64,000 nucleotides of DNA from an uncultured Planctomycetaceae bacterium (GTDB lineage: Bacteria; Planctomycetota; Planctomycetia; Isosphaerales; Isosphaeraceae): NCBI GenBank assembly GCA_963833985.1, contig CAWIAD010000001.1, positions 768,001-832,000 on the forward strand. The letters are read 5' to 3'. This document shows positions 1-64,000 of the stretch, one piece after another. The position numbers were made by a program, and so were the translations under genes. Positions within the stretch are counted from its first letter, which is position 1; each line of letters starts with the position of its first letter. Below the pieces are notes generated by a model, which was not told the origin of the DNA, did no database searches, and saw only the letters and a list, made by a program, of their open reading frames with translations.

Positions 1-5
1 CCCTG

Positions 6-1466
6 GTGCTGGACACGACGAATCCGGGTGACGTCACCGGCTGGGTGGCCGACCCCGCGCTCCAGGTGCGTGCGGCACAGGCCATGACGCCTGATGGCCA
101 CGCCGTGATCCGCATTCGCGATGACGCGGCGTCGTCATTCCGCCCCTGGCTCGAAGCCGGACCCGAAGATGCCCTGACGCTTCAGGCACTCGACTTCTCG
201 GGCGATGGCAAGGCGCTTCATCTCATCTCGGCGCTCGGCCGCGACACCGCGGCGGTGGTCAAGAAAGACCTGGCCAGTGGCAGCGAGTCCGAACTGGCGG
301 CCTCTCCCGACGTGGATGCCGACAGCGTGCTCATCCAGCCGAAGACGCACGTTATTCAGGCGGTCCGGTTCTCACCCGGACGGTCCTCCTGGAAGGTGCT
401 CGACCCGTCCATCCAGGCCGACTTCGACGGCATTGCCAGGCTCCACGAAGGCGACTTCTCGGTGGTCAACCGCGACAACGCCGACAAGACCTGGCTGGTG
501 GCCTTCACGAACGACCGGGGCCCGGTCGCCTATTACGCCTGGGACCGCTCCGCCGGCAAGGGGACGTTCCTCTTCGTCCACCAGCCGAAGCTCCAGGGGC
601 TGAAGCTGGCCGAGATGAAGCCCGTTGCCATCAAGGCGCGCGACAGCCTGACGTTGCACGGCTACCTGACCCTGCCGGTCGGCCTTGAACCGCGCGGGCT
701 GCCCCTGGTGCTCATGGTCCACGGCGGACCGTGGGCGCGTGATAGCTGGGGCTACAATCCCATGGCGCAGTGGTTCGCCAACCGCGGCTATGCCTGCCTG
801 ATGGTCAACTTCCGCGGCTCGACCGGTTACGGCAAGACCTTCCTCAACGCCGGCAACAGGCAGTGGGGCAAGACCATGCACGACGACCTCATCGACGCCT
901 GCAACTGGGCGGTCTCCCAGGGTTACGCCGACCCCAAAAAGATTGCCGCCTTCGGCGGTTCCTACGGAGGTTACGCGGCGCTCGCCGCTCTCACCTTCAC
1001 GCCGGAATACTTCAACTGCGCCGTGGACGTGGTGGGACCCTCAAACCTGAAAACGCTCATCTCCACCATCCCGCCTTACTGGAAGCCGATGCGCTCGATG
1101 TTCGACATTCGCGTGGGCAATGTTGATGACCCGAAGGACGCGGAGCTGATCAAGGAGGCTTCCCCGCTGTTCAAGGCGGACCTGATTCGCCGGCCACTCT
1201 TGGTCGGCCAGGGCGCCAACGATCCGCGCGTGAAGCAGGCCGAGTCCGAGCAGATCGTTGCGGCCATCGAGAAAAACGGCGGACGCGTGACCTACGTGGT
1301 CTACCCGGATGAAGGCCACGGCTTCGCGCGGCCGGACAACCGCATCGACTTCAACGCCCGCGCCGAGGCGTTCCTGGCCGAGCATCTCGGAGGTCGCTGC
1401 GAACCAATGAGCGGCGAGAAGATTCCAGGCTCGACAGCGGTGGTGCGGGAAGTCGGTCGGAAGTGA
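6..1466 (+). CDS. S9 family peptidase (prolyl oligopeptidase/acylaminoacyl peptidase), probably 5'-truncated by the window edge
   Basis: HGGPW, GGSYGG nucleophile elbow, GANDPRV (Asp) and DEGHGF (His) motifs. Confidence 0.92.
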   Translation: MLDTTNPGDVTGWVADPALQVRAAQAMTPDGHAVIRIRDDAASSFRPWLEAGPEDALTLQALDFSGDGKALHLISALGRDTAAVVKKDLASGSESELAASPDVDADSVLIQPKTHVIQAVRFSPGRSSWKVLDPSIQADFDGIARLHEGDFSVVNRDNADKTWLVAFTNDRGPVAYYAWDRSAGKGTFLFVHQPKLQGLKLAEMKPVAIKARDSLTLHGYLTLPVGLEPRGLPLVLMVHGGPWARDSWGYNPMAQWFANRGYACLMVNFRGSTGYGKTFLNAGNRQWGKTMHDDLIDACNWAVSQGYADPKKIAAFGGSYGGYAALAALTFTPEYFNCAVDVVGPSNLKTLISTIPPYWKPMRSMFDIRVGNVDDPKDAELIKEASPLFKADLIRRPLLVGQGANDPRVKQAESEQIVAAIEKNGGRVTYVVYPDEGHGFARPDNRIDFNARAEAFLAEHLGGRCEPMSGEKIPGSTAVVREVGRK

Positions 1467-1507
1467 CCGGCCGCAAGGGTGATTGCTCTCTGCTCTCGTC
1501 GTTCCAC

Positions 1508-1538
1508 AAAGGCCCTCGAGCCGTTCGAGGGCCTTTTT
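1508..1538 (+). terminator. Rho-independent terminator
   Basis: aaa-ggccctcga-gccgt-tcgagggcc-ttttt: 9-bp stem plus T tract about 40 nt after the peptidase stop. Confidence 0.85.
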
Positions 1539-1647
1539 CATTGAGGATCATCTTCGAACCAAACAGATTGCCCGGTCTGCCCTGTGTTTCCTGCCAGGCC
1601 TCTGCTCGCACGCTGTGCTCAGCTTATCAGCCCTTCGGCCGATTCCG

Positions 1648-1818
1648 ATGTCCAGGCATGCCGAAGCTCGTGCCGCGCTGGACCGGCTGCTCAACGTGAT
1701 GCGCCGGATTATGGTCCGTTTGCCGGCATATGTCGCCGAGGATCGCGCATTCCTGGCCGAGGCCGAGGCGGTGGTATTGTACGATCCCATCTTCCCCGCC
1801 AACCCGTTCGCACCGTGA
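1648..1818 (+). CDS. small hypothetical protein (56 aa)
   Basis: ATG at 1648 within ORF 1483-1818; protein-like composition (MSRHAEARAALDRLL...); no recognisable family. Confidence 0.35.
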   Translation: MSRHAEARAALDRLLNVMRRIMVRLPAYVAEDRAFLAEAEAVVLYDPIFPANPFAP

Positions 1819-2056
1819 CTGCCAGGTCTGGTGGGCCGAGCGCACGGAACAATCCGGGAGACACCGGGAGCGCTCATGCTCTATAATGCAAACGAGCTTG
1901 CCGGCCGGGGCGAGCGGTTGACACGGTCACCCGGGCTTGTTTGCGCCGACTTCGAATACGCCCGCGGCATGCTGGCCGCCCGCGCCAGGTGATCGATGGT
2001 TCTCGACCAGTGCGGGGGAGGACCGCATCTGATCGCATTTCCGGAGAGCTTTCCGG

Positions 2057-2560
2057 TTGGCGACCTCCAGGTTCCAGGGGCGCTGGGTTCCTCGCAGCGG
2101 TGGCGCCTTCTCAATCGAAGAGGCTCTGGAATTCGTGAGGTCGCGGGGCGTCAAGATCCCCAGGTACATTGCCTGGTACGTGGCCGAACACGAGGGCCTG
2201 ACCCTGGAGGAGTGCGGCTTGGCCAGCGCGGACGCGATGTATTATCGGAGCGATCAGACCGGCGCCACCGCGGACTTTCTGATCCGGTGGGACGACCTGA
2301 CGATTCGAGGGAGGGTGCCCGTATGGATCAGAGAGGAAGTCTTGCGGAGTGAAGATCATAGCCTTTATGTATGCTCACACGAAGTTTTTGAGATCAGGCA
2401 ATTGAAGAGAGCGATCGCTCATGCCGGCGGCAGCATATCCCTCCGGCGGCTCTGCTCCTTGATCGACCCGGCGTACAATGGTGCGATTCATCATGACGCC
2501 GTCAGGTACAGCGACCGCCTTGTCGAAAAATTCAGGCGGGAGAGGGAAGGGAGTTCATGA
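2057..2560 (+). CDS. hypothetical protein with HExxE...H motif; possible toxin-tip domain
   Basis: TTG start with upstream GGAGA; CSHEVFE...IHHDAV; stop overlaps the next ATG (ATGA). Confidence 0.55.
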   Translation: MATSRFQGRWVPRSGGAFSIEEALEFVRSRGVKIPRYIAWYVAEHEGLTLEECGLASADAMYYRSDQTGATADFLIRWDDLTIRGRVPVWIREEVLRSEDHSLYVCSHEVFEIRQLKRAIAHAGGSISLRRLCSLIDPAYNGAIHHDAVRYSDRLVEKFRREREGSS

Positions 2561-3003
2561 CGATCACGAAAATGACGGAGTTATACCGCAAAGGGGCCTA
2601 TTCCCCGATCAATTACTTCCTTGGACTTCTCGAGCTCATCAAGGAAGGCGCAGACCTGGACCAAACCTTGGGGGCCGTTCCCGAGCCGCTTCTCGGCAGG
2701 ATGATCGGTATGGCAAGAAGGCACAGAGACTCCGCTATCGAGGAACCAGATTCCGAGGAACGGGCGCTCGCCGGGCGGATCATCGAATGGGATAGGAGGC
2801 GATCGATTCCGGTGGGTTCGCTCCCGGGAGCCACGCCGCTCGACGCACAGGGGGCCGACCCGGACCGTCTTCGAGGGTCGGGGACCGGGCCTATCGCTTC
2901 CGGAAGAGCGAAGCGCGATGGAACCAGGTCAGAGAGACAATCGACTATGCGTCAGACAGGCGGGCAGAAGCCTCGCCGGAACGGAAAGACCGGGCCGATC
3001 TGA
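2557..3003 (+). CDS. hypothetical protein; possible immunity partner
   Basis: GGGAG RBS, ATGA coupling to the upstream ORF, helical N-terminal ~80 aa. Confidence 0.5.
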   Translation: MTITKMTELYRKGAYSPINYFLGLLELIKEGADLDQTLGAVPEPLLGRMIGMARRHRDSAIEEPDSEERALAGRIIEWDRRRSIPVGSLPGATPLDAQGADPDRLRGSGTGPIASGRAKRDGTRSERQSTMRQTGGQKPRRNGKTGPI

Positions 3004-3123
3004 TCTCACGTCACGAGCGCCTTTGTTCTAGAATTCATTCCATCTCGCTCTCCTGGGCGAGCGATCGACGCTGATTACGTTTTTTCCGGATGGGCCTCGG
3101 GAATCTGTTGGGGACGGCATCTG

Positions 3124-4089
3124 ATGCGCGTGCTGATCACGGGCGGGGCAGGGTTCATCGGGTCGCACCTGGCCGAAGCGTATCTCCAGCGGGGCGATGA
3201 AGTCTACGTGCTGGATGACCTGTCGACGGGCAGCATCGACAACATCCGCCATCTCCGCGGCAACGGCAAGTTTCACTACACAATCGAGAGCGTGCACCAT
3301 GCCCCCACGGTCGCCGAACTGGTCGACCAGTGCGACGCGGTCTTCCACCTGGCGGCCGCGGTGGGCGTACGGCTCATCGTCGAGAGCCCGGTGCGGACCA
3401 TCGAGACCAACGTGCACGGCACCGAGGTCGTTCTCGCGGCCGCCAACAAGAAGAAGAAAAAGGTGCTGATCGCGTCCACGTCCGAGGTGTACGGGCTCTC
3501 CACCGATGTGCCATTTCGCGAGGACGGCTGCTTGGTGCTTGGGCCCACCAGCAAGGGCAGGTGGAGCTATGCCTGCTCGAAGGCGATCGACGAATTCCTG
3601 GCCCTGGCGTACTGGCGAGAACGCAAGCTGCCCACCGTGATCGTGCGTCTGTTCAACACCGTCGGCCCGCGGCAGACCGGGCAATACGGCATGGTGGTGC
3701 CCACCTTCATCAAGCAGGCGCTCACGGGACGGCCCATCACCGTGTACGGCGACGGCACCCAGTCGCGCTGCTTCACCGACGTGAGCGACGTCGTCACCGC
3801 CCTGGTCGCGCTCATGGACCACCCCTCGGCCGTGGGGGACGTCTTCAATATCGGGTCGAGCGAGGAAATCTCTATCGAGGCGCTCGCGGCGCGCGTGAAG
3901 ACACTGACCGGATCGAGCTCGGAGATCGTGCGCGTCCCCTACGCGCAAGCCTATGGAGAGGGCTTCGAGGACATGCCCCGGCGCGTGCCGGACATCGGCA
4001 AGATCCACCGCCTGATTGCCTACCAGCCGCGCAAGTCCCTGGATGCGATCTTGCAGGGCGTGATCGAATACTTCCGCGACGCCCCGTAG
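3124..4089 (+). CDS. NAD-dependent nucleotide-sugar epimerase/dehydratase (extended SDR)
   Basis: GGAGFIG Rossmann motif, STSEVYG, YxxxK (YACSK), RLFNTVGPRQ. Confidence 0.93.
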   Translation: MRVLITGGAGFIGSHLAEAYLQRGDEVYVLDDLSTGSIDNIRHLRGNGKFHYTIESVHHAPTVAELVDQCDAVFHLAAAVGVRLIVESPVRTIETNVHGTEVVLAAANKKKKKVLIASTSEVYGLSTDVPFREDGCLVLGPTSKGRWSYACSKAIDEFLALAYWRERKLPTVIVRLFNTVGPRQTGQYGMVVPTFIKQALTGRPITVYGDGTQSRCFTDVSDVVTALVALMDHPSAVGDVFNIGSSEEISIEALAARVKTLTGSSSEIVRVPYAQAYGEGFEDMPRRVPDIGKIHRLIAYQPRKSLDAILQGVIEYFRDAP

Positions 4090-4156
4090 CCACGGCCTTT
4101 CGCCCGGAGCCTGAAACTGAGCCTGAGCCAGGATTGGCGTGCTGGGCCCGCAATGG

Positions 4157-5752
4157 TCATGCGGTGAACCAGCGCTCGAGGTAAGCGGCCAGTCGCGAGG
4201 GCGAGGTCCGTTCTCCTGCCACGAAGCCGAGGTAGCCGTCGGGCCTGACCAGGAACACCCCCGCCGCTGTACCGAAAGCGGATGCAAACGGCTCCCGCGC
4301 GGGGCCGTCGCCGGGTGACCTCAGCTCGACCACGCGGACCAGGTGGCTCCATTTGTCAATCGCTTCGGTGAACTCGGACGCCTGGTCTTTTGAATCGTCG
4401 GTCCGCACCACGAAAAGCGTCAAGGTTGAGGGATCGACCAGGCTTGCCAGCCGCACGTCTCGCCAGCCGGATCCCCCGGCGCCCTCGGCTTGCACCATCA
4501 GCTCCGGGACGCGATCGCCGGCGTGCAGGTGGCCGCCGTGCGCGTGGTGTTGTTCGGAGAGTGGTCCGTGGCGATAATTGATCGCGATCTGGCTCATCCG
4601 CGCCGGGGCGTTCTCACGTACCAGGGATGTGCCGCCAATCCAGGGACCGAGATGAGCCAAGAGCGCATGGACGATGGGATTGTCGCTGCCCATCAGGTCC
4701 GTCAGCCCCTCGGTCTTGCTCAGGACGTCGCGCATCACGGGCAGGCGTTCCTGCTCGTAGGTATCGAGCAGGGCGAGAGGTGCCTGGCCGCGGATCACCA
4801 GGGCCAGCTTCCAGGCCAGGTTGATCATGTCCTGGATGCCCGTGTTCATCCCCTGTCCGCCGGCCGGACTGTGGATGTGCGCCGCGTCGCCGCCCAGCAG
4901 CAGCCGCCCCACCCGGAGATGGGGAACCATCCGGCTGTTGATATGAAACCAGGAGCTCCAGGTGAGGTCGCGAAACCGCGCGGGGATGCTCGATCGCTGA
5001 TCGTAGACCGCCTGCACCTCCTCGAAACCTGGCTCTGTTCCGGCGGCCGGCGCGCCTGGAGGGTTGCTGGCGATGACGCGGAACCGCTCGCCTCCCAGGG
5101 GGAAGACCGCCAGGATGCCGTCCCGGGAAGAGACGATCTGGATCTGATCGCGCGCGAGATCGCCCTCGCAGCTCACGTCGGCCAGGAGATACCGGTTGTC
5201 GAGTGTCTTGCCCTCGAACGGCAGGTCGAGCGTGGCCCGGACCGTGCTATGCGCCCCCTCCGCCGAGATCAGCCACGAGGCCTCCATGAGCTCGAGCCCG
5301 CCGCCTTCATGCCGCAATGCCGCCCTGACGGGGGGAGCACCGTGCGACAGCGTATCCTGGGCCAGGCCGACAAGCTCGACCCCGCGCTCGATGGCCATCC
5401 CCTGCCGCTCGACCGCCTCGCCAAGCACACGCTCGGTCTCGGACTGGGGGACGAGCAGGAGGAAGTTGTAGTGGCTGGCGATCTGGCTGAAGTCCAGATG
5501 CAGGATGGGGCGGCCATCCGCGAAGATCGAGCCGCCCGAAGCTCGATTTCCCCTCCGCACCAGCTCGTCCGCTAGCCCCCGCTGTTCCAGCAGCTCGAGC
5601 GTTCGCGCCTGCACGCCGATCGCCCGGGAAGTCTGCGGCGGACTGGCTTGTCGCTCGATGATCCGCGCGGCGACGCCGAGCCGGGAAAGTTCCAGCGCCG
5701 CGGTGAGCCCGGTGGGTCCGGCACCAACGATGAGCACGGGAGCCGTCATCAT
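4157..5752 (-). CDS. FAD-dependent monooxygenase (PheA/TfdB aromatic hydroxylase family)
   Basis: IVGAGPTG, EGAHSTVR, GDAAHIHSPAGGQGMNTG, C-terminal LVRPDGY; start chosen at MMTAPV. Confidence 0.92.
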   Translation of the reverse strand: MMTAPVLIVGAGPTGLTAALELSRLGVAARIIERQASPPQTSRAIGVQARTLELLEQRGLADELVRRGNRASGGSIFADGRPILHLDFSQIASHYNFLLLVPQSETERVLGEAVERQGMAIERGVELVGLAQDTLSHGAPPVRAALRHEGGGLELMEASWLISAEGAHSTVRATLDLPFEGKTLDNRYLLADVSCEGDLARDQIQIVSSRDGILAVFPLGGERFRVIASNPPGAPAAGTEPGFEEVQAVYDQRSSIPARFRDLTWSSWFHINSRMVPHLRVGRLLLGGDAAHIHSPAGGQGMNTGIQDMINLAWKLALVIRGQAPLALLDTYEQERLPVMRDVLSKTEGLTDLMGSDNPIVHALLAHLGPWIGGTSLVRENAPARMSQIAINYRHGPLSEQHHAHGGHLHAGDRVPELMVQAEGAGGSGWRDVRLASLVDPSTLTLFVVRTDDSKDQASEFTEAIDKWSHLVRVVELRSPGDGPAREPFASAFGTAAGVFLVRPDGYLGFVAGERTSPSRLAAYLERWFTA

Positions 5753-6509
5753 GGAAAACTCCGCGAAAGGTCTTACGATCCTCGTCTCGCGATCCCTTGA
5801 TAATGGATTCTTTGCGTCATGAATCCACACAGCCCGCCGTGCTTCAAGGTCGTCGTTCCCTATCGTCAGGCCGGAGTTCGCGTGCTAAGCAGGTTCGCAA
5901 TGGTTCTTTGACAGGCATTCAGTGGGTTGATGCGATCCTGGATGACCGGGAGGCCGCTCTTTGTGGGACACGACTCCCGTGCGCCGTGGAAAGGTGTTGG
6001 TCTTCAGTGGGTGTAACTCCCACCCGGCAACTGGGTCGCTCCAGCCGGTAGCTATCGGAGCGGCGGTGGAGGAGACGAAACCGTCGGAGCCTTCGAGACA
6101 GATGTGTCGCTTGGCGATGCAGCGAACCGACAGGCCGTAACGCGAGTGAACGTTGAGCAGGCCTCGAAAAGTCCAATGTGGTCGCCGACCTTGCTGGAAT
6201 ATGGGGAAGGCCGCCGTCGCTGGGGATGAAAGGGAAACGGTTGGAATAGGCCGCCCCACGAGCGATCAGAACCCAGCGGGCCACCGGGGTATTGACGACG
6301 GCATGTCGGCACACGGAGATCAACACAACACGGGAAACCCCAAGCGGTGAGGGCGCGTGACCCTCAACCGGACGCCCGCGAGGGACCGGCCGGGCTGCCT
6401 GGGGTGGCGGAGAGGCCCGTAGTACCGTCGACGCCGGGTAACTCCGGTCGAGGGAAGGGGCCTTGGTTCAAGGTCAACGCAACAAGCGGCAGACAGCCGG
6501 GAGATTGGC

Positions 6510-7208
6510 GTGAGTCTATCACCTCCACTGAAGGTCGGGAAGTTGCAGACGGCGTTGCACACCAAAGCGAAGAACGCGCCCAACTATCGGTTCTACGTCC
6601 TGTACGACAAGATTTATCGACGTGACGTTCTGGGATTCGCCTACGAACGCTGCCGTGCCAACGGCGGCGCGCCGGGGATCGACGGCCAGAGTTTCGCCGA
6701 CATCGAGGCGTCCGGGAAGGAACGATGGCTGGACGAACTGGCGGAACAACTTCGTAAGGAGACGTATCAACCCCAGGCGGTGCGGCGCGTGTACATCCCC
6801 AAAGGGGACGGCAAGCAAAGGCCGCTGGGCATTCCTTGCATCAAGGATCGTGTGGTGCAGATGGCTGCGGTGCTGGTCTTGGAGCCGATCTTCGAGGCCG
6901 ACCTGGAGCCGGAACAACACGCCTACCGCCCGGAGCGCAGCGCCCTGGACGCCGTCCGCGAAGTCGAACGGCTGCTCAAGACGGGGCACACCGAGGTGGT
7001 GGACGCGGACTTATCTGGATATTTCGATAGCATACCCCATTCCGAGTTAATGAAATCGGCGTCACGGCGCATCAGCGACGGTCGCGTCCTGCGGCTGATC
7101 AAGATGTGGCTGGAAACACCGGTGGAAGAAACCGACGGGAAGGGGCAGCGCCATCGAACGACCCGGAATAAAGACCAGGGGATGGGTACACCGCAAGGTG
7201 CACCGATC
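6510..7208 (+). pseudogene. ltrA: group II intron reverse transcriptase/maturase, N-terminal part
   Basis: GAPGIDG, YIPKGDGKQRPLGIP, DADLSGYFDSIPH, GTPQGAPI; breaks at GATC 7205-7208. Confidence 0.92.
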
Positions 7209-9223
7209 ACGCCCCCAACAATGTTGCAAAATCGTCCCTGATTCCTGACTCTGTCATTTCCAGATCGCGGCTTCGACCGAAGTACGGGCACGGATGGCAG
7301 CCCCGACTCGATCCCGATCCAAGGCAGGCTGGCGGCCGCGCTCTCGGAGAGGAGGAGTCGACATGATCACGTCCCCACGGAGGCCCACGTTCAGTCCTCC
7401 TGTCACCCGCCACTTCGAGTTCACTCGGCTTCAGGAGCAATTGATCGCGCGTGCATATCAGGTCTTGATCCCGGTCGTTTCGCAGCGCCTGGATCGGCCG
7501 CGACCCAGCCGCAACCACGCGACTGTGGTCCACACTATCCAGTCCAAGGTCGGGGGGGTTTGACAAACCATGATCACGGACAATCTCCGCGTGGCGCTCT
7601 ACGCCCGGGTTTCGGGGGAGCAGCAGGAGAAGGAGGACACGATCGCCAGCCAGCTCGAGGCGGTCACTCAGCGGATCGCCACTGATGGCTTGGAATGCGA
7701 GCCCGAACTGCACTTCGTGGACGACGGCGTCAGCGGTTACATCCTGGCCCGACCGGCACTCGAGCGACTTCGGGACCAAGCCGCCGCTGGAGCCATCGAC
7801 CGCCTCTATATGCTCGATCCGGATCGACTTTCACGCAAGTATGCCTATCAGGTCTTGATCCTTGAGGAACTTATCCGGTGCGGTGTCGAGGTCGTCTTCT
7901 TGCGCAACCCCGTCGGCCGCAGTCCGGAAGCCGACCTGCTGCTTCAGGTCCAGGGAATGATCGCGGAATACGAGCGCGCCAAGATCATGGAGCGTTGCCG
8001 CAGGGGCAAGCAACACGCCGCCCGCCGCGGTTCGGTCAACGTCCTCAGCGGCGCGCCGTACGGCTACCGTTACATCGGCAAGCACGAGGGAGGTGGCGAG
8101 GCGCGTTATCAGGTCCTCGCTGAAGAGTCCCGGGTCGTGCGGAAGATCTTCGAATGGGTGGGTCAGGAACGGTGCTCGATCGGCGAGGTGTGCCGACGCC
8201 TCCGGCGCGACAGTATCCCGACGCGGACCGGGAAATCGGCCTGGGATCGCGCGACGGTCTGGTTGATCCTCAAGAACCCTGCCTACAAGGGGACCGCGGC
8301 CTTCGGCAAGACGCGCTCAGGTGAGTTCAAACCTCAACGCCTCCGCCCGCAGCGAGGCCGCCCCGAACACTCCCGGCGACCGGTCTCACGGGTTGATACA
8401 TCCTCGGAAGATCAAATCTTCATTGAAGTCCCCGGGCTGGTGAGCGAAGACCTCTTCCTGGCTGTCCAGGCCCAGCTTGAAGAGAACCGGCAACGCCGTC
8501 GCGACCGGCCCGGCGGTGGCCGATATCTGCTCCAGGGCCTGGTCGTCTGCAAGCGCTGCGGCTACGGCTGCTACGGCAAGCCGACGAGCCGAGCCGCGTT
8601 CGAGGGCAAGGGTAGGGTCCGCTACGCGTACTACCGTTGCACGGGCTCTGACGCCTATCGTTTCGGCGGGCAGCGCCTCTGCTGGAACAAGCAGATCCGC
8701 ACCGATATCCTTGACGCTGCCGTCTGGGAGGACTTACGAGGTCTCCTGTCCGAGCCGGAGCGGGTCCGGGAGGAGTACGAGCGGCGGCTGCAGGGTGCCC
8801 AGGGCGGGCCGAATCAGGAGGTGGAGCATCTCGGCAAATTGATAAATAATGTGAAAAAGATGATTTCTCGATTAATCGATGCTTACGGCGACGGGTTGCT
8901 CGACAAATCGGAGTTCGAGCCCCGGATCTCGGCGGCAAGGACGCGCCTCTCGAGATTGGCGGAGGAGCATCGACAACGAATCGGCGAGGCCGCCCAAGAG
9001 GCGGAATTGCGACTGGTGATCGGTCAGTTGGAGGAGTTCGCACGTCGCGTCTCGCAAGGGTTGCAAGAGCCGGACTGGGCCACGCGACGGGAGGTGGTTC
9101 GGGCCTTGGTGAAGAAGGTCGAGATCGACGAGCAGGAGGTCCGCATCGTGTATCGGGTCAGTCCGTCCCCTTTTGAGAAAGGCCCCCAACAACGTAGTTC
9201 GCAACATTGTTGGGGGCGTGATC
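7209..9223 (+). mobile_element. minimal integrative element encoding a large serine recombinase, inserted in the intron RT gene
   Basis: Perfect 19-bp terminal inverted arms (acgcccccaacaatgttgc 7209-7227; gcaacattgttgggggcgt 9201-9219), GATC at both junctions (7205-7208, 9220-9223); removal restores the RT frame. Confidence 0.9.
7363..7563 (+). CDS. 66-aa protein upstream of the recombinase (candidate accessory/directionality factor)
   Basis: AGGAGGAG RBS before ATG 7363; stops 6 nt before the LSR start; function is inference. Confidence 0.6.
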   Translation: MITSPRRPTFSPPVTRHFEFTRLQEQLIARAYQVLIPVVSQRLDRPRPSRNHATVVHTIQSKVGGV

Positions 9224-9444
9224 TCACCATTGTTGTCCAACATCTACATGCGACGATTTGTGAAGGGATGGAAGACTGGTGGACACGAGCGGCGTCTGGT
9301 CGCGCGAATCGTCAACTATGCGGACGACTTCGTCATCTGCTGTCGCGGCACGGCCGAAGAGGCCATGACGGTGATGCGGAAGATGATGTCCAGGCTGAAG
9401 TTAACGGTGAACGAGACCAAGACGCGGCTGTGCCACCTGCCTGA
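7570..9444 (+). CDS. large serine recombinase (resolvase + recombinase + Zn-ribbon + coiled coil); C-terminal tail read from intron DNA
   Basis: ALYARVS catalytic Ser, DDGVSG, RPALERL, DRLSR, CKRCG...YYRC...C; no stop before the right junction. Confidence 0.93.
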   Translation: MITDNLRVALYARVSGEQQEKEDTIASQLEAVTQRIATDGLECEPELHFVDDGVSGYILARPALERLRDQAAAGAIDRLYMLDPDRLSRKYAYQVLILEELIRCGVEVVFLRNPVGRSPEADLLLQVQGMIAEYERAKIMERCRRGKQHAARRGSVNVLSGAPYGYRYIGKHEGGGEARYQVLAEESRVVRKIFEWVGQERCSIGEVCRRLRRDSIPTRTGKSAWDRATVWLILKNPAYKGTAAFGKTRSGEFKPQRLRPQRGRPEHSRRPVSRVDTSSEDQIFIEVPGLVSEDLFLAVQAQLEENRQRRRDRPGGGRYLLQGLVVCKRCGYGCYGKPTSRAAFEGKGRVRYAYYRCTGSDAYRFGGQRLCWNKQIRTDILDAAVWEDLRGLLSEPERVREEYERRLQGAQGGPNQEVEHLGKLINNVKKMISRLIDAYGDGLLDKSEFEPRISAARTRLSRLAEEHRQRIGEAAQEAELRLVIGQLEEFARRVSQGLQEPDWATRREVVRALVKKVEIDEQEVRIVYRVSPSPFEKGPQQRSSQHCWGRDLTIVVQHLHATICEGMEDWWTRAASGRANRQLCGRLRHLLSRHGRRGHDGDAEDDVQAEVNGERDQDAAVPPA

Positions 9445-9823
9445 GGAGACGTTCGACTTTCTGGGTTATACCCTCGGCCGGAACTACGACCGACGAACGG
9501 GCCGATCCTACATAGGGTCACGCCCATCGCGGAAGAAGATCATTCGGCTGTGCAGCGAGATCAGTGCGATGACGACGCGCCAGACCACTGGACAGGACGT
9601 CGAGATGCAGATTGGTCGGATCAATCGCAAGTTCCGCGGTTGGTCCAACTATTTTCGCATCGGAACGGTGAGCCCAGCCTATCGCCAAGTCAACCACCAC
9701 GTCCGCTACCGGGTACGTCAGTGGTTGTGTGCGAAGTTCAAGGTGCCGGGTCAGGGGCTCAGACGCTACCCTGACAGATACCTGCACCAGGAGTTGCATC
9801 TTTACCAGCTGCAACGAACCTAG
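9224..9823 (+). pseudogene. ltrA: group II intron reverse transcriptase/maturase, C-terminal part (no HNH endonuclease domain)
   Basis: SPLLSNIYM, YADD (VNYADDFVI), FDFLGY, RGWSNYF maturase motif. Confidence 0.92.
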
Positions 9824-10368
9824 CCGCGATGGTTTCGTGAGCGAACGTGTGAACTCAACCGATGAGACAAGCCTTGTCCGAAAGCTGGATGCGGGAACAC
9901 CGCCCGTCCAGTTTGATGAGCGGGGTGTGGAAACGAGGCCCAGCCGAGCCATCGACTCGAGCCCACCGCGCCACACCTCGACTCTACATCTTGTCACTTC
10001 TTCGATCTGATGGAACCTGGAATGGCACGATGAGAATCGTACCCCACGAGAATGGAATGGCACGATTGGAATCGTACCCCACGAGGAGAGCGGCCAGGCT
10101 TGGCTCTCAGCCCCGGGCAAGCGAACGGCCATCCTGTCCAAAGACTTCTGTGGATTTGCTGAGGCTTGCAAATCGCACGCCCGTCGCTGCGCAGCCCGAA
10201 GCGAGAAGCCTTGCAGGAGATTGGCGGGTTGCGCGGCGTTGACCCACCCTACGAATTTAGATCATATCTCAAGCAAATCAATGCATTATCCAGGACCTTT
10301 CGCAACCGTGCGGAAGCGGTCAAAATCATCGATGAAGATTTGTAGGGTGGGTCAGCGCAGCGCAACCC

Positions 10369-11815
10369 CATAGCGTCCAACTTAAGGAATTTGGCCTAGA
10401 AAAAAAGAAAGGAAGTCCTTAATCCAGTTCGCGTTGTATCGAGCAAGCGCGTCCTGGAAGAAGGAGCTTCCGTTGGGGATCATAAACAAGGTGGCCGTGT
10501 TGTTGCAATCGAGCTTGGGTTCGAAACTCGACGAGATCGGTCGTGCGACGGGCGTGATCCGGCGGCAACGAAAATTCTCGGGCGCGTCGCTGCTCAAGAC
10601 CATGGTTCTGACTGTGATGAAGACGCCTCGCCCCCATACCAACGACTTCGTCGCGACGGCGGCACTGCTGGGTGTGAACGTGACTGCCGAGGCGATCGAA
10701 AAGCGGTTCTCGGAGAAGCTCGTCGCGCACTTGCGCGCGGGTTTGGAACACGTGTTGGAGTCCGTCGTGGAGGCGTCGGCGGCCGGCGTGGCGCTGCTGG
10801 ACAAGTTCACCGCCGTCGTGATCGCCGACAGCACCACGGTGACCTTGCCCGACGAATTCGAGGCGGAATTTCCCGGCTGCGGTGGCAAAACGGGCAGTGG
10901 TAAGGCAGCGGTGAAAATTCAGGTGGCGTGGGAACTGCGCCGCGGTCAGTTGGAGAAGTTGGAGGTCCATCCCGGTCGTCACAGCGACGCCACGAGCGTG
11001 GACGTGGACGCACCAGTGGCCTCCGGATCGCTGACGCTCCGCGACCTGGGATACTTTTGCCTGGAGCGGTTCCGATCCATCGGCGCAAGGAGCTTATTGG
11101 ATTTCGCGTTGGCAACACGGCACGGCCGTTTTCGACGCGGAGGGGCGGCGATGGGAGATGCTGGCGTTTCTCCGACGGCAACCCGCCGGCATGCCGGTCG
11201 ACGTGTCGATCGCGGTGGGCGCGGCGGAGCGTCTGGGATGTCGGTTGATCGCCTTGCGAGTGCCTCCGGAGGTGGCGAACCGACGTCGGCAAGCGGCCTA
11301 CGAAAAGGCTCAAAAACACGGCCGCGTGCCCACGCAAGAACATCTGGACTTGTGCGACTGGACGATTTTCCTGACCAACTGCCTGGCCGCACTTCTGACG
11401 TGGAAAGAGGTCGTGGTCCTGTATCGGACGCGCTGGCAAATCGAACTGCTGTTCAAACTTTGGAAATCTCACAACCACCTCGCCGAGTCGCGTGCACACT
11501 GGACCAGCATGGAACGCCTGGCGTTGTTCTGGGCGAAACTGATCGGCGTGGTGCTTCAGCATTGGCTGCTCCTGACCGCGAACGCGGCCGATCCCCGCCG
11601 CAGCCACTGGAAAGCGGCCCGCGTCATCCGGAACTGGATGGAATCCCTGACCCGAGCGTTGGATAACATCGACGAGCTCATACGCACCTTGAGAGACATG
11701 GCCACGACGATCGCTAGCGTCGCTCAGAAGAAACGTCGGAAGAAACGGCCCAGCCTATTCCAACTCCTTTTGGATCCAGAACTTCTGGAATGGAATCCTT
11801 AAGTTGGACGCTATG
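10369..11815 (+). mobile_element. IS4 family insertion sequence (IS231-like ends), 1,447 bp
   Basis: Terminal inverted repeats catagcgtccaacttaagga / tccttaagttggacgctatg; DDE transposase inside. Confidence 0.9.
10473..11802 (+). CDS. IS4 family transposase with a frameshift near 11085
   Basis: IADST, RDLGYF, YRTRWQIELLFKLWK (YREK signature); TTG start after AAGGAG; stop lies inside the right IR. Confidence 0.88.
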
Positions 11816-12223
11816 GGGTCAGCGCCGCGCAACCCGCCAATCGAGGGAGATTTGTAGGGTGGGTCAGAGCGAGCGCGGCCCACCAAACCCTCTGAGTGAT
11901 CCGTCGTAAACTTCTGGGATCTGGTGGGTTGCGCGGTGCTGACCCACCCTACCAGACTCGTTCTAAGCCAAGGGACACAACATCGAGGGGGTTTCGCGAG
12001 GGTGCGGAGGTGGTCAGAATAATTTGCGACGGCGTCGAGATTGCGGCGATGAGGCACTGGCTGCTTGCGATGCGAGGCCGCAACTCCTAAAACGAATGCC
12101 AATGAATTCAAGGCGATCGAAGGGACAACCCCCTGGGTGAGACCGGATATCCTGGCCAGGGGGTGGTCGCCGTGGTGGCTGAGTTGGTTCGTGCAGCAAA
12201 GGCAGGCTGCCGGGGAGAGACGA

Positions 12224-13465
12224 ATGAGCGATCAGAATCTTGCATCACGCGTCCATGAAGCGATCGAGGCTGGCGAGGGAATTCTGCGGCTGGCACCGAC
12301 GTGGGTGCCCCGCTCGTTCCTGATGCCGGGAGGGCGGCTCAAGCTGTCGCGCGAGGACCTCTATGCCCTGGGCACCCATCGGGGCGGCATCGACGAGCGC
12401 TGGTTCGCCTCCACCACGGCCGCGGCGAACGAGGGCGCTCCGGCCGACGAGGGGCTGAGCTATGTCGTCTACAGCGGAGAACGGTTCACGCTTCGCGACG
12501 CCATTGCCCTGCACGGCCCGGAGATGATCGGCTCGAAGCTCTGGGACGCCTACCAGCGCTGGCCGGTCTACAGCAAGTTCTTCGACAACCTCGGCCCGAT
12601 CCCGCACCACATGCACCAGAACCAGGAGCAGGCCGCCAAGCTCGGCCGCGAGGGGAAGCCGGAAAGCTACTACTTCCCGCCCCAGTTGAACTGGACCGGG
12701 AACAACTTCCCCTACACGTTCTTCGGCCTGGAGCCCGGCACGAGGAAGGACGACCTGAGGAGCTGCCTGGAGCGCTGGAACCAGGGCGACAACGGGATCC
12801 TTGACCTGTCAAAAGCTTACCGGCTCAAGCCCGGTACCGGCTGGCTGGTGCCACCGGACGTGCTCCATGCCCCGGGCTCGCTGGTGACCTTCGAGCCGCA
12901 GTGGGGCTCGGACGTCTTTGGCATGTACCAGTCGATGGTCGAGGGCAGGCGCGTTCCCTGGGAATTGCTGGTCAAGGACGTTCCCGAGGCCTACCACCAT
13001 GACCTGGACTACCTGGTCGATCAGCTCGACTGGGAAAAGAATGTCGATCCTGAATTCAAGGCCCACAACTACCTGGAGCCGATCGTCCGCTCGGGGAGCG
13101 CGGCGGAGGGCTTCGTGGATAAGTGGATCGTCTATGGCACCGTCGACGGCAAGCAACTCTTCAGCGCCTGCGAGCTGACGGTCCTGCCGGGCCGCTCCAC
13201 CACCATCAAGGACCCTGGCGCCTACGGCCTGATCGTGGTGCAGGGAAGCGGCCAGATCGGCGCGATCGAACTGGACAGTCCCAATTTCATCCGCTACGGC
13301 GAGCTCACCAAGGACGAGGTGTTCGTCACCGCGAGGCGGGCCGGCGAGGGAGTTGCGTTCAAGAACACCGGCAGCGAGCCGTTCGTGAGCCTGCGCTACT
13401 TCGGGCCGGACACGCACGCGAATCTGCCGAGCGTCGGCGATCACCGGCACTCGGAAAGGCGTTGA
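12224..13465 (+). CDS. cupin-fold protein, phosphomannose-isomerase-like
   Basis: PIPHHMH, GKPESYYF, LHAPG...EPQ motifs resembling type I PMI metal ligands; GGGGAG RBS. Confidence 0.65.
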   Translation: MSDQNLASRVHEAIEAGEGILRLAPTWVPRSFLMPGGRLKLSREDLYALGTHRGGIDERWFASTTAAANEGAPADEGLSYVVYSGERFTLRDAIALHGPEMIGSKLWDAYQRWPVYSKFFDNLGPIPHHMHQNQEQAAKLGREGKPESYYFPPQLNWTGNNFPYTFFGLEPGTRKDDLRSCLERWNQGDNGILDLSKAYRLKPGTGWLVPPDVLHAPGSLVTFEPQWGSDVFGMYQSMVEGRRVPWELLVKDVPEAYHHDLDYLVDQLDWEKNVDPEFKAHNYLEPIVRSGSAAEGFVDKWIVYGTVDGKQLFSACELTVLPGRSTTIKDPGAYGLIVVQGSGQIGAIELDSPNFIRYGELTKDEVFVTARRAGEGVAFKNTGSEPFVSLRYFGPDTHANLPSVGDHRHSERR

Positions 13466-13559
13466 CCCCGACGATCAGGCCGCGGTCGATCGCGCCGCGG
13501 GGGGTGGAACAGATCGAGGCGGCTTGCCGTGCGGGCCGCCTGCACGATGAGGGTTTTGC

Positions 13560-13913
13560 ATGATAAGCTGGACGCTGGTGGTCGTGGCGGTTGTGCTGGT
13601 ACTGGGCGGGCTGTTCGCGGTCCTGGTCGTCTTCAGCCTTTCGCGGTCGGCGTCCGGCGGTGACCTGGAGTGGCAGATTGCCCGGCTGGAGCGAAAGGTC
13701 GAGCTCATCCTCACCCATCTGGGAATCGGACATGATGAGCACGTACCCGAGCCCGTGATCAAGCTGGCGCGGGACGGGCGAACGCAGGAAGCGGTCCGCG
13801 AATACGCCCGGCTCACAGGCGTCAGCGAATCGGTCGCGCGGCGTGAGGTCGAGTTTGTCGAGGAGCGGCTCAAGCAGCCGAAAGCGGGCCCGGCAGGGGA
13901 TGACCGCGGCTAG
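13560..13913 (+). CDS. small membrane-anchored hypothetical protein (L7/L12 C-terminal-like tail)
   Basis: N-terminal TM helix, RLERKVELIL, EAVREYARLTGVS. Confidence 0.6.
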   Translation: MISWTLVVVAVVLVLGGLFAVLVVFSLSRSASGGDLEWQIARLERKVELILTHLGIGHDEHVPEPVIKLARDGRTQEAVREYARLTGVSESVARREVEFVEERLKQPKAGPAGDDRG

Positions 13914-13961
13914 TGCCGCGAGGAGCCTTCACGTCGAATCAATCAAAGGAGGCATCGGCGC

Positions 13962-14612
13962 ATGGCAGATCCCTGGATTCAGGAATCCGATGAGCTCGAT
14001 GACGGACAGGGTCCCGGGGCAGGGCTGTTCGGCCGTATCAAGGCCGCGCTGGATCCCGCCGAGTTCCTGCTCTGGGCGGATCGCCCGCGGGGCCCTGCTC
14101 CCTTGCGTGTGCCGGTCGTCCCGGCCGTCTTCATCTCGGTGCTGGCCGGTCTGAGCGGGTTCTCGCTTGCGGCCCTCTTCGGCATGGTGGGTGAAGCCTG
14201 GCTCAAGCCGTGGCGATTGGCCCTGGCCCTGGGGCTCGGCCCCTGCGTCCTGGGGGGGATGATCGTTCTCCATTTGATCTCCGTGCTCGTGCGGCGCTGG
14301 CTGCGCCGCCGCCGGCTGGCGCGCATGATCTACGCGGTAACGGACCGGCGGGCCATCGTGGCCCGGATTGCCAGCGCCGGGGGAGAGATGGAATGGCGCT
14401 GGCTGCGGCCCGGAGAGATCCTCGACACGCGCATCTTCGAGAACCCTGACGGGTCGGGAGACCTCTACTTCATCGGCCAGGAGAGCGATGACTGGCTCTC
14501 CCTGGGGTTCTTCGAGATCCGCCAGGTGAGCTTTGTCGAAGCTCTGGTTCGTGAGGCGCTGCTGGATTTTGAAGGCGACTGGTGGAAGCTGGGACCGGCC
14601 GGCGCCTGCTGA
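13962..14612 (+). CDS. hypothetical membrane protein (2 TM)
   Basis: AGGAGG RBS; two hydrophobic segments; YAVTDRRAI motif. Confidence 0.7.
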   Translation: MADPWIQESDELDDGQGPGAGLFGRIKAALDPAEFLLWADRPRGPAPLRVPVVPAVFISVLAGLSGFSLAALFGMVGEAWLKPWRLALALGLGPCVLGGMIVLHLISVLVRRWLRRRRLARMIYAVTDRRAIVARIASAGGEMEWRWLRPGEILDTRIFENPDGSGDLYFIGQESDDWLSLGFFEIRQVSFVEALVREALLDFEGDWWKLGPAGAC

Positions 14613-14670
14613 AGCCGCCTTGTTGCGCGTTATTGGCGTCGTCCCCCCTCTGACTTGCGAGGAAATCCTC

Positions 14671-15741
<1,071 letters not shown>

Positions 15742-15855
15742 CCGGGCATTGTCGAGCCTGGGCCCGAGGCACCCACGTGCCTGGGTGTCCTGGTTCAGGA
15801 CCCCGAGGCATGAGACGTCGTGGTGCGTGAAGTATTTCGTCCGGGAGGAGTTGCT

Positions 15856-16656
15856 GTGCCCAGCCCGTTTCCAGGCATGGACCCGTACCTCGAGAATCCG
15901 GCCCTCTGGCGCGGGGTCCACCACTGGCTGATCACTGCGGCCGCCGAGCAGCTCCAGCCGCAGCTTGTCGCGCGTGGATGTTATATCGACGTCGAAAGCC
16001 GAATCTGGCGGGAAGAGCCGGAACGCGCCGTCTATCTGGATGGGACGCTGCTGGAATCGAATCATTTCGCGGCAGCAATTCCGGGCGAACTTCCCAGGAC
16101 TCTGGTTGCCGACGAACCGGTGCGTGTGCGCGTCCTGGAAGCGGAAGTCCGTGAGGATTACTTGCAGGTCTACGAGACCGCGACACGTCGTTTGCTCACG
16201 GGAATTGAGTTTGTGAGCCCCAGCCACAAGTCCGATAGCGACGCAAGAGAATTCTACCTCCGAAAGCGCAGAGAACTGAGGGCGGCCCTCGTGAATTTCG
16301 TCGAGATCGACCTGCTCCGGGGCGGAAAGAAGGTTGTCCGTCTGCCCGCCCCGCTCCTCACGCGGCCTCGGGGTACGTGCTATCTGGCGAACGTCGTCCG
16401 TGCAGGCAATCCGGATTATGAGTTCTACCCGATCAGCCTCCGCACACGGCTGCCGCGCATCCGCATTCCTGTCCGGCCGGGAGAGCCGGATGTCGTGCTC
16501 GACCTCCAGGCGGCACGCGAGCGCGTCTACGAGGCCGGCGCTTACCAGTCGCGGATCGATTACCAGGCCGAACCGACGCCTCCTTTGTGCGGTGATGACG
16601 CGGCCTGGGCCAGCGAAACCCTCGCGGCCTCGGGCGCTCACCACCAGACCGCTTGA
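15856..16656 (+). CDS. DUF4058 family protein
   Basis: (M)PSPFPGMDPYLE N-terminus, IEFVSPSHK, VEIDLLRGG; GGAGGAG RBS before GTG. Confidence 0.88.
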   Translation: MPSPFPGMDPYLENPALWRGVHHWLITAAAEQLQPQLVARGCYIDVESRIWREEPERAVYLDGTLLESNHFAAAIPGELPRTLVADEPVRVRVLEAEVREDYLQVYETATRRLLTGIEFVSPSHKSDSDAREFYLRKRRELRAALVNFVEIDLLRGGKKVVRLPAPLLTRPRGTCYLANVVRAGNPDYEFYPISLRTRLPRIRIPVRPGEPDVVLDLQAARERVYEAGAYQSRIDYQAEPTPPLCGDDAAWASETLAASGAHHQTA

Positions 16657-16710
16657 GGCATGTCCCGCAAACCAAAGTTCCTTTTCCCCGATGAGACGGA
16701 AGGTGCAACG

Positions 16711-17859
16711 ATGCCCGCTTTGAAACCGCTGAACATCGGCCTGGTTGGCTACGGCTTCATGGGCCGCACGCATTCCAATGCGTACAAGCGCGTGACCGAT
16801 TTCTTCGACGTGCAGTACCAGCCCGTGCTCAAGGCAGTCTGCGGCCGCAGCGAGGCAGGCGCCAGGGCGTTCGCCCAGAAGTGGGGCTACCAGTCGGCCG
16901 AGACCGACTGGCGGCAGCTCGTCGAGCGCAAAGACATCGATGCAATCGACATTTGCACCCCCAATAACACTCACTCCGAGATTGCCATGGCCGCCGCCGA
17001 GGCCGGCAAGATGGTCCTCTGCGAGAAGCCGCTGGCGATGAACCTCGTCGAGGGCCAGCAGATGGTCGACGCGGTGGAGCGGGCTGGCGTGCCCAACACG
17101 GTCTGGTACAACTACCGCCGGGTGCCCGCCGTGACGCTCGCCAAGTTCCTCATTGACGACGGGCGGCTGGGCCAGATCTTCCACTACCGGGCCAACTTCC
17201 TCCAGGACTGGACGATCTCGGCCGACCTTCCCCAGGGAGGCACCGCACTGTGGCGGCTGGACGTCGGGGCCGCCGGCTCGGGCGTCACCGGCGACCTGCT
17301 GGCGCACTGCATCGACACGGCACTGTGGCTGAACGGGCACATCAACACCGTCTGCGCCATGACCGAGACCTTCGTGAAGGAGCGCAAGCACAACCTCACC
17401 GGCAAGGTGGAACCGGTGGGAATCGACGACGCCTGCGCGTTCCTCTGCCGCTTCGAGAACGGCTCGCTGGGGAATTTCGAATCCACCCGGTACGCCCGCG
17501 GCCACAAGGCCCTCTACACCCTGGAGGTCAACGGCGCGAAGGCATCGCTCAAGTGGGACCTGCACGACCTGCACCGGCTCCAGTATTTCGACCACGGCGA
17601 TGATTCGCTGGTGCGCGGCTGGCGGTCGGTGCACGTGACCGACGGCGACATGCCGTACATGAAGCACTGGTGGGTGCCCGGCCTCCAGATCGGCTACGAG
17701 CACACCTTCGTGCACCAGTTCGCTGATTTCCTGGAGAACCTGGCCAGGGGCGAGTCCACCGCGCCCACCTTCCGCGACGCCCTGGCCACGCAGGCCGTGT
17801 GCGACGCCGTGCTCGACTCGGCCGAGCACCAGAAGTGGGAGACAGTGGTGCCGGTGTGA
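16711..17859 (+). CDS. Gfo/Idh/MocA family oxidoreductase
   Basis: [27 protein letters not shown]. Confidence 0.93.
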
Positions 17860-17869
17860 GCGAAATGGA

Positions 17870-18376
17870 ATGGGCGAGCTTATAATGGGTGTGGATTTGG
17901 GGAGCCAAAGCGTGCCGCGACTCACATTTTTTCGACAGAAACGATACGACGGCGGCCTTCGAATGGGTCTTGAGATCGACGGGTTACCGGTCTTGACCCA
18001 TTTCGAGGAGGGCCCGCCTGACTTGCAAGATGACCCTCTGGGCTCTGCCTTGCTCTGGTATGTTGATATTACTTGCTCAGGAAAGACTCTGCCCACCGAG
18101 CCGGAAGCTGCAAGGCAGTGGTTCGAAAAACAGAAATCAACGATCCACGAAGGGTTGGCCCGATTTGCCGACGCGATCCGGGCCGGCACGGATGACGATT
18201 ATCCACTTCAGTGGAGTGACTTTCCTGGACGCCCCGCGGATGTCGATATCAGGCTGGTTTGTTCCTCGATCCGAGGGATCAAGGGCCCTGAGTTCTCCGA
18301 AACCATTCGCGATACTGACTTGCATCTGGTGGACTATCTTGAACGGTTGTCCGAGCCTGTTCCCGTTGCGCGATGA
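17870..18376 (+). CDS. hypothetical protein directly upstream of a PIN gene (candidate antitoxin)
   Basis: Acidic ~165-aa ORF ending 9 nt before the PIN start; alternative start at 17885. Confidence 0.6.
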   Translation: MGELIMGVDLGSQSVPRLTFFRQKRYDGGLRMGLEIDGLPVLTHFEEGPPDLQDDPLGSALLWYVDITCSGKTLPTEPEAARQWFEKQKSTIHEGLARFADAIRAGTDDDYPLQWSDFPGRPADVDIRLVCSSIRGIKGPEFSETIRDTDLHLVDYLERLSEPVPVAR

Positions 18377-18638
18377 GGCGGATCGATGAACCGGCTGAGG
18401 GTGCTGGATACGAATCGTCTGATTGCTCACTGGCGGTCGCGCGAGGGACCGCTCTCGGATTACACTCAGAAGGATGCCTCGGCATGGGCGAAAAGGCTCA
18501 TCGAACTGGCAGGCACTCCCAAGACCGTCACCCCCGTGGTGATCGAGTTCCTCTGCGGTGCGAGAGACGGCCATGAACTGTCCTTGTCCCGCGCGTTCCT
18601 GAACGAATTTGAAATTGTTGATCGTGGAGCGATTCTGA

Positions 18639-19560
18639 GAGGGAGTTCGGAAACTTGGGTGGGCTGGACAGATTTTCTGAATTGAGCAGAATCTTCTCAG
18701 GGGAAGGGTAGTCATCGAACAAGGGCGGAGCCCGATCATGGACGAGCGCACGGCGCGGAAGGCGTATGAGAGCGATCTTACTGACGAAGAGTGGAGGATT
18801 GTCGAACCGCTCCTTCCTGCAGGGAAGTTCGGCGGCCGGCCGCGCACTACAAACATCCGCGAGGTGCTCAATGCGGTCTTCTACTTGTTGCGAACGGGAT
18901 GCGCCTGGCGACTCTTGCCCCACGACTTTCCACCGGCGGGCACAGTCTACGATTACTTTCGAGCGTGGTCCCGTGACGGAACTCTCCAACGAGTTCACGA
19001 CATTCTTCGTCGACGGGTTCGTGTTGCAGCGGGCCGAAACGAGGAGCCCAGCGCGGCGTGCATTGACAGCCAATCGGCAAAGACAAACGAGCAAGGGGGG
19101 ATCGATGGATACGATGCCGGGAAGAAGATCATGGGGCGCAAGCGTCACATCCTGGTGGACACCATGGGGCTGATTCTGGCTGTGGTCGTTCATTCGGCAG
19201 GTATCCAGGATCGGGACGGGGCGAAGGCAGTTTTCGATGCGATCAGGAACGACCTGCCACGGCTGCAGTTGGTCTGGGCCGACGGCGGCTACGCAGGCAA
19301 ATTGGTGGAGTGGGTCAAGAGCGAGTGTGGTTGGGTCCTGGAGATCGTGAAACGAACGGACGACGTCAAGGGTTTTAAGCTCCTGCCCCACCGCTGGGTC
19401 GTGGAGCGAACCTTCGCCTGGTTGGGACGGTTTCGCCGAATGAGCAAGGATTATGAGTTCCATCCAGAAACGTCAGCGTCAATGATTCATCTTGCTATGA
19501 TCAACATTATGGTGCGTCGGCTTGCTGCTGCCTAAACCGCGCAACTTTCCAAACTCCCTC
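18639..19560 (+). mobile_element. IS5 family insertion sequence (IS1031-like), 922 bp, TGA target duplication
   Basis: IRs gagggagttcggaaa / tttccaaactccctc; TGA at 18636-18638 and 19561-19563. Confidence 0.92.
18738..19535 (+). CDS. IS5 family transposase
   Basis: [38 protein letters not shown]. Confidence 0.95.
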
Positions 19561-19778
19561 TGAGGGAAGACTGGGAAAAAGCACGGAACTTTGCCTGCTG
19601 GGTCCCTTCAGATGGTCGCTCACGCGATTTTGCCGATTGCCTGATCGCGGCGATTGCTCGCCGCCTGGGATACGAGGTTCTCTCAAGCGATGACGGCTTT
19701 CCGCGACCAAGGTGAGACAGTGTCGAGAATTGCACCCACGGGTTCCGAATTTGATAAAACGTCAAAGGACAAGCTTCC

Positions 19779-20621
19779 ATGAAATTCGGCATGAACCTGC
19801 TGCTCTGGACCGACCACGTGACCGAGGCACATGACCCGATCATCGACGAGATCAAGGCCCTCGGGTTCGACTCCGTCGAGATCCCCATCTTCTCGACCGC
19901 CGAGCTGGCGCCCTACGAGCGGCTGGGCAAGCGGCTCAAGAGTGCAGGGCTGGCCGCGACGGGCGTCACCGTGATGGGGCCCCAGACCAACCCCATCTCG
20001 TCAGACCCCAAGGTTCGCGATGCGGCCGTGGCGCACCTGGACCGGGTGATGGAATGCGGCCAGCAGTTCGGCTGCACGATCCTCTGCGGGCCGCTCCATT
20101 CGGCCATCGGCGTCTTCTCGGGGACCGGCCCCACCGAGGACGAGTTCCGGTACGGCGTGGAGACGATGCAGCGCGCCGCGGACAGGGCGAAGGCGCGCAA
20201 CATCGTCATGGGGCTGGAATACCTCAACCGCTTCGAGAACTATTTTCTGACCACCACGGCTCAGACCGTGCGGTTCGTGCGCGCGGTGAACCATCCCGCG
20301 TGCAAGATGATGTATGACAGCTTCCACGCGCACATCGAAGAAAAGAACCAGGCGGAAGCCATCGCGGCGTGCGCCGCCGAGACCGTGCACGTGCACATCT
20401 CGGAGAACGATCGGGGCACGCCGGGAACCGGCCAGGTGCACTGGGACCAGGTGTTCGAGGGGCTCAAAAAGACCGGTTACAACGCCTCACTGACCATCGA
20501 GGCGTTCGGCACGGCGCTCCCGGCGCTGGCCGCCGCCACGCGGGTCTGGCGCAGCCTCTTCCCGGACGCCATGGAACTCTGCCGCGACGGCCTGGCGTTC
20601 ATGAAACGGCACGCCGGGTGA
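19779..20621 (+). CDS. sugar epimerase, D-psicose/D-tagatose 3-epimerase family
   Basis: EYLNRFE, DSFH, HVHISENDRG, TIEAF. Confidence 0.88.
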   Translation: MKFGMNLLLWTDHVTEAHDPIIDEIKALGFDSVEIPIFSTAELAPYERLGKRLKSAGLAATGVTVMGPQTNPISSDPKVRDAAVAHLDRVMECGQQFGCTILCGPLHSAIGVFSGTGPTEDEFRYGVETMQRAADRAKARNIVMGLEYLNRFENYFLTTTAQTVRFVRAVNHPACKMMYDSFHAHIEEKNQAEAIAACAAETVHVHISENDRGTPGTGQVHWDQVFEGLKKTGYNASLTIEAFGTALPALAAATRVWRSLFPDAMELCRDGLAFMKRHAG

Positions 20622-20731
20622 GCCAGGACGCCGCCGGCGATCCGCTTCGAAAGTGGCGCCGGACGCGATACAATAGTCCGTGTCAGCCAGTCTCGTCCCC
20701 GGCTTCCATCCGCCCAGGCGGCGTCGGTGCC

Positions 20732-22388
20732 ATGTCGCGACCCGGTTTTCGTTCCATGTCCGCGGTGCTCGTCGTGAGCGGCCTTGCCAGCGCGTGGCCA
20801 TTGCCCCTGCGCCCAGCAAGACCAGGCCGTACTCGCGGGAGTTCAGTACCTGCGCGGGAAGGCGGCGGGGCAGCAGGTCGGTGAGACGGCCATGATCGCC
20901 CTGGCACTTCTGAAGGCGGATGCCACCGCCACCGATCCGGTGGTCGCCTCGTGCGTCGCGACCATCCGCAAGCAATTCAGCAGTAGCGGCTATGTCCCGC
21001 AGCGTACTGGCGGCCACGACATCTACGAGGCCGCCGTGGTGGCCATGGCTCTTGCGAACCTGGAAGGCGAGGAGCATCGCGGCGAGCTCAACCTGGTGGC
21101 CACCTACCTGATGGGCATGCAGAAAGCCAACGGCTCGTGGGACTACCTCGCCCGCACCCAGGGCGATTGCTCCATTTCCCAGTACGCCCTGCTCGGGCTC
21201 TGGGAGTGCGACAACTCGGGAGTGACCATTCCCCCCGCGGTCTGGGACCGGGCGGCGAGCTGGTATCTCTCGGTGCAGTCCTCCTCCGGGAGCTGGAATT
21301 ACCACCGCGACCAGCCCGAATACGCCGACAACCTGTCGATGACCGCGGCCGGGGTTGGCAGCCTGCTGCTCTGCAAGCGGCAACTGGAGCGGTTCCGGGA
21401 GGCCAAGCGCGGGCCGAACCCGCTCCTGACGGCCCTCACGCCGGCAGATTCCACCCAGGATTATCACATCTCCACCTCGGTCGGCGCGATCGACCAGGCG
21501 GTGCGCAAGGGCATGTCCTGGCTGGCCGGCAATTATACGACCACCCAGGTCAGCCTCATCGGCCAGTCCATTTACTACGGCCTTTACGGCCTGGAGCGGG
21601 TCGCGGCGCTGGCCGATCGTCAGACCATTGGCCGGGTGGACCTGCTGGAGAAGGCCCGCTCGTTCATCAAGTCGACCCAGAAGCCCGACGGCTCCTGGAC
21701 AGCCCTGCCGCAGAATGACGCGATGAATACGGTGTGGTCGGTTCTGTTCCTGACCAAGTCCACCGCCAAGTCGATCAAGCGGGTGGCGGTCAAGCGGCTA
21801 GGGGCCGGCACGCTGGTGGGCGGGCGGTACCTGCCCAAGGACCTCACTTCCATGACCGTCGCCGGCGGCAAGATCATGAGCCGGCCCATGAACGGCGCGG
21901 TGGAGGGAATGCTCGCCGTGCTCGAAGATCCGCGCGCCCAGTCGGCCGACACGGCCGTGCAGGGGTTGATCGAGCGTTACCTGCGCGAGGGGCCCGAGGC
22001 CTTGCGGCCGTACAAGGACCGTTTCCGCAAGCTGCTCACCGATCGCGACCCCGGGATGCGGCAAGTCGCCGCGTGGGCGCTGTCGCGCATGGCCGAACTG
22101 GACGTGGTGCCCGACCTGATCAAGGCCATCGAGGACCCCGAGGAGAATGTCGTCTCCGCCGCGGCGCTGGGGCTTCAGCTCCTGAGCCGGAAGATCGACG
22201 GCCTCGGTCCCGCCAGCCCGTCGACTCCGGAGCAGCGCAAGGAGGCCGCCATGGCGTGGCGTGCCTGGTACGAGGCCATCCGCCCGCTGGATGCGGACGC
22301 CGACGACGAGGAGGAGGGTATCCGCAAGCCAGCGGGACGCTCCCCTGCGACGAAAACCGCCAACCCCCTGCGGAGCCAGTCACCATGA
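20732..22388 (+). CDS. secreted prenyltransferase/squalene-oxidase-repeat plus HEAT-repeat protein (frameshift near 20800)
   Basis: QxxxGSW repeats (QKANGSW, QSSSGSW, QKPDGSW), C-terminal HEAT-like helices; signal peptide in the adjacent frame from ATG 20732. Confidence 0.75.
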
Positions 22389-23347
22389 GCGCCATCGCCA
22401 CGTCGCAGGCCCCTCATGCCCCTGCCGCGCAGCCCGCCGAGCTGGTCCCCGTGGTGCTGGGCGAGTCGATCTACGACCGGGTCACCTCGTTTCTGATGGC
22501 CGTGGTGCTGGGGGCCCTGCTGGTCGTGGGTCTGATGGGCGTCATTTACGTGACGAACCAGGCGTATGCTTCGCGCGTGACATCGCCACTTCAGATCGTC
22601 GAGGTCTCTGGAGGCGGAGGAGGCAGCCCCGACGGTACGCCCGGATCGACGGAGAAGATCGACGTCGCCGGGGCCGACGCAGCGCCACTGGCGTCGAACA
22701 ACGAAGAGGAAGCGGGCGACTTCGAGGAGCCGGCCGTACAGGCCACTCCGGGCGCCATGCTCGACGCGGCCGCCGAGGCGGGCTCGAGCCTGGCCGAGGT
22801 GGACCTGGGCGCGGTGATGCCCACCGGCGGCACCGTCGCCAGCGGCAAGCGAGCCTCCAAGCTGGGCATTGGCGGCCCGGGACTTGGCTTCGGGCCTGGT
22901 GACGGCGGCGTCGCCCGCGAACAGCGCTGGAGCATCATCTACCCGCCCGATCAGACGCCTGAGGAATATGCCCGCCAGCTCGATGCCCTGGGCGTGGAGC
23001 TGGCCGTGGTCTCGGGCCCGGACCAGCTCACCTATCTTTCAAACCTCTCCAGCCCTGAGCCGACCAAGCGCTTCGGGTCGGGCCGCAGCGACGGCCGGCT
23101 CTATTTCCTCTGGCAGGGCAGGGGGCGCAAGGCATCGGATATTGCCCTCATCCAGAAGGCCGGCATCCCGCTGGGCGAGGGTGTGGTGCTCCAGTTCTAT
23201 CCCCGGCCCGTCGAGGAGCAGCTTGCCCAGCTCGAGGTGCGCTATCGCGGCCGGCAGCCCGGTGAGATCCGCGTCACCCGGTTCGGCGTGGTTCCCAAGG
23301 ACGACGGCTACGGTTTTCAGGTCATCGCCCAGGAGACTCTACGGTGA
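22385..23347 (+). CDS. bitopic membrane protein of unknown function
   Basis: ATGA overlap; one TM, acidic Gly-rich linker, globular C-terminal domain. Confidence 0.75.
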   Translation: MSAIATSQAPHAPAAQPAELVPVVLGESIYDRVTSFLMAVVLGALLVVGLMGVIYVTNQAYASRVTSPLQIVEVSGGGGGSPDGTPGSTEKIDVAGADAAPLASNNEEEAGDFEEPAVQATPGAMLDAAAEAGSSLAEVDLGAVMPTGGTVASGKRASKLGIGGPGLGFGPGDGGVAREQRWSIIYPPDQTPEEYARQLDALGVELAVVSGPDQLTYLSNLSSPEPTKRFGSGRSDGRLYFLWQGRGRKASDIALIQKAGIPLGEGVVLQFYPRPVEEQLAQLEVRYRGRQPGEIRVTRFGVVPKDDGYGFQVIAQETLR

Positions 23348-23444
23348 CCAGGTTGCGCGTTGCCGGCAATCCGCTCGCTTTTCAAGGACGGCAGCCGCTG
23401 GCCGCCACCTTCGTTTCCCTTTCCGCGCGGAGCTGAGCTTCTGC

Positions 23445-26400
23445 ATGGCGACCCTGGAAGTTCACGACGACGCAGGGCGGGTTCAATTCGTGGAGCTGTC
23501 GCACGACCACCCCGCGCTCTTCGGTACCAGCCCGGCATGCGACATCGTCCTTGCCGGCGAAGGGGTTTTCCCTGTCCAGGGCCGGATTCGCTGGAAGAAG
23601 GGCCAGTACCGCGTCGAGGCCTCGCCGGACGCGGAGTACGTGGTGATCAACGGCCACAAGATGTCATCGTCGAGCCTGCATCAGGGCGACGAGATGACCG
23701 TGGGCCCGTGCCGGCTCTTCCTGCTGCGTGTCGACGAGAATGACCAGGCTCAACACGCGCCCCGGCCACCGAAGCGAAGCGACGAGGAACGGACGCGCGT
23801 GCTCGAGGGACCGGGCCATCTGCACTTCGGTCCGGCGCGAACTGCCCCCGGAACCGGCGGGACGACCGCACCGCGTGCCGCCTCGGCTCTGGAGCGTGAC
23901 GACTGGCTGCGCGATCTGGGAACCACGACCGACCAGGCAGAGGACGAGCGGGAGCTCGACCAGCCCCAGGGGCGGTCGACCGCCGTGGCCCGCCGAGCGG
24001 GCTCACCGCCTGCTGTGGCTCCCGGCGCCTTGGCGGGCGATGGGCTACTGGTCCGCCTGCGAGCCTGGGTCACCGCGCTGCGCGACAGGCGCGCCCATGC
24101 TCCCGGCCGCGAGCGCCTGGTCTCGTCTCCCCTGGTCGTGGGGCTGGTCGCTGCGCTGGGACTGCTTGTTCTGCTGGGGCTGGGACTGCGGTCGATCATT
24201 GCCAGGACGCTGGCGGATCAGCAGTACAATCACGCCGTTGAGCACATGGAGGACGGCGACTATCGGACGGCGATCCGTGATTTCGACGTCTTCATGACGA
24301 ACCATCCCGAGGATTCCCGGGTCGCCAAAGCCAGGGTCTTGCGGGCCCTGGCCAACGTCCGGCAATACATCAGCGTTTCCGGCGGCACGTGGTCGACGGC
24401 TCTCGAAGCCGCGCGAGATGTACGACCAGGTCGGCGGCGACCCGGAGTTCCGAGATGAACGCGTGGAGCTGGCCGAGCAGGTGATCAAGATCGGCGAAGG
24501 GCTCGCCGATCGGGCCCGGCGCTCGGCCGACACGAAAGCCTTGGCCGAGGCGGAGTCGTGCGTTCCATTACACGCGCAGGTGGCCGGCGAGCCGGCGCCG
24601 GCGTTCCTCAAGCGGTCGCGGCTCCCCGGGCTGCTGGACGAGGCGCGGGCCGCGGTGCGCAAGGCCGACGTCCGCGCGCGTGCCCTGGAGGCCATGGACC
24701 GGGCGATTGCCGCCGGATCAGCGTCCGGCGCCTACAAGGCGCGTGACGGGTTGATCGACCGATACGCCGACCTGTCGCAGGATCCGGAGCTGATCCGCCG
24801 CATGACCCAGGCCAACGAGCTGATCCGCCGCGGGGTCAAGGTTGATCCCGCGCAAGAGCGCGGCCACGGTTCCCCGCGCCGAGCCGCTCGGACCTGCGGT
24901 GAGCCTGGTCCTTCGCTCCGGCAGCAGCCGGCCCGCGGCCGCGCCGGCCGCCGACGCCATCGCCTACGCCGTGGCCGATGGCTTCGCGTACGCTCTCGAC
25001 GCCGCAACGGGCGCTCCCCTCTGGCAGGTTCCTGTCGGCCTGGCGGCACCCTACGCGCCCCATCCGGTCGCGGGCGATGCCACGGTACTGGTTGTTGACG
25101 CCCGGCACGACGACCTGCTGCGCCTGGATGCGCGCTCCGGAAAGGTCATCTGGCGGCACGGGCTCGGCGAGCCCGTGGAGGGCCCGCCCCTGGTGCTCGG
25201 CGAGCAGCTCTTCCAGGTATTGCCCGGCGGCAGCATGACGGTCTTGTCCCTGAAATCGGGTGAGCAGGAATCGCGGGTGAACCTGGGCGTGCCGCTCTCG
25301 CGCGGAGCGGCCAGCGACGAGCAAGGCCGCTTTCTCTACCTGCTGGGCCGGCGCGACAGCCTGTTCGTGCTCGCGCGCGAGGGGCTGTCCTGCCTGGCTG
25401 TTGAGTACCTCGGGCATGAGGAAGGCTCGATCGTCTGCTCACCGCTACGGATCGGCCGGTATCTGATCGTGGTGGAGAACGACAGTCCCAGCGACAGCCG
25501 CTGGCGGGTCATGCTGCTGGATGAGGAGGGGGCCAGGGTGCGTCCGGTGCAGCGAGTGGACGTTCCCGGTTGGAGCTGGTCTCTGCCGGCAGCCTCGGGA
25601 TCGGTCCTCTGGGCGACCGGAGACAAGGGCGGAGTGGAGGCATTCGCGCTGGGCGATTACACCAGCAAGTCGCCACTGCGCTCGCTGGCGCGGCTGAATC
25701 CCGACGCGGCCGCTTCGGGGCCCGCGTTCGGCCTGGCGCTCTCCGAGCGCGAACTCTGGCTGGCTGCGGGACGGTCCGGCCGGTTCCTGCTCGACCCTGA
25801 GCGTGGCGAGATCGCGGTCCAGGCGGCCGTGAACCAGACCGGGCCTGCGCTCCAGCCGGTACGGTCCGCGGGACGCCGGGTGATCCTCACCTTCCAGGAC
25901 GCGCGCACCGGCGGGGTCTCGCTCTTCGGCGTCGATCCCCGCCTGGGCTCCACGGCGTGGCAGACCGTTCTGGGAGCGCCCTGGCCCACCGCGCTGGAGC
26001 CGGGGCGCGACGCCGGGGGCGTGCGGTGCCTGGGGCAGAACGGCCGGCGGGTCGCCCTGTCACAGACGCTCTTGAGGACGGGCGGCTTCGTCGAGGTTCC
26101 CTTGCCCCATGCCGGTGAGCTGGTGGTCCCTGCTGGCAAGTTGCTGTCCCTCGGGACGGGCAGCCAGCCAGGCCTGGTGATCGCGCCAGCGCCCGGAGCC
26201 ACGGCGGTGTGGGTTGAGGACGGCAAGGACTCCGGCCAGTGGCGGCCACTTGAACTTCCCTCGGCACTGGCGGCAACCCCGCTGGCCTGGGGAGCGAACC
26301 TGCTGGTTCCCGGCCGCGACGGCCGTGCCTACCTGATCGACCCGGTCACGGCCGAGTCCAGGGCCGAACCGCTGGTTCCCGTTTACAGCCGCGAGCGCAA

Positions 26401-27034
26401 GGGGAACTGGCGGACACCGATTGCGCTCGACCCGGCCACGGTGGTCCTGGCCGACGATGCCGGCCGGGTGCGCAGGCTGGCCCTCCAGGACAAACCGGTC
26501 CCGCGCCTCACGGTCGAGGCCGAGAAGCTGCTGGATAAAGGCCTCATCGCGGACCCGGCCGCGACGGGCGGCAGCGTGGTGGTGGTCACCGCCGACGGGA
26601 AGGTCCGCGCCCTCTCAGCGCGCGACCTCAGCCCGTTGGGCGCCTGGCCGCTGGAGGCCCCACTGCTGGGCGCTCCGGTCGCCGCCGGCAAGCTTTGCTT
26701 CGTGTTCGACACCGCCGGTGGAGTACTGGCCATCAATGCGGAGGGCCGGCGGACCTGGTCCATCAAGCTCGACGCCCCGGTCGCGGGCGTGCCGATGATC
26801 GAGAACGATCGGGTGTGGCTGCTGGACCGCGAGGGACACCTGCACGCCCGGTCGCTCGCCGACGGCGGTGCCCGGCAGCAAGTCGACCTGGGCGTCCTTC
26901 CCTGCGGCGGACTCTTTCCGCTGGAGGGCATGGTTCTGGTCCCCTCGGCGCGGGGGACCGTGCAATCGCTGTCGCTCGATCTGCCACCAGCGAAGAACAA
27001 CGTGACGCGGAGGACCGAACCATCGACACCCTGA
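23445..27034 (+). CDS. FHA domain + TM + helical region + PQQ/BamB-like beta-propeller protein (frameshifts near 24415 and 24850)
   Basis: FGTSPACDIVL...INGHK FHA-like domain; TM; repeated LDAxTG..W propeller blades across ORFs 22869-24458, 24418-25098 and 24842-27034. Confidence 0.75.
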
Positions 27035-27066
27035 GCTCCTCCCCAGGCCGGCGCTGCTTGCTGGCA

Positions 27067-29561
27067 ATGATCGTCGCGCTGGCGGTGGCCGCGGTCGCGC
27101 CGGCGACGCGGACGGGGCGGCTGCGTGCCCAGGAACCGGCGCCTGCCGCCAGGCCCCCGGCGGCCTCCGGACCAATCGACGTGAGCGACCCACTGCGGTC
27201 TCCGCCATTCGACCGGCTCACACTGATTGACGGGGCCGTCCTGATCATCGACCCGGTCAGCCCGCGCCCGCTGCCGCCAGTCGAACCGCCGAAATCAAAG
27301 AACAAGGTGCGGCTCAAGGGAAGCAAGACCGAGATCCCGCTGGAAGGCAACATCGGACTTCCCGGCGAGCCTTCGAAGTTCAGGACGCCGGGCGAGGAGC
27401 GTACGGAGGACCAGAGCGAGGAAGAGAAGAACTCGATCAAGGTGCACCTGCTCCAGGAAGCGGAAGTACGCGACTTCACGCTGAAGCGGTCGAATATCAA
27501 GTCGATCGAGTACTTCGAGGACATCCTGCTGGCCGAGGGCGACCGGCTGGTGCTGGCCCGCGAGTTCGCCCGGGCCTTCGAATGTTTCCTGCGCGTCAAG
27601 AGCCGCAACCCGGGCTGGGCCGGGCTCGCCGACCACGTCAACCGCCTGCTCTACGCGGAAGGCAGCGCGGCGTTGATTGTCGGCGACCACGAGCGCGGGC
27701 TGCGCTTGCTCCGCGAGCTGCTGGAGCGAAACCGCAACTTCCCCGGCCTGCTGGATCGAATTGCCTCGGCCTATGGGGGCTGGATCGCCCGGGCGATCGA
27801 CCTGAAGCGGTTCACGAAGGGCCGGCGGTTCCTGCACGAACTCGAGGAGATGGCCCCTGAGCACCCGGTCGTGCGCGACCTCCGGAACCGCTTCATCGCG
27901 CACGCCGGGGAGCATGTGAAGCAGGCCGAGGCCCACACCGGGGCCGAGCGCCTTGACGAACTGGTGGAGGCGGTCCGCGTGTGGCCGGAGCACCAGGCGG
28001 CGCGGACCCTCTATCAGCGGGCCTTTGAGGAGGTTCCCACCCTTGACGTGGCGGTCTGCGACGTTCCCCGGCCGCTCGGACCGTGGCAGCGATCGCCGGC
28101 CGATGCCCGGGTGACCGGGCTGCTGTACTGGCCAATCCTGGCCGGTGACAGCGACGAGGCGCGGGCCGGCAAGGCGCCGGACAGCTTGTCTCGGGACTGG
28201 AGTCCTCCGATCTCGGCCGGCGGCTCAGCTTCCGCCTGCGCGACGGTATCCTGTGGTCCGACCGGTCGCGCCAGGTCACCGCGGCCGACGTCGCCCGCGC
28301 ACTCATCGACCGGAGCGATCCGAATTCGCCGAAGTTTCAGGCGCGCTGGGCCGAGCTGCTCGATCGCGTCCAGGCGACCGAGGACAACCGGGTCGAGGTC
28401 CGGCTCAATCACCCGCTCTTCAAGCTGGGCGACTGGTTCAACTGGCCTGTCGGCCCGGCACACGGCGGGATCGACGGCCGGGTGGCCACGGTGGACCAGG
28501 GTCGGCGGCTGGTCAGCGACGGCCCCTTCGCGTGTGCCACGGCGTCCGATCGGGTCATCGACCTGCGCCGCAGCGAGAGGATCACGGGCGCCGCGGCGGA
28601 CCAGATGAAACCCGGCACCGTCCGCCGGTTGCGGGAGCTGACTTATCCTCATGCCCGGGCGATGGTCGGGGCCCTGGTGCAGGGCGAGGTGAGCATGGCG
28701 GCGCACGTTCCGGTGGACCAGGTGGCGGTCCTCCAGACCAGCGCGGGCATCAAGGTCGGGAAGTACACGGATCCTCTCTTGCACATGATTGCACTGGACG
28801 GCCGCAACCCCGTCCTCAAGAACCGCTCACTGCGGCGCGGGCTGTCGCACGCCATCAATCGCCGGGTCTTGCTGGAGGAGACGCTGCTGCACCGGCCAGT
28901 GGACGCAACGAACAACGTTGCGGACGGGCCCTTCCCCCGGGGCAGCTACGCCGACGCACCGGGCCTCAAACCCCTGGAGTACAACCCGGGCCTGGCCGTC
29001 ATGCTCGTGGCCGCTGCCCGCAAGGAGCTGGGCGGGGCGGCAATCGAGCTGCGTTTCGAGTATCCCGCCATCCCCGAGGCCCAGGCGGTGGCCCCTCTGA
29101 TCGCCGAGGCCTTCCGGTTCGCCGGCGTCCGGATCGAGACGCTCGAGCGCCCCGAATCGCAGCTCGAGACGGAGCTCCGCACCGGCCGCCGGTTCGACCT
29201 CGCTTACCGTGCGGTCCGCTGCGGCGAGCCCGTCCTGGACGCGGGATTGCTGCTCTGCCCGGGCTACGACTCGCCGCCCGATGCCGACGCCCTCGCCTCG
29301 GCGGCCAGCACGCGCATCCTGCAACTCCTGCTCGAGCTCGAGCGTGCCGCCGATGCGTCCACGGCGCGGGGGCTGGCCATCCAGGTTGACCGCGAGTCAC
29401 GTACCGAACTGCCCGTGCTGCCGCTCTGGCAGATGGCTGACCATTACGCCTGGCGCACCCGGCTCACAGGCCCCGGAGAGACCGCCGACCACCTGTACCA
29501 GGGTATCGAGACATGGGAGATCCGTCCTTGGATTGGCAGCGACCCCTGGAAAAAGCCATGA
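27067..29561 (+). CDS. family-5 (OppA/DppA-like) substrate-binding protein with long N-terminal extension (frameshift near 28180)
   Basis: Signal peptide; FRLRDGILWSD...TAADV after the frame change; LRRGLSHAINR; ELPVLPLWQ. Confidence 0.72.
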
Positions 29562-31297
29562 CCGATTCGTTTCCTGACGGTACGGGAGCAGGGCCGGGCC
29601 GGCGCGTCCGCATTGCGGCGGTCTGCCTTTTCCGCGCGTTGCTGGTCTGCTCGCTGGCATCGCGCGGGTCCTCAGGCATTGAACTCCTGCCGGCGGTCTC
29701 CGGTGAGGACGCCGCCAGGCCAGGCCCCGCACCGGCCGCACCGGCCGCGACGCCAGCCCCTGCTGCTCCCGAGGCGATCGACCGCCAGCCCTACCGGATC
29801 GAGCTTCATCTTGCGTTCGATCCCTCCGCCCGGATCGATGGGGCGCGCCGTACCGCGCTGCTCAAGGAGTGGCTGGCGCAGGTGCGCCGGTTCGTCGGCC
29901 CACCCTGGATCGTCACCGTCGCGGCCCAGCCCAGCCCCCTGGCCAGCGGCGACCTGGAAGCCCTCGAGCCCGAGGCATTCGCCAGGTTCCATACTTCCTT
30001 CGACAAGATCTGGCTGGTTCGGATCGCCTCGGCCTTGACGGGCTCGGGCCTGGAATTCTCCGGCAGAGAGTACGACGCGGCGACGCGCCGCCTCGGGCCA
30101 CTCCAGAAGCACACGGCCTTCGTGCTGGCCGACGCTCCCAGGGCGCTGCTCCAGTTCGCGCTGGAGCTTTTCAGTCCCACCGCGCTCATCACGGGGCAAG
30201 AGGGCGGCCGCGCCTTGCTTCTGGTGCGCGGAGGATCCATCCTGCCAGCCAGCGAGCTGGGCAGGGTCGCGTCCCGGGGGATGGTCTTCTTCCCGGTTCG
30301 CCTCATCACGATGCGCGATCAATCGATTGCCGTCCGGCGCATCGCCTTCTCGTATCTGCTCGTGGAGGAAGCCAATGGCGCCGTCGCGCGGTGCGCCATC
30401 GTCAGCGCACTGCGTGACCCGCTGACACAGCGCGTGGCGCGGCCGAACACGCTGGCGGCGATTGGCATCAAGCCGGGCAACAACACGCTCCGGCTCAGGT
30501 TCATCAGCCGCAACGACAAGTCGCCGGCGGCGGGCTACACGCTCTATGCTCGTACCGTGCCCGACGGCCTGCCCCAGGACCTGGGAATGACGGACCGAGG
30601 GGGTCGGATCGCCTTGCGGCCGGGCTTTGCCCAGGGCCTCGTGGTGCTGCGGCTGGTGGCCGGAACCTCGGAGCCGCTGGTCGAGTTCCCCATCATGCCC
30701 GGCGAGAGTGGCGATGAACGCGAGATCCCCATTGATCCGAAGCCGCTCTCCATCGCCTTTCAGGTGCAGCTCGACGCGCTGCGCGACGAGGTCATCGACC
30801 TGGTGGCCCAGCGCTCGCGGCTGGAGAAACGGCTTGAGGCCCGGCTCCAGGGCGAGGACTACGACGGCGTGGCGGAGGGGCTCAAGGAGTTCGCCCTGCT
30901 CCCCACTCGCGAACTCTTCGCCGAGCGCCTGAACAAGCTGAAAGACGAGGCCACGCGGCAGCAGGCTGAATCCAGAACTCCGGTGCTGTCCAAGAACCTC
31001 CAGGCGCAGTTCAGCGAGTTGCAGGCACTCATCGACCGCTACCTGGAGAACGACGCCTTTCAATCATACACCGAGGCGCTTGAGCGCAAGTCAGCGGAGC
31101 GCGGAGGAGCCCCGGCCGGCAAGAAAGCCGCGGCCCGAAAACCCGCGAGCCCCACGGCTCCGACGGCCGTCACGAACGCGGCTGCCGCGCCGCCGGACCG
31201 GCCCGCGTCCGCGCCCGCGGCGCCCGCTGCTGCACCCGGTTCCGCCCGGAAGCCGGCTGTGCCCCGGAAGCCGGCTTCCGGAGCGCCACCCTTCTGA
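29558..31297 (+). CDS. secreted hypothetical protein with coiled-coil C-terminus and Ala/Pro tail
   Basis: ATGA overlap with the previous gene; hydrophobic N-terminus. Confidence 0.75.
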   Translation: MTDSFPDGTGAGPGRRVRIAAVCLFRALLVCSLASRGSSGIELLPAVSGEDAARPGPAPAAPAATPAPAAPEAIDRQPYRIELHLAFDPSARIDGARRTALLKEWLAQVRRFVGPPWIVTVAAQPSPLASGDLEALEPEAFARFHTSFDKIWLVRIASALTGSGLEFSGREYDAATRRLGPLQKHTAFVLADAPRALLQFALELFSPTALITGQEGGRALLLVRGGSILPASELGRVASRGMVFFPVRLITMRDQSIAVRRIAFSYLLVEEANGAVARCAIVSALRDPLTQRVARPNTLAAIGIKPGNNTLRLRFISRNDKSPAAGYTLYARTVPDGLPQDLGMTDRGGRIALRPGFAQGLVVLRLVAGTSEPLVEFPIMPGESGDEREIPIDPKPLSIAFQVQLDALRDEVIDLVAQRSRLEKRLEARLQGEDYDGVAEGLKEFALLPTRELFAERLNKLKDEATRQQAESRTPVLSKNLQAQFSELQALIDRYLENDAFQSYTEALERKSAERGGAPAGKKAAARKPASPTAPTAVTNAAAAPPDRPASAPAAPAAAPGSARKPAVPRKPASGAPPF

Positions 31298-31348
31298 GGT
31301 TGCAGTCGCTATCAAGGACCTGGCCGGAGGTGTGCAAACTGGGCCGGA

Positions 31349-31936
31349 TCATCCATGGGCCGTCGAACCCGCCTCGGCGGTATCGCTCTCCGGCACTGCC
31401 GCTCTGGACTTGCCCCGGGTGAACAACTTCGCCAGCATTGCACCGCCGCGAAAGAGCCGGAGCAACGCGGGTGTGGACAGGTTGTCGATGTGGCTGTACC
31501 AGACCGTGACCATCCGGGTGAACTCGAGCATCTTGTCGAGCTGCTCCCGGGTGTACTGCTCGGAGTCGTCGCCGGCCTTGGCCTCGCGGACGCAGTTCTC
31601 CAGCAGGGCGATGGTCGGATCCATCTCTCTGCGCTTGCGTTCGGCCATGATCACGCGGAACGTTTCCATCACGTCCTTGAGCGCCTCGAAACGGTCGCGG
31701 CGGTCACCGATGATGTGCACGCGGCGGACCACTCCCCACGTGATCAGCTCGCGCAGGCTTGTCGAGACGTTGGAGCGGCTGACGTCGAGCAGCTTGCTGA
31801 TCTCCTCGGCATCCAGCGGGCTGGGTGAGACGAATAGCAAGGCGTGAACCTGGGCCATCGTCCGGTTGATGCCCCAGGCCTGTCCCATCTCGCCCCAGTG
31901 CAGCACGAACTTCTGTGCGGCCGGTGTCAGGTTCAC
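31349..31936 (-). CDS. GbsR/MarR family transcriptional regulator
   Basis: FVLHWGEMGQAWGINRTMAQVHALL, SRSNVSTSLREL, GDRRDRF; GTG start inferred. Confidence 0.88.
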   Translation of the reverse strand: MNLTPAAQKFVLHWGEMGQAWGINRTMAQVHALLFVSPSPLDAEEISKLLDVSRSNVSTSLRELITWGVVRRVHIIGDRRDRFEALKDVMETFRVIMAERKRREMDPTIALLENCVREAKAGDDSEQYTREQLDKMLEFTRMVTVWYSHIDNLSTPALLRLFRGGAMLAKLFTRGKSRAAVPESDTAEAGSTAHG

Positions 31937-32071
31937 GGTCTCTTCCGCAAGAACTGCTGTGACGGTCTCTACGGAAATATTACTCGGGTGAGCAGGCCGG
32001 TACAAGGCCGGCGACTGCGGGTTGCCGGCCAGAGCATGGCCTTCAGGGAGGCCGCATGCCGGGCTGGTCGC

Positions 32072-32635
32072 TCAGGGTCGTCGTGTCTGGTCACCCGCAC
32101 CGCCGGTCTGGTCGGTCACGACCGTCCGCTCCTCAAATTCCAGGGCCGCCGAGTTGATGCAGTAGCGCAAACCAGTCGGCGCGGGGCCGTCGTCGAACAC
32201 GTGCCCCAGGTGAGCATGGCAGGAACCGCAGAGCACCTCGGTGCGCTTCATCCAGAGACTGCTGTCCTCCTGGCTTCCCACGTTGCGTGATTCAACCGGC
32301 CTCGTGAAGCTGGGCCAACCGCTGCCGGAATCAAATTTCGCTGCCGAGTCGAAGAGCGGCGTACCGCAGCAGACGCACTTGTAAACCCCGTCGTGCTTGT
32401 TGTCCCAGTATTTGCCCGTGAAGGCGCGTTCGGTTCCGCGCTCGCGGGTCACGTGGTATTGCTCGGGCGTCAACTGGCTGCGCCATTCCGCGTCGGACCT
32501 GGTGACTCTGGGCGCAGGCAGGTTGCTGGGTCTGTCCATGGGACGGTTGCTCCACGTGGGACCGCAGCCGGCCGTCACCAGAAAGGCGACGATCAAGGCC
32601 GCGACGGAGATATTGATAGTTCGATCCACTCGCAC
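32072..32635 (-). CDS. msrB: peptide-methionine (R)-S-oxide reductase
   Basis: GTERAF, CVCC, SGWPSF, HLGHVF, RYCINS; possible lipoprotein leader; alternative start at 32539. Confidence 0.95.
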
Positions 32636-32664
32636 AGCTGCTTTTCATCCAGTTGTCAAGGCGT

Positions 32665-34164
32665 TCATGGCCGATGGAACACTCGGCGGTAGATTTGCAG
32701 AAAACCTTCCGCTCGTGATGACCGTGTGTACGGGAAGAGTTGCGGCCGAAAGCCTCCCGCCCCCCGCTCGAACACAGCCTGGGACTGGGTGAATTCGAGC
32801 AGGCCGAACGATCCGTGAGTCCGTCCGAAACCGCTGGCCTTCGAGCCGCCAAACGGCGCCCCCGCGTGCGCGGTTGGAGTCACGGCGTCGTTGATGCAAA
32901 CCATGCCGGCACGGAGACTGGAAGACATGCGGCGCAGGGTGGAAAGGTCTCTGCCCCAGAGGCTGGCACCCAGCGCATAGCGGCTGGAATTGGCCGCCTC
33001 GATCGCCGCCTCGGCAGTCGGCACGCCGCGGATCAGCACAACTGGCCCGAATGCCCCTTCCAGAGCCATCGCGGGCTCCTCCGTATCCGCCTCCAGGACG
33101 GTCGGAGCGTAAAACCACCCCGGTCCGTCGAGCCTCTGCGCACCCGCCAGCACACGGGCACCCGCGGTGATGGCGTCCTGAACCTGCTCGTGAAACCGCT
33201 GCCGCGCGGCGCTTGTGATCATCGGGCCGAGATCGGTTCCAGGCAGCGCGGGGTCACCAACCTTCAGGGCCAGGGTGCGGGCCGCGAACCGGTCCGACCA
33301 GGACCGGACCTCGCCCACCACGTAGACGCGCTTCACGGCCACGCAGGTCTGGCCGCAGCCCACGAAGGCCGCCCAGACCAGGGCATCCACGGTGCTCTGC
33401 ATGGGCGAGCCTGGCAGCACAATGGCGGCATCGAAGCCGGAAAGCTCGGCGACAGCCGGGATCCCCCGCGACCCGAGCCGCGCGATCACCCGGCGGCCGT
33501 TGGCCACGCCGCCGGTGAACAGGGCCTTGTCCAGGTTGGCATCCACCAGCGCCTGGCCGACCTCGGGCCCGCCAGGGAGTGCGATCACCAGGTCAGGCGG
33601 CATCCCCGCCTCGCTCAGGCTCTCCTGGATCCGCGCGGCAGTGGCGAGGGCCAGTTCCGACGGCTTCCAGACAACCGCGTTGCCCGCGGCCAGGGCCTGG
33701 GCAATCGGTGGCACGTTGAGAAAGAGAGGATAGTTCCAGGTGCCGATCATCCCCACGACGCCGTAGGGGGCGTGCCGCACCTTCGCCCCGGGCAAGAGCA
33801 GCCAGCGCTGCCATGCGGAACCCACGCGCAGATCGCGCAGCACGCGGTTGCCGTGAGTCACCGTCCAGCGCAGCGCATCCAGCGTGGGCACCACATCGCC
33901 CGCGAGCGCCTCGACGCCGGGCTTGCCGATCTCGTCCCGGATCAGTTCTCTCCAGGCCGTCGCGTCACGCGCGAGCACGCGCCACCAGCGTCTCAGGAAT
34001 TCGCGCCGCGCAGGCCAGGGACGTGCCTCCCAGGCTTGCTGCGCTGCCCGTGCCCGCTCCACCAGCGCGGGCACTTGCCCGGGCTCCGTCGCATCGATCC
34101 TACCAACCACAGCCCCGGTCGCGGGGTTGGTGGTCGACAGCACACTCTTCACCGCCACTGACAT
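32665..34164 (-). CDS. aldehyde dehydrogenase family protein
   Basis: WNYP, KPSE, FTGG, ELSG (catalytic Glu), GQTCVA (catalytic Cys), PFGG. Confidence 0.92.
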   Translation of the reverse strand: MSVAVKSVLSTTNPATGAVVGRIDATEPGQVPALVERARAAQQAWEARPWPARREFLRRWWRVLARDATAWRELIRDEIGKPGVEALAGDVVPTLDALRWTVTHGNRVLRDLRVGSAWQRWLLLPGAKVRHAPYGVVGMIGTWNYPLFLNVPPIAQALAAGNAVVWKPSELALATAARIQESLSEAGMPPDLVIALPGGPEVGQALVDANLDKALFTGGVANGRRVIARLGSRGIPAVAELSGFDAAIVLPGSPMQSTVDALVWAAFVGCGQTCVAVKRVYVVGEVRSWSDRFAARTLALKVGDPALPGTDLGPMITSAARQRFHEQVQDAITAGARVLAGAQRLDGPGWFYAPTVLEADTEEPAMALEGAFGPVVLIRGVPTAEAAIEAANSSRYALGASLWGRDLSTLRRMSSSLRAGMVCINDAVTPTAHAGAPFGGSKASGFGRTHGSFGLLEFTQSQAVFERGAGGFRPQLFPYTRSSRAEGFLQIYRRVFHRP

Positions 34165-34742
34165 GAATTGGTGCGTTTCCTGCGAAAGCCCCTTACTTCA
34201 GGGGACGGACCGGGCGGATCCTGCTGGGCCTCACCAGCTTCGACCCCTATCGTAAGAACGGCACGGGTTCGACCACAAGTGCAGCGTGACACGGACCACA
34301 CATCTGCCCTCAGCAAACGCAGTCGTGGATCGGCTGGGCAGGCAGCCTGAGCAGTGCGTTCTGCGCCCGGCGGCGGTGATCCGGACGCGAGGTCTGTCTG
34401 GACAGCCGCATCAACAAAACTGAATTGATTTTAATCCGAGTTGACTTGTATTCAAGGTCGCCTGATGTAGATTGAACTCATGCCTCCCCTCGAAGGCAGA
34501 TTCTTTACGGAAGGAAGTATAGAATTCATTCTTGGCCTCGGGTACCGTGTGAATCGGGTTGGGCGGGGACTGAGTTCGCGAATCGAGCTTGTACGGATCG
34601 TGCCTCCAAGAAGTCCCTCCATCAATCATCCGTCCATCCGCCGGAGGCGGTCTGGTCTGGCGGATGGCCTCTGGCTGGTCAGCGTCCGGGCCCGTCGCTG
34701 GCACACTGATCGAGCCACTTCGAACGCGCGGGAAATTCGCCG

Positions 34743-36311
34743 ATGAGCTGGGGCACCGAGGGAGAACGTTCCGGGATGGATGAGGCCTCATCGCAGCAGC
34801 GCGGGTATTTCGTTTCTCCCCAGGCCTTCCTCGCGTCGATCGTCGAGTCATCGAACGACGCGATCGTGACCAAGACGCTGGAGGGCATCGTCACGAGCTG
34901 GAACCGGGCGGCGGAGCGTATTTTCGGGTACACCGCCGCTGAGATGATCGGGCACCCCATTTCCAGAATCGCGGTTCCCGGCCATGTCGAGGACATGCGA
35001 CGCATCCTCGAGAAGATCGCGCGCGGCGAGCGTATCGAGCATTTCGAAACGAGGCGCCGCACCAAGGATGGCCGGATCATCCATGTCTCGCTGTCCGTTT
35101 CCCCGGTCCGCAACGAGCTCGGGCAGATCATCGGCGCTGCCAAGATCGCCCGCGACGTCACCGAACGCAAGCGGGTCGAGGAGGAGAATGCCGCGCTGGT
35201 GGGCGAGCTCCAGGAATCCGCAAAACATAAAGATGAACTTTTGCGTATGCTCGCGCACGAGCTGCGTAACCCGCTTGCGCCGTTGAGGAACGCGGTTCAC
35301 CTGCTTCAGCTTCAGGGCAATGACCCGGCCATTGTTTCACGCGTCCGCGAGATGATGAACCGGCAGATCACCCATCTCAGCAGGCTCATCGACGATCTCC
35401 TCGACGTCTCGCGGATCACCTTCGGCGTGATCCATCTCGATCGCGAGCGTATGGACCTGGCCCGCCTGGTCCGGCTCACCATTGATGACCAGCAAGAGCT
35501 TTTTGAAAAGTCAGGCATCGCTCTGACGACGAGGATCCCGGAGATCCCCGTCTGGACCTACGGCGATCGCACACGCATGAGTCAGGCGCTTGAGAACCTG
35601 CTGGAGAACGCCCGCAAGTTCACCCAGAGCGGGGGCCGGATCGAGGTGGAGGTCACAATCGAACCGGAGCCGCAGGCGGCCATCATCCGGGTGTGCGACA
35701 CGGGCATCGGCGTCGATCCGCAACTGCTTCCCAGGCTGTTCGAGCCGTTCATTCAGGCCGACCGCAGCCTCGACCGCAAGCGCGGAGGACTTGGCCTGGG
35801 GCTGACGCTCGTGAAAAAAATCGTCGACCTCCACGCCGGCTCCGTAGCGGCCCACAGCGCGGGCAAGGACCAGGGAGCTGAATTCACGATCCGGCTTCCC
35901 CTTCAAAGCGAACCGCTGGCCCTGGCCAGCAGCGAGGTCATACCGGCCGGCGTCAGCAAGCATGTGCGAATCCTTGTGGTCGAAGATAATCGCGACTCGG
36001 CCGAGAGCCTCCGCATGCTCCTTTCCACACAAGGATACGAGGTGGCGCTCGCCTACAACGGAATCGAGGGCGTGGAGGCCGCGCGGAGCGCGCACCCAGA
36101 TGTGATCATCTGCGACGTCGGCCTCCCCGGCATGGATGGCTATGCGGTGGCCCGGGCGATCCGCCGCGACCCCGGGACGTCCAAGACCCGGCTCATCGCC
36201 GTCACCGGCTACGGACAGGACGACGACCGCGTCCGGGCTCTGGCCAGCGGTTTCGACACGCACCTCGTGAAACCGGCCGACCCGGAAACCCTGCTCGGAC
36301 TGATCTCCTGA
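34743..36311 (+). CDS. PAS-domain hybrid sensor histidine kinase/response regulator
   Basis: PAS/PAC, AHELRNPL H-box, GLGLGL G-box, C-terminal receiver (CDVGLPGMDG); alternative start at 34776. Confidence 0.93.
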   Translation: MSWGTEGERSGMDEASSQQRGYFVSPQAFLASIVESSNDAIVTKTLEGIVTSWNRAAERIFGYTAAEMIGHPISRIAVPGHVEDMRRILEKIARGERIEHFETRRRTKDGRIIHVSLSVSPVRNELGQIIGAAKIARDVTERKRVEEENAALVGELQESAKHKDELLRMLAHELRNPLAPLRNAVHLLQLQGNDPAIVSRVREMMNRQITHLSRLIDDLLDVSRITFGVIHLDRERMDLARLVRLTIDDQQELFEKSGIALTTRIPEIPVWTYGDRTRMSQALENLLENARKFTQSGGRIEVEVTIEPEPQAAIIRVCDTGIGVDPQLLPRLFEPFIQADRSLDRKRGGLGLGLTLVKKIVDLHAGSVAAHSAGKDQGAEFTIRLPLQSEPLALASSEVIPAGVSKHVRILVVEDNRDSAESLRMLLSTQGYEVALAYNGIEGVEAARSAHPDVIICDVGLPGMDGYAVARAIRRDPGTSKTRLIAVTGYGQDDDRVRALASGFDTHLVKPADPETLLGLIS

Positions 36312-36585
36312 GCATGCCCCGGGGATCTCCGTCTGCCGGTTCACCCTGCACCCGCCCGAACACCACTTGCAAGTCGGGCACCTCGAGCGGTATGGTACCG
36401 ACCTGTTCTGCCACATGTCGGACCGATCCTATGCGACAGCGGTCGATGCGCAGGCATTCTCCGTTGTTTCGGCTCTTCGATCCTTTGCCATCTCGGAACA
36501 GGCCAGCGCAGGCCCGCACGCGGTGATGCACAGCTTGCCCGAACCGGGTGAAGCACGGCACCGCGGTGGGACAAGGAGAGCATCC

Positions 36586-37670
36586 ATGCCTGATCAGCTC
36601 CCAACCCGCCGGGCCACGATCCGGATTCATCCATCCGCTGCCACAGCTCGCGGCTGCACGCCGGTCCGCCTTCCCTGGGTCACGCCGGCAAGGCTGCTGC
36701 TTGCTCCCATGCTGCTGGGAGCAGGCGCTTTCTCGGGCAATCTCTTCGAGCTTGACACCGAGCGCCGGGACGCCCGGGCCGTGCACGGGGTCTCGTCCTC
36801 GGTGCAGGCTCTGGCCTACGCGCCCGTCGGAGAGCTCATGGCCTGGCTGGAGTGGGACGAGCTGGACCCACGGCTCGTCCTGCAAACCTTGGACTCTACA
36901 GAGACGATCCACTTCCCGAACCGGACGCGGGCAGCGAAGAGCCTCGCATTCGCCCCAGACGGAAGCCTGCTGGCAATTGGCTTTGGCGACGGTGCGGTGG
37001 AGGTCAGGAAGACCCGGCCTCACAGCAACTCTCTGGAGATTGCCGCCCACACCGGCGCGGTCCGTAGCGTGGCCTTCTCCGCAGACTCGTCGGTGCTCGC
37101 GACGGCGGGAGCCGACTCGCGGATCAGGCTCTGGGACGCTTGCACCGGCAAGCCGCGCGGAACACTCAGCGGCCATCACGCCCCGGTCAACGGTATTGCC
37201 TTCGCGCCCGACGGTACCACCCTGGCGGCGGCCGATGCCTCGGGAGTCGTGGCTCTCTGGAACTGGCGCGGCACGCCGGCCATCAGGTGCCTGCGGCAGT
37301 CGACCGGGGATGGCCATCCCGTGACCAACGTCGCCTTCTCTCCCGACGGCTCGAGCCTGGCCGCCGGCAACGTGAACCGGCAGGTTGCAGTCTACGAGGC
37401 GAGCACCGGCCGGCATCTCTGCACATTCGGAGACCGCGCCAGACGATCACCGCACTGGCCTGGTCACACGACGGCCGCTTCCTCGTCGCGGCCGGCACTG
37501 GCGGCACCATCGATTGCCGGGAGCTTGCGACGGGCCGGCATCGAACAATGCCACACCAGCATGATGGAGCGATCTGGTCGCTGGCGTTCTCCGCTGACGG
37601 GAATGAACTGGCCTCGGCCGGAAGCGATCAATGCATCCGGGTTCATGACTGGGAGCGCCTGAGCCGCTAG
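36586..37670 (+). CDS. WD40 repeat protein (frameshift near 37440)
   Basis: Repeated H...V..VAFSPDG...LA...D..IRLWD units; AAGGAG RBS. Confidence 0.82.
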
Positions 37671-37709
37671 GCACCAGGTCACAGTTCGGGCGAGCGATGG
37701 CTTGCGACG

Positions 37710-38129
37710 TCACTCCGTAGTGGTGGGACGTCCGATCTCCCAGTGGTATCCGAACGGATCCACGAGCCGTCCGATTCTCCAGCCGTGCTCATCGGTCACC
37801 GGGAATACCTCCACGGCGCCGGCTGCCAGCGCCTGGGCAAACAGGGTGTCCGGATCGGGGACCGTCACGATCAGCCGGATTGGCCCGCCACCGGCGAATG
37901 CGGGTCGTGATTCCGCATGACCGGCGGAATCGCCGCTCAGCCAGAACGGTGCGCCCTCGATCGACAGCCGTGCCACCAGGCCGGCGCCGGGCGCTTCCTC
38001 GAAGCGATACGTTTCCACGGCGCCGAATGCGGATGTGTAGAACTCAACAGCGCGGGCACCGTCCGGCACCGTCAACCACGGTGCGATAGTGACCGGACCA
38101 GCGGCTCTCGACTCTGAACCTGAGACCAT
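37710..38129 (-). CDS. VOC/glyoxalase (PhnB-like) protein
   Basis: AVEFYTSAFGA, GWRIGRLVDPFGYHWEI. Confidence 0.88.
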   Translation of the reverse strand: MVSGSESRAAGPVTIAPWLTVPDGARAVEFYTSAFGAVETYRFEEAPGAGLVARLSIEGAPFWLSGDSAGHAESRPAFAGGGPIRLIVTVPDPDTLFAQALAAGAVEVFPVTDEHGWRIGRLVDPFGYHWEIGRPTTTE

Positions 38130-38264
38130 CGGCCGCTCCTTGTGAAGGTCCCTCGCCGGCCGCCTTCGCGGCTCCAGGGGAGCGAGCGAAGTCTGGCCAT
38201 GTGCAGCTCGCTCCGGTGTGGCGCAGTCTACTGTTGCGAACGACACTCCGTCCATCGACATCGT

Positions 38265-38509
38265 TCACCACCGTGGGGCACGGCCTGCGATCGCGTCGTT
38301 GACGGCCAGTTCAATCGCCTCGTCCTTGCCGTGCCGGCACATCCTGCGGTGCACCTCCGCGCGGATCGCCTCGACGTTACCGCCGATGCCTGCCGCGAAG
38401 TCGCGGCCGAAGCAATGATCGAAGCGCCAATCTCGATGAGCCGGGCCGCCTCACCATAAGCCCGCCGGTACAGGGCCGCCTGCTGAGGATCGTGCGTATC
38501 GAACATCAT
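38265..38509 (-). CDS. small hypothetical protein (about 81 aa; probable frameshift near 38430)
   Basis: GGAGGAG RBS; MMFDTHDPQQAALYRRAY... continues in a shifted frame as RFDHCFGRDF...AVNDAIAGRAPRW*. Confidence 0.5.
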
Positions 38510-38830
38510 CCCAGCTCCTCCCTGACGGCTCGACCAGCGCCGGGCTCCCAGGCTCAGGCTGAACCGTCACGCAACGAGGCGACATACGTTCTGCGCACAA
38601 ATGTATATCACGATACCGTGCGTGGCAAGGCCAGTGAGCCGGCTTCGGGCGGCGCGACGGAGTGAGTTTCGCGGCGCCGGCAGATGCTCCGGGGTTTCCG
38701 CACGCCCGGGCACGTGACCGTCGCACATCATTTCTTCATGGAAACGGGATAGGATCAAGATTCAGCCCGGGACACGACCATCGGCCTCGCGCCGTGCCGG
38801 ATCGAATCAATTCCGTCGAGGTCGCTCAAG

Positions 38831-41314
38831 GTGAAAGCCAGCAACAGCGATTGGATTGGACAGGAGATCGCCGAGGGCCGGTACAAGATTCTCGGCAGGA
38901 TCGGGCAGGGAAGCATGGGGCACATCTACTGTGCCTTTGACCGGCACCTGGATACCGACGTGGTCCTGAAGTTCCCGTTCTCCAACGAACCGGGAGCGGA
39001 CAACCGGGCGTTTCTCGACCGCTTCGGCACGGAGATCCGGTCGCTCGTCGCGCTCAGCCATCCCCATATCGTCAAGATCATCGACGTGGGTGAGTTCCGC
39101 GATCTGCCGTTCGTCGTCATGCAGTACCTGGCCGGTGGCAGTCTCAAGGATCGCATTCCCGCCGGGGCGCGCGGCGAGCCCCAGCCCATGCCGCTGGCCT
39201 CGCTGCGGGACTGGCTGCCAGATGTCGCCCGGGCGCTCGACTTCATTCATTCCCAGAACCACATCCATCGCGATGTGAAGCCGGCCAACATCCTCTTCGA
39301 CCGTCATGGCAACGCATTCCTGGGCGATTTCGGCATCATCAAGGCGCTCACGTCCGAGACCAGCGACTGGAGAGGCAACTCGCTGACCGCTCCCGGCTTC
39401 CTCGTGGGCACGCCAAACTACGTCGCGCCCGAGATCGTCATGGGACGAACCGCCGACGCCCGGGTCGACCAGTATTCGCTCGCGATGACCGCTTACGAGA
39501 TCTTGACCGGGAACAACTGCATGGAAGGTCCAACGCCTTCAGCCACCGTCGTCAACCAGACCATGGTGGTTCCACCTCCGCTCACCGAGATCCTCCCCTC
39601 CCTACCCAGGCGGACCTCCGACGCCATCTTGCGGGGTCTCGCCAAGAGCCCCAACGACCGCTTCGAGACGTGCGTGGCGCTGGCGCAGGAAGTGCTCGCC
39701 GAGGTCCCCGCCGGTTCCATGCGCACGACCGTGACCCCTCTGAACGGGTTGACCGCGCGGGGGGAACCCGGCCGCGTGCCTTGCCCATCCTGCGGAGCGC
39801 CGATTCCGGCCGACCGCGAGCACGCCGGCCGGCGGTTGCGGTGCGCAGGATGCCAGGCCGTATCCTACGTCCAGATCCTTTCCCGCAACACGCTGCAATT
39901 GAAGCTCGTCGAACACCCCCCGGTGACGGTCGGGGCGGGCGGACCCGTGGTGATCGACGCGCCGGACGAGGAGATTCAGCCCGATCCGTCGGCGGCAACG
40001 GTGCACGTGACGGCTGGCGATGCGAGCTCCACGCTGCTGCCGCTGCCGTCCATGGCGGAAAAACAGGCGCGCCCCGCGGTCTGGACGCGCCGGCTCGCCC
40101 TCACCGCGCTGGCCGTCCTATCGCTTGCCGGAGCAGTGCTGCTGGGCCGATCGCTCATGAGCCGTTCCGGCCGCTCTGACAGCGGCCAGGACCTGGCTCA
40201 CGTCACGCAGCCGGGGGGTGATGCCCAGGCCGCACTGCCTGGCTCCGCGCCACTTTCCCCGGTTGAGATTCACATCGCGTATGGAACCGAGAAGGAAAAG
40301 TGGCTCAAGGAGGCGATGGCGGAGTTCCTGCGGACGGCAGCCGGCGAGCGGATCAAGATCATCCCGCACGGCATGGGCTCGCTGGAAGGCGCCCAGGCCG
40401 TCCTCGACGGACCCGGCCCAGCTCCCATTCATGTCTGGTCTCCGGCCAGCAGCGCGTACCGCGATCTCTTCGAGAAGAAGTCGCGCGCGGCGCACCAGAA
40501 CAAGCCCATCCTCAAATCGGAGAGCCTGGCCCTTACTCCGATGGTCTTCGTCTCCTGGCAGGACCGCCGCGAGGCGTTTATCAAGAAGTATGGCCGGCTC
40601 AGCTTCAAGACCGTCGGCCAGGCCATGGCAGAGCCCGGGGGCTGGGAGGCCATCGGCACAGAGCCGGGCTGGGGTCGATTCAAGTTCAGCCATACGGATC
40701 CGGGGCAATCCAACAGCGGCCTTCTGACACTCGTCATGATGGCCTACGAGTTCGCCGGCAAGGAACGCGGTCTCTCCCAGGAAGACGTGTCCCAGAAAGC
40801 TTTCCTGGACTGGCTTCGCGGCTTCGAACGTGCCGTGGTCCCCTCCGGAGGCCCGCTCATCCATAGCACCGGCGACTTGATGCGCGAGATGATTGCACGC
40901 GGCCCCTCGCAGTACGATTGCGTCCTCGTCTACGAGAACCTGGCGATCGACTACCTCCAGTCCGCACGCGAACACTGGGGCGACCTGCACGTCGATTATC
41001 CCGAGCCCAACATGTGGAACGAGCACCCTTACTACATCCTCGATGTTCCCTGGAGCAGCCCTGCCCAGCGCTCCGCCGCCGCCGAGTTCCTTGCCTTTCT
41101 CATGAGCGAGCCCATCCAGCGGCGGGCACTCGAGCACGGCTTCCGCCCCGGCAACCTCGACATCTCGGTCCGGTTCCCCGAGAGCCCCTTGATCCGCCAC
41201 GCTCGCAACGGCTTGCAAATTGACCTGCCAAGGATGTGTGAGCCGCCCCGCGCAGGCACACTGGAAACGCTTCTGCGCCTCGCCAGCCAGGTGGACCTGG
41301 CCAGCCAACCCTGA
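38831..41314 (+). CDS. Ser/Thr protein kinase with Zn-ribbon, TM helix and extracytoplasmic solute-binding domain
   Basis: IGQGSMG, HRDVKPAN, DFG, APE; CPSC...CAGC; TM; YGTEKEKW, WSPASS, TPMVF, HTDPGQSNSG, YENLAI, GFRP. Confidence 0.88.
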   Translation: MKASNSDWIGQEIAEGRYKILGRIGQGSMGHIYCAFDRHLDTDVVLKFPFSNEPGADNRAFLDRFGTEIRSLVALSHPHIVKIIDVGEFRDLPFVVMQYLAGGSLKDRIPAGARGEPQPMPLASLRDWLPDVARALDFIHSQNHIHRDVKPANILFDRHGNAFLGDFGIIKALTSETSDWRGNSLTAPGFLVGTPNYVAPEIVMGRTADARVDQYSLAMTAYEILTGNNCMEGPTPSATVVNQTMVVPPPLTEILPSLPRRTSDAILRGLAKSPNDRFETCVALAQEVLAEVPAGSMRTTVTPLNGLTARGEPGRVPCPSCGAPIPADREHAGRRLRCAGCQAVSYVQILSRNTLQLKLVEHPPVTVGAGGPVVIDAPDEEIQPDPSAATVHVTAGDASSTLLPLPSMAEKQARPAVWTRRLALTALAVLSLAGAVLLGRSLMSRSGRSDSGQDLAHVTQPGGDAQAALPGSAPLSPVEIHIAYGTEKEKWLKEAMAEFLRTAAGERIKIIPHGMGSLEGAQAVLDGPGPAPIHVWSPASSAYRDLFEKKSRAAHQNKPILKSESLALTPMVFVSWQDRREAFIKKYGRLSFKTVGQAMAEPGGWEAIGTEPGWGRFKFSHTDPGQSNSGLLTLVMMAYEFAGKERGLSQEDVSQKAFLDWLRGFERAVVPSGGPLIHSTGDLMREMIARGPSQYDCVLVYENLAIDYLQSAREHWGDLHVDYPEPNMWNEHPYYILDVPWSSPAQRSAAAEFLAFLMSEPIQRRALEHGFRPGNLDISVRFPESPLIRHARNGLQIDLPRMCEPPRAGTLETLLRLASQVDLASQP

Positions 41315-41644
41315 CGCTCACCATGGCTGACGCCGAAGATGCCGATCTGGAGGCCTTTCCGCGTCCGAAAATGTCGATTCCGCGCGTCATGACACGAGAT
41401 CTTCCGCACGGCTTGTCGAATTCTTCAAGTTCCCCAATTTCTCCAAAGATCGGAAGTTTGCAAGCTCTTGCTTGTTCGCTAAAGTAATAGGAGCAGCTTG
41501 TCACCCACGCCGCCGTCGGTTCCCGGGCCGTTCCGCCATCGTCTTCAGGATCCTGCCGGCGAGTCTTGAAGAGGCCCTGCCGCCATGGTGCGCGCGTCTC
41601 TCGATTGATTGTCCGAACCGGGCCAAACACCGCGAGTTGCACCG

Positions 41645-42929
41645 ATGCGTACAAAGCTTGTCTCTTCGCAACAGAAGCTTCGTGGGGCCGTCAAGGATCA
41701 TGCGCGACAGGAGCCGCCTGGTAAGCCGCCGGAGGGAGACGGCCCGCAGGAAGCCGAGCGGCGCCTGCGCTGGGTGGGGCAGGTGACCGGCCACGACCTG
41801 ACCGGAACGCCCCTCCCCGAGCCGGGCGCATTACAGGGGATCATCGAGAACCATGTCGGTTTCATGCCCCTGCCGATGGCGATCGCGTCCCCCCTGGTGA
41901 TCCACGGCGATTATGCCCGCGGCGACTTCGTCGTACCGCTCTGCACGCTGGAAAGTGGGCTCGTGGCACTTCTCGGCCGCGGGCTGGAGGCCGTCGCCGC
42001 GGCGGGCGGCTGCCGGACCATTCACCTGAAGCAAGAGCTCAGCCGCAGCCCGGCCTTCTGTCTGCCCACGATCACCGAGATCGGCCCGTTTCTGGACTGG
42101 ATCAACGACCATGCGGATTCGATCCTCGTCGCCGCCGAGAGCACCACGCGGCATGGCCGGCTGTTGCGGGTCGATCCGACCCCGATCCAGCAGTGGGTGA
42201 TCCTCGACTTCGTTTATGACACGGGCAACGCGGCCGGCCAGAACATGGTCTCGCTGGCAACCGAGGCAGCATGCCAGTACATCCAGGGCGAGACCGGCTT
42301 TCACTATTACCTGGAGTCGGGCTTCAACAGCGAGAAGAAACCCTCGCGCCGCAATCTGGGGAGCGGACGCGGCCACTCCATCAGCGTCGAGTTCTCGCTG
42401 GGCGGCCAGGCACTGAGCGGGTTGGGAGTCCGCCCCGAGGCGATCCTGGAGTACCAGCAACTGGCGCTCACCTCCCGCGCAGGCGATCGGCATGCTGGGC
42501 AACAGTTCGCACCTGGCAAACCTGCTCGCGGCCCTTTATCTCGCCACCGGCCAGGACGCCGCCTGCGTGGCCGAGAATGCCATGGGCTTCAGCCAGGCCC
42601 TGCCTGACGGCGGCGACGGTCTGCTCTTCCGGATGACCTTGCCTTCGCTCACGATCGGGACCGTGGGCGGCGGTACCCGGCTGCCGGCCCAGCGGCGTAA
42701 CCTGGAGCTGCTGGGGTGTACCGGCGGCAGCCACGACGCGCGCAAGCTTGCCGAGATCTTCGGCGCGTGCGCCGCCGCGGCCGAGCTGGCACAGGTGGTC
42801 TCGATCGTCTCCGGGCAGGCGGCTCACGCCCAGCGCGCCTGGCGCGGGCAGGCCGCGATTGAGCCGCAGCATCATCGACCCGCTCCCCCGGGACCGGTGA
42901 CCTGGGCGCGTGCCCTGCTCGATCCATGA
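41645..42929 (+). CDS. hydroxymethylglutaryl-CoA reductase-like protein, class I type (frameshift near 42475)
   Basis: IENHVG, PLCTLE, NAAGQNMV, EKK, ATGQDAACV, GTVGGGT. Confidence 0.8.
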
Positions 42930-43022
42930 TGCAAAGGGCCGGCGGGCAGACCGTGCCGCGCCGGAGCGGCCCCGTCAGATCGAGACGCGCGCCACCCCGA
43001 CCTGCGGACAGAGACTTTCCGA

Positions 43023-43583
43023 TCAGCGCCGGTTCGGGTTCCACGAACCTCGAGCTCGGGCACGCATGTCCGCCTGGAGCTGGCCGCGGCCCAGGAGGTT
43101 GGACTCGACCATGTAACTTTGCAAGCCGAGCGGGCTCATCCCCACGCCGAAGAGCGGGTTAAGATAGGGAGACGCGGCAATCGGACTGCCGTAACCCATG
43201 GCTGCCGAGTATCCGTAGTTGAACCCGATCTGGGGGAACCCATACCCCAGCACCCCGTAGCGCAGACCGATTCCGGGAACGCCGAATCCGTATCCCATCC
43301 CGTTGCCATAGGGCATGCCATAGCCGTAACCCATGCCATAGCCAAACGGCATGCCGTATCCATAGCCCATGCCGTACCCGCCGTATCCGTAGCCCATGCC
43401 GTAACCGCCGTATCCGCCGTACCCGCCGTACCCGTAGCCCATGCCATAGGGCATGCCGTACCCGTAGCCCATGCCGTAGCCCCCATACTCGGCGCGGGCC
43501 TTTGGCGGCGGCAAGAGACTGATCGAAGCCATCACCACCGTGACCAGGAACGCGGTCCGCAGAGAACTCAAGGTGACTTTCAT
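43023..43583 (-). CDS. secreted Gly/Tyr/Met-rich low-complexity protein
   Basis: AGGAGG RBS; signal peptide ending ARA; many GYGMGYG-type repeats. Confidence 0.72.
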   Translation of the reverse strand: MKVTLSSLRTAFLVTVVMASISLLPPPKARAEYGGYGMGYGYGMPYGMGYGYGGYGGYGGYGMGYGYGGYGMGYGYGMPFGYGMGYGYGMPYGNGMGYGFGVPGIGLRYGVLGYGFPQIGFNYGYSAAMGYGSPIAASPYLNPLFGVGMSPLGLQSYMVESNLLGRGQLQADMRARARGSWNPNRR

Positions 43584-43748
43584 GGTGCCTCCTGGCCCCG
43601 GCCGAGAGCGAGAGCGAGAGCGAATGCCCGATGGGTCCGTGCTTGAAAACTCCTTCAAGGGCTGATGGAATCCTACAGGCAGCGGATAGTGAACAAAATC
43701 CCCGTGGAAAGCGGCGGACTCCGTGTTTTGATGCCTGGCAAACAAAGG

Positions 43749-44251
43749 TCACCGGGCCGGAGGTGCGGGCGCCTTCGCGGTTTTGGCCCGCGGCTTCGCC
43801 TTGCGCTGCGGGCGACTGGCGGCTGGGGGACCCGCGGGGCGTTGCTGCTCCACCTGGGCGTTCGGAGCCATCCCGGTGAACGGACCCGCCAGCGGCGAGC
43901 CGGCTGCGAACCCGTTTCCGCCGGCGAGCATGCCGTCGCCGAACCCGCCGTAACTGTAGCTGGAACCGCCGGAACCGACGTCGGACATGCCGTATCCGCC
44001 AAAGCCAGACATGCCGTAGTCGATGCCCCCACCGTTCCCGGGATAGGCGAATCCCGACACGCCGTAATCCAGGCCGCCCCCACTCATCGAGTAGGGATCT
44101 CCCAGAGCGTCCATCCCGTAGGCTCCGACATTGAAGCCGAGCCCGTCATCCAGGTACTGAGCGTGCGCGAACCGGTACTCGCCGCCAGCAGGACGTGCCC
44201 TAGAAGAAAGGCCCCTGCGACACGGATGGAGCGCCTCTGCGAGAGCTTCAT
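43749..44251 (-). CDS. secreted Gly-rich protein (frameshift near 44170)
   Basis: Signal peptide MKLSQRRS... in one frame, AHAQY plus GGxDYGxSGF repeats and a basic tail in the next. Confidence 0.55.
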
Positions 44252-44400
44252 GAGGTTGCCTTCTCGAAAACCATTCCGGAAGTGCCACACCGTTCCACGA
44301 CAATTCATCATACTCGGTAGTCACCTCAAGGTATCCTGAATACTGACTTCAAGTCGTCGGGGTTCCCGCTGCCGCCGGCAATTCTCCAGGAGATCTGTTC

Positions 44401-45324
44401 ATGCCTGGCCCGCTCACGGGTTTGATTCCTGCCGCTCACACGCCCTTCACGGTCAACGGCGCACTCGATCCCGGGATCGTGCGGCAGCAGGCCGCGCTGC
44501 TGCTTGAGATGGACATCCAGGGAGTCTTCGTGGGCGGAACGACCGGCGAGTTCTCGTCGCTGACGGTGGAAGAGCGGATGATCCTGGCGGATTCGTGGTG
44601 CCAGGCCGCCGGCGGCGCGTTGCGGGTGGTTGTGCATGTGGGTCACAACTGCCAGGCCGAGGCCATCCGGCTGGCCCGCCACGCCCGCGAGTGCGGGGCC
44701 GTCGCCGTGGCGGCCATGGCCCCGAGCTACTTCAAGCCCACCGCCGTCCGGGAGCTGATCGATTTCTGCGCTCCGATCGCCCTCGAGGCAGACCCGCTGC
44801 CCTTCTATTTCTACGATATTCCGGGAATGACTGGCGTGCGGCTGAAGACCTCGGAGTTTCTCCACCAGGCGCGGTTCCAGATGCCCACACTATGCGGAGT
44901 GAAGTATTCGAACAACGACCTGCTCGAGCTCCAGGAATGCGTACGGCTGGAGAGCGGGGCGTTCGACGTCCTCTTCGGCTCGGACGAGTGCCTGCTGGCC
45001 GGCCTCTGCCTGGGAATCCGGGGCGCAGTGGGCAGCACCTACAACTTCGCCGCCCCCGTGTATCAGGGCCTCATGCGGGCGTTCGCCCGTAATGACCTGG
45101 AGGCCGCGCGGGCCGCACAGGGCCGCTCCATCGACCTGATCAACATCCTCGGCGACTTCGGCTTCCTGGCCGCGTCGAAATGCGTGATGACCATGCTGGG
45201 CGTCTCGTGCGGGCCCGTGCGGCCGCCCCTCCGCAACCTGACGGCCCCGGAGCGGCTGGCGCTCTGGCAGAAGATCTCCGCCCTCGACGTCTTCCCCAGG
45301 CCGCTCATTCCTCCAGCGGCATGA
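44401..45324 (+). CDS. DHDPS-family aldolase, N-acetylneuraminate-lyase-like
   Basis: GTTGE, Schiff-base Lys in GVKYS, GAVGSTYN. Confidence 0.85.
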   Translation: MPGPLTGLIPAAHTPFTVNGALDPGIVRQQAALLLEMDIQGVFVGGTTGEFSSLTVEERMILADSWCQAAGGALRVVVHVGHNCQAEAIRLARHARECGAVAVAAMAPSYFKPTAVRELIDFCAPIALEADPLPFYFYDIPGMTGVRLKTSEFLHQARFQMPTLCGVKYSNNDLLELQECVRLESGAFDVLFGSDECLLAGLCLGIRGAVGSTYNFAAPVYQGLMRAFARNDLEAARAAQGRSIDLINILGDFGFLAASKCVMTMLGVSCGPVRPPLRNLTAPERLALWQKISALDVFPRPLIPPAA

Positions 45325-47140
45325 TCTCGACCTTGCGGAACTCGACGGGGTGGCTCTCCGCCTGGAGCGAGATGTAGCCGCCGGTGATGAGCCGCTCACC
45401 CTTGCGTGCCTCGGTCAACTTGACGGCATCCGGGTCGCTGCCGTCGAGCTGCGGACGCTCGTACTCGATCACCGGCTCGCCGTTGACGAAGTGTTTGATG
45501 GTGCCACTGCCGTGCACCTCGGCCTCGACGGTCACCCACTGGTCGCCATTGAAAGTTTTCGACTTCGACTCGATGCAGTGTGTGGTGATCAGCTTGCCGT
45601 TCATGACAATGTGCGTGCCGGGCGTGCAGAGATTGGCCGTCGGCCGCTTCCCGCGACCGGAACCGCCCAGGAACTGGACCTCGATCGATACCGGGAACTC
45701 CTGGTCCTTGCGCATCGTCTCCGGCGGCTGGCAATGGATCATCGCTCCGCTGTTGCGGAACGCCCAACCAGGGCCGCCGTGCACCTGATCGCCCACGAAC
45801 CGGTATTCAACCCGTAGCCGGTAATGCGAGAACGGCTTCTGGTAGAACAGGTGGCCGAACTCGCCGTGGAAGTCCTTGTAGCCGTCGTACGAGACCTTGA
45901 GCACGCCGTCCTGCACGCGGAAGGTCTCGAACGCGTTATCGCCCAGCGCATACCCTTTCAGCTTGGGCGTCCAGCCGCTCAGGTCCTTGCCATTGAAGAG
46001 GCTGGTCCACTGCCCCTTGGGAAATTCGTCCGAAGCGGCCGCAGGCGAAGCGTTCAGGGCTTTCAGGCACACGCGCAGCGCCTGGGCCGCTCCCTGCACG
46101 CCGGCCCGACGGCCCTTGGGAAGCTCGACGGCGGGCTCTGTGATCGCCTTGCAGAAGGCGGTCGCGCTGCCCCAGGTGGTGCCCAGATGGCCGATGACGC
46201 CGCCCCGGTTCACCCGCTTGCTATCCTCCAGCAGGGCCAGGGCCGCCTTCGGGTTGTTCCAGCTTGCCGGCCAGACGCGGAAGCCTTTTTCCTGGAGGTA
46301 GGGGACCGAAGGATAGTGGTCGCTCAGTTCATAATGCCAGTCGCAGAGGATGATGTCGTGGGGAATCTGGTCGATCGCCGGCGCGGTGCCGTTGGCACTC
46401 GATTCCCACTTGCCGTAATGCATCGTCTTGTCGTCGAGCAGCCGGTCGGCCCACATGAGCATCGTCAGCTTCCTGTCCTGAACGATGTGCGCGTGCAGGT
46501 CGTTCACCGCCTTTGCGAAGACATCGGCCGGGTTCTTGCCCTTGCAGCGCGGGCACTGGTCGCTGGCAACCAGGAACACCTCGTCCATACCGACGTGAAA
46601 GGCATCGGCCTGGAAGGCGTCGATCAGGTCGTCGATGAGGGCGAAGACGACGCGGTTGACCTCGGGATGAAGCGGGCACCAGCTCCGGCAGTAGATCCCC
46701 TTGTTGTCGGCCGGGACCTGCGGGGTCTCGTCGAACTGCGGGTACTTCGTGAGCAAGGGCTGCGTGTTCCGGGCCCACGACTGGTGGCCCAGGCAATTGA
46801 GCTGAGGGATGAGCCGGATCTGCCGATCGCGGCAGAATGCCGCCAGGTCGCGTGCATCCTCGCGACTCAGCCCGTGCGGATCAGCCAGTTCTGGATGCGA
46901 AGGGAACTGGAACCCGTAATTCAACTCGAGCACGATCACGTTCACGCCGAGCGGCCTGAGCCCTTCGTCGATTCCTTTCTTGAGTACGGCGAGCCCCTGC
47001 TTGCCCGGCGACATCAGGTGCACCCCGCGCCAGACGCCCTGGTTCCCGGACGCCGGCTCGACGGCACTCCACGCCTGGACCCCTCCGCCAGCAAGTGTCA
47101 CGATGATGAGCGAGGCGATCGTCAAGCAAGAGCGTTTCAT
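45305..47140 (-). CDS. secreted GH20-like glycoside hydrolase fused to a DUF1080 (3-keto-disaccharide hydrolase-like) domain
   Basis: IPQLNCLGH, HVGMDE; C-terminal LFNGKDLSGW, NSG, EVQF, ISLQAESHPVEFRKVEI. Confidence 0.82.
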   Translation of the reverse strand: MKRSCLTIASLIIVTLAGGGVQAWSAVEPASGNQGVWRGVHLMSPGKQGLAVLKKGIDEGLRPLGVNVIVLELNYGFQFPSHPELADPHGLSREDARDLAAFCRDRQIRLIPQLNCLGHQSWARNTQPLLTKYPQFDETPQVPADNKGIYCRSWCPLHPEVNRVVFALIDDLIDAFQADAFHVGMDEVFLVASDQCPRCKGKNPADVFAKAVNDLHAHIVQDRKLTMLMWADRLLDDKTMHYGKWESSANGTAPAIDQIPHDIILCDWHYELSDHYPSVPYLQEKGFRVWPASWNNPKAALALLEDSKRVNRGGVIGHLGTTWGSATAFCKAITEPAVELPKGRRAGVQGAAQALRVCLKALNASPAAASDEFPKGQWTSLFNGKDLSGWTPKLKGYALGDNAFETFRVQDGVLKVSYDGYKDFHGEFGHLFYQKPFSHYRLRVEYRFVGDQVHGGPGWAFRNSGAMIHCQPPETMRKDQEFPVSIEVQFLGGSGRGKRPTANLCTPGTHIVMNGKLITTHCIESKSKTFNGDQWVTVEAEVHGSGTIKHFVNGEPVIEYERPQLDGSDPDAVKLTEARKGERLITGGYISLQAESHPVEFRKVEIMPLEE

Positions 47141-47293
47141 GATGAGGGAGACCCCAGTGTGCCTGGCGAGCGATCCACAAGGGCGCTCGCGCGCTCAGCC
47201 GGCGCGTGATGGCGATAGAATGCGACCCAACGCACAGGATGAATCGCGCCGCGGCCACATGCAAGTCCCTGCCGCAGGCCCTTTTTCGGGCAC

Positions 47294-47321
47294 TTGACAT
47301 CGTGCGGCCGTGGGTTACCAT
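47294..47321 (+). promoter_or_regulatory. sigma70-type promoter for the tRNA
   Basis: TTGACA-N16-TACCAT, ending 35 nt upstream of the tRNA. Confidence 0.65.
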
Positions 47322-47356
47322 GAAAGATCCTCGTTCGTTCCCCAGCGACCGATCGC

Positions 47357-47443
47357 GCCGGAGTGGCGGAATTGGCAGACGCGCCAGCTTGAGGGGCTGG
47401 TGAGCTAACCATGCTCGTGCAGGTTCAAGTCCTGTCTCCGGCA
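47357..47443 (+). tRNA. tRNA-Leu (GAG), CCA not encoded
   Basis: Acceptor stem gccggag/ctccggc, anticodon arm ccagc-ttGAGgg-gctgg, long variable arm, GGTTCAAGTCC T arm. Confidence 0.96.
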
Positions 47444-47587
47444 ATCGATCTCATTCCTGAACGCTCGTATCCTCGCCGTTTCTGAACGCCCGTTCAACTT
47501 CACGCTTGCCTCCCGCAACGAAGCGGCACACAATCAACTCGTCGGCACTTCGATGAGTGACGCGCATGGTGGGCGGAGGGACCGGGC

Positions 47588-50500
47588 GTGACCGATGCGA
47601 GCGACCAGGAGACCGATGTTCTCGCGCGCTTCCTGCCATCGGTGGCAGGGTGGTTCCGCGAGCAACTGGGCGAACCCACGCCCGCCCAGCGGCTCGGCTG
47701 GCCGGCGATCGCGGCCGGGCAGAACACGCTCATCGTCGCTCCCACCGGGTCCGGCAAGACGCTCGCGGCGTTCCTGGCGGCACTCGACCTGCTGTGGCGG
47801 ACGCCCCGGCGCGAGAGCGGCGTGCGCATTCTCTATATCTCGCCGCTCAAGGCGCTCAACGAGGACGTCCGCCGCAACCTCGAGGTGCCCCTGGCCGGAA
47901 TTCTCGAGCGCTCTCGAGATTCCGGGCCCCCGCTCTTGCCCCTGCGCGTGGGCGTGCGCAGTGGCGACACGCCGGCCCGGGAACGCGTCCGGCTCGTTCA
48001 AAAGCCGCCCGATATCCTCATCACCACGCCCGAATCGCTCCACCTGCTGCTCACCAGCCGCGCCCGGGAAGTCCTGCGCGGGGTCTCGCACGTCATCGTC
48101 GACGAGATCCACGCAGTCTGCGGCAACAAGCGCGGCGTGTTCCTGGCGATCTTGCTGGAACGCCTGGAGGCGATCTGCCCGCGGTCGTTTCTGCGCATCG
48201 GCCTGTCGGCCACGCAGAGGCCGCTCGATGAGGTAGCGCGCTACCTGGGCGGGCAGAGGCGCGTGGCCACGGCACAGGGCACAAGCCGCTTCGAATGCCG
48301 GCCGGTGACGATTATTGACGCCGGCCGGCGCAAGGACCTCGACCTCCAGGTCCTCTGGCCGGGGCCTGACGAGGGCCGATTCCTCGGTGTCGCCGGGGAC
48401 GATCTGGCCGGCCATCGAGGAGCGGATCCTCCGCCTGGTGCAGGACCATCGCTCGACGATCGTTTTCGCCAACAACCGGCGCACGGTGGAAAAGCTCACC
48501 ATCCGCCTGAACGAGGCCATCGACGCGGTGGAAGCCGGTGCTCCGGTCGAAACGGAGCCCGCGCCGCGCCCGACCCCGACTCCGAGCCTGGCAGCGGTGC
48601 AACATCCCGTCCCGCCTGGTTCCGTGCCCATCACGGCAGTCTGAGCCTCGAGGAGCGGCGCGGTACCGAAGAGCAGCTCAAGGGGGGAAACCTCAAGGCG
48701 GTGGTCTCGACCGCGTCGCTGGAGCTGGGCATCGACATGGGAGATGTCGACCTGGTCTGCCAGGTAGAGTCGCCGGGGAACATCGCACGCGGGCTGCAAC
48801 GAGTGGGGCGGGCGGGTCACGTGGTGCACGGCGTGAGCAAGGGGCGGCTCATCGCCAAGACGGCCGGCGACTTGCTCGAGACCGCGGCGCTGGCGCAGGC
48901 GATGGTCGCGGGCCAGATCGAGGAGCTGCGCGTGCCGCACGGCTGCCTGGACGTCCTGGCCCAGCAGGTGGTGGCGTGCGTGGCGATGGACCGCTGGAGC
49001 GTGCCCGAGCTGTTCGAGATGGTGCGATCGGCCTATCCCTACGAGGACCTGCCCGCCGAGGTCTTCGAGCGTGTGCTGTGCCTGGTCTCGGGGCGATATC
49101 CGACCGGGCCAATTCGCGATCTCCGCGCGCGCATTGCCTGGGATCGGGTGCACAACAACCTGGCGGCGCTGCCGGGCTCGGCACGTCTGGCCCTGATCGG
49201 CGGAGGGACCATCCCGGATACCGGCCAGTACCCCGTGTATCTGGGGTCGGATGGTCCGCGGCTGGGCGAACTGGACGAGGAGTTCGTCTTCGAGCGGCGG
49301 GTGGGAGAGACCTTCGCGCTGGGGAATAACGTGTGGCGGATCGACGCGATCGAGCCGCATCGCGTCGTGGTGCGTGCGGCCGAGGGGAACCACGCGGTGC
49401 TGCCCTTCTGGCGCGGGGAGAACCCGGGACGGTCGGCCGAGCTCGGGGCCGCCGTGGGTGCACTCTGCCGTGAGCTCGCCGGGCGGCTGGACGACCCTGG
49501 CGTGCATTGCTGGCTCGAGGAAACGTGCCGGCTGGAGGGCCGGGCCACGCACCCGCTGGTGGCCTACGTCGCACGCCAGGCGCGCGTGGCTGGCGTGGTG
49601 CCGGACGACCGCACCATCCTTGTGGAGACGTTTCGCGATCCTGCCGGCGAGCTCGGCCTGGCGGTGCTCTCTCCGTTCGGCGGCCGCATGCACCAGGGGC
49701 TGAAGCTGGCCTTGCTGGGACGCATTCGCCAGCGGCTGGGCATCCAGGCCTCGTGTTTGCACGGCGACGATGGGCTGCTGATCCGCCTGCCCGGTATGGA
49801 CGAACCGCCGCTCGACCTGCTCGACGGGCTCTCGGCCGACGAGGCCGAGCGGCTGATTCGCCTGGAGCTCCCGGAAACCCTGCTCTATGGCCTGCGGTTC
49901 CGGCAGAACGCCAACCGCGCCCTGCTCATGCCCCGTCCGGACCCGTCGAAGCGCACGCCGCTCTGGCTCCAGCGGCTGCGGGCCAAGGACTTGCTCCAGG
50001 TCGTCGGCAAGTTTCCGGACTTCCCGATCGTGGTCGAGACATTCCGCGAATGCCTGGACCAGGACCTGGAGCTGCCCCGCCTGAGGCAACTGCTCCAGTC
50101 CATCGAGTCCGGCAGCGTGCGGGTCGTCACCCGGCCGGGCGAGATCGCATCGCCGTTCGCCTCGGAGCTGATCTTCCAGTTCACTCCCACCTATCTCTAC
50201 GAGTGGGACGAGCCGCGGCGCGGCGACCTGCGGCCCGGCGGCCTGGCGGTGGACGAAGACCTATTAGACGCCCTGCTGGATGGGCCCGCGGGCGCCCGGC
50301 TGCTTGATTCCCAGGCGGTGGGCCGCGTGCAGGGCCGCCTGCGCCGCCGCGGGCTGGACCCGCGCTCGGCCGAGGAGATGGCCGAGACCCTCCGCGCACT
50401 GGGCGACCTTTCCCTGTCGGAGCTGGCCGGACCGATGGAGCGGTGGCTCGCGGAACTGAGCGCGGCGGACAGGGCCGTGCGCATCGACCTGGCGCACACC

Positions 50501-52137
50501 GCCGAGCCGCAACGATGGATCCTGACCGAGGACGCGCAGCGCTACCAGCAAGCCTTTCCCGTCAGCGGCGAGCCCGATCTCGATGCCGTGGAGGCCATTG
50601 TCCGGCTCTACCTGCGCACTCATGCCCTGGTGGGCCTGACCGAGCTTTGCGGCGCTACCCGATTGCCCCGGAGCTGGCGGGCGAGATGCTGGAACGGTGG
50701 GTCGAGACGGACGGCCTGGTGCGCCTGGCTGCCGCGTCCTCCGACGATGAGGACCGCTGGGCCGAGCCGGAGAACCTCGCCGAGATCCGCCGCCTGAGCG
50801 TGGCGATGCGCCGGCGCGAGAGCGTCGCGGTCGCCCCCGAGGTCTTCGCCGACTTCCTGGTTCGCCGCCAGTTTCTGCACGCGGCAACTCGCCTGGAAGG
50901 CCCGGCCGGCCTGGAGCGAGCGCTCGAGCAGCTTCAGGGCCATGCCAGCCCCGCCGGTTTCTGGGAGAGCGACGTCCTGCCCCGGCGCGTGCGGGGGTAC
51001 CAGCCGGCCTGGCTCGACGACCTGCTGGCGACCGGCTGCTGGCTCTGGCGGGCGACCTCGGAGGGGAAAGAGGAGCCGCTGGTGGCCTTCGTTCCGCGCG
51101 AGTTCGAGGGCTCATGGCCTGCAATCGCGAACCTGGCCGAGCAGGCCGGCGAGGAGCGCCAGGTACTTGACGCCCTGACCGCGCGCGGCGCCAGCTTCGC
51201 GGCCGACCTTGCGCGGGCGACGGGGAGGGAGCCCTTGCAGGTCCGCCGCGCCTTGCGTGCGCTGATGCTGCAAGGGCTGGTTGCGAACGACCGCTTCGAC
51301 CCGGTTCGCCCGGGGAGCTTCGCAATGATGCACGCGCTGGAGGAGGCCAGAGCCTCCCGCCCTGGCCCGGGACGAAGGCGCGCGGTCCGGCCGCGCCGCT
51401 CCAGCACCGGCGGCGGTGAGGGCCGATGGGCCCTGCTCGTACCTTCGCCCCGCGATCAACCGGGCCGTTCCGAGGGCGCCCTGCTGGCATGGGTGAGCGC
51501 GCTCCTGGAGCGCTATGGCGTGCTCACGCGTGAGCTCGTGGAGCTGGATCGCTGGGCGCCTCCGTGGTCCGACCTCGTTGCGTTACTGGCCCGCGCCGAG
51601 CTGCGCGGGGAGATCCGCCGTGGGTTTTTCGTCGAGGGCTTCTCCGGGGTTCAGTACGCCTCCGAAGAGGCGGCCGAGAGCCTTGCCCGGCTGGGCAGCG
51701 TGGCGCCGGCGGATGCGTACGTGATGCTCTCCGCCGCGGATCCGGCCAACCTCTACGGAGGCGGGGGGCCCCTGGATATCCCATTGCTCGAGGGCGGTAC
51801 CGGCCGTCTCAGCCGCGTCCCGGGGAACTACCTTGTCCTGCGCGGAGGCCGGCCGGTACTGATCATCGAGTCGCAAGGCAAGCGCCTGACCGGACTGGCC
51901 TCGGCCTCTCCCGCCGAGCTCCGCACCGCCCTGGCACGAGTGGTCGAACTGGCCGGCCCGAAGCGACAGGTCCTCAGGGTCGAGACCTACAACGGCCAGC
52001 CCGCGGTGGACAGCCCCGTGGCCGTGCGCCTGGGCGAGCTCGGTTTCGTCCGCGATTATCCGGGCTTGGCCTACTACGGGGCCTGGGCGAGCCAGCAGCG
52101 CACGGAGCAAACGAGCGAGACGCGCCACGAGTGGTGA
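47588..52137 (+). CDS. lhr: Lhr-family DEAD/DEAH-box helicase (frameshifts near 48380, 48600 and 50650)
   Basis: APTGSGKT, TTPESL, DEIH, LSAT, HHGSLS, LELGID, QRVGRAGH; C-terminal RRGFFVEG...QYA. Confidence 0.88.
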
Positions 52138-52199
52138 GCCGGACTTTCAGCGTGAGCCGGGCACTCGCGTCGTAATTATCAACGGAATCCAGTAATGCT

Positions 52200-53909
52200 T
52201 CAGTATCCCTCGGCATAAGCGAGTGTTTGCCGGGCGCCGGCGGCGTGCAGCTCTCCAGTCTTCGGATCCAGTTCGACGCCAATCCAGAAACCGGCGAATG
52301 CCAAGTCCTCCGGCCGGGACACGATCTCGACCCGCTGGCCAAGCTGTCGCACACCCTCGAGCACGCGCTTGTCAAACGAGCCATCGCCAACCCGCGCAAC
52401 CGACTTTTCCTGCGACCAGTCAGGCGCGAGGAAGGCGGGCGCATCGACCGCCGACTGGGCGTCCATGCCGAACTCGAGAATGTTCGCCAGGATCTGCAAA
52501 TTGCGCTGGTGAAGCCCCGCCCCGATGGCGCTGGCTGCGAGGATTGGATGACCGCCGAGCGTGATGATGAGCGGGGTCTCCGGGTCTGGCAGGCGTTTGC
52601 CCGGTCCGGTGCGCTGGATAACTTCCTGCTGGAACGAAGCTGAATCCGGAACCGAGACTCCCCCGACGAAGATTCCCGTATTGCCCCAGATCACCGCGTT
52701 GCAAGTGTGCGTCAACGCCGCGATGTTGCCCCTTGAATCGATGGCCACCACACCGGACGAATGGGCCGGACGCGACCCGAGGCGGTTCGGCGGCACTGCG
52801 AACGGCCATTCGCCGACTTGCATCCGGGTCCATAGCCAGCGCGCGTGCTCCTTCGAAACGCGGATACGGGGAGAGAAGTCTTCCGCTGGAAAGCGCCGGG
52901 CGGCAAGCTCTGGCTCGTAAAAGAGAAACTGATTATGGGAAATCTGCATGAGCCAGAAGAGGCTTTCCGGGGAACGGCTCGGAAGACCAGAGCGGCTCAG
53001 GCCGGACAGTTCGAGCAGGTTCAAGGCCTCGATCGTGTCCACCCCGCCGATCGACGACAGACCCGGTGCAAAGACGCGGACGGCGCGATAGGTGGTTTCG
53101 GTCGCTTGCTCCCAGCCTGGCTGGTAGGTTGCCAGATCCTGGGCAGTGATCCGTCCGCCTTCCTTGCCGACCGCGGCGACGAACTGTCTTGCCCATTCTC
53201 CCGTGTACATGTAAGCGGACCCGCCTGAGGCCACCTTCCTCAAGGTGCTTGCAAGTTCTCGCTGCCGCAAAAGATCGCCCTGAACGTGAAAAGACCCGTC
53301 CGGCCTTGCAAAGAGCCGCTGGGTTTCCGGCAGGCGTCCCAGCACGTCCTTGCGGAACTGCAAGTAGTAGGCAAGCAGCGGATCGATCTTGACGCCTTCC
53401 TCGGCAAGCTCGATCGCCGGCTGGAACAGGTCAGGGAAATGTCTCTTGCCGAACCGGTCATGAGCCGCCTGCACACCCGCCATGAAACCCGGCACCAGCA
53501 CCGTGCGGCCGCTGGGCAGTCCTTTCCAGGTTTTCTCGTCCATCCTGGGGATCGAGAGCGGATCTTTTTCTTCCAGCGGCGTGTTGTAGCCGGCGTTGAG
53601 GGAGGACACCTTGCCCGTGGAGGCATCATAGTAAACCAGGTTCAGAATACCCGCGAAGCTGACGTAGGATCCGGCAGCCTCGACCACCTGCACGAGCGCC
53701 GTGGTAAGGGCCGCGTCAACCGCAGAGCCGCCCCGCTTGAGTGCCTCGACTCCGGCAGGAACGGCGCGTGGCCCGGTCAAGCCGATGACCAGGCCGCTCC
53801 GTCCTTCCGCCAGAAAGCGATGCGCCCGATCTTGCGCACCCGGCTCTGACCGAGGCTCATCCACAAGGCCGGGAAGACCCATAGCCAGGAGCAGAATACC
53901 GACCTTCAT
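52200..53909 (-). CDS. gamma-glutamyltransferase family (Ntn hydrolase) protein
   Basis: GGSAVDAA, VPGFMAG, PAIELAEEG, DLATY, VAIDSRGN...LTHT. Confidence 0.82.
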   Translation of the reverse strand: MKVGILLLAMGLPGLVDEPRSEPGAQDRAHRFLAEGRSGLVIGLTGPRAVPAGVEALKRGGSAVDAALTTALVQVVEAAGSYVSFAGILNLVYYDASTGKVSSLNAGYNTPLEEKDPLSIPRMDEKTWKGLPSGRTVLVPGFMAGVQAAHDRFGKRHFPDLFQPAIELAEEGVKIDPLLAYYLQFRKDVLGRLPETQRLFARPDGSFHVQGDLLRQRELASTLRKVASGGSAYMYTGEWARQFVAAVGKEGGRITAQDLATYQPGWEQATETTYRAVRVFAPGLSSIGGVDTIEALNLLELSGLSRSGLPSRSPESLFWLMQISHNQFLFYEPELAARRFPAEDFSPRIRVSKEHARWLWTRMQVGEWPFAVPPNRLGSRPAHSSGVVAIDSRGNIAALTHTCNAVIWGNTGIFVGGVSVPDSASFQQEVIQRTGPGKRLPDPETPLIITLGGHPILAASAIGAGLHQRNLQILANILEFGMDAQSAVDAPAFLAPDWSQEKSVARVGDGSFDKRVLEGVRQLGQRVEIVSRPEDLAFAGFWIGVELDPKTGELHAAGARQTLAYAEGY

Positions 53910-54103
53910 CGTGTGGCCTTTCCAATACAAAGGCGTCAGGAACCGATTCCTTCGGTGGGCGCCTGCCATCACGGCCGTGCGGTTGAGTTCTGAGTTCAGC
54001 AGGTTTTATACGACCCCGTGATCGGCACGACAATCGCAACCTTGAATGCCTTCCGAAGCCGGCATGGCCGCCCTCCCGGCCCGGAGCAGTAAAGGGGCCT
54101 TCC

Positions 54104-54337
54104 ATGTCCAGGTCATTGCAGCCCGGTGACCGGGTGCGGTGGAATTCTTCGCAAGGCGAGGTCACTGGCAAGGTCCGGAAGAAACTGACCGGGCCGACCG
54201 ACGTCAAGGGACATCACGTCGCGGCCTCACCTGAGAATCCGGAGTTCCTGGTCGAGAGCGAGCAGACCGGCGCCCAGGCCGCGCACAAGCCAGAAGCCTT
54301 GAAGAAGATCCGGAGGAAAAAAGGAGAGAAGTCATGA
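54104..54337 (+). CDS. DUF2945 family small protein
   Basis: GDRVRWNS, G.V.KK.T, AAHKPEAL. Confidence 0.85.
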   Translation: MSRSLQPGDRVRWNSSQGEVTGKVRKKLTGPTDVKGHHVAASPENPEFLVESEQTGAQAAHKPEALKKIRRKKGEKS

Positions 54338-54560
54338 TCCACGATCCGGACCGGGTCGTCGCGGACTTTCGCGCAGGCGTGAACATGACAGCCTGAAAAC
54401 TCGAAACCTGCCTGTAATCGGAAGAATTCAGAAAAGTGGGATCCAGGAAGGACGGCGCGGATGAGTCGGTCGGCCACCGATCGGGGCGCAGCATCGTGGA
54501 GATCTTGAGAAAACCTCCGGCAGATGACGAACAAGGGCATCGAGCATATGGCGAGGGTCT
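54334..54560 (+). pseudogene. degraded DUF3140-like gene
   Basis: ATGA-coupled; F..VNMTA*KLE..L*SEE...VG...ESVGHRSGRSIVEIL with two in-frame stops and a frameshift; 3' end approximate. Confidence 0.65.
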
Positions 54561-54671
54561 CGAGCCGGGCGTTCACGAGCAGCCGGATCGCAAAGCACTG
54601 ATCCCGTGGTGACCGCGTCCGGCCGGCTCCGGGATCAGCGTGAGACGTTCAAGACTGGATCCCAGCTTCTC

Positions 54672-55169
54672 TCAGCCCGGCATGGCGGGGAGCATGTTGC
54701 GGATCGCGGCGATGCGCCAGCCGTCGCTTGCTCGCTTCAAGACGATGGACGTCCACATCACGCGATCCTTGCCGCCGTTGCGTGCTTGCTGCACATAGCG
54801 GCCGTCGGCGATGGCGACGTCGGAGGTGAGCCATCGGACGGATTGCACATCGATCGTACGCCGGGCTGTGTTCTTCCGCGACGACTCGAGCATCCCCTGG
54901 ACAAGCTGCTCCCGTCCTCTCCGCCAGGTCCCGTCCGACACAAGCTGGTCGGCGTCGTGCGTGAAGAGTGCCTCGATGCGACGGGAATCGCTGGCCTCAC
55001 GTGCGTCGACGTAGCGCTGGATCACCAGGCGGACCGCGGCCTCCTGTTCGCGGTCGGCTTGCGCACCCGCGGCCTCGGACACCGAGGTCGCGGCGAGGCA
55101 GGATGTTGCGCTGACACAGGATGTTACGCTGACACAGGATGTTGCGCTGAGGAACTGGCGTCGGTTCAT
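54672..55169 (-). CDS. Tat-exported NTF2-like (SgcJ/DUF4440) protein
   Basis: MNRRQFL twin-arginine motif; [22 protein letters not shown]. Confidence 0.8.
55099..55150. repeat. 18-bp tandem repeat (about 3 copies) in the Tat signal region
   Basis: caggatgttgcgctgaca / caggatgttacgctgaca / caggatgttgcgctga. Confidence 0.85.
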
Positions 55170-55279
55170 GGTGATTTCCCAAGCGGGTCGCGGTTCACGG
55201 CCGGCAACAGGCTTCCTGGTCTCGGCATAACGGTTGCAGGGTAGATCCGGAGAGTCTCAACTCTGGAAAGGGGCTATCC

Positions 55280-55471
55280 ATGAAAGTCGATCCCGTCGCC
55301 AGGAAGATGTCTGAAGCCAGTGCAAGCGTGGGCGCTTCCGCTCCGAAGAAGGGTGACAGGTTCCGCTGCGAATCGTGTGGAATGGAGATTGAACTCACCG
55401 CGGATTGCCACTGCAAGAGCGGTGAGCACATTCATTTTGAGTGTTGCGGACAGGATCTCGCCAGGGTCTGA
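55280..55471 (+). CDS. small Cys/His-rich metal-binding protein (desulforedoxin/metallothionein-like)
   Basis: KGDRFRCESCG...DCHC...HFECCG. Confidence 0.65.
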   Translation: MKVDPVARKMSEASASVGASAPKKGDRFRCESCGMEIELTADCHCKSGEHIHFECCGQDLARV

Positions 55472-55502
55472 CACCACTTCCGTTTCGAGGGGAGGAGGCA
55501 CC

Positions 55503-55730
55503 ATGCGGTTTGTCCAGGCGGTCCTCTTGCTGGCGTTTCTCGGTGTCGTCGGGCTTTTCGCCGTTCAGAACACCGAGGCGATCACCGTGTCGTTCTGGAA
55601 CTGGAGGACGACCGGGCCCGTGGCGCTGCTGGCGATTGTGGCCTACCTTCTGGGCATGCTCAGCGGTTGGACGGTGGTGTCCTTCTTCACCCGGTCGCTC
55701 CGTGGTGTGTCGGAGCGAAGGACCGATTGA
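55503..55730 (+). CDS. LapA/DUF1049 family small membrane protein
   Basis: GGAGG RBS; TM-FAVQN...VSFWNW-TM. Confidence 0.75.
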   Translation: MRFVQAVLLLAFLGVVGLFAVQNTEAITVSFWNWRTTGPVALLAIVAYLLGMLSGWTVVSFFTRSLRGVSERRTD

Positions 55731-55877
55731 GCTGGTATGGTGCCCCCTGGAGAATGTCCCGGTCCTGTCTCGACCGCGAGTGTGGACGTCGAATCAAGAA
55801 CAATGGACAAACGGACGGCATCGTCCCAGGACGTCGTACGGCGTGTGCGGTTCGGCGCACGCAAGGCCCTGTCAGCT

Positions 55878-55907
55878 GGTGGTTTGCGCTGCGCTGACCC
55901 ACCCTAC
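55878..55907 (-). repeat. GTAG-type REP copy
   Basis: ggtggtttgcgctgcgctgacccaccctac matches the REPs at 10.2-11.95 kb. Confidence 0.8.
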
Positions 55908-56234
55908 GGTCGGCGCGCCATGGCCATTGTGGGACGATGCCAAACGGACCCAATGATTCAAACGCGTAACCCGCTACGGAAAAGTTAGTTGCATCGACGT
56001 TTTCGGAAAACGCGGCGCGCAAACCAACCGATTCTTTTTCGGACTCACGAAGTGTAAGAGAGATCTCCACGGGGCGCTGACCGCCCTCGATTGGAAGGAC
56101 GGGTACAGATCGGTGCAGAGAGTGCGCGGCAGCCCCGGCTGACGGGCATGGGCAGCGATGAAACGCCGAACGGCTGTCCCATGGTGATCGTAGAATCATC
56201 TGGTCCGGGAAGTGCGATGCGGCGTCCGGAGCGC

Positions 56235-56264
56235 TTGACGGGCACGCATGCACTGTTGTAAAAT
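56235..56264 (+). promoter_or_regulatory. putative sigma70 promoter of secA
   Basis: TTGACG-N18-TAAAAT about 60 nt upstream of the start. Confidence 0.5.
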
Positions 56265-56322
56265 CTATCTCTCAAAAGACTTAGTGCGGCTGAATCAGGA
56301 CTTTCTGCGGGGCGATGCGGCA

Positions 56323-59951
<3,629 letters not shown>

Positions 59952-60345
59952 CCGGCAACGCTGATTCTGGGACGTTCTTTCGGGCCCTCGACCACCCCAC
60001 GGGAACCAGGCCGAGACGCCTCCGGATCCGCCCCTGGCGGGGTCTCCCGGACGTCCTGGGTACCAGGTCCGTCGCGCATAAGTCGATCAGCCTATAGGGG
60101 TTACGAGTTCACGTCCGACCCCTGCCGGGGTGCTATGACAGAGTTCCAGTGGCTGGCTCTGGAATGTGCCATTGAAGCTGCGGCAACCTTTGAGCAGGGC
60201 GAGAGTTGCATCGAGATCGACGGGCTCGGATCGGTCGTCAGCCGGGGAGACGATTCGTCGCGGCGCCGGAGATTGAGGCACGGTTATTGCTGTCTCGACT
60301 GCCGCCGTGACGTTTGCCGATCGGACCGGGAAAGGATTCCCCGCG

Positions 60346-61668
60346 ATGCCCCTCGTCTTGAACTTCGTCTACTTTCTGCTGCTGCTGGTGCTTTCGCCCG
60401 TGCTTCTGTACCGGATGATCCGCTCGGGAAAGTATCGCGAGGGACTCTGGGAGAAGTTTCGGGGCGATGCGCCGCTACGGATTGGCGATCAGCCCTGCCT
60501 CTGGTTTCACGCGGTCAGCGTCGGCGAGGTACTCCTGCTGCGGCCGCTCGTGCAAGAGATGGCCCGCCGGCGTCCCAGCTGGCAGGTCGTGATCTCGACG
60601 ACCACGACAACAGGTCTTGCCGTGGCCCGGCGCACCTTTCCGGACCTGATCACCTTCTACGCACCACTCGACTTCAGCTGGGCGACAGGCCGGGCGATGG
60701 CGCGGATTCGCCCGACGGTGCTGGCGCTTGTGGAGCTGGAGTTATGGCCGAACTTGATCCGGGCGGCCAAATCGGCGGGAGCAAAGGTCGCCATCATCAA
60801 CGCACGGCTGAGCACGCGCAGCTACCGAGGCTATCGCCGGCTGCGTGGTCCCCTGGGAACGACGCTCCGGTGCATCGATTTCGTCGCGGCTCAGAATGAT
60901 GACTATGCCAGCCGGTTCGTGGATCTGGGGATCCCCGGCAACCGAGTGGGCATCACGGGCTCTGTCAAGTTCGACGGCCTGGAGAGTGACCGCAACAACA
61001 CCAGGACCCGCGACTTGCGAAAGGAGCTTGGTCTCTCCACCTCCGACCTGGTGTTCGTGGCGGGAAGCACCATGGAGGGCGAGGAGGCGGCAGCCCTGGC
61101 AGCCTACCGGGTGGCCCGGCTGGAGCATCCGAGCCTGCGCCTGGTGCTGGTTCCACGGCACGCGGAGCGGTTTGACAGCGTGGCTGACTGGCTGTTGAAA
61201 AACGGTGAGACCGTCGTGCGGCGGACCGATCTGGTGGCGGGCAAAGCAGCCGGCACCGCGGGAACCGGACACCGGCCCGCCGTGCTCTTGATAGACACCC
61301 TCGGCGAGCTTGGTGCTGTCTGGGGACTGGCCGATGTCGCGTTCGTGGGGGGCAGCCTGCTGCCGGGCCGTGGCGGCCAGAACATGATGGAGCCGGCCGC
61401 TTACGGAGCCTCGGTGCTATTTGGGCCGCATACTTCCAACTTTCGCGACACCGTCGAGCAGTTGCTCAGGCGTAACGCCGCGTGCCGGGTGGCCAATGCG
61501 GATGAGCTGATGCTCCGGCTCCAGCAAGATCTGGACGACCCGGAATCGGCTGCCACGCGCGGCGCGGCGGGGCGTTCGTTCGTCCTGGCGCAGCACGGGG
61601 CCTCGGGCAGAACCCTGGCGGAGCTGGATCGCCTCGTGGAATCGTCGTTTACCCAAAAGTCGGCTTGA
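60346..61668 (+). CDS. waaA: 3-deoxy-D-manno-octulosonic acid (Kdo) transferase
   Basis: WFHAVSVGE, ELWPN, VPRHAERF, DTLGEL, GGQNMMEPA. Confidence 0.93.
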   Translation: MPLVLNFVYFLLLLVLSPVLLYRMIRSGKYREGLWEKFRGDAPLRIGDQPCLWFHAVSVGEVLLLRPLVQEMARRRPSWQVVISTTTTTGLAVARRTFPDLITFYAPLDFSWATGRAMARIRPTVLALVELELWPNLIRAAKSAGAKVAIINARLSTRSYRGYRRLRGPLGTTLRCIDFVAAQNDDYASRFVDLGIPGNRVGITGSVKFDGLESDRNNTRTRDLRKELGLSTSDLVFVAGSTMEGEEAAALAAYRVARLEHPSLRLVLVPRHAERFDSVADWLLKNGETVVRRTDLVAGKAAGTAGTGHRPAVLLIDTLGELGAVWGLADVAFVGGSLLPGRGGQNMMEPAAYGASVLFGPHTSNFRDTVEQLLRRNAACRVANADELMLRLQQDLDDPESAATRGAAGRSFVLAQHGASGRTLAELDRLVESSFTQKSA

Positions 61669-61804
61669 AGGCGGCTTGCGTTTCGAGTTACGCTCTGGAA
61701 CTCCCTACATCAAGCGGGATCGAGAGCGCGCCGTTGCCTCTCGCCGTGCGGTAGAATTCAAGCCGCCCAACGGCGCCACCTTTAGCGACGACAGGAACAA
61801 CACC

Positions 61805-62185
61805 ATGAGCGACAAAGAACACGAAGCGACCCCCACTCCGAACCCCCAGACTGCGACGACCGAGGTCGTTGTCGATGATTCGAGCACTTTGCCTTCGTAC
61901 TCGAACTTCTGCCGGGTGACCGCGACTCCAGAAGAAGTGATTCTCGATTTCGGCCTGAACCCCCAGCCGTTCGCGACCGGCCGCCAGGACGTGAAGGCCA
62001 ATCAGCGGATCGTGATGAACTTCTACACGGCCAAACGACTGCTGACCGCGCTGGGGATGACGATCCAGCGTCACGAGGGCACGTTTGGATCCATCGAGCT
62101 GGACGTACGCCGGCGTGCGACCGGTTCCCCTCAGTATCCCCAGTCGGGTCCTGGCCGCGTGGTTCCCCAGGGTGTTGTCGAGTGA
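61805..62185 (+). CDS. DUF3467 family protein
   Basis: YSNFCRVTATPEEVILDFG, RIVMNFYTAKRL. Confidence 0.82.
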   Translation: MSDKEHEATPTPNPQTATTEVVVDDSSTLPSYSNFCRVTATPEEVILDFGLNPQPFATGRQDVKANQRIVMNFYTAKRLLTALGMTIQRHEGTFGSIELDVRRRATGSPQYPQSGPGRVVPQGVVE

Positions 62186-62653
62186 ATGGCCAGGCCAGCC
62201 CGCTGACACACCGCTCCGGAGCAGCACGGGGCGGTCGTCTCCTTCCTTCCCTCTCGGGGTGATCAAGGCAAGGCCCGCACTTTCAGGGCACTTTGATCAC
62301 CTGTTTTCGCCGCCCGACTTCCACATCGCTTTGGCCTTCCCGGCCAGGTCTCCGGCTCGCCGCTGAGCCGCTGGCACCGCACACCATTCTGGCCGCCCTC
62401 CCGCCATCCGTCGCAACGTCAAGGCCGATGATGCCGATTTTTCGGCTTGCGCGGTGGCTTTGACTCATCGCGGCCAAAGGTTCAGCCGATTCTGATGGTA
62501 AGAAACGATCCGCGCGTGCGGATTCTGCCCCGAGTAGGGGTCTTGACAGTTGTTTCGACTCATCAACGAGCGCCACTTGCGCCGATACTGTGACTTGCCG
62601 GGCATCTCGGCCTCGATTCAGGACGGACGAGTCCAGCGATAGGAGATAATGGA

Positions 62654-64000
62654 ATGTCTCAGCCATCCCGAGGACGGGCGCGTGGCCCAGCGAAGCGGCG
62701 GCGGGCGACCAAACTGGAAACTCCCACTTTGCTGGAGCCTCGCTGTCTTCTGGCTCCATACGTGTCGGTCTTCCCGGTCACGGCCACCTTCACCGCGGCC
62801 ACCGCGCCCACCACGAATGCGGACCTGGGCACGATCACGGTGGCACAGAATACAACGGCGACCAATATCCAGACCGCCGCACCGATCACCTCGGTGTCCG
62901 AGTTGTCGCCGCTCTCCTCGTTCGGGGGCGACATCGTGCGGCTCAAGGCCGGGCCGGGCGGCGTCTTCGGCAACGGGCTGTACGCGATCTCGCGCGGCAG
63001 CGGGGGGAACACGAGCGCCGTCAACCGGCCGGGCGTCATCTACCGCGTCGACACGGCCACGGGCAAGGCCAGTGTCTTCTTCGATCTGAACACCGTGCTC
63101 AACCAGATTGACCCGAATGCCCTGGCTACTGACGGCACGAATCCGGCGGCCAACTCCATGGGCAGCTCGACGGGGCTGGTCAACTGGTACGATATCGCCT
63201 TCGATGCGGAAGGAAACTTCAACGGCAGTCCGGTGATGTTCGTCAGCAGCGTGGATCGATCCGATCCGTCCAAGAATGCGATCTTCATGATCTCTCCCAG
63301 CGGTCAATTCCTGGGTGCGTTCGTGATGATGACCGACGGCCTGGCGGCAACGAAGTTCAACATCAATCCGACGGCAATGACCGTTCCCGGACCGCAGGAC
63401 CAGGCCTTCCTGCGCGGCTTGCTGGCCGGCAGTGGAATCAGCACGACCGGCGGCACGTTCGCGGCGCTTTACTTCAACGCCAACGCCTATTCTCCGGGCC
63501 AGGTCATCAGCAACTCCACGCTGCCGAAGGGCGTCTCGCAGACCGGGCTGACAGCCGGAACGATTGTGGGATTGACGACGTCCAACGCCGATTACACCTC
63601 GCCTGTCTACTCGGCATTCACCGACTTCGGAACTCCAGCGGCCGGCGGGATTCCGGCCACCCCCGGCGATAGCGGCGTGCAAGGATCCACTACCGGTCAG
63701 CTGCTCATCGGGTCCGGGCTGCCGGCCACGACGACGTCGCTGACGATCGACCAGACCGGCCAGGTCAGCACCCAGTTGCGGCGGCTCGAGGACATTGCAT
63801 TCGACCAGTACGGCTACTTCTCGCAGAGCGTCGGGTTGACCTCCACAACCACGACCAGCACGACCACGGGAGCCTCCACGACGGCGTACACCGTGACCCT
63901 ACCGACCATCTCGGCGGGCAGCGTCTTCGTCAGCGATCTCGCTTCGGGTATCTCCCAGTCGGTGACGTTGACATCGGTGGCTGAGGGCGACATTCCCGCG
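62654..64000 (+). CDS. large secreted protein with LEPRxLL leader motif, 3'-truncated (absent from the ORF track)
   Basis: AGGAG RBS; MSQPSRGRARGPAKRRRRATKLETPTLLEPRCLLAP...; Thr/Ser/Gly-rich; no stop seen before the window end. Confidence 0.82.
   Translation, partial: MSQPSRGRARGPAKRRRATKLETPTLLEPRCLLAPYVSVFPVTATFTAATAPTTNADLGTITVAQNTTATNIQTAAPITSVSELSPLSSFGGDIVRLKAGPGGVFGNGLYAISRGSGGNTSAVNRPGVIYRVDTATGKASVFFDLNTVLNQIDPNALATDGTNPAANSMGSSTGLVNWYDIAFDAEGNFNGSPVMFVSSVDRSDPSKNAIFMISPSGQFLGAFVMMTDGLAATKFNINPTAMTVPGPQDQAFLRGLLAGSGISTTGGTFAALYFNANAYSPGQVISNSTLPKGVSQTGLTAGTIVGLTTSNADYTSPVYSAFTDFGTPAAGGIPATPGDSGVQGSTTGQLLIGSGLPATTTSLTIDQTGQVSTQLRRLEDIAFDQYGYFSQSVGLTSTTTTSTTTGASTTAYTVTLPTISAGSVFVSDLASGISQSVTLTSVAEGDIPA

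Follow-up and report, generated by a model that had tools for sequence, protein, structure and literature searches.

Elements moved by a large serine recombinase (LSR) include the clostridial transposons Tn4451/Tn4453 (TnpX) and Tn5397 (TndX), which have the LSR as sole 'transposase', leaving as a circle and reinserting at a 2-bp crossover without target duplication. These elements carry resistance or conjugation cargo, measure 6–21 kb, use a GA core and choose their targets loosely; to our knowledge they have neither long perfect terminal arms nor a known helper gene. Among the standard insertion sequence (IS) families, the only serine-recombinase type that we know of is IS607, with its small recombinase TnpA and, often, TnpB. 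In one account (PMC6188088), IS607 TnpA is a small enzyme whose DNA-binding domain is N-terminal, and the element has neither terminal inverted repeats nor much target specificity. Another (PMC3001079) presents the group IIC-attC introns, which target integron attC sites, as selfish elements homing to a conserved sequence of a mobile element.

The locus described here lies in a window (the whole stretch of DNA analysed, 64,000 nucleotides) from an uncultured Planctomycetaceae bacterium, where a compact unit bearing an LSR gene splits the RT gene of a group II intron. We read it, with a probability of about 0.85, as an autonomous IS-like element of 2,015 bp, consisting of an LSR and a small partner, that parasitizes another mobile element. 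It has the classical features of an insertion sequence, being short (2,015 bp), present in 11 full copies, bounded by 23-nt inverted arms and equipped with mobility genes only (two). The features of the locus are as follows.

5979..9987, plus strand: host group II intron, 1,994 bp by itself and 4,009 bp when occupied (Rfam; copy comparison)
6510..7207, plus strand: 5' part of the RT gene, from a GTG start to GTPQGAP and the AT of an Ile codon (RVT_1)
7206..7207, no strand: left putative crossover dinucleotide AT (left flank of all 11 copies; single AT in empty sites)
7208..9222, plus strand: inserted element, 2,015 bp with one AT copy counted (occupied minus empty site)
7208..7230, plus strand: left terminal arm (P'), CACGCCCCCAACAATGTTGCAAA (inverted repeat)
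7363..7563, plus strand: small gene, 66 aa, candidate recombination directionality factor (conservation; predicted LSR binding)
7570..9222, plus strand: LSR gene, 550 codons within the element (Resolvase, Recombinase and Zn_ribbon_recom domains)
9182..9195, plus strand: subterminal arm copy, inverted relative to the right arm (14-nt stem, 8-nt loop; repeat search)
9198..9220, plus strand: right terminal arm (P), TTCGCAACATTGTTGGGGGCGTG (inverted repeat; half-site comparison; N-I-V-G-G-V in the RT frame)
9221..9222, no strand: right putative crossover dinucleotide AT (comparison of occupied, empty and non-intron copies)
9221..9823, plus strand: 3' part of the RT gene (I-SPLLSNIY..., YADD, maturase domain; RVT_1, GIIM)

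That a group II intron surrounds the element, as a preliminary description of this DNA had proposed, is borne out by Rfam matches on both sides, group-II-D1D4-4 at 6005–6145 (98.9 bits; gathering score 49) and the D5/D6 model Intron_gpII at 9880–9962 (36.1 bits, just below its gathering score of 40; E = 1.8e–4), and by an RT divided between two parts, of which the first covers RVT_1 profile positions 1–127 of 205 (E = 7.3e–18) and the second positions 121–205 (E = 1.6e–13) followed by GIIM (E = 1.9e–14). The intron ends, GTGCG... and ...CTCTAC, were set where the flanks of 10–12 genomic copies diverge. The insertion falls at GTPQGAP-I/SPLLSN in the RT, and the genome provides two natural empty copies of the intron (G000 C2:1392505-1392590 and C2:2153470-2153555), both reading ...GGTGCACCGATCTCACC..., identical to the predicted empty site. 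In each the RT frame is unbroken for 432 aa from the GTG start and reads GTPQGAPISPLLSNIY, just as the preliminary description had expected of a deletion (PQGAPI/SPLLSNIY and an intact 432-aa RT). Its 2,015-bp unit was likewise exact, since the 2,019 bp at an occupied site correspond to 4 bp (GATC) at an empty one. The element disrupts the maturase/RT: an open RT frame is retained in only 2 of the 12 intron copies, in keeping with the early view that insertion switches the maturase off. The flanks that occupied and empty introns have in common amount to just 70–250 bp of a short repeat array, with no larger duplicated units.

The terminal arms are 23 nt each, 22 of the 23 positions being complementary. 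With GATC included, the inverted repeat (7205–7230 and 9198–9223) extends to 26 nt at 96% complementarity, with 1,967 nt between its arms, and its outermost 23 nt match perfectly, a pair whose chance expectation in a 4.4-kb region we calculate at about 1e–7 and which contains the perfect 19-bp arms and GATC of the preliminary description. GATC does stand at both junctions of the intron copies, as first described, but fails as the core: because AT is all that the two element copies outside introns have in common with the intron sites, we placed the crossover at AT, so that the shared dinucleotide would be only the center of GATC, and its G and C would belong to the intron target. AT is present at both junctions and once in empty sites, an arrangement in which sequence alone cannot separate a crossover from a 2-bp duplication. 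The right arm reads N-I-V-G-G-V-I in the RT frame (ORF 9173–9823), which upholds the GGVI reading made at the outset; a duplicated piece of RT as the source of GGVI was rejected, since the likeness of the element arm to the target half-site accounts for it. The subterminal arm copy was found in 21 of 50 elements, all from the closest (Planctomycetota) clade.

Within these ends there are only the 66-aa gene, as noted from the start, and the LSR, with cargo genes absent; the ORF list and a domain search gave no DDE, HUH or other classical transposase domain inside the element. The larger protein has the architecture of an LSR, with an N-terminal resolvase-type catalytic domain (PF00239, residues 8–155, E = 2.6e–29), then a Recombinase domain (PF07508, E = 1.9e–19) and then a zinc ribbon (Zn_ribbon_recom, PF13408, E = 4.2e–10). 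Catalytic S15, together with R13 and Q19, and zinc-ribbon C327, C330, C357 and C371 do not vary among 38 sequences of the family. Comparison with solved structures gave, as the nearest, weak but specific matches to phiC31 integrase, SPbeta SprA/YokA and TP901-1 integrase (E about 1e–7). The NCBIfam matches to CcrB and XisF fell far under their cut-offs, and the IS607 model NF033518 scored 26.3 bits against a cut-off of 110, over the catalytic domain only, which places the protein outside IS607. The 3' end of the LSR gene is the right arm itself; its frame has no stop inside the element and runs on to 9444 in the flanking RT DNA, and in 42 of 49 relatives it is likewise open to the right element end. 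A gene without a stop codon inside its own element is unusual, and we counted this against our preferred explanation. With no stop of its own, the recombinase would carry one tail when the element is integrated and another when it is circular, and could by this means sense its own integration state.

The small gene, which an upstream ATG at 7294 would extend to 89 aa, matched no Pfam or NCBIfam family, and in the ESM Atlas its product met only unnamed clusters of 66–68 aa with scores under 0.9. Its position and sequence are kept in 26 aligned relatives, from Planctomycetota to Pseudomonadota, with the motif V.R.FE..RL....L..AY..L.P and with Y32 invariant in 27 sequences, and its stop abuts or overlaps the LSR start in relatives. 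By this conservation we take the small ORF to be a real gene, conserved across the family, which goes further than the preliminary description. A model of the small protein in complex with the LSR scored 0.68 (best control 0.00); 116 of 157 solved complexes attain this level, as do 2 of 215 mismatched pairs, a calibration that applies only roughly here, since our model was built on alignments of our own. Modeling runs agreed in at least 84% of contacts, with a partner pLDDT of at least 64, and the predicted interface joins LSR residues 376–406 and 490–536 to small-protein residues 9–38. The two LSR stretches flank the segment of about 100 residues that separates the zinc ribbon (to about 390) from the C-terminal strands. 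The model thereby puts the small protein next to the putative coiled coil of the LSR, the place expected for a directionality factor, and judging from its conservation and the model it is probably such a factor.

Genomic relatives number more than 548; 79 related loci from several phyla were compared, one of them in Singulisphaera acidiphila, and 67 have a readable flank. The preliminary description had proposed that a conserved retroelement motif is specifically targeted, and relatives at unrelated targets were looked for as the case against it; most sit at the same RT codon instead, with the RT motif exactly at the junction in 50 of the 67 and 17 loci away from it. The host RTs are mostly 25–52% identical to that of the window. 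With the RT of this genome as tblastn query, RT was detected in the flanks of 44 loci, and by our own count 32 of these alignments break off no more than 8 nt from the element, at RT residues 259–263 (the junction follows residue 262). Orientation at canonical RT sites is unbiased (13 plus, 14 minus). One MAG carries 100% identical elements in opposite orientations in two different RTs, 75% and about 36% identical to the window's RT. RT-targeting members form the majority and occur on both sides of the midpoint root of the tree; sister clades are found instead in intron domain V or in a transposase gene, of IS256 type or of IS4/IS5 type. Relatives whose LSRs are as little as 45% identical still keep the arms, and the outer ACAATGTTGC is nearly invariant. 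At the inner positions the element arm agrees with the target arm consensus at seven of nine, and the two have in common an inner GGnG(T/A)G adjoining the core. The junction dinucleotide is equal at both ends in 20 of 28 canonical sites (AT in 14, CT in 5, GT in 1) and unequal in the other 8, as also in one copy in this genome (AT/TT). Unequal dinucleotides could arise by integration into a core with one mismatch, followed by replication; LSRs studied so far usually do not tolerate core mismatches.

This genome holds 11 full copies of the element, at least 99.95% identical, and a further one truncated where a contig ends. A single group II intron is present in 12 copies, of which ten are occupied, all at the identical nucleotide and codon, and two are empty; two element copies sit outside introns, with junctions C-AT-C / G-AT-G and T-AT-C / G-TT-G. 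One of these two has CCGCAAG at –15 to –9 in common with the intron target. No genes were identified beside the two copies, where the open frames resemble high-GC noise.

Such a distribution might have come about with little or no part played by the LSR, had a single ancient insertion into domain IV been multiplied by retrohoming of the composite intron, with RT/maturase supplied in trans by the two intact intron copies. The element lies in one orientation in eight of the ten occupied introns and in the other in two, and all seven complete same-orientation composites have C at position 9238 of the intron DNA, 16 nt from the core, a private SNP that is absent from the two inverted and two empty copies; this skew and SNP pattern are as expected from composite spread by intron retrohoming. 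The two intact RT genes could indeed work in trans, and by Rfam the ribozyme domains on both sides of the insertion are intact. Yet the two copies outside any intron share only AT at their junctions, and in two introns the element is inverted. The element is moreover less polymorphic than its carrier, with 2 segregating sites against 7–8 in the intron among the seven composites (binomial P = 0.06–0.09) and 2 against 9 in about equal intron length among the nine occupied copies (one-sided binomial P about 0.03). Element and intron also reassort, since element SNP 851 is seen in every one of the four possible combinations with intron SNPs 9634/9898. Family-wide, identical elements occupy the same codon of unrelated RTs. 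We consider this account improbable, though it ranks first among the alternatives. For hitchhiking of the element on the intron the hints are mixed; in this genome it may ride on retrohoming composites, and with 10 of the 12 copies knocked out it may act as a brake on the intron population.

For the autonomous element that we favor, the following cycle can be envisaged. LSR dimers would bind both ends while carrying the small protein at the coiled-coil base, in the manner of a directionality factor, and the two proteins together would pair the junctions and cut both at the central AT. Strand exchange by subunit rotation would then release a circle and restore the RT gene. The joined ends of the circle (right arm, AT, left arm) would form attP, a nearly perfect palindrome, and the LSR without its helper would recombine attP with attB, the latter being the DNA that codes for G-T-P-Q-G-G-(V/x)-(I/L)-S-P-L-L-A-N of a group II intron RT, a stretch which we take to be polymerase motif B. 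The target is a natural quasi-palindrome, in which the Gly-Gly-Val codons on one strand and the Ser-Pro codons on the other both put GGnG(T/A)G beside the core. The symmetry of AT and of the arms should permit insertion in either orientation, and inversion in place as well. Such a target is multicopy and horizontally mobile, and its disruption does the host no harm. The chemistry of the cycle, the circle, the excision step and the role of the helper are our interpretation, and excision would make the switching of the maturase reversible. Public sequencing was searched with the best-matching run holding at most 0.47 of the sampled words and all runs in contig form. Assembled contigs of four soil runs from one study contain element fragments at 90% similarity or more, and their loose ends at 7207, 7208, 9220 and 9228 are, by our own translation, variants of the RT motif. 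Five 'skip' joints in the soil contigs are short-sided. An end-to-end (circle) joint was not seen in the assembled contigs of these four runs, which cannot show its absence.

A cycle of this kind could also have been domesticated, with host or intron using an excisable or invertible element to toggle RT/maturase expression; it would then resemble the skin and fdxN elements, which are excised by LSRs. Removal can restore the RT precisely in frame, the symmetric arms and palindromic core permit inversion in place, and a conserved helper gene is present, all of which speaks for a switch. Against it stand the eleven near-identical copies, some outside introns; no host gene is interrupted, and the spread over several phyla into unrelated introns and transposase genes is the behavior of a selfish element. 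We give domestication a very small chance. Smaller still is the likelihood of an ordinary inverted-repeat IS or a non-autonomous derivative of one, served by a DDE transposase encoded elsewhere, for which AT would be a 2-bp duplication and the recombinase cargo or a resolvase. Terminal inverted repeats with a 2-bp direct repeat formally fit such an element, but it has no DDE gene within it, its sole large gene is conserved along with the arms family-wide and ends in the right arm, the constancy of a target some 40 bp long, which lies at one codon in 50 of 67 loci, fits a site-specific recombinase, and the resemblance of arms to target half-sites is expected if one protein binds both. A prophage or island remnant was ruled out by the 2-kb size, the two genes and the 11 identical copies.

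No description of such an element was found in the openly accessible literature that was searched. On the favored reading, an IS-like class that is compact, widespread and driven by an LSR would amount to a new kind of insertion sequence. It would also add a case of conflict between mobile elements, in which one lives by destroying the RT gene of another and has silenced most intron copies here. For annotation, it would explain many records of a 'recombinase family protein' beside a broken RT, and would account for orphan contigs of about 2 kb and for one or more contig breaks in this assembly. The family offers many natural sets of LSR, helper and att sites, with defined sites of 40–50 bp and several specificities, as raw material for genome-integration tools. 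More tentatively, and with the odds somewhat against it, the LSR family may be made up of retargetable hyperparasites, a guild in which every clade homes to the most conserved stretch of another mobile element. On this view, an outer arm motif that is constant and inner arm bases that vary with the target would point to modular recognition, open to being re-aimed by evolution or by an engineer.

Among known systems, the element resembles clostridial Tn4451/Tn4453 and Tn5397 in apparently relying on an LSR as its sole 'transposase', and on the proposed cycle it would likewise leave as a circle and reinsert through a 2-bp crossover. It differs from Tn4451 and Tn5397, as we know them, in being 2 kb long and free of cargo, with symmetric 23-nt arms, an AT core and one highly specific target inside another mobile element. 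With the phage serine integrases (phiC31 Int/gp3, SPbeta SprA/SprB, Bxb1 and TP901-1) it has in common the LSR domain architecture and, on the proposed cycle and the complex model, recombination of attP with attB and a small partner predicted to sit beside the putative coiled coil. The sequence likeness to these integrases is nevertheless weak (E about 1e–7), and the element is neither phage nor island; its putative attP is almost perfectly palindromic, as is the core within it, and would thus lack polarity, and its helper gene, unlike those of the phage systems, lies directly upstream of the integrase gene and would be co-transcribed with it. Like IS607, it appears to be an insertion sequence moved by a serine recombinase. 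Like the group IIC-attC introns, it takes a conserved sequence of another mobile element as its target, although its agent would be an LSR rather than a ribozyme and RT, and the target is a different one.

The element at window 7208–9222 is a widespread insertion sequence driven by a large serine recombinase (LSR). It is a parasite of group II introns, which it enters at a conserved motif of the intron reverse transcriptase (RT), GTPQGAP-I|SPLLSN. Every feature named in the preliminary description is present: inverted arms (the interval 7205–9223 is bounded by a 26-nt inverted repeat, 25 of 26 complementary and the first 23 perfect), a 66-aa ORF, an LSR gene and a split intron RT gene, whose Pfam RVT_1 match covers positions 1–127 left of the element and 121–205, plus a maturase domain, right of it. 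The features are:

Window 6005–6145: host group II intron, domains I–IV (Rfam, 98.9 bits)
Window 7363–7563: small ORF, 66 aa (89 aa from an upstream ATG at 7294)
Window 7570 (start): LSR gene, with Resolvase, Recombinase and zinc-ribbon domains
Window 9880–9962: host group II intron, domains V/VI (Rfam, 36.1 bits, slightly below the gathering score)

The organism's own assembly (10.16 Mb, two contigs) contains 11 full-length element copies with at least 99.95% identity and a 398-nt relic at 81%. Nine full copies occupy the same intron nucleotide, seven in intron orientation and two inverted, and a tenth occupied intron, at the start of contig 2 (C2), enters the element's left end before the contig ends. 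All 12 maturase-domain matches belong to one intron, with an unbroken 461-codon frame in only two; thus 10 of the 12 intron copies have been knocked out. The two intact introns are natural empty sites, reading ...GGTGCACCGATCTCACC... and encoding an intact 432-aa RT with GTPQGAPISPLLSNIY, and comparison with them gives an insertion of exactly 2,015 bp. The dinucleotide AT, which flanks the element on both sides and occurs a single time in the empty site, matches in these alignments a serine-recombinase crossover in size and position. Two copies lie outside introns (junctions C-AT-C / G-AT-G and T-AT-C / G-TT-G); we looked for genes there and found none. These copies are the most telling, in that the central AT is the sole sequence common to all sites in this genome; between −15 and −9, one of the two off-target sites has the CCGCAAG of the intron target. 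In one non-intron copy (C2:5865418–5867437, junctions AT and TT) an extra base pair near element position 1746 frameshifts the LSR gene; this copy is probably trapped and dead. At C2:4627300–4628493 a 94–95% intron variant has the 398-nt relic joined at intron position ~350, suggesting an earlier invasion by a diverged relative and a later deletion. A further occupied intron (C2:2147541–2148825) carries an extra insertion of ~1.28 kb in its 3′ part, its pieces overlapping by 12 query bases in BLAST.

All intron copies sit inside arrays of a ~35-bp repeat, at a short, recurring palindrome (5′ exon ...GTGGGACACGATTCC, 3′ exon ATCGTGTCAC...), and share as flanks only 70–250 bp of the array; two tandem 33-nt repeat copies lie at window 10018–10085. 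Beyond them, a DDE_Tnp_1 transposase (10434–11802) spans two overlapping frames (410-aa and 214-aa ORFs) and is probably broken by a frameshift, with a 38-nt inverted repeat pair (84% complementary) immediately upstream at 10226–10368.

The proposal that an LSR element parasitises group II introns at a conserved RT motif holds for most family members with readable flanks, as it does for 10 of the 12 introns here. Among 79 related loci, flanks were unreadable at 12; in 50 of the remaining 67, the RT motif lay exactly at the junction. A tblastn search with this genome's RT matched RT sequence beside the element at 44 loci; in 32 of these the alignment ended no more than 8 nt from the element boundary, at RT residues 259–263 (the junction follows 262). 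The host RTs were mostly 25–52% identical to that of the window. The 47 loci with both flanks readable comprised 13 canonical '+' sites, 14 canonical '−' sites, five with two like halves, four half-sites and 11 that were not RT. One MAG holds two 100% identical elements (L033 and L043) in opposite orientations, in RTs 75% and ~36% identical to the window RT. At the like-half loci (L032, L036, L037 and L077, 5′|5′; L039, 3′|3′) the same RT half is inverted on either side, with 270 identical nt at L032; such flanks would arise if copies of opposite orientation in two introns recombined, and the family may accordingly drive chromosomal inversions.

From 28 canonical sites (the window and 27 loci, the 20 other two-flank loci being excluded as non-canonical) we obtained the target consensus GG.AC.CC.CAaGGcGG.gtg, core, ctc.CC..TgcTgGC.AAcaTc and the element-arm consensus TTTGCaACATTGTtGGgGGCGTg, with GGnG(T/A)G adjoining the core in all four half-sites. 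Gly-Gly-Val codons on one strand nearly match, as reverse complements, the Ser-Pro codons of the opposite strand, so the DNA encoding the conserved motif already offers a dimeric recombinase a quasi-palindrome. The right arm does read GGVI in the RT frame, as had been noticed, and the quasi-palindromic half-sites explain this; the likeness of arm and target likewise accounts for the seven profile positions that the two Pfam RT matches have in common. The core forms the first two bases of an Ile/Leu/Val codon, hence targets vary there: junction dinucleotides were equal in 20 of the 28 sites (AT 14, CT 5, GT 1) and unequal in eight. We infer that discordant pairs arose by integration into a one-mismatch core and subsequent replication, although LSRs are usually strict about core match.

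By its Resolvase, Recombinase and zinc-ribbon domains the enzyme is a large serine recombinase, yet far in sequence from characterised LSRs. Its relatives are very numerous; the best 120 have at least 83% identity and lengths of 538–923 aa, one being fused to an RT domain. These varying lengths reflect a reading frame without a stop inside the element, open through the right end in 42 of the 49 relatives with both ends located. A scan of one genome per species gave at least 548 encoding stretches; the 79 retained loci, many of them ~2.0-kb orphan contigs as expected from multicopy repeats, fall in Planctomycetota, Chloroflexota, Pseudomonadota (Pseudomonas, Paraburkholderia, Ralstonia, Azospirillum and Mycoavidus), Spirochaetota, Acidobacteriota and others. 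Arms are conserved (the outer ACAATGTTGC nearly invariant), as is element length (1.95–2.03 kb). A frameshifted member, annotated only as 'recombinase family protein', lies inverted at the same RT codon on the classic TOL plasmid pWW53. The LSR frame was uninterrupted at 48 loci; in a quick tree of 38 LSRs (the window and 37 of these, 11 near-duplicates having been removed by hand), the midpoint root had RT-targeting members to either side, and other targets lay in derived clades.

In those clades the inner arm bases differ, resembling the new target. In Azospirillum, L082 interrupts a Mutator/IS256-type transposase gene at position 360 of a 379-position Pfam profile (E 2.1e–29), and L086 and L087 have the same flank peptide. 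Weak matches (E 6.5e–5 to 0.04) have DDE_Tnp_1 split at profile positions 162–165 in L106 (Rhizobium plasmid) and beginning at 163 in L074 (Myxococcales). The host of L092 (Cysteiniphilum) is a group II intron; the sequence left of the element matches domain V model positions 1–28 of 77, cut exactly at the junction (E 0.0068), with domains I–IV upstream. The reverse nesting occurs in L106 (R. leguminosarum), where an annotated IS256-family transposase gene lies inside an LSR-family element that itself splits an IS4/IS5-type transposase gene.

The small protein matched no known family in Pfam, NCBIfam or ESM Atlas. In the 26 relatives aligned, which span the family, its gene keeps its place and sequence (motif V.R.FE..RL....L..AY..L.P, with Y32 invariant); the stop codon of this gene touches or overlaps the start of the LSR gene. 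Modelling of the complex with the LSR supports binding, with a score of 0.68 (runs 0.74, 0.65 and 0.68; best of three controls 0.00), a mark that 116 of 157 solved complexes and two of 215 mismatched pairs attained; these counts apply only approximately, since the models used our own alignments. Contact agreement between runs was at least 84% and partner pLDDT at least 64. The predicted interface joins the conserved core of the small protein (9–38) to LSR 376–406 and 490–536, flanking the long segment after the zinc ribbon. Phage-integrase directionality factors are reported to bind at the corresponding LSR region, which makes the small protein a candidate directionality factor; PDB entries for a SprA–SprB fusion were among the structure matches.

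The left-end 7-mer GATCACG (window 7205) recurs exactly at both start codons, 7365 and 7572 (ATGATCACG...); the element has no further copy on that strand, and the recurrence may be either chance or a regulatory site. The small-gene start (MIT/MIA) is retained in the closest clade only. A 20-nt direct repeat (19/20; 7452–7471 and 7842–7861) encodes AYQVLI in the conserved core of the small protein and in the LSR catalytic domain, where Y91, A92 and Q94 are invariant. The right end (9182–9220) folds back onto a subterminal arm copy, which is present in 21 of 50 elements, all of them in the closest clade; some distant relatives (L046, L050 and L053) instead have a GC-rich hairpin and then a T run directly in front of the arm. 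With an LSR frame that lacks a stop, these structures hint that read-out or the 3′ end of the mRNA is controlled.

Retrohoming of the composite intron, for which the two intact copies would provide RT in trans, could be a secondary route for the element. It would be expected to leave a shared orientation, as in eight of the 10 occupied introns, and a private marker such as the C at 9238 (16 nt from the core), present in all seven complete same-orientation composites and lacking in the two inverted and two empty copies. Orientation is nonetheless a weak marker, since symmetric arms and a palindromic core would let the recombinase flip the element in place. Against this route, the nine occupied copies have nine segregating sites in 1,989 bp of intron halves and two in ~2,011 bp of element (binomial P ∼ 0.03), and element SNP 851 occurs with intron SNPs 9634/9898 in all four combinations; from both, the element looks younger than its host introns and appears to reassort with them.

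This LSR-driven insertion sequence is apparently undescribed: we found no description of the family in a full-text search that reached few subscription journals and not ISfinder, and it may have been named before. It is not IS607-like. It would probably work in a similar way to clostridial LSR transposons and phage integrase/directionality factor systems, but differs from them in being 2 kb, cargo-free, multicopy and IS-like, with near-perfect symmetric arms, a palindromic core, a putative helper gene directly upstream of the LSR and a target inside another mobile element.
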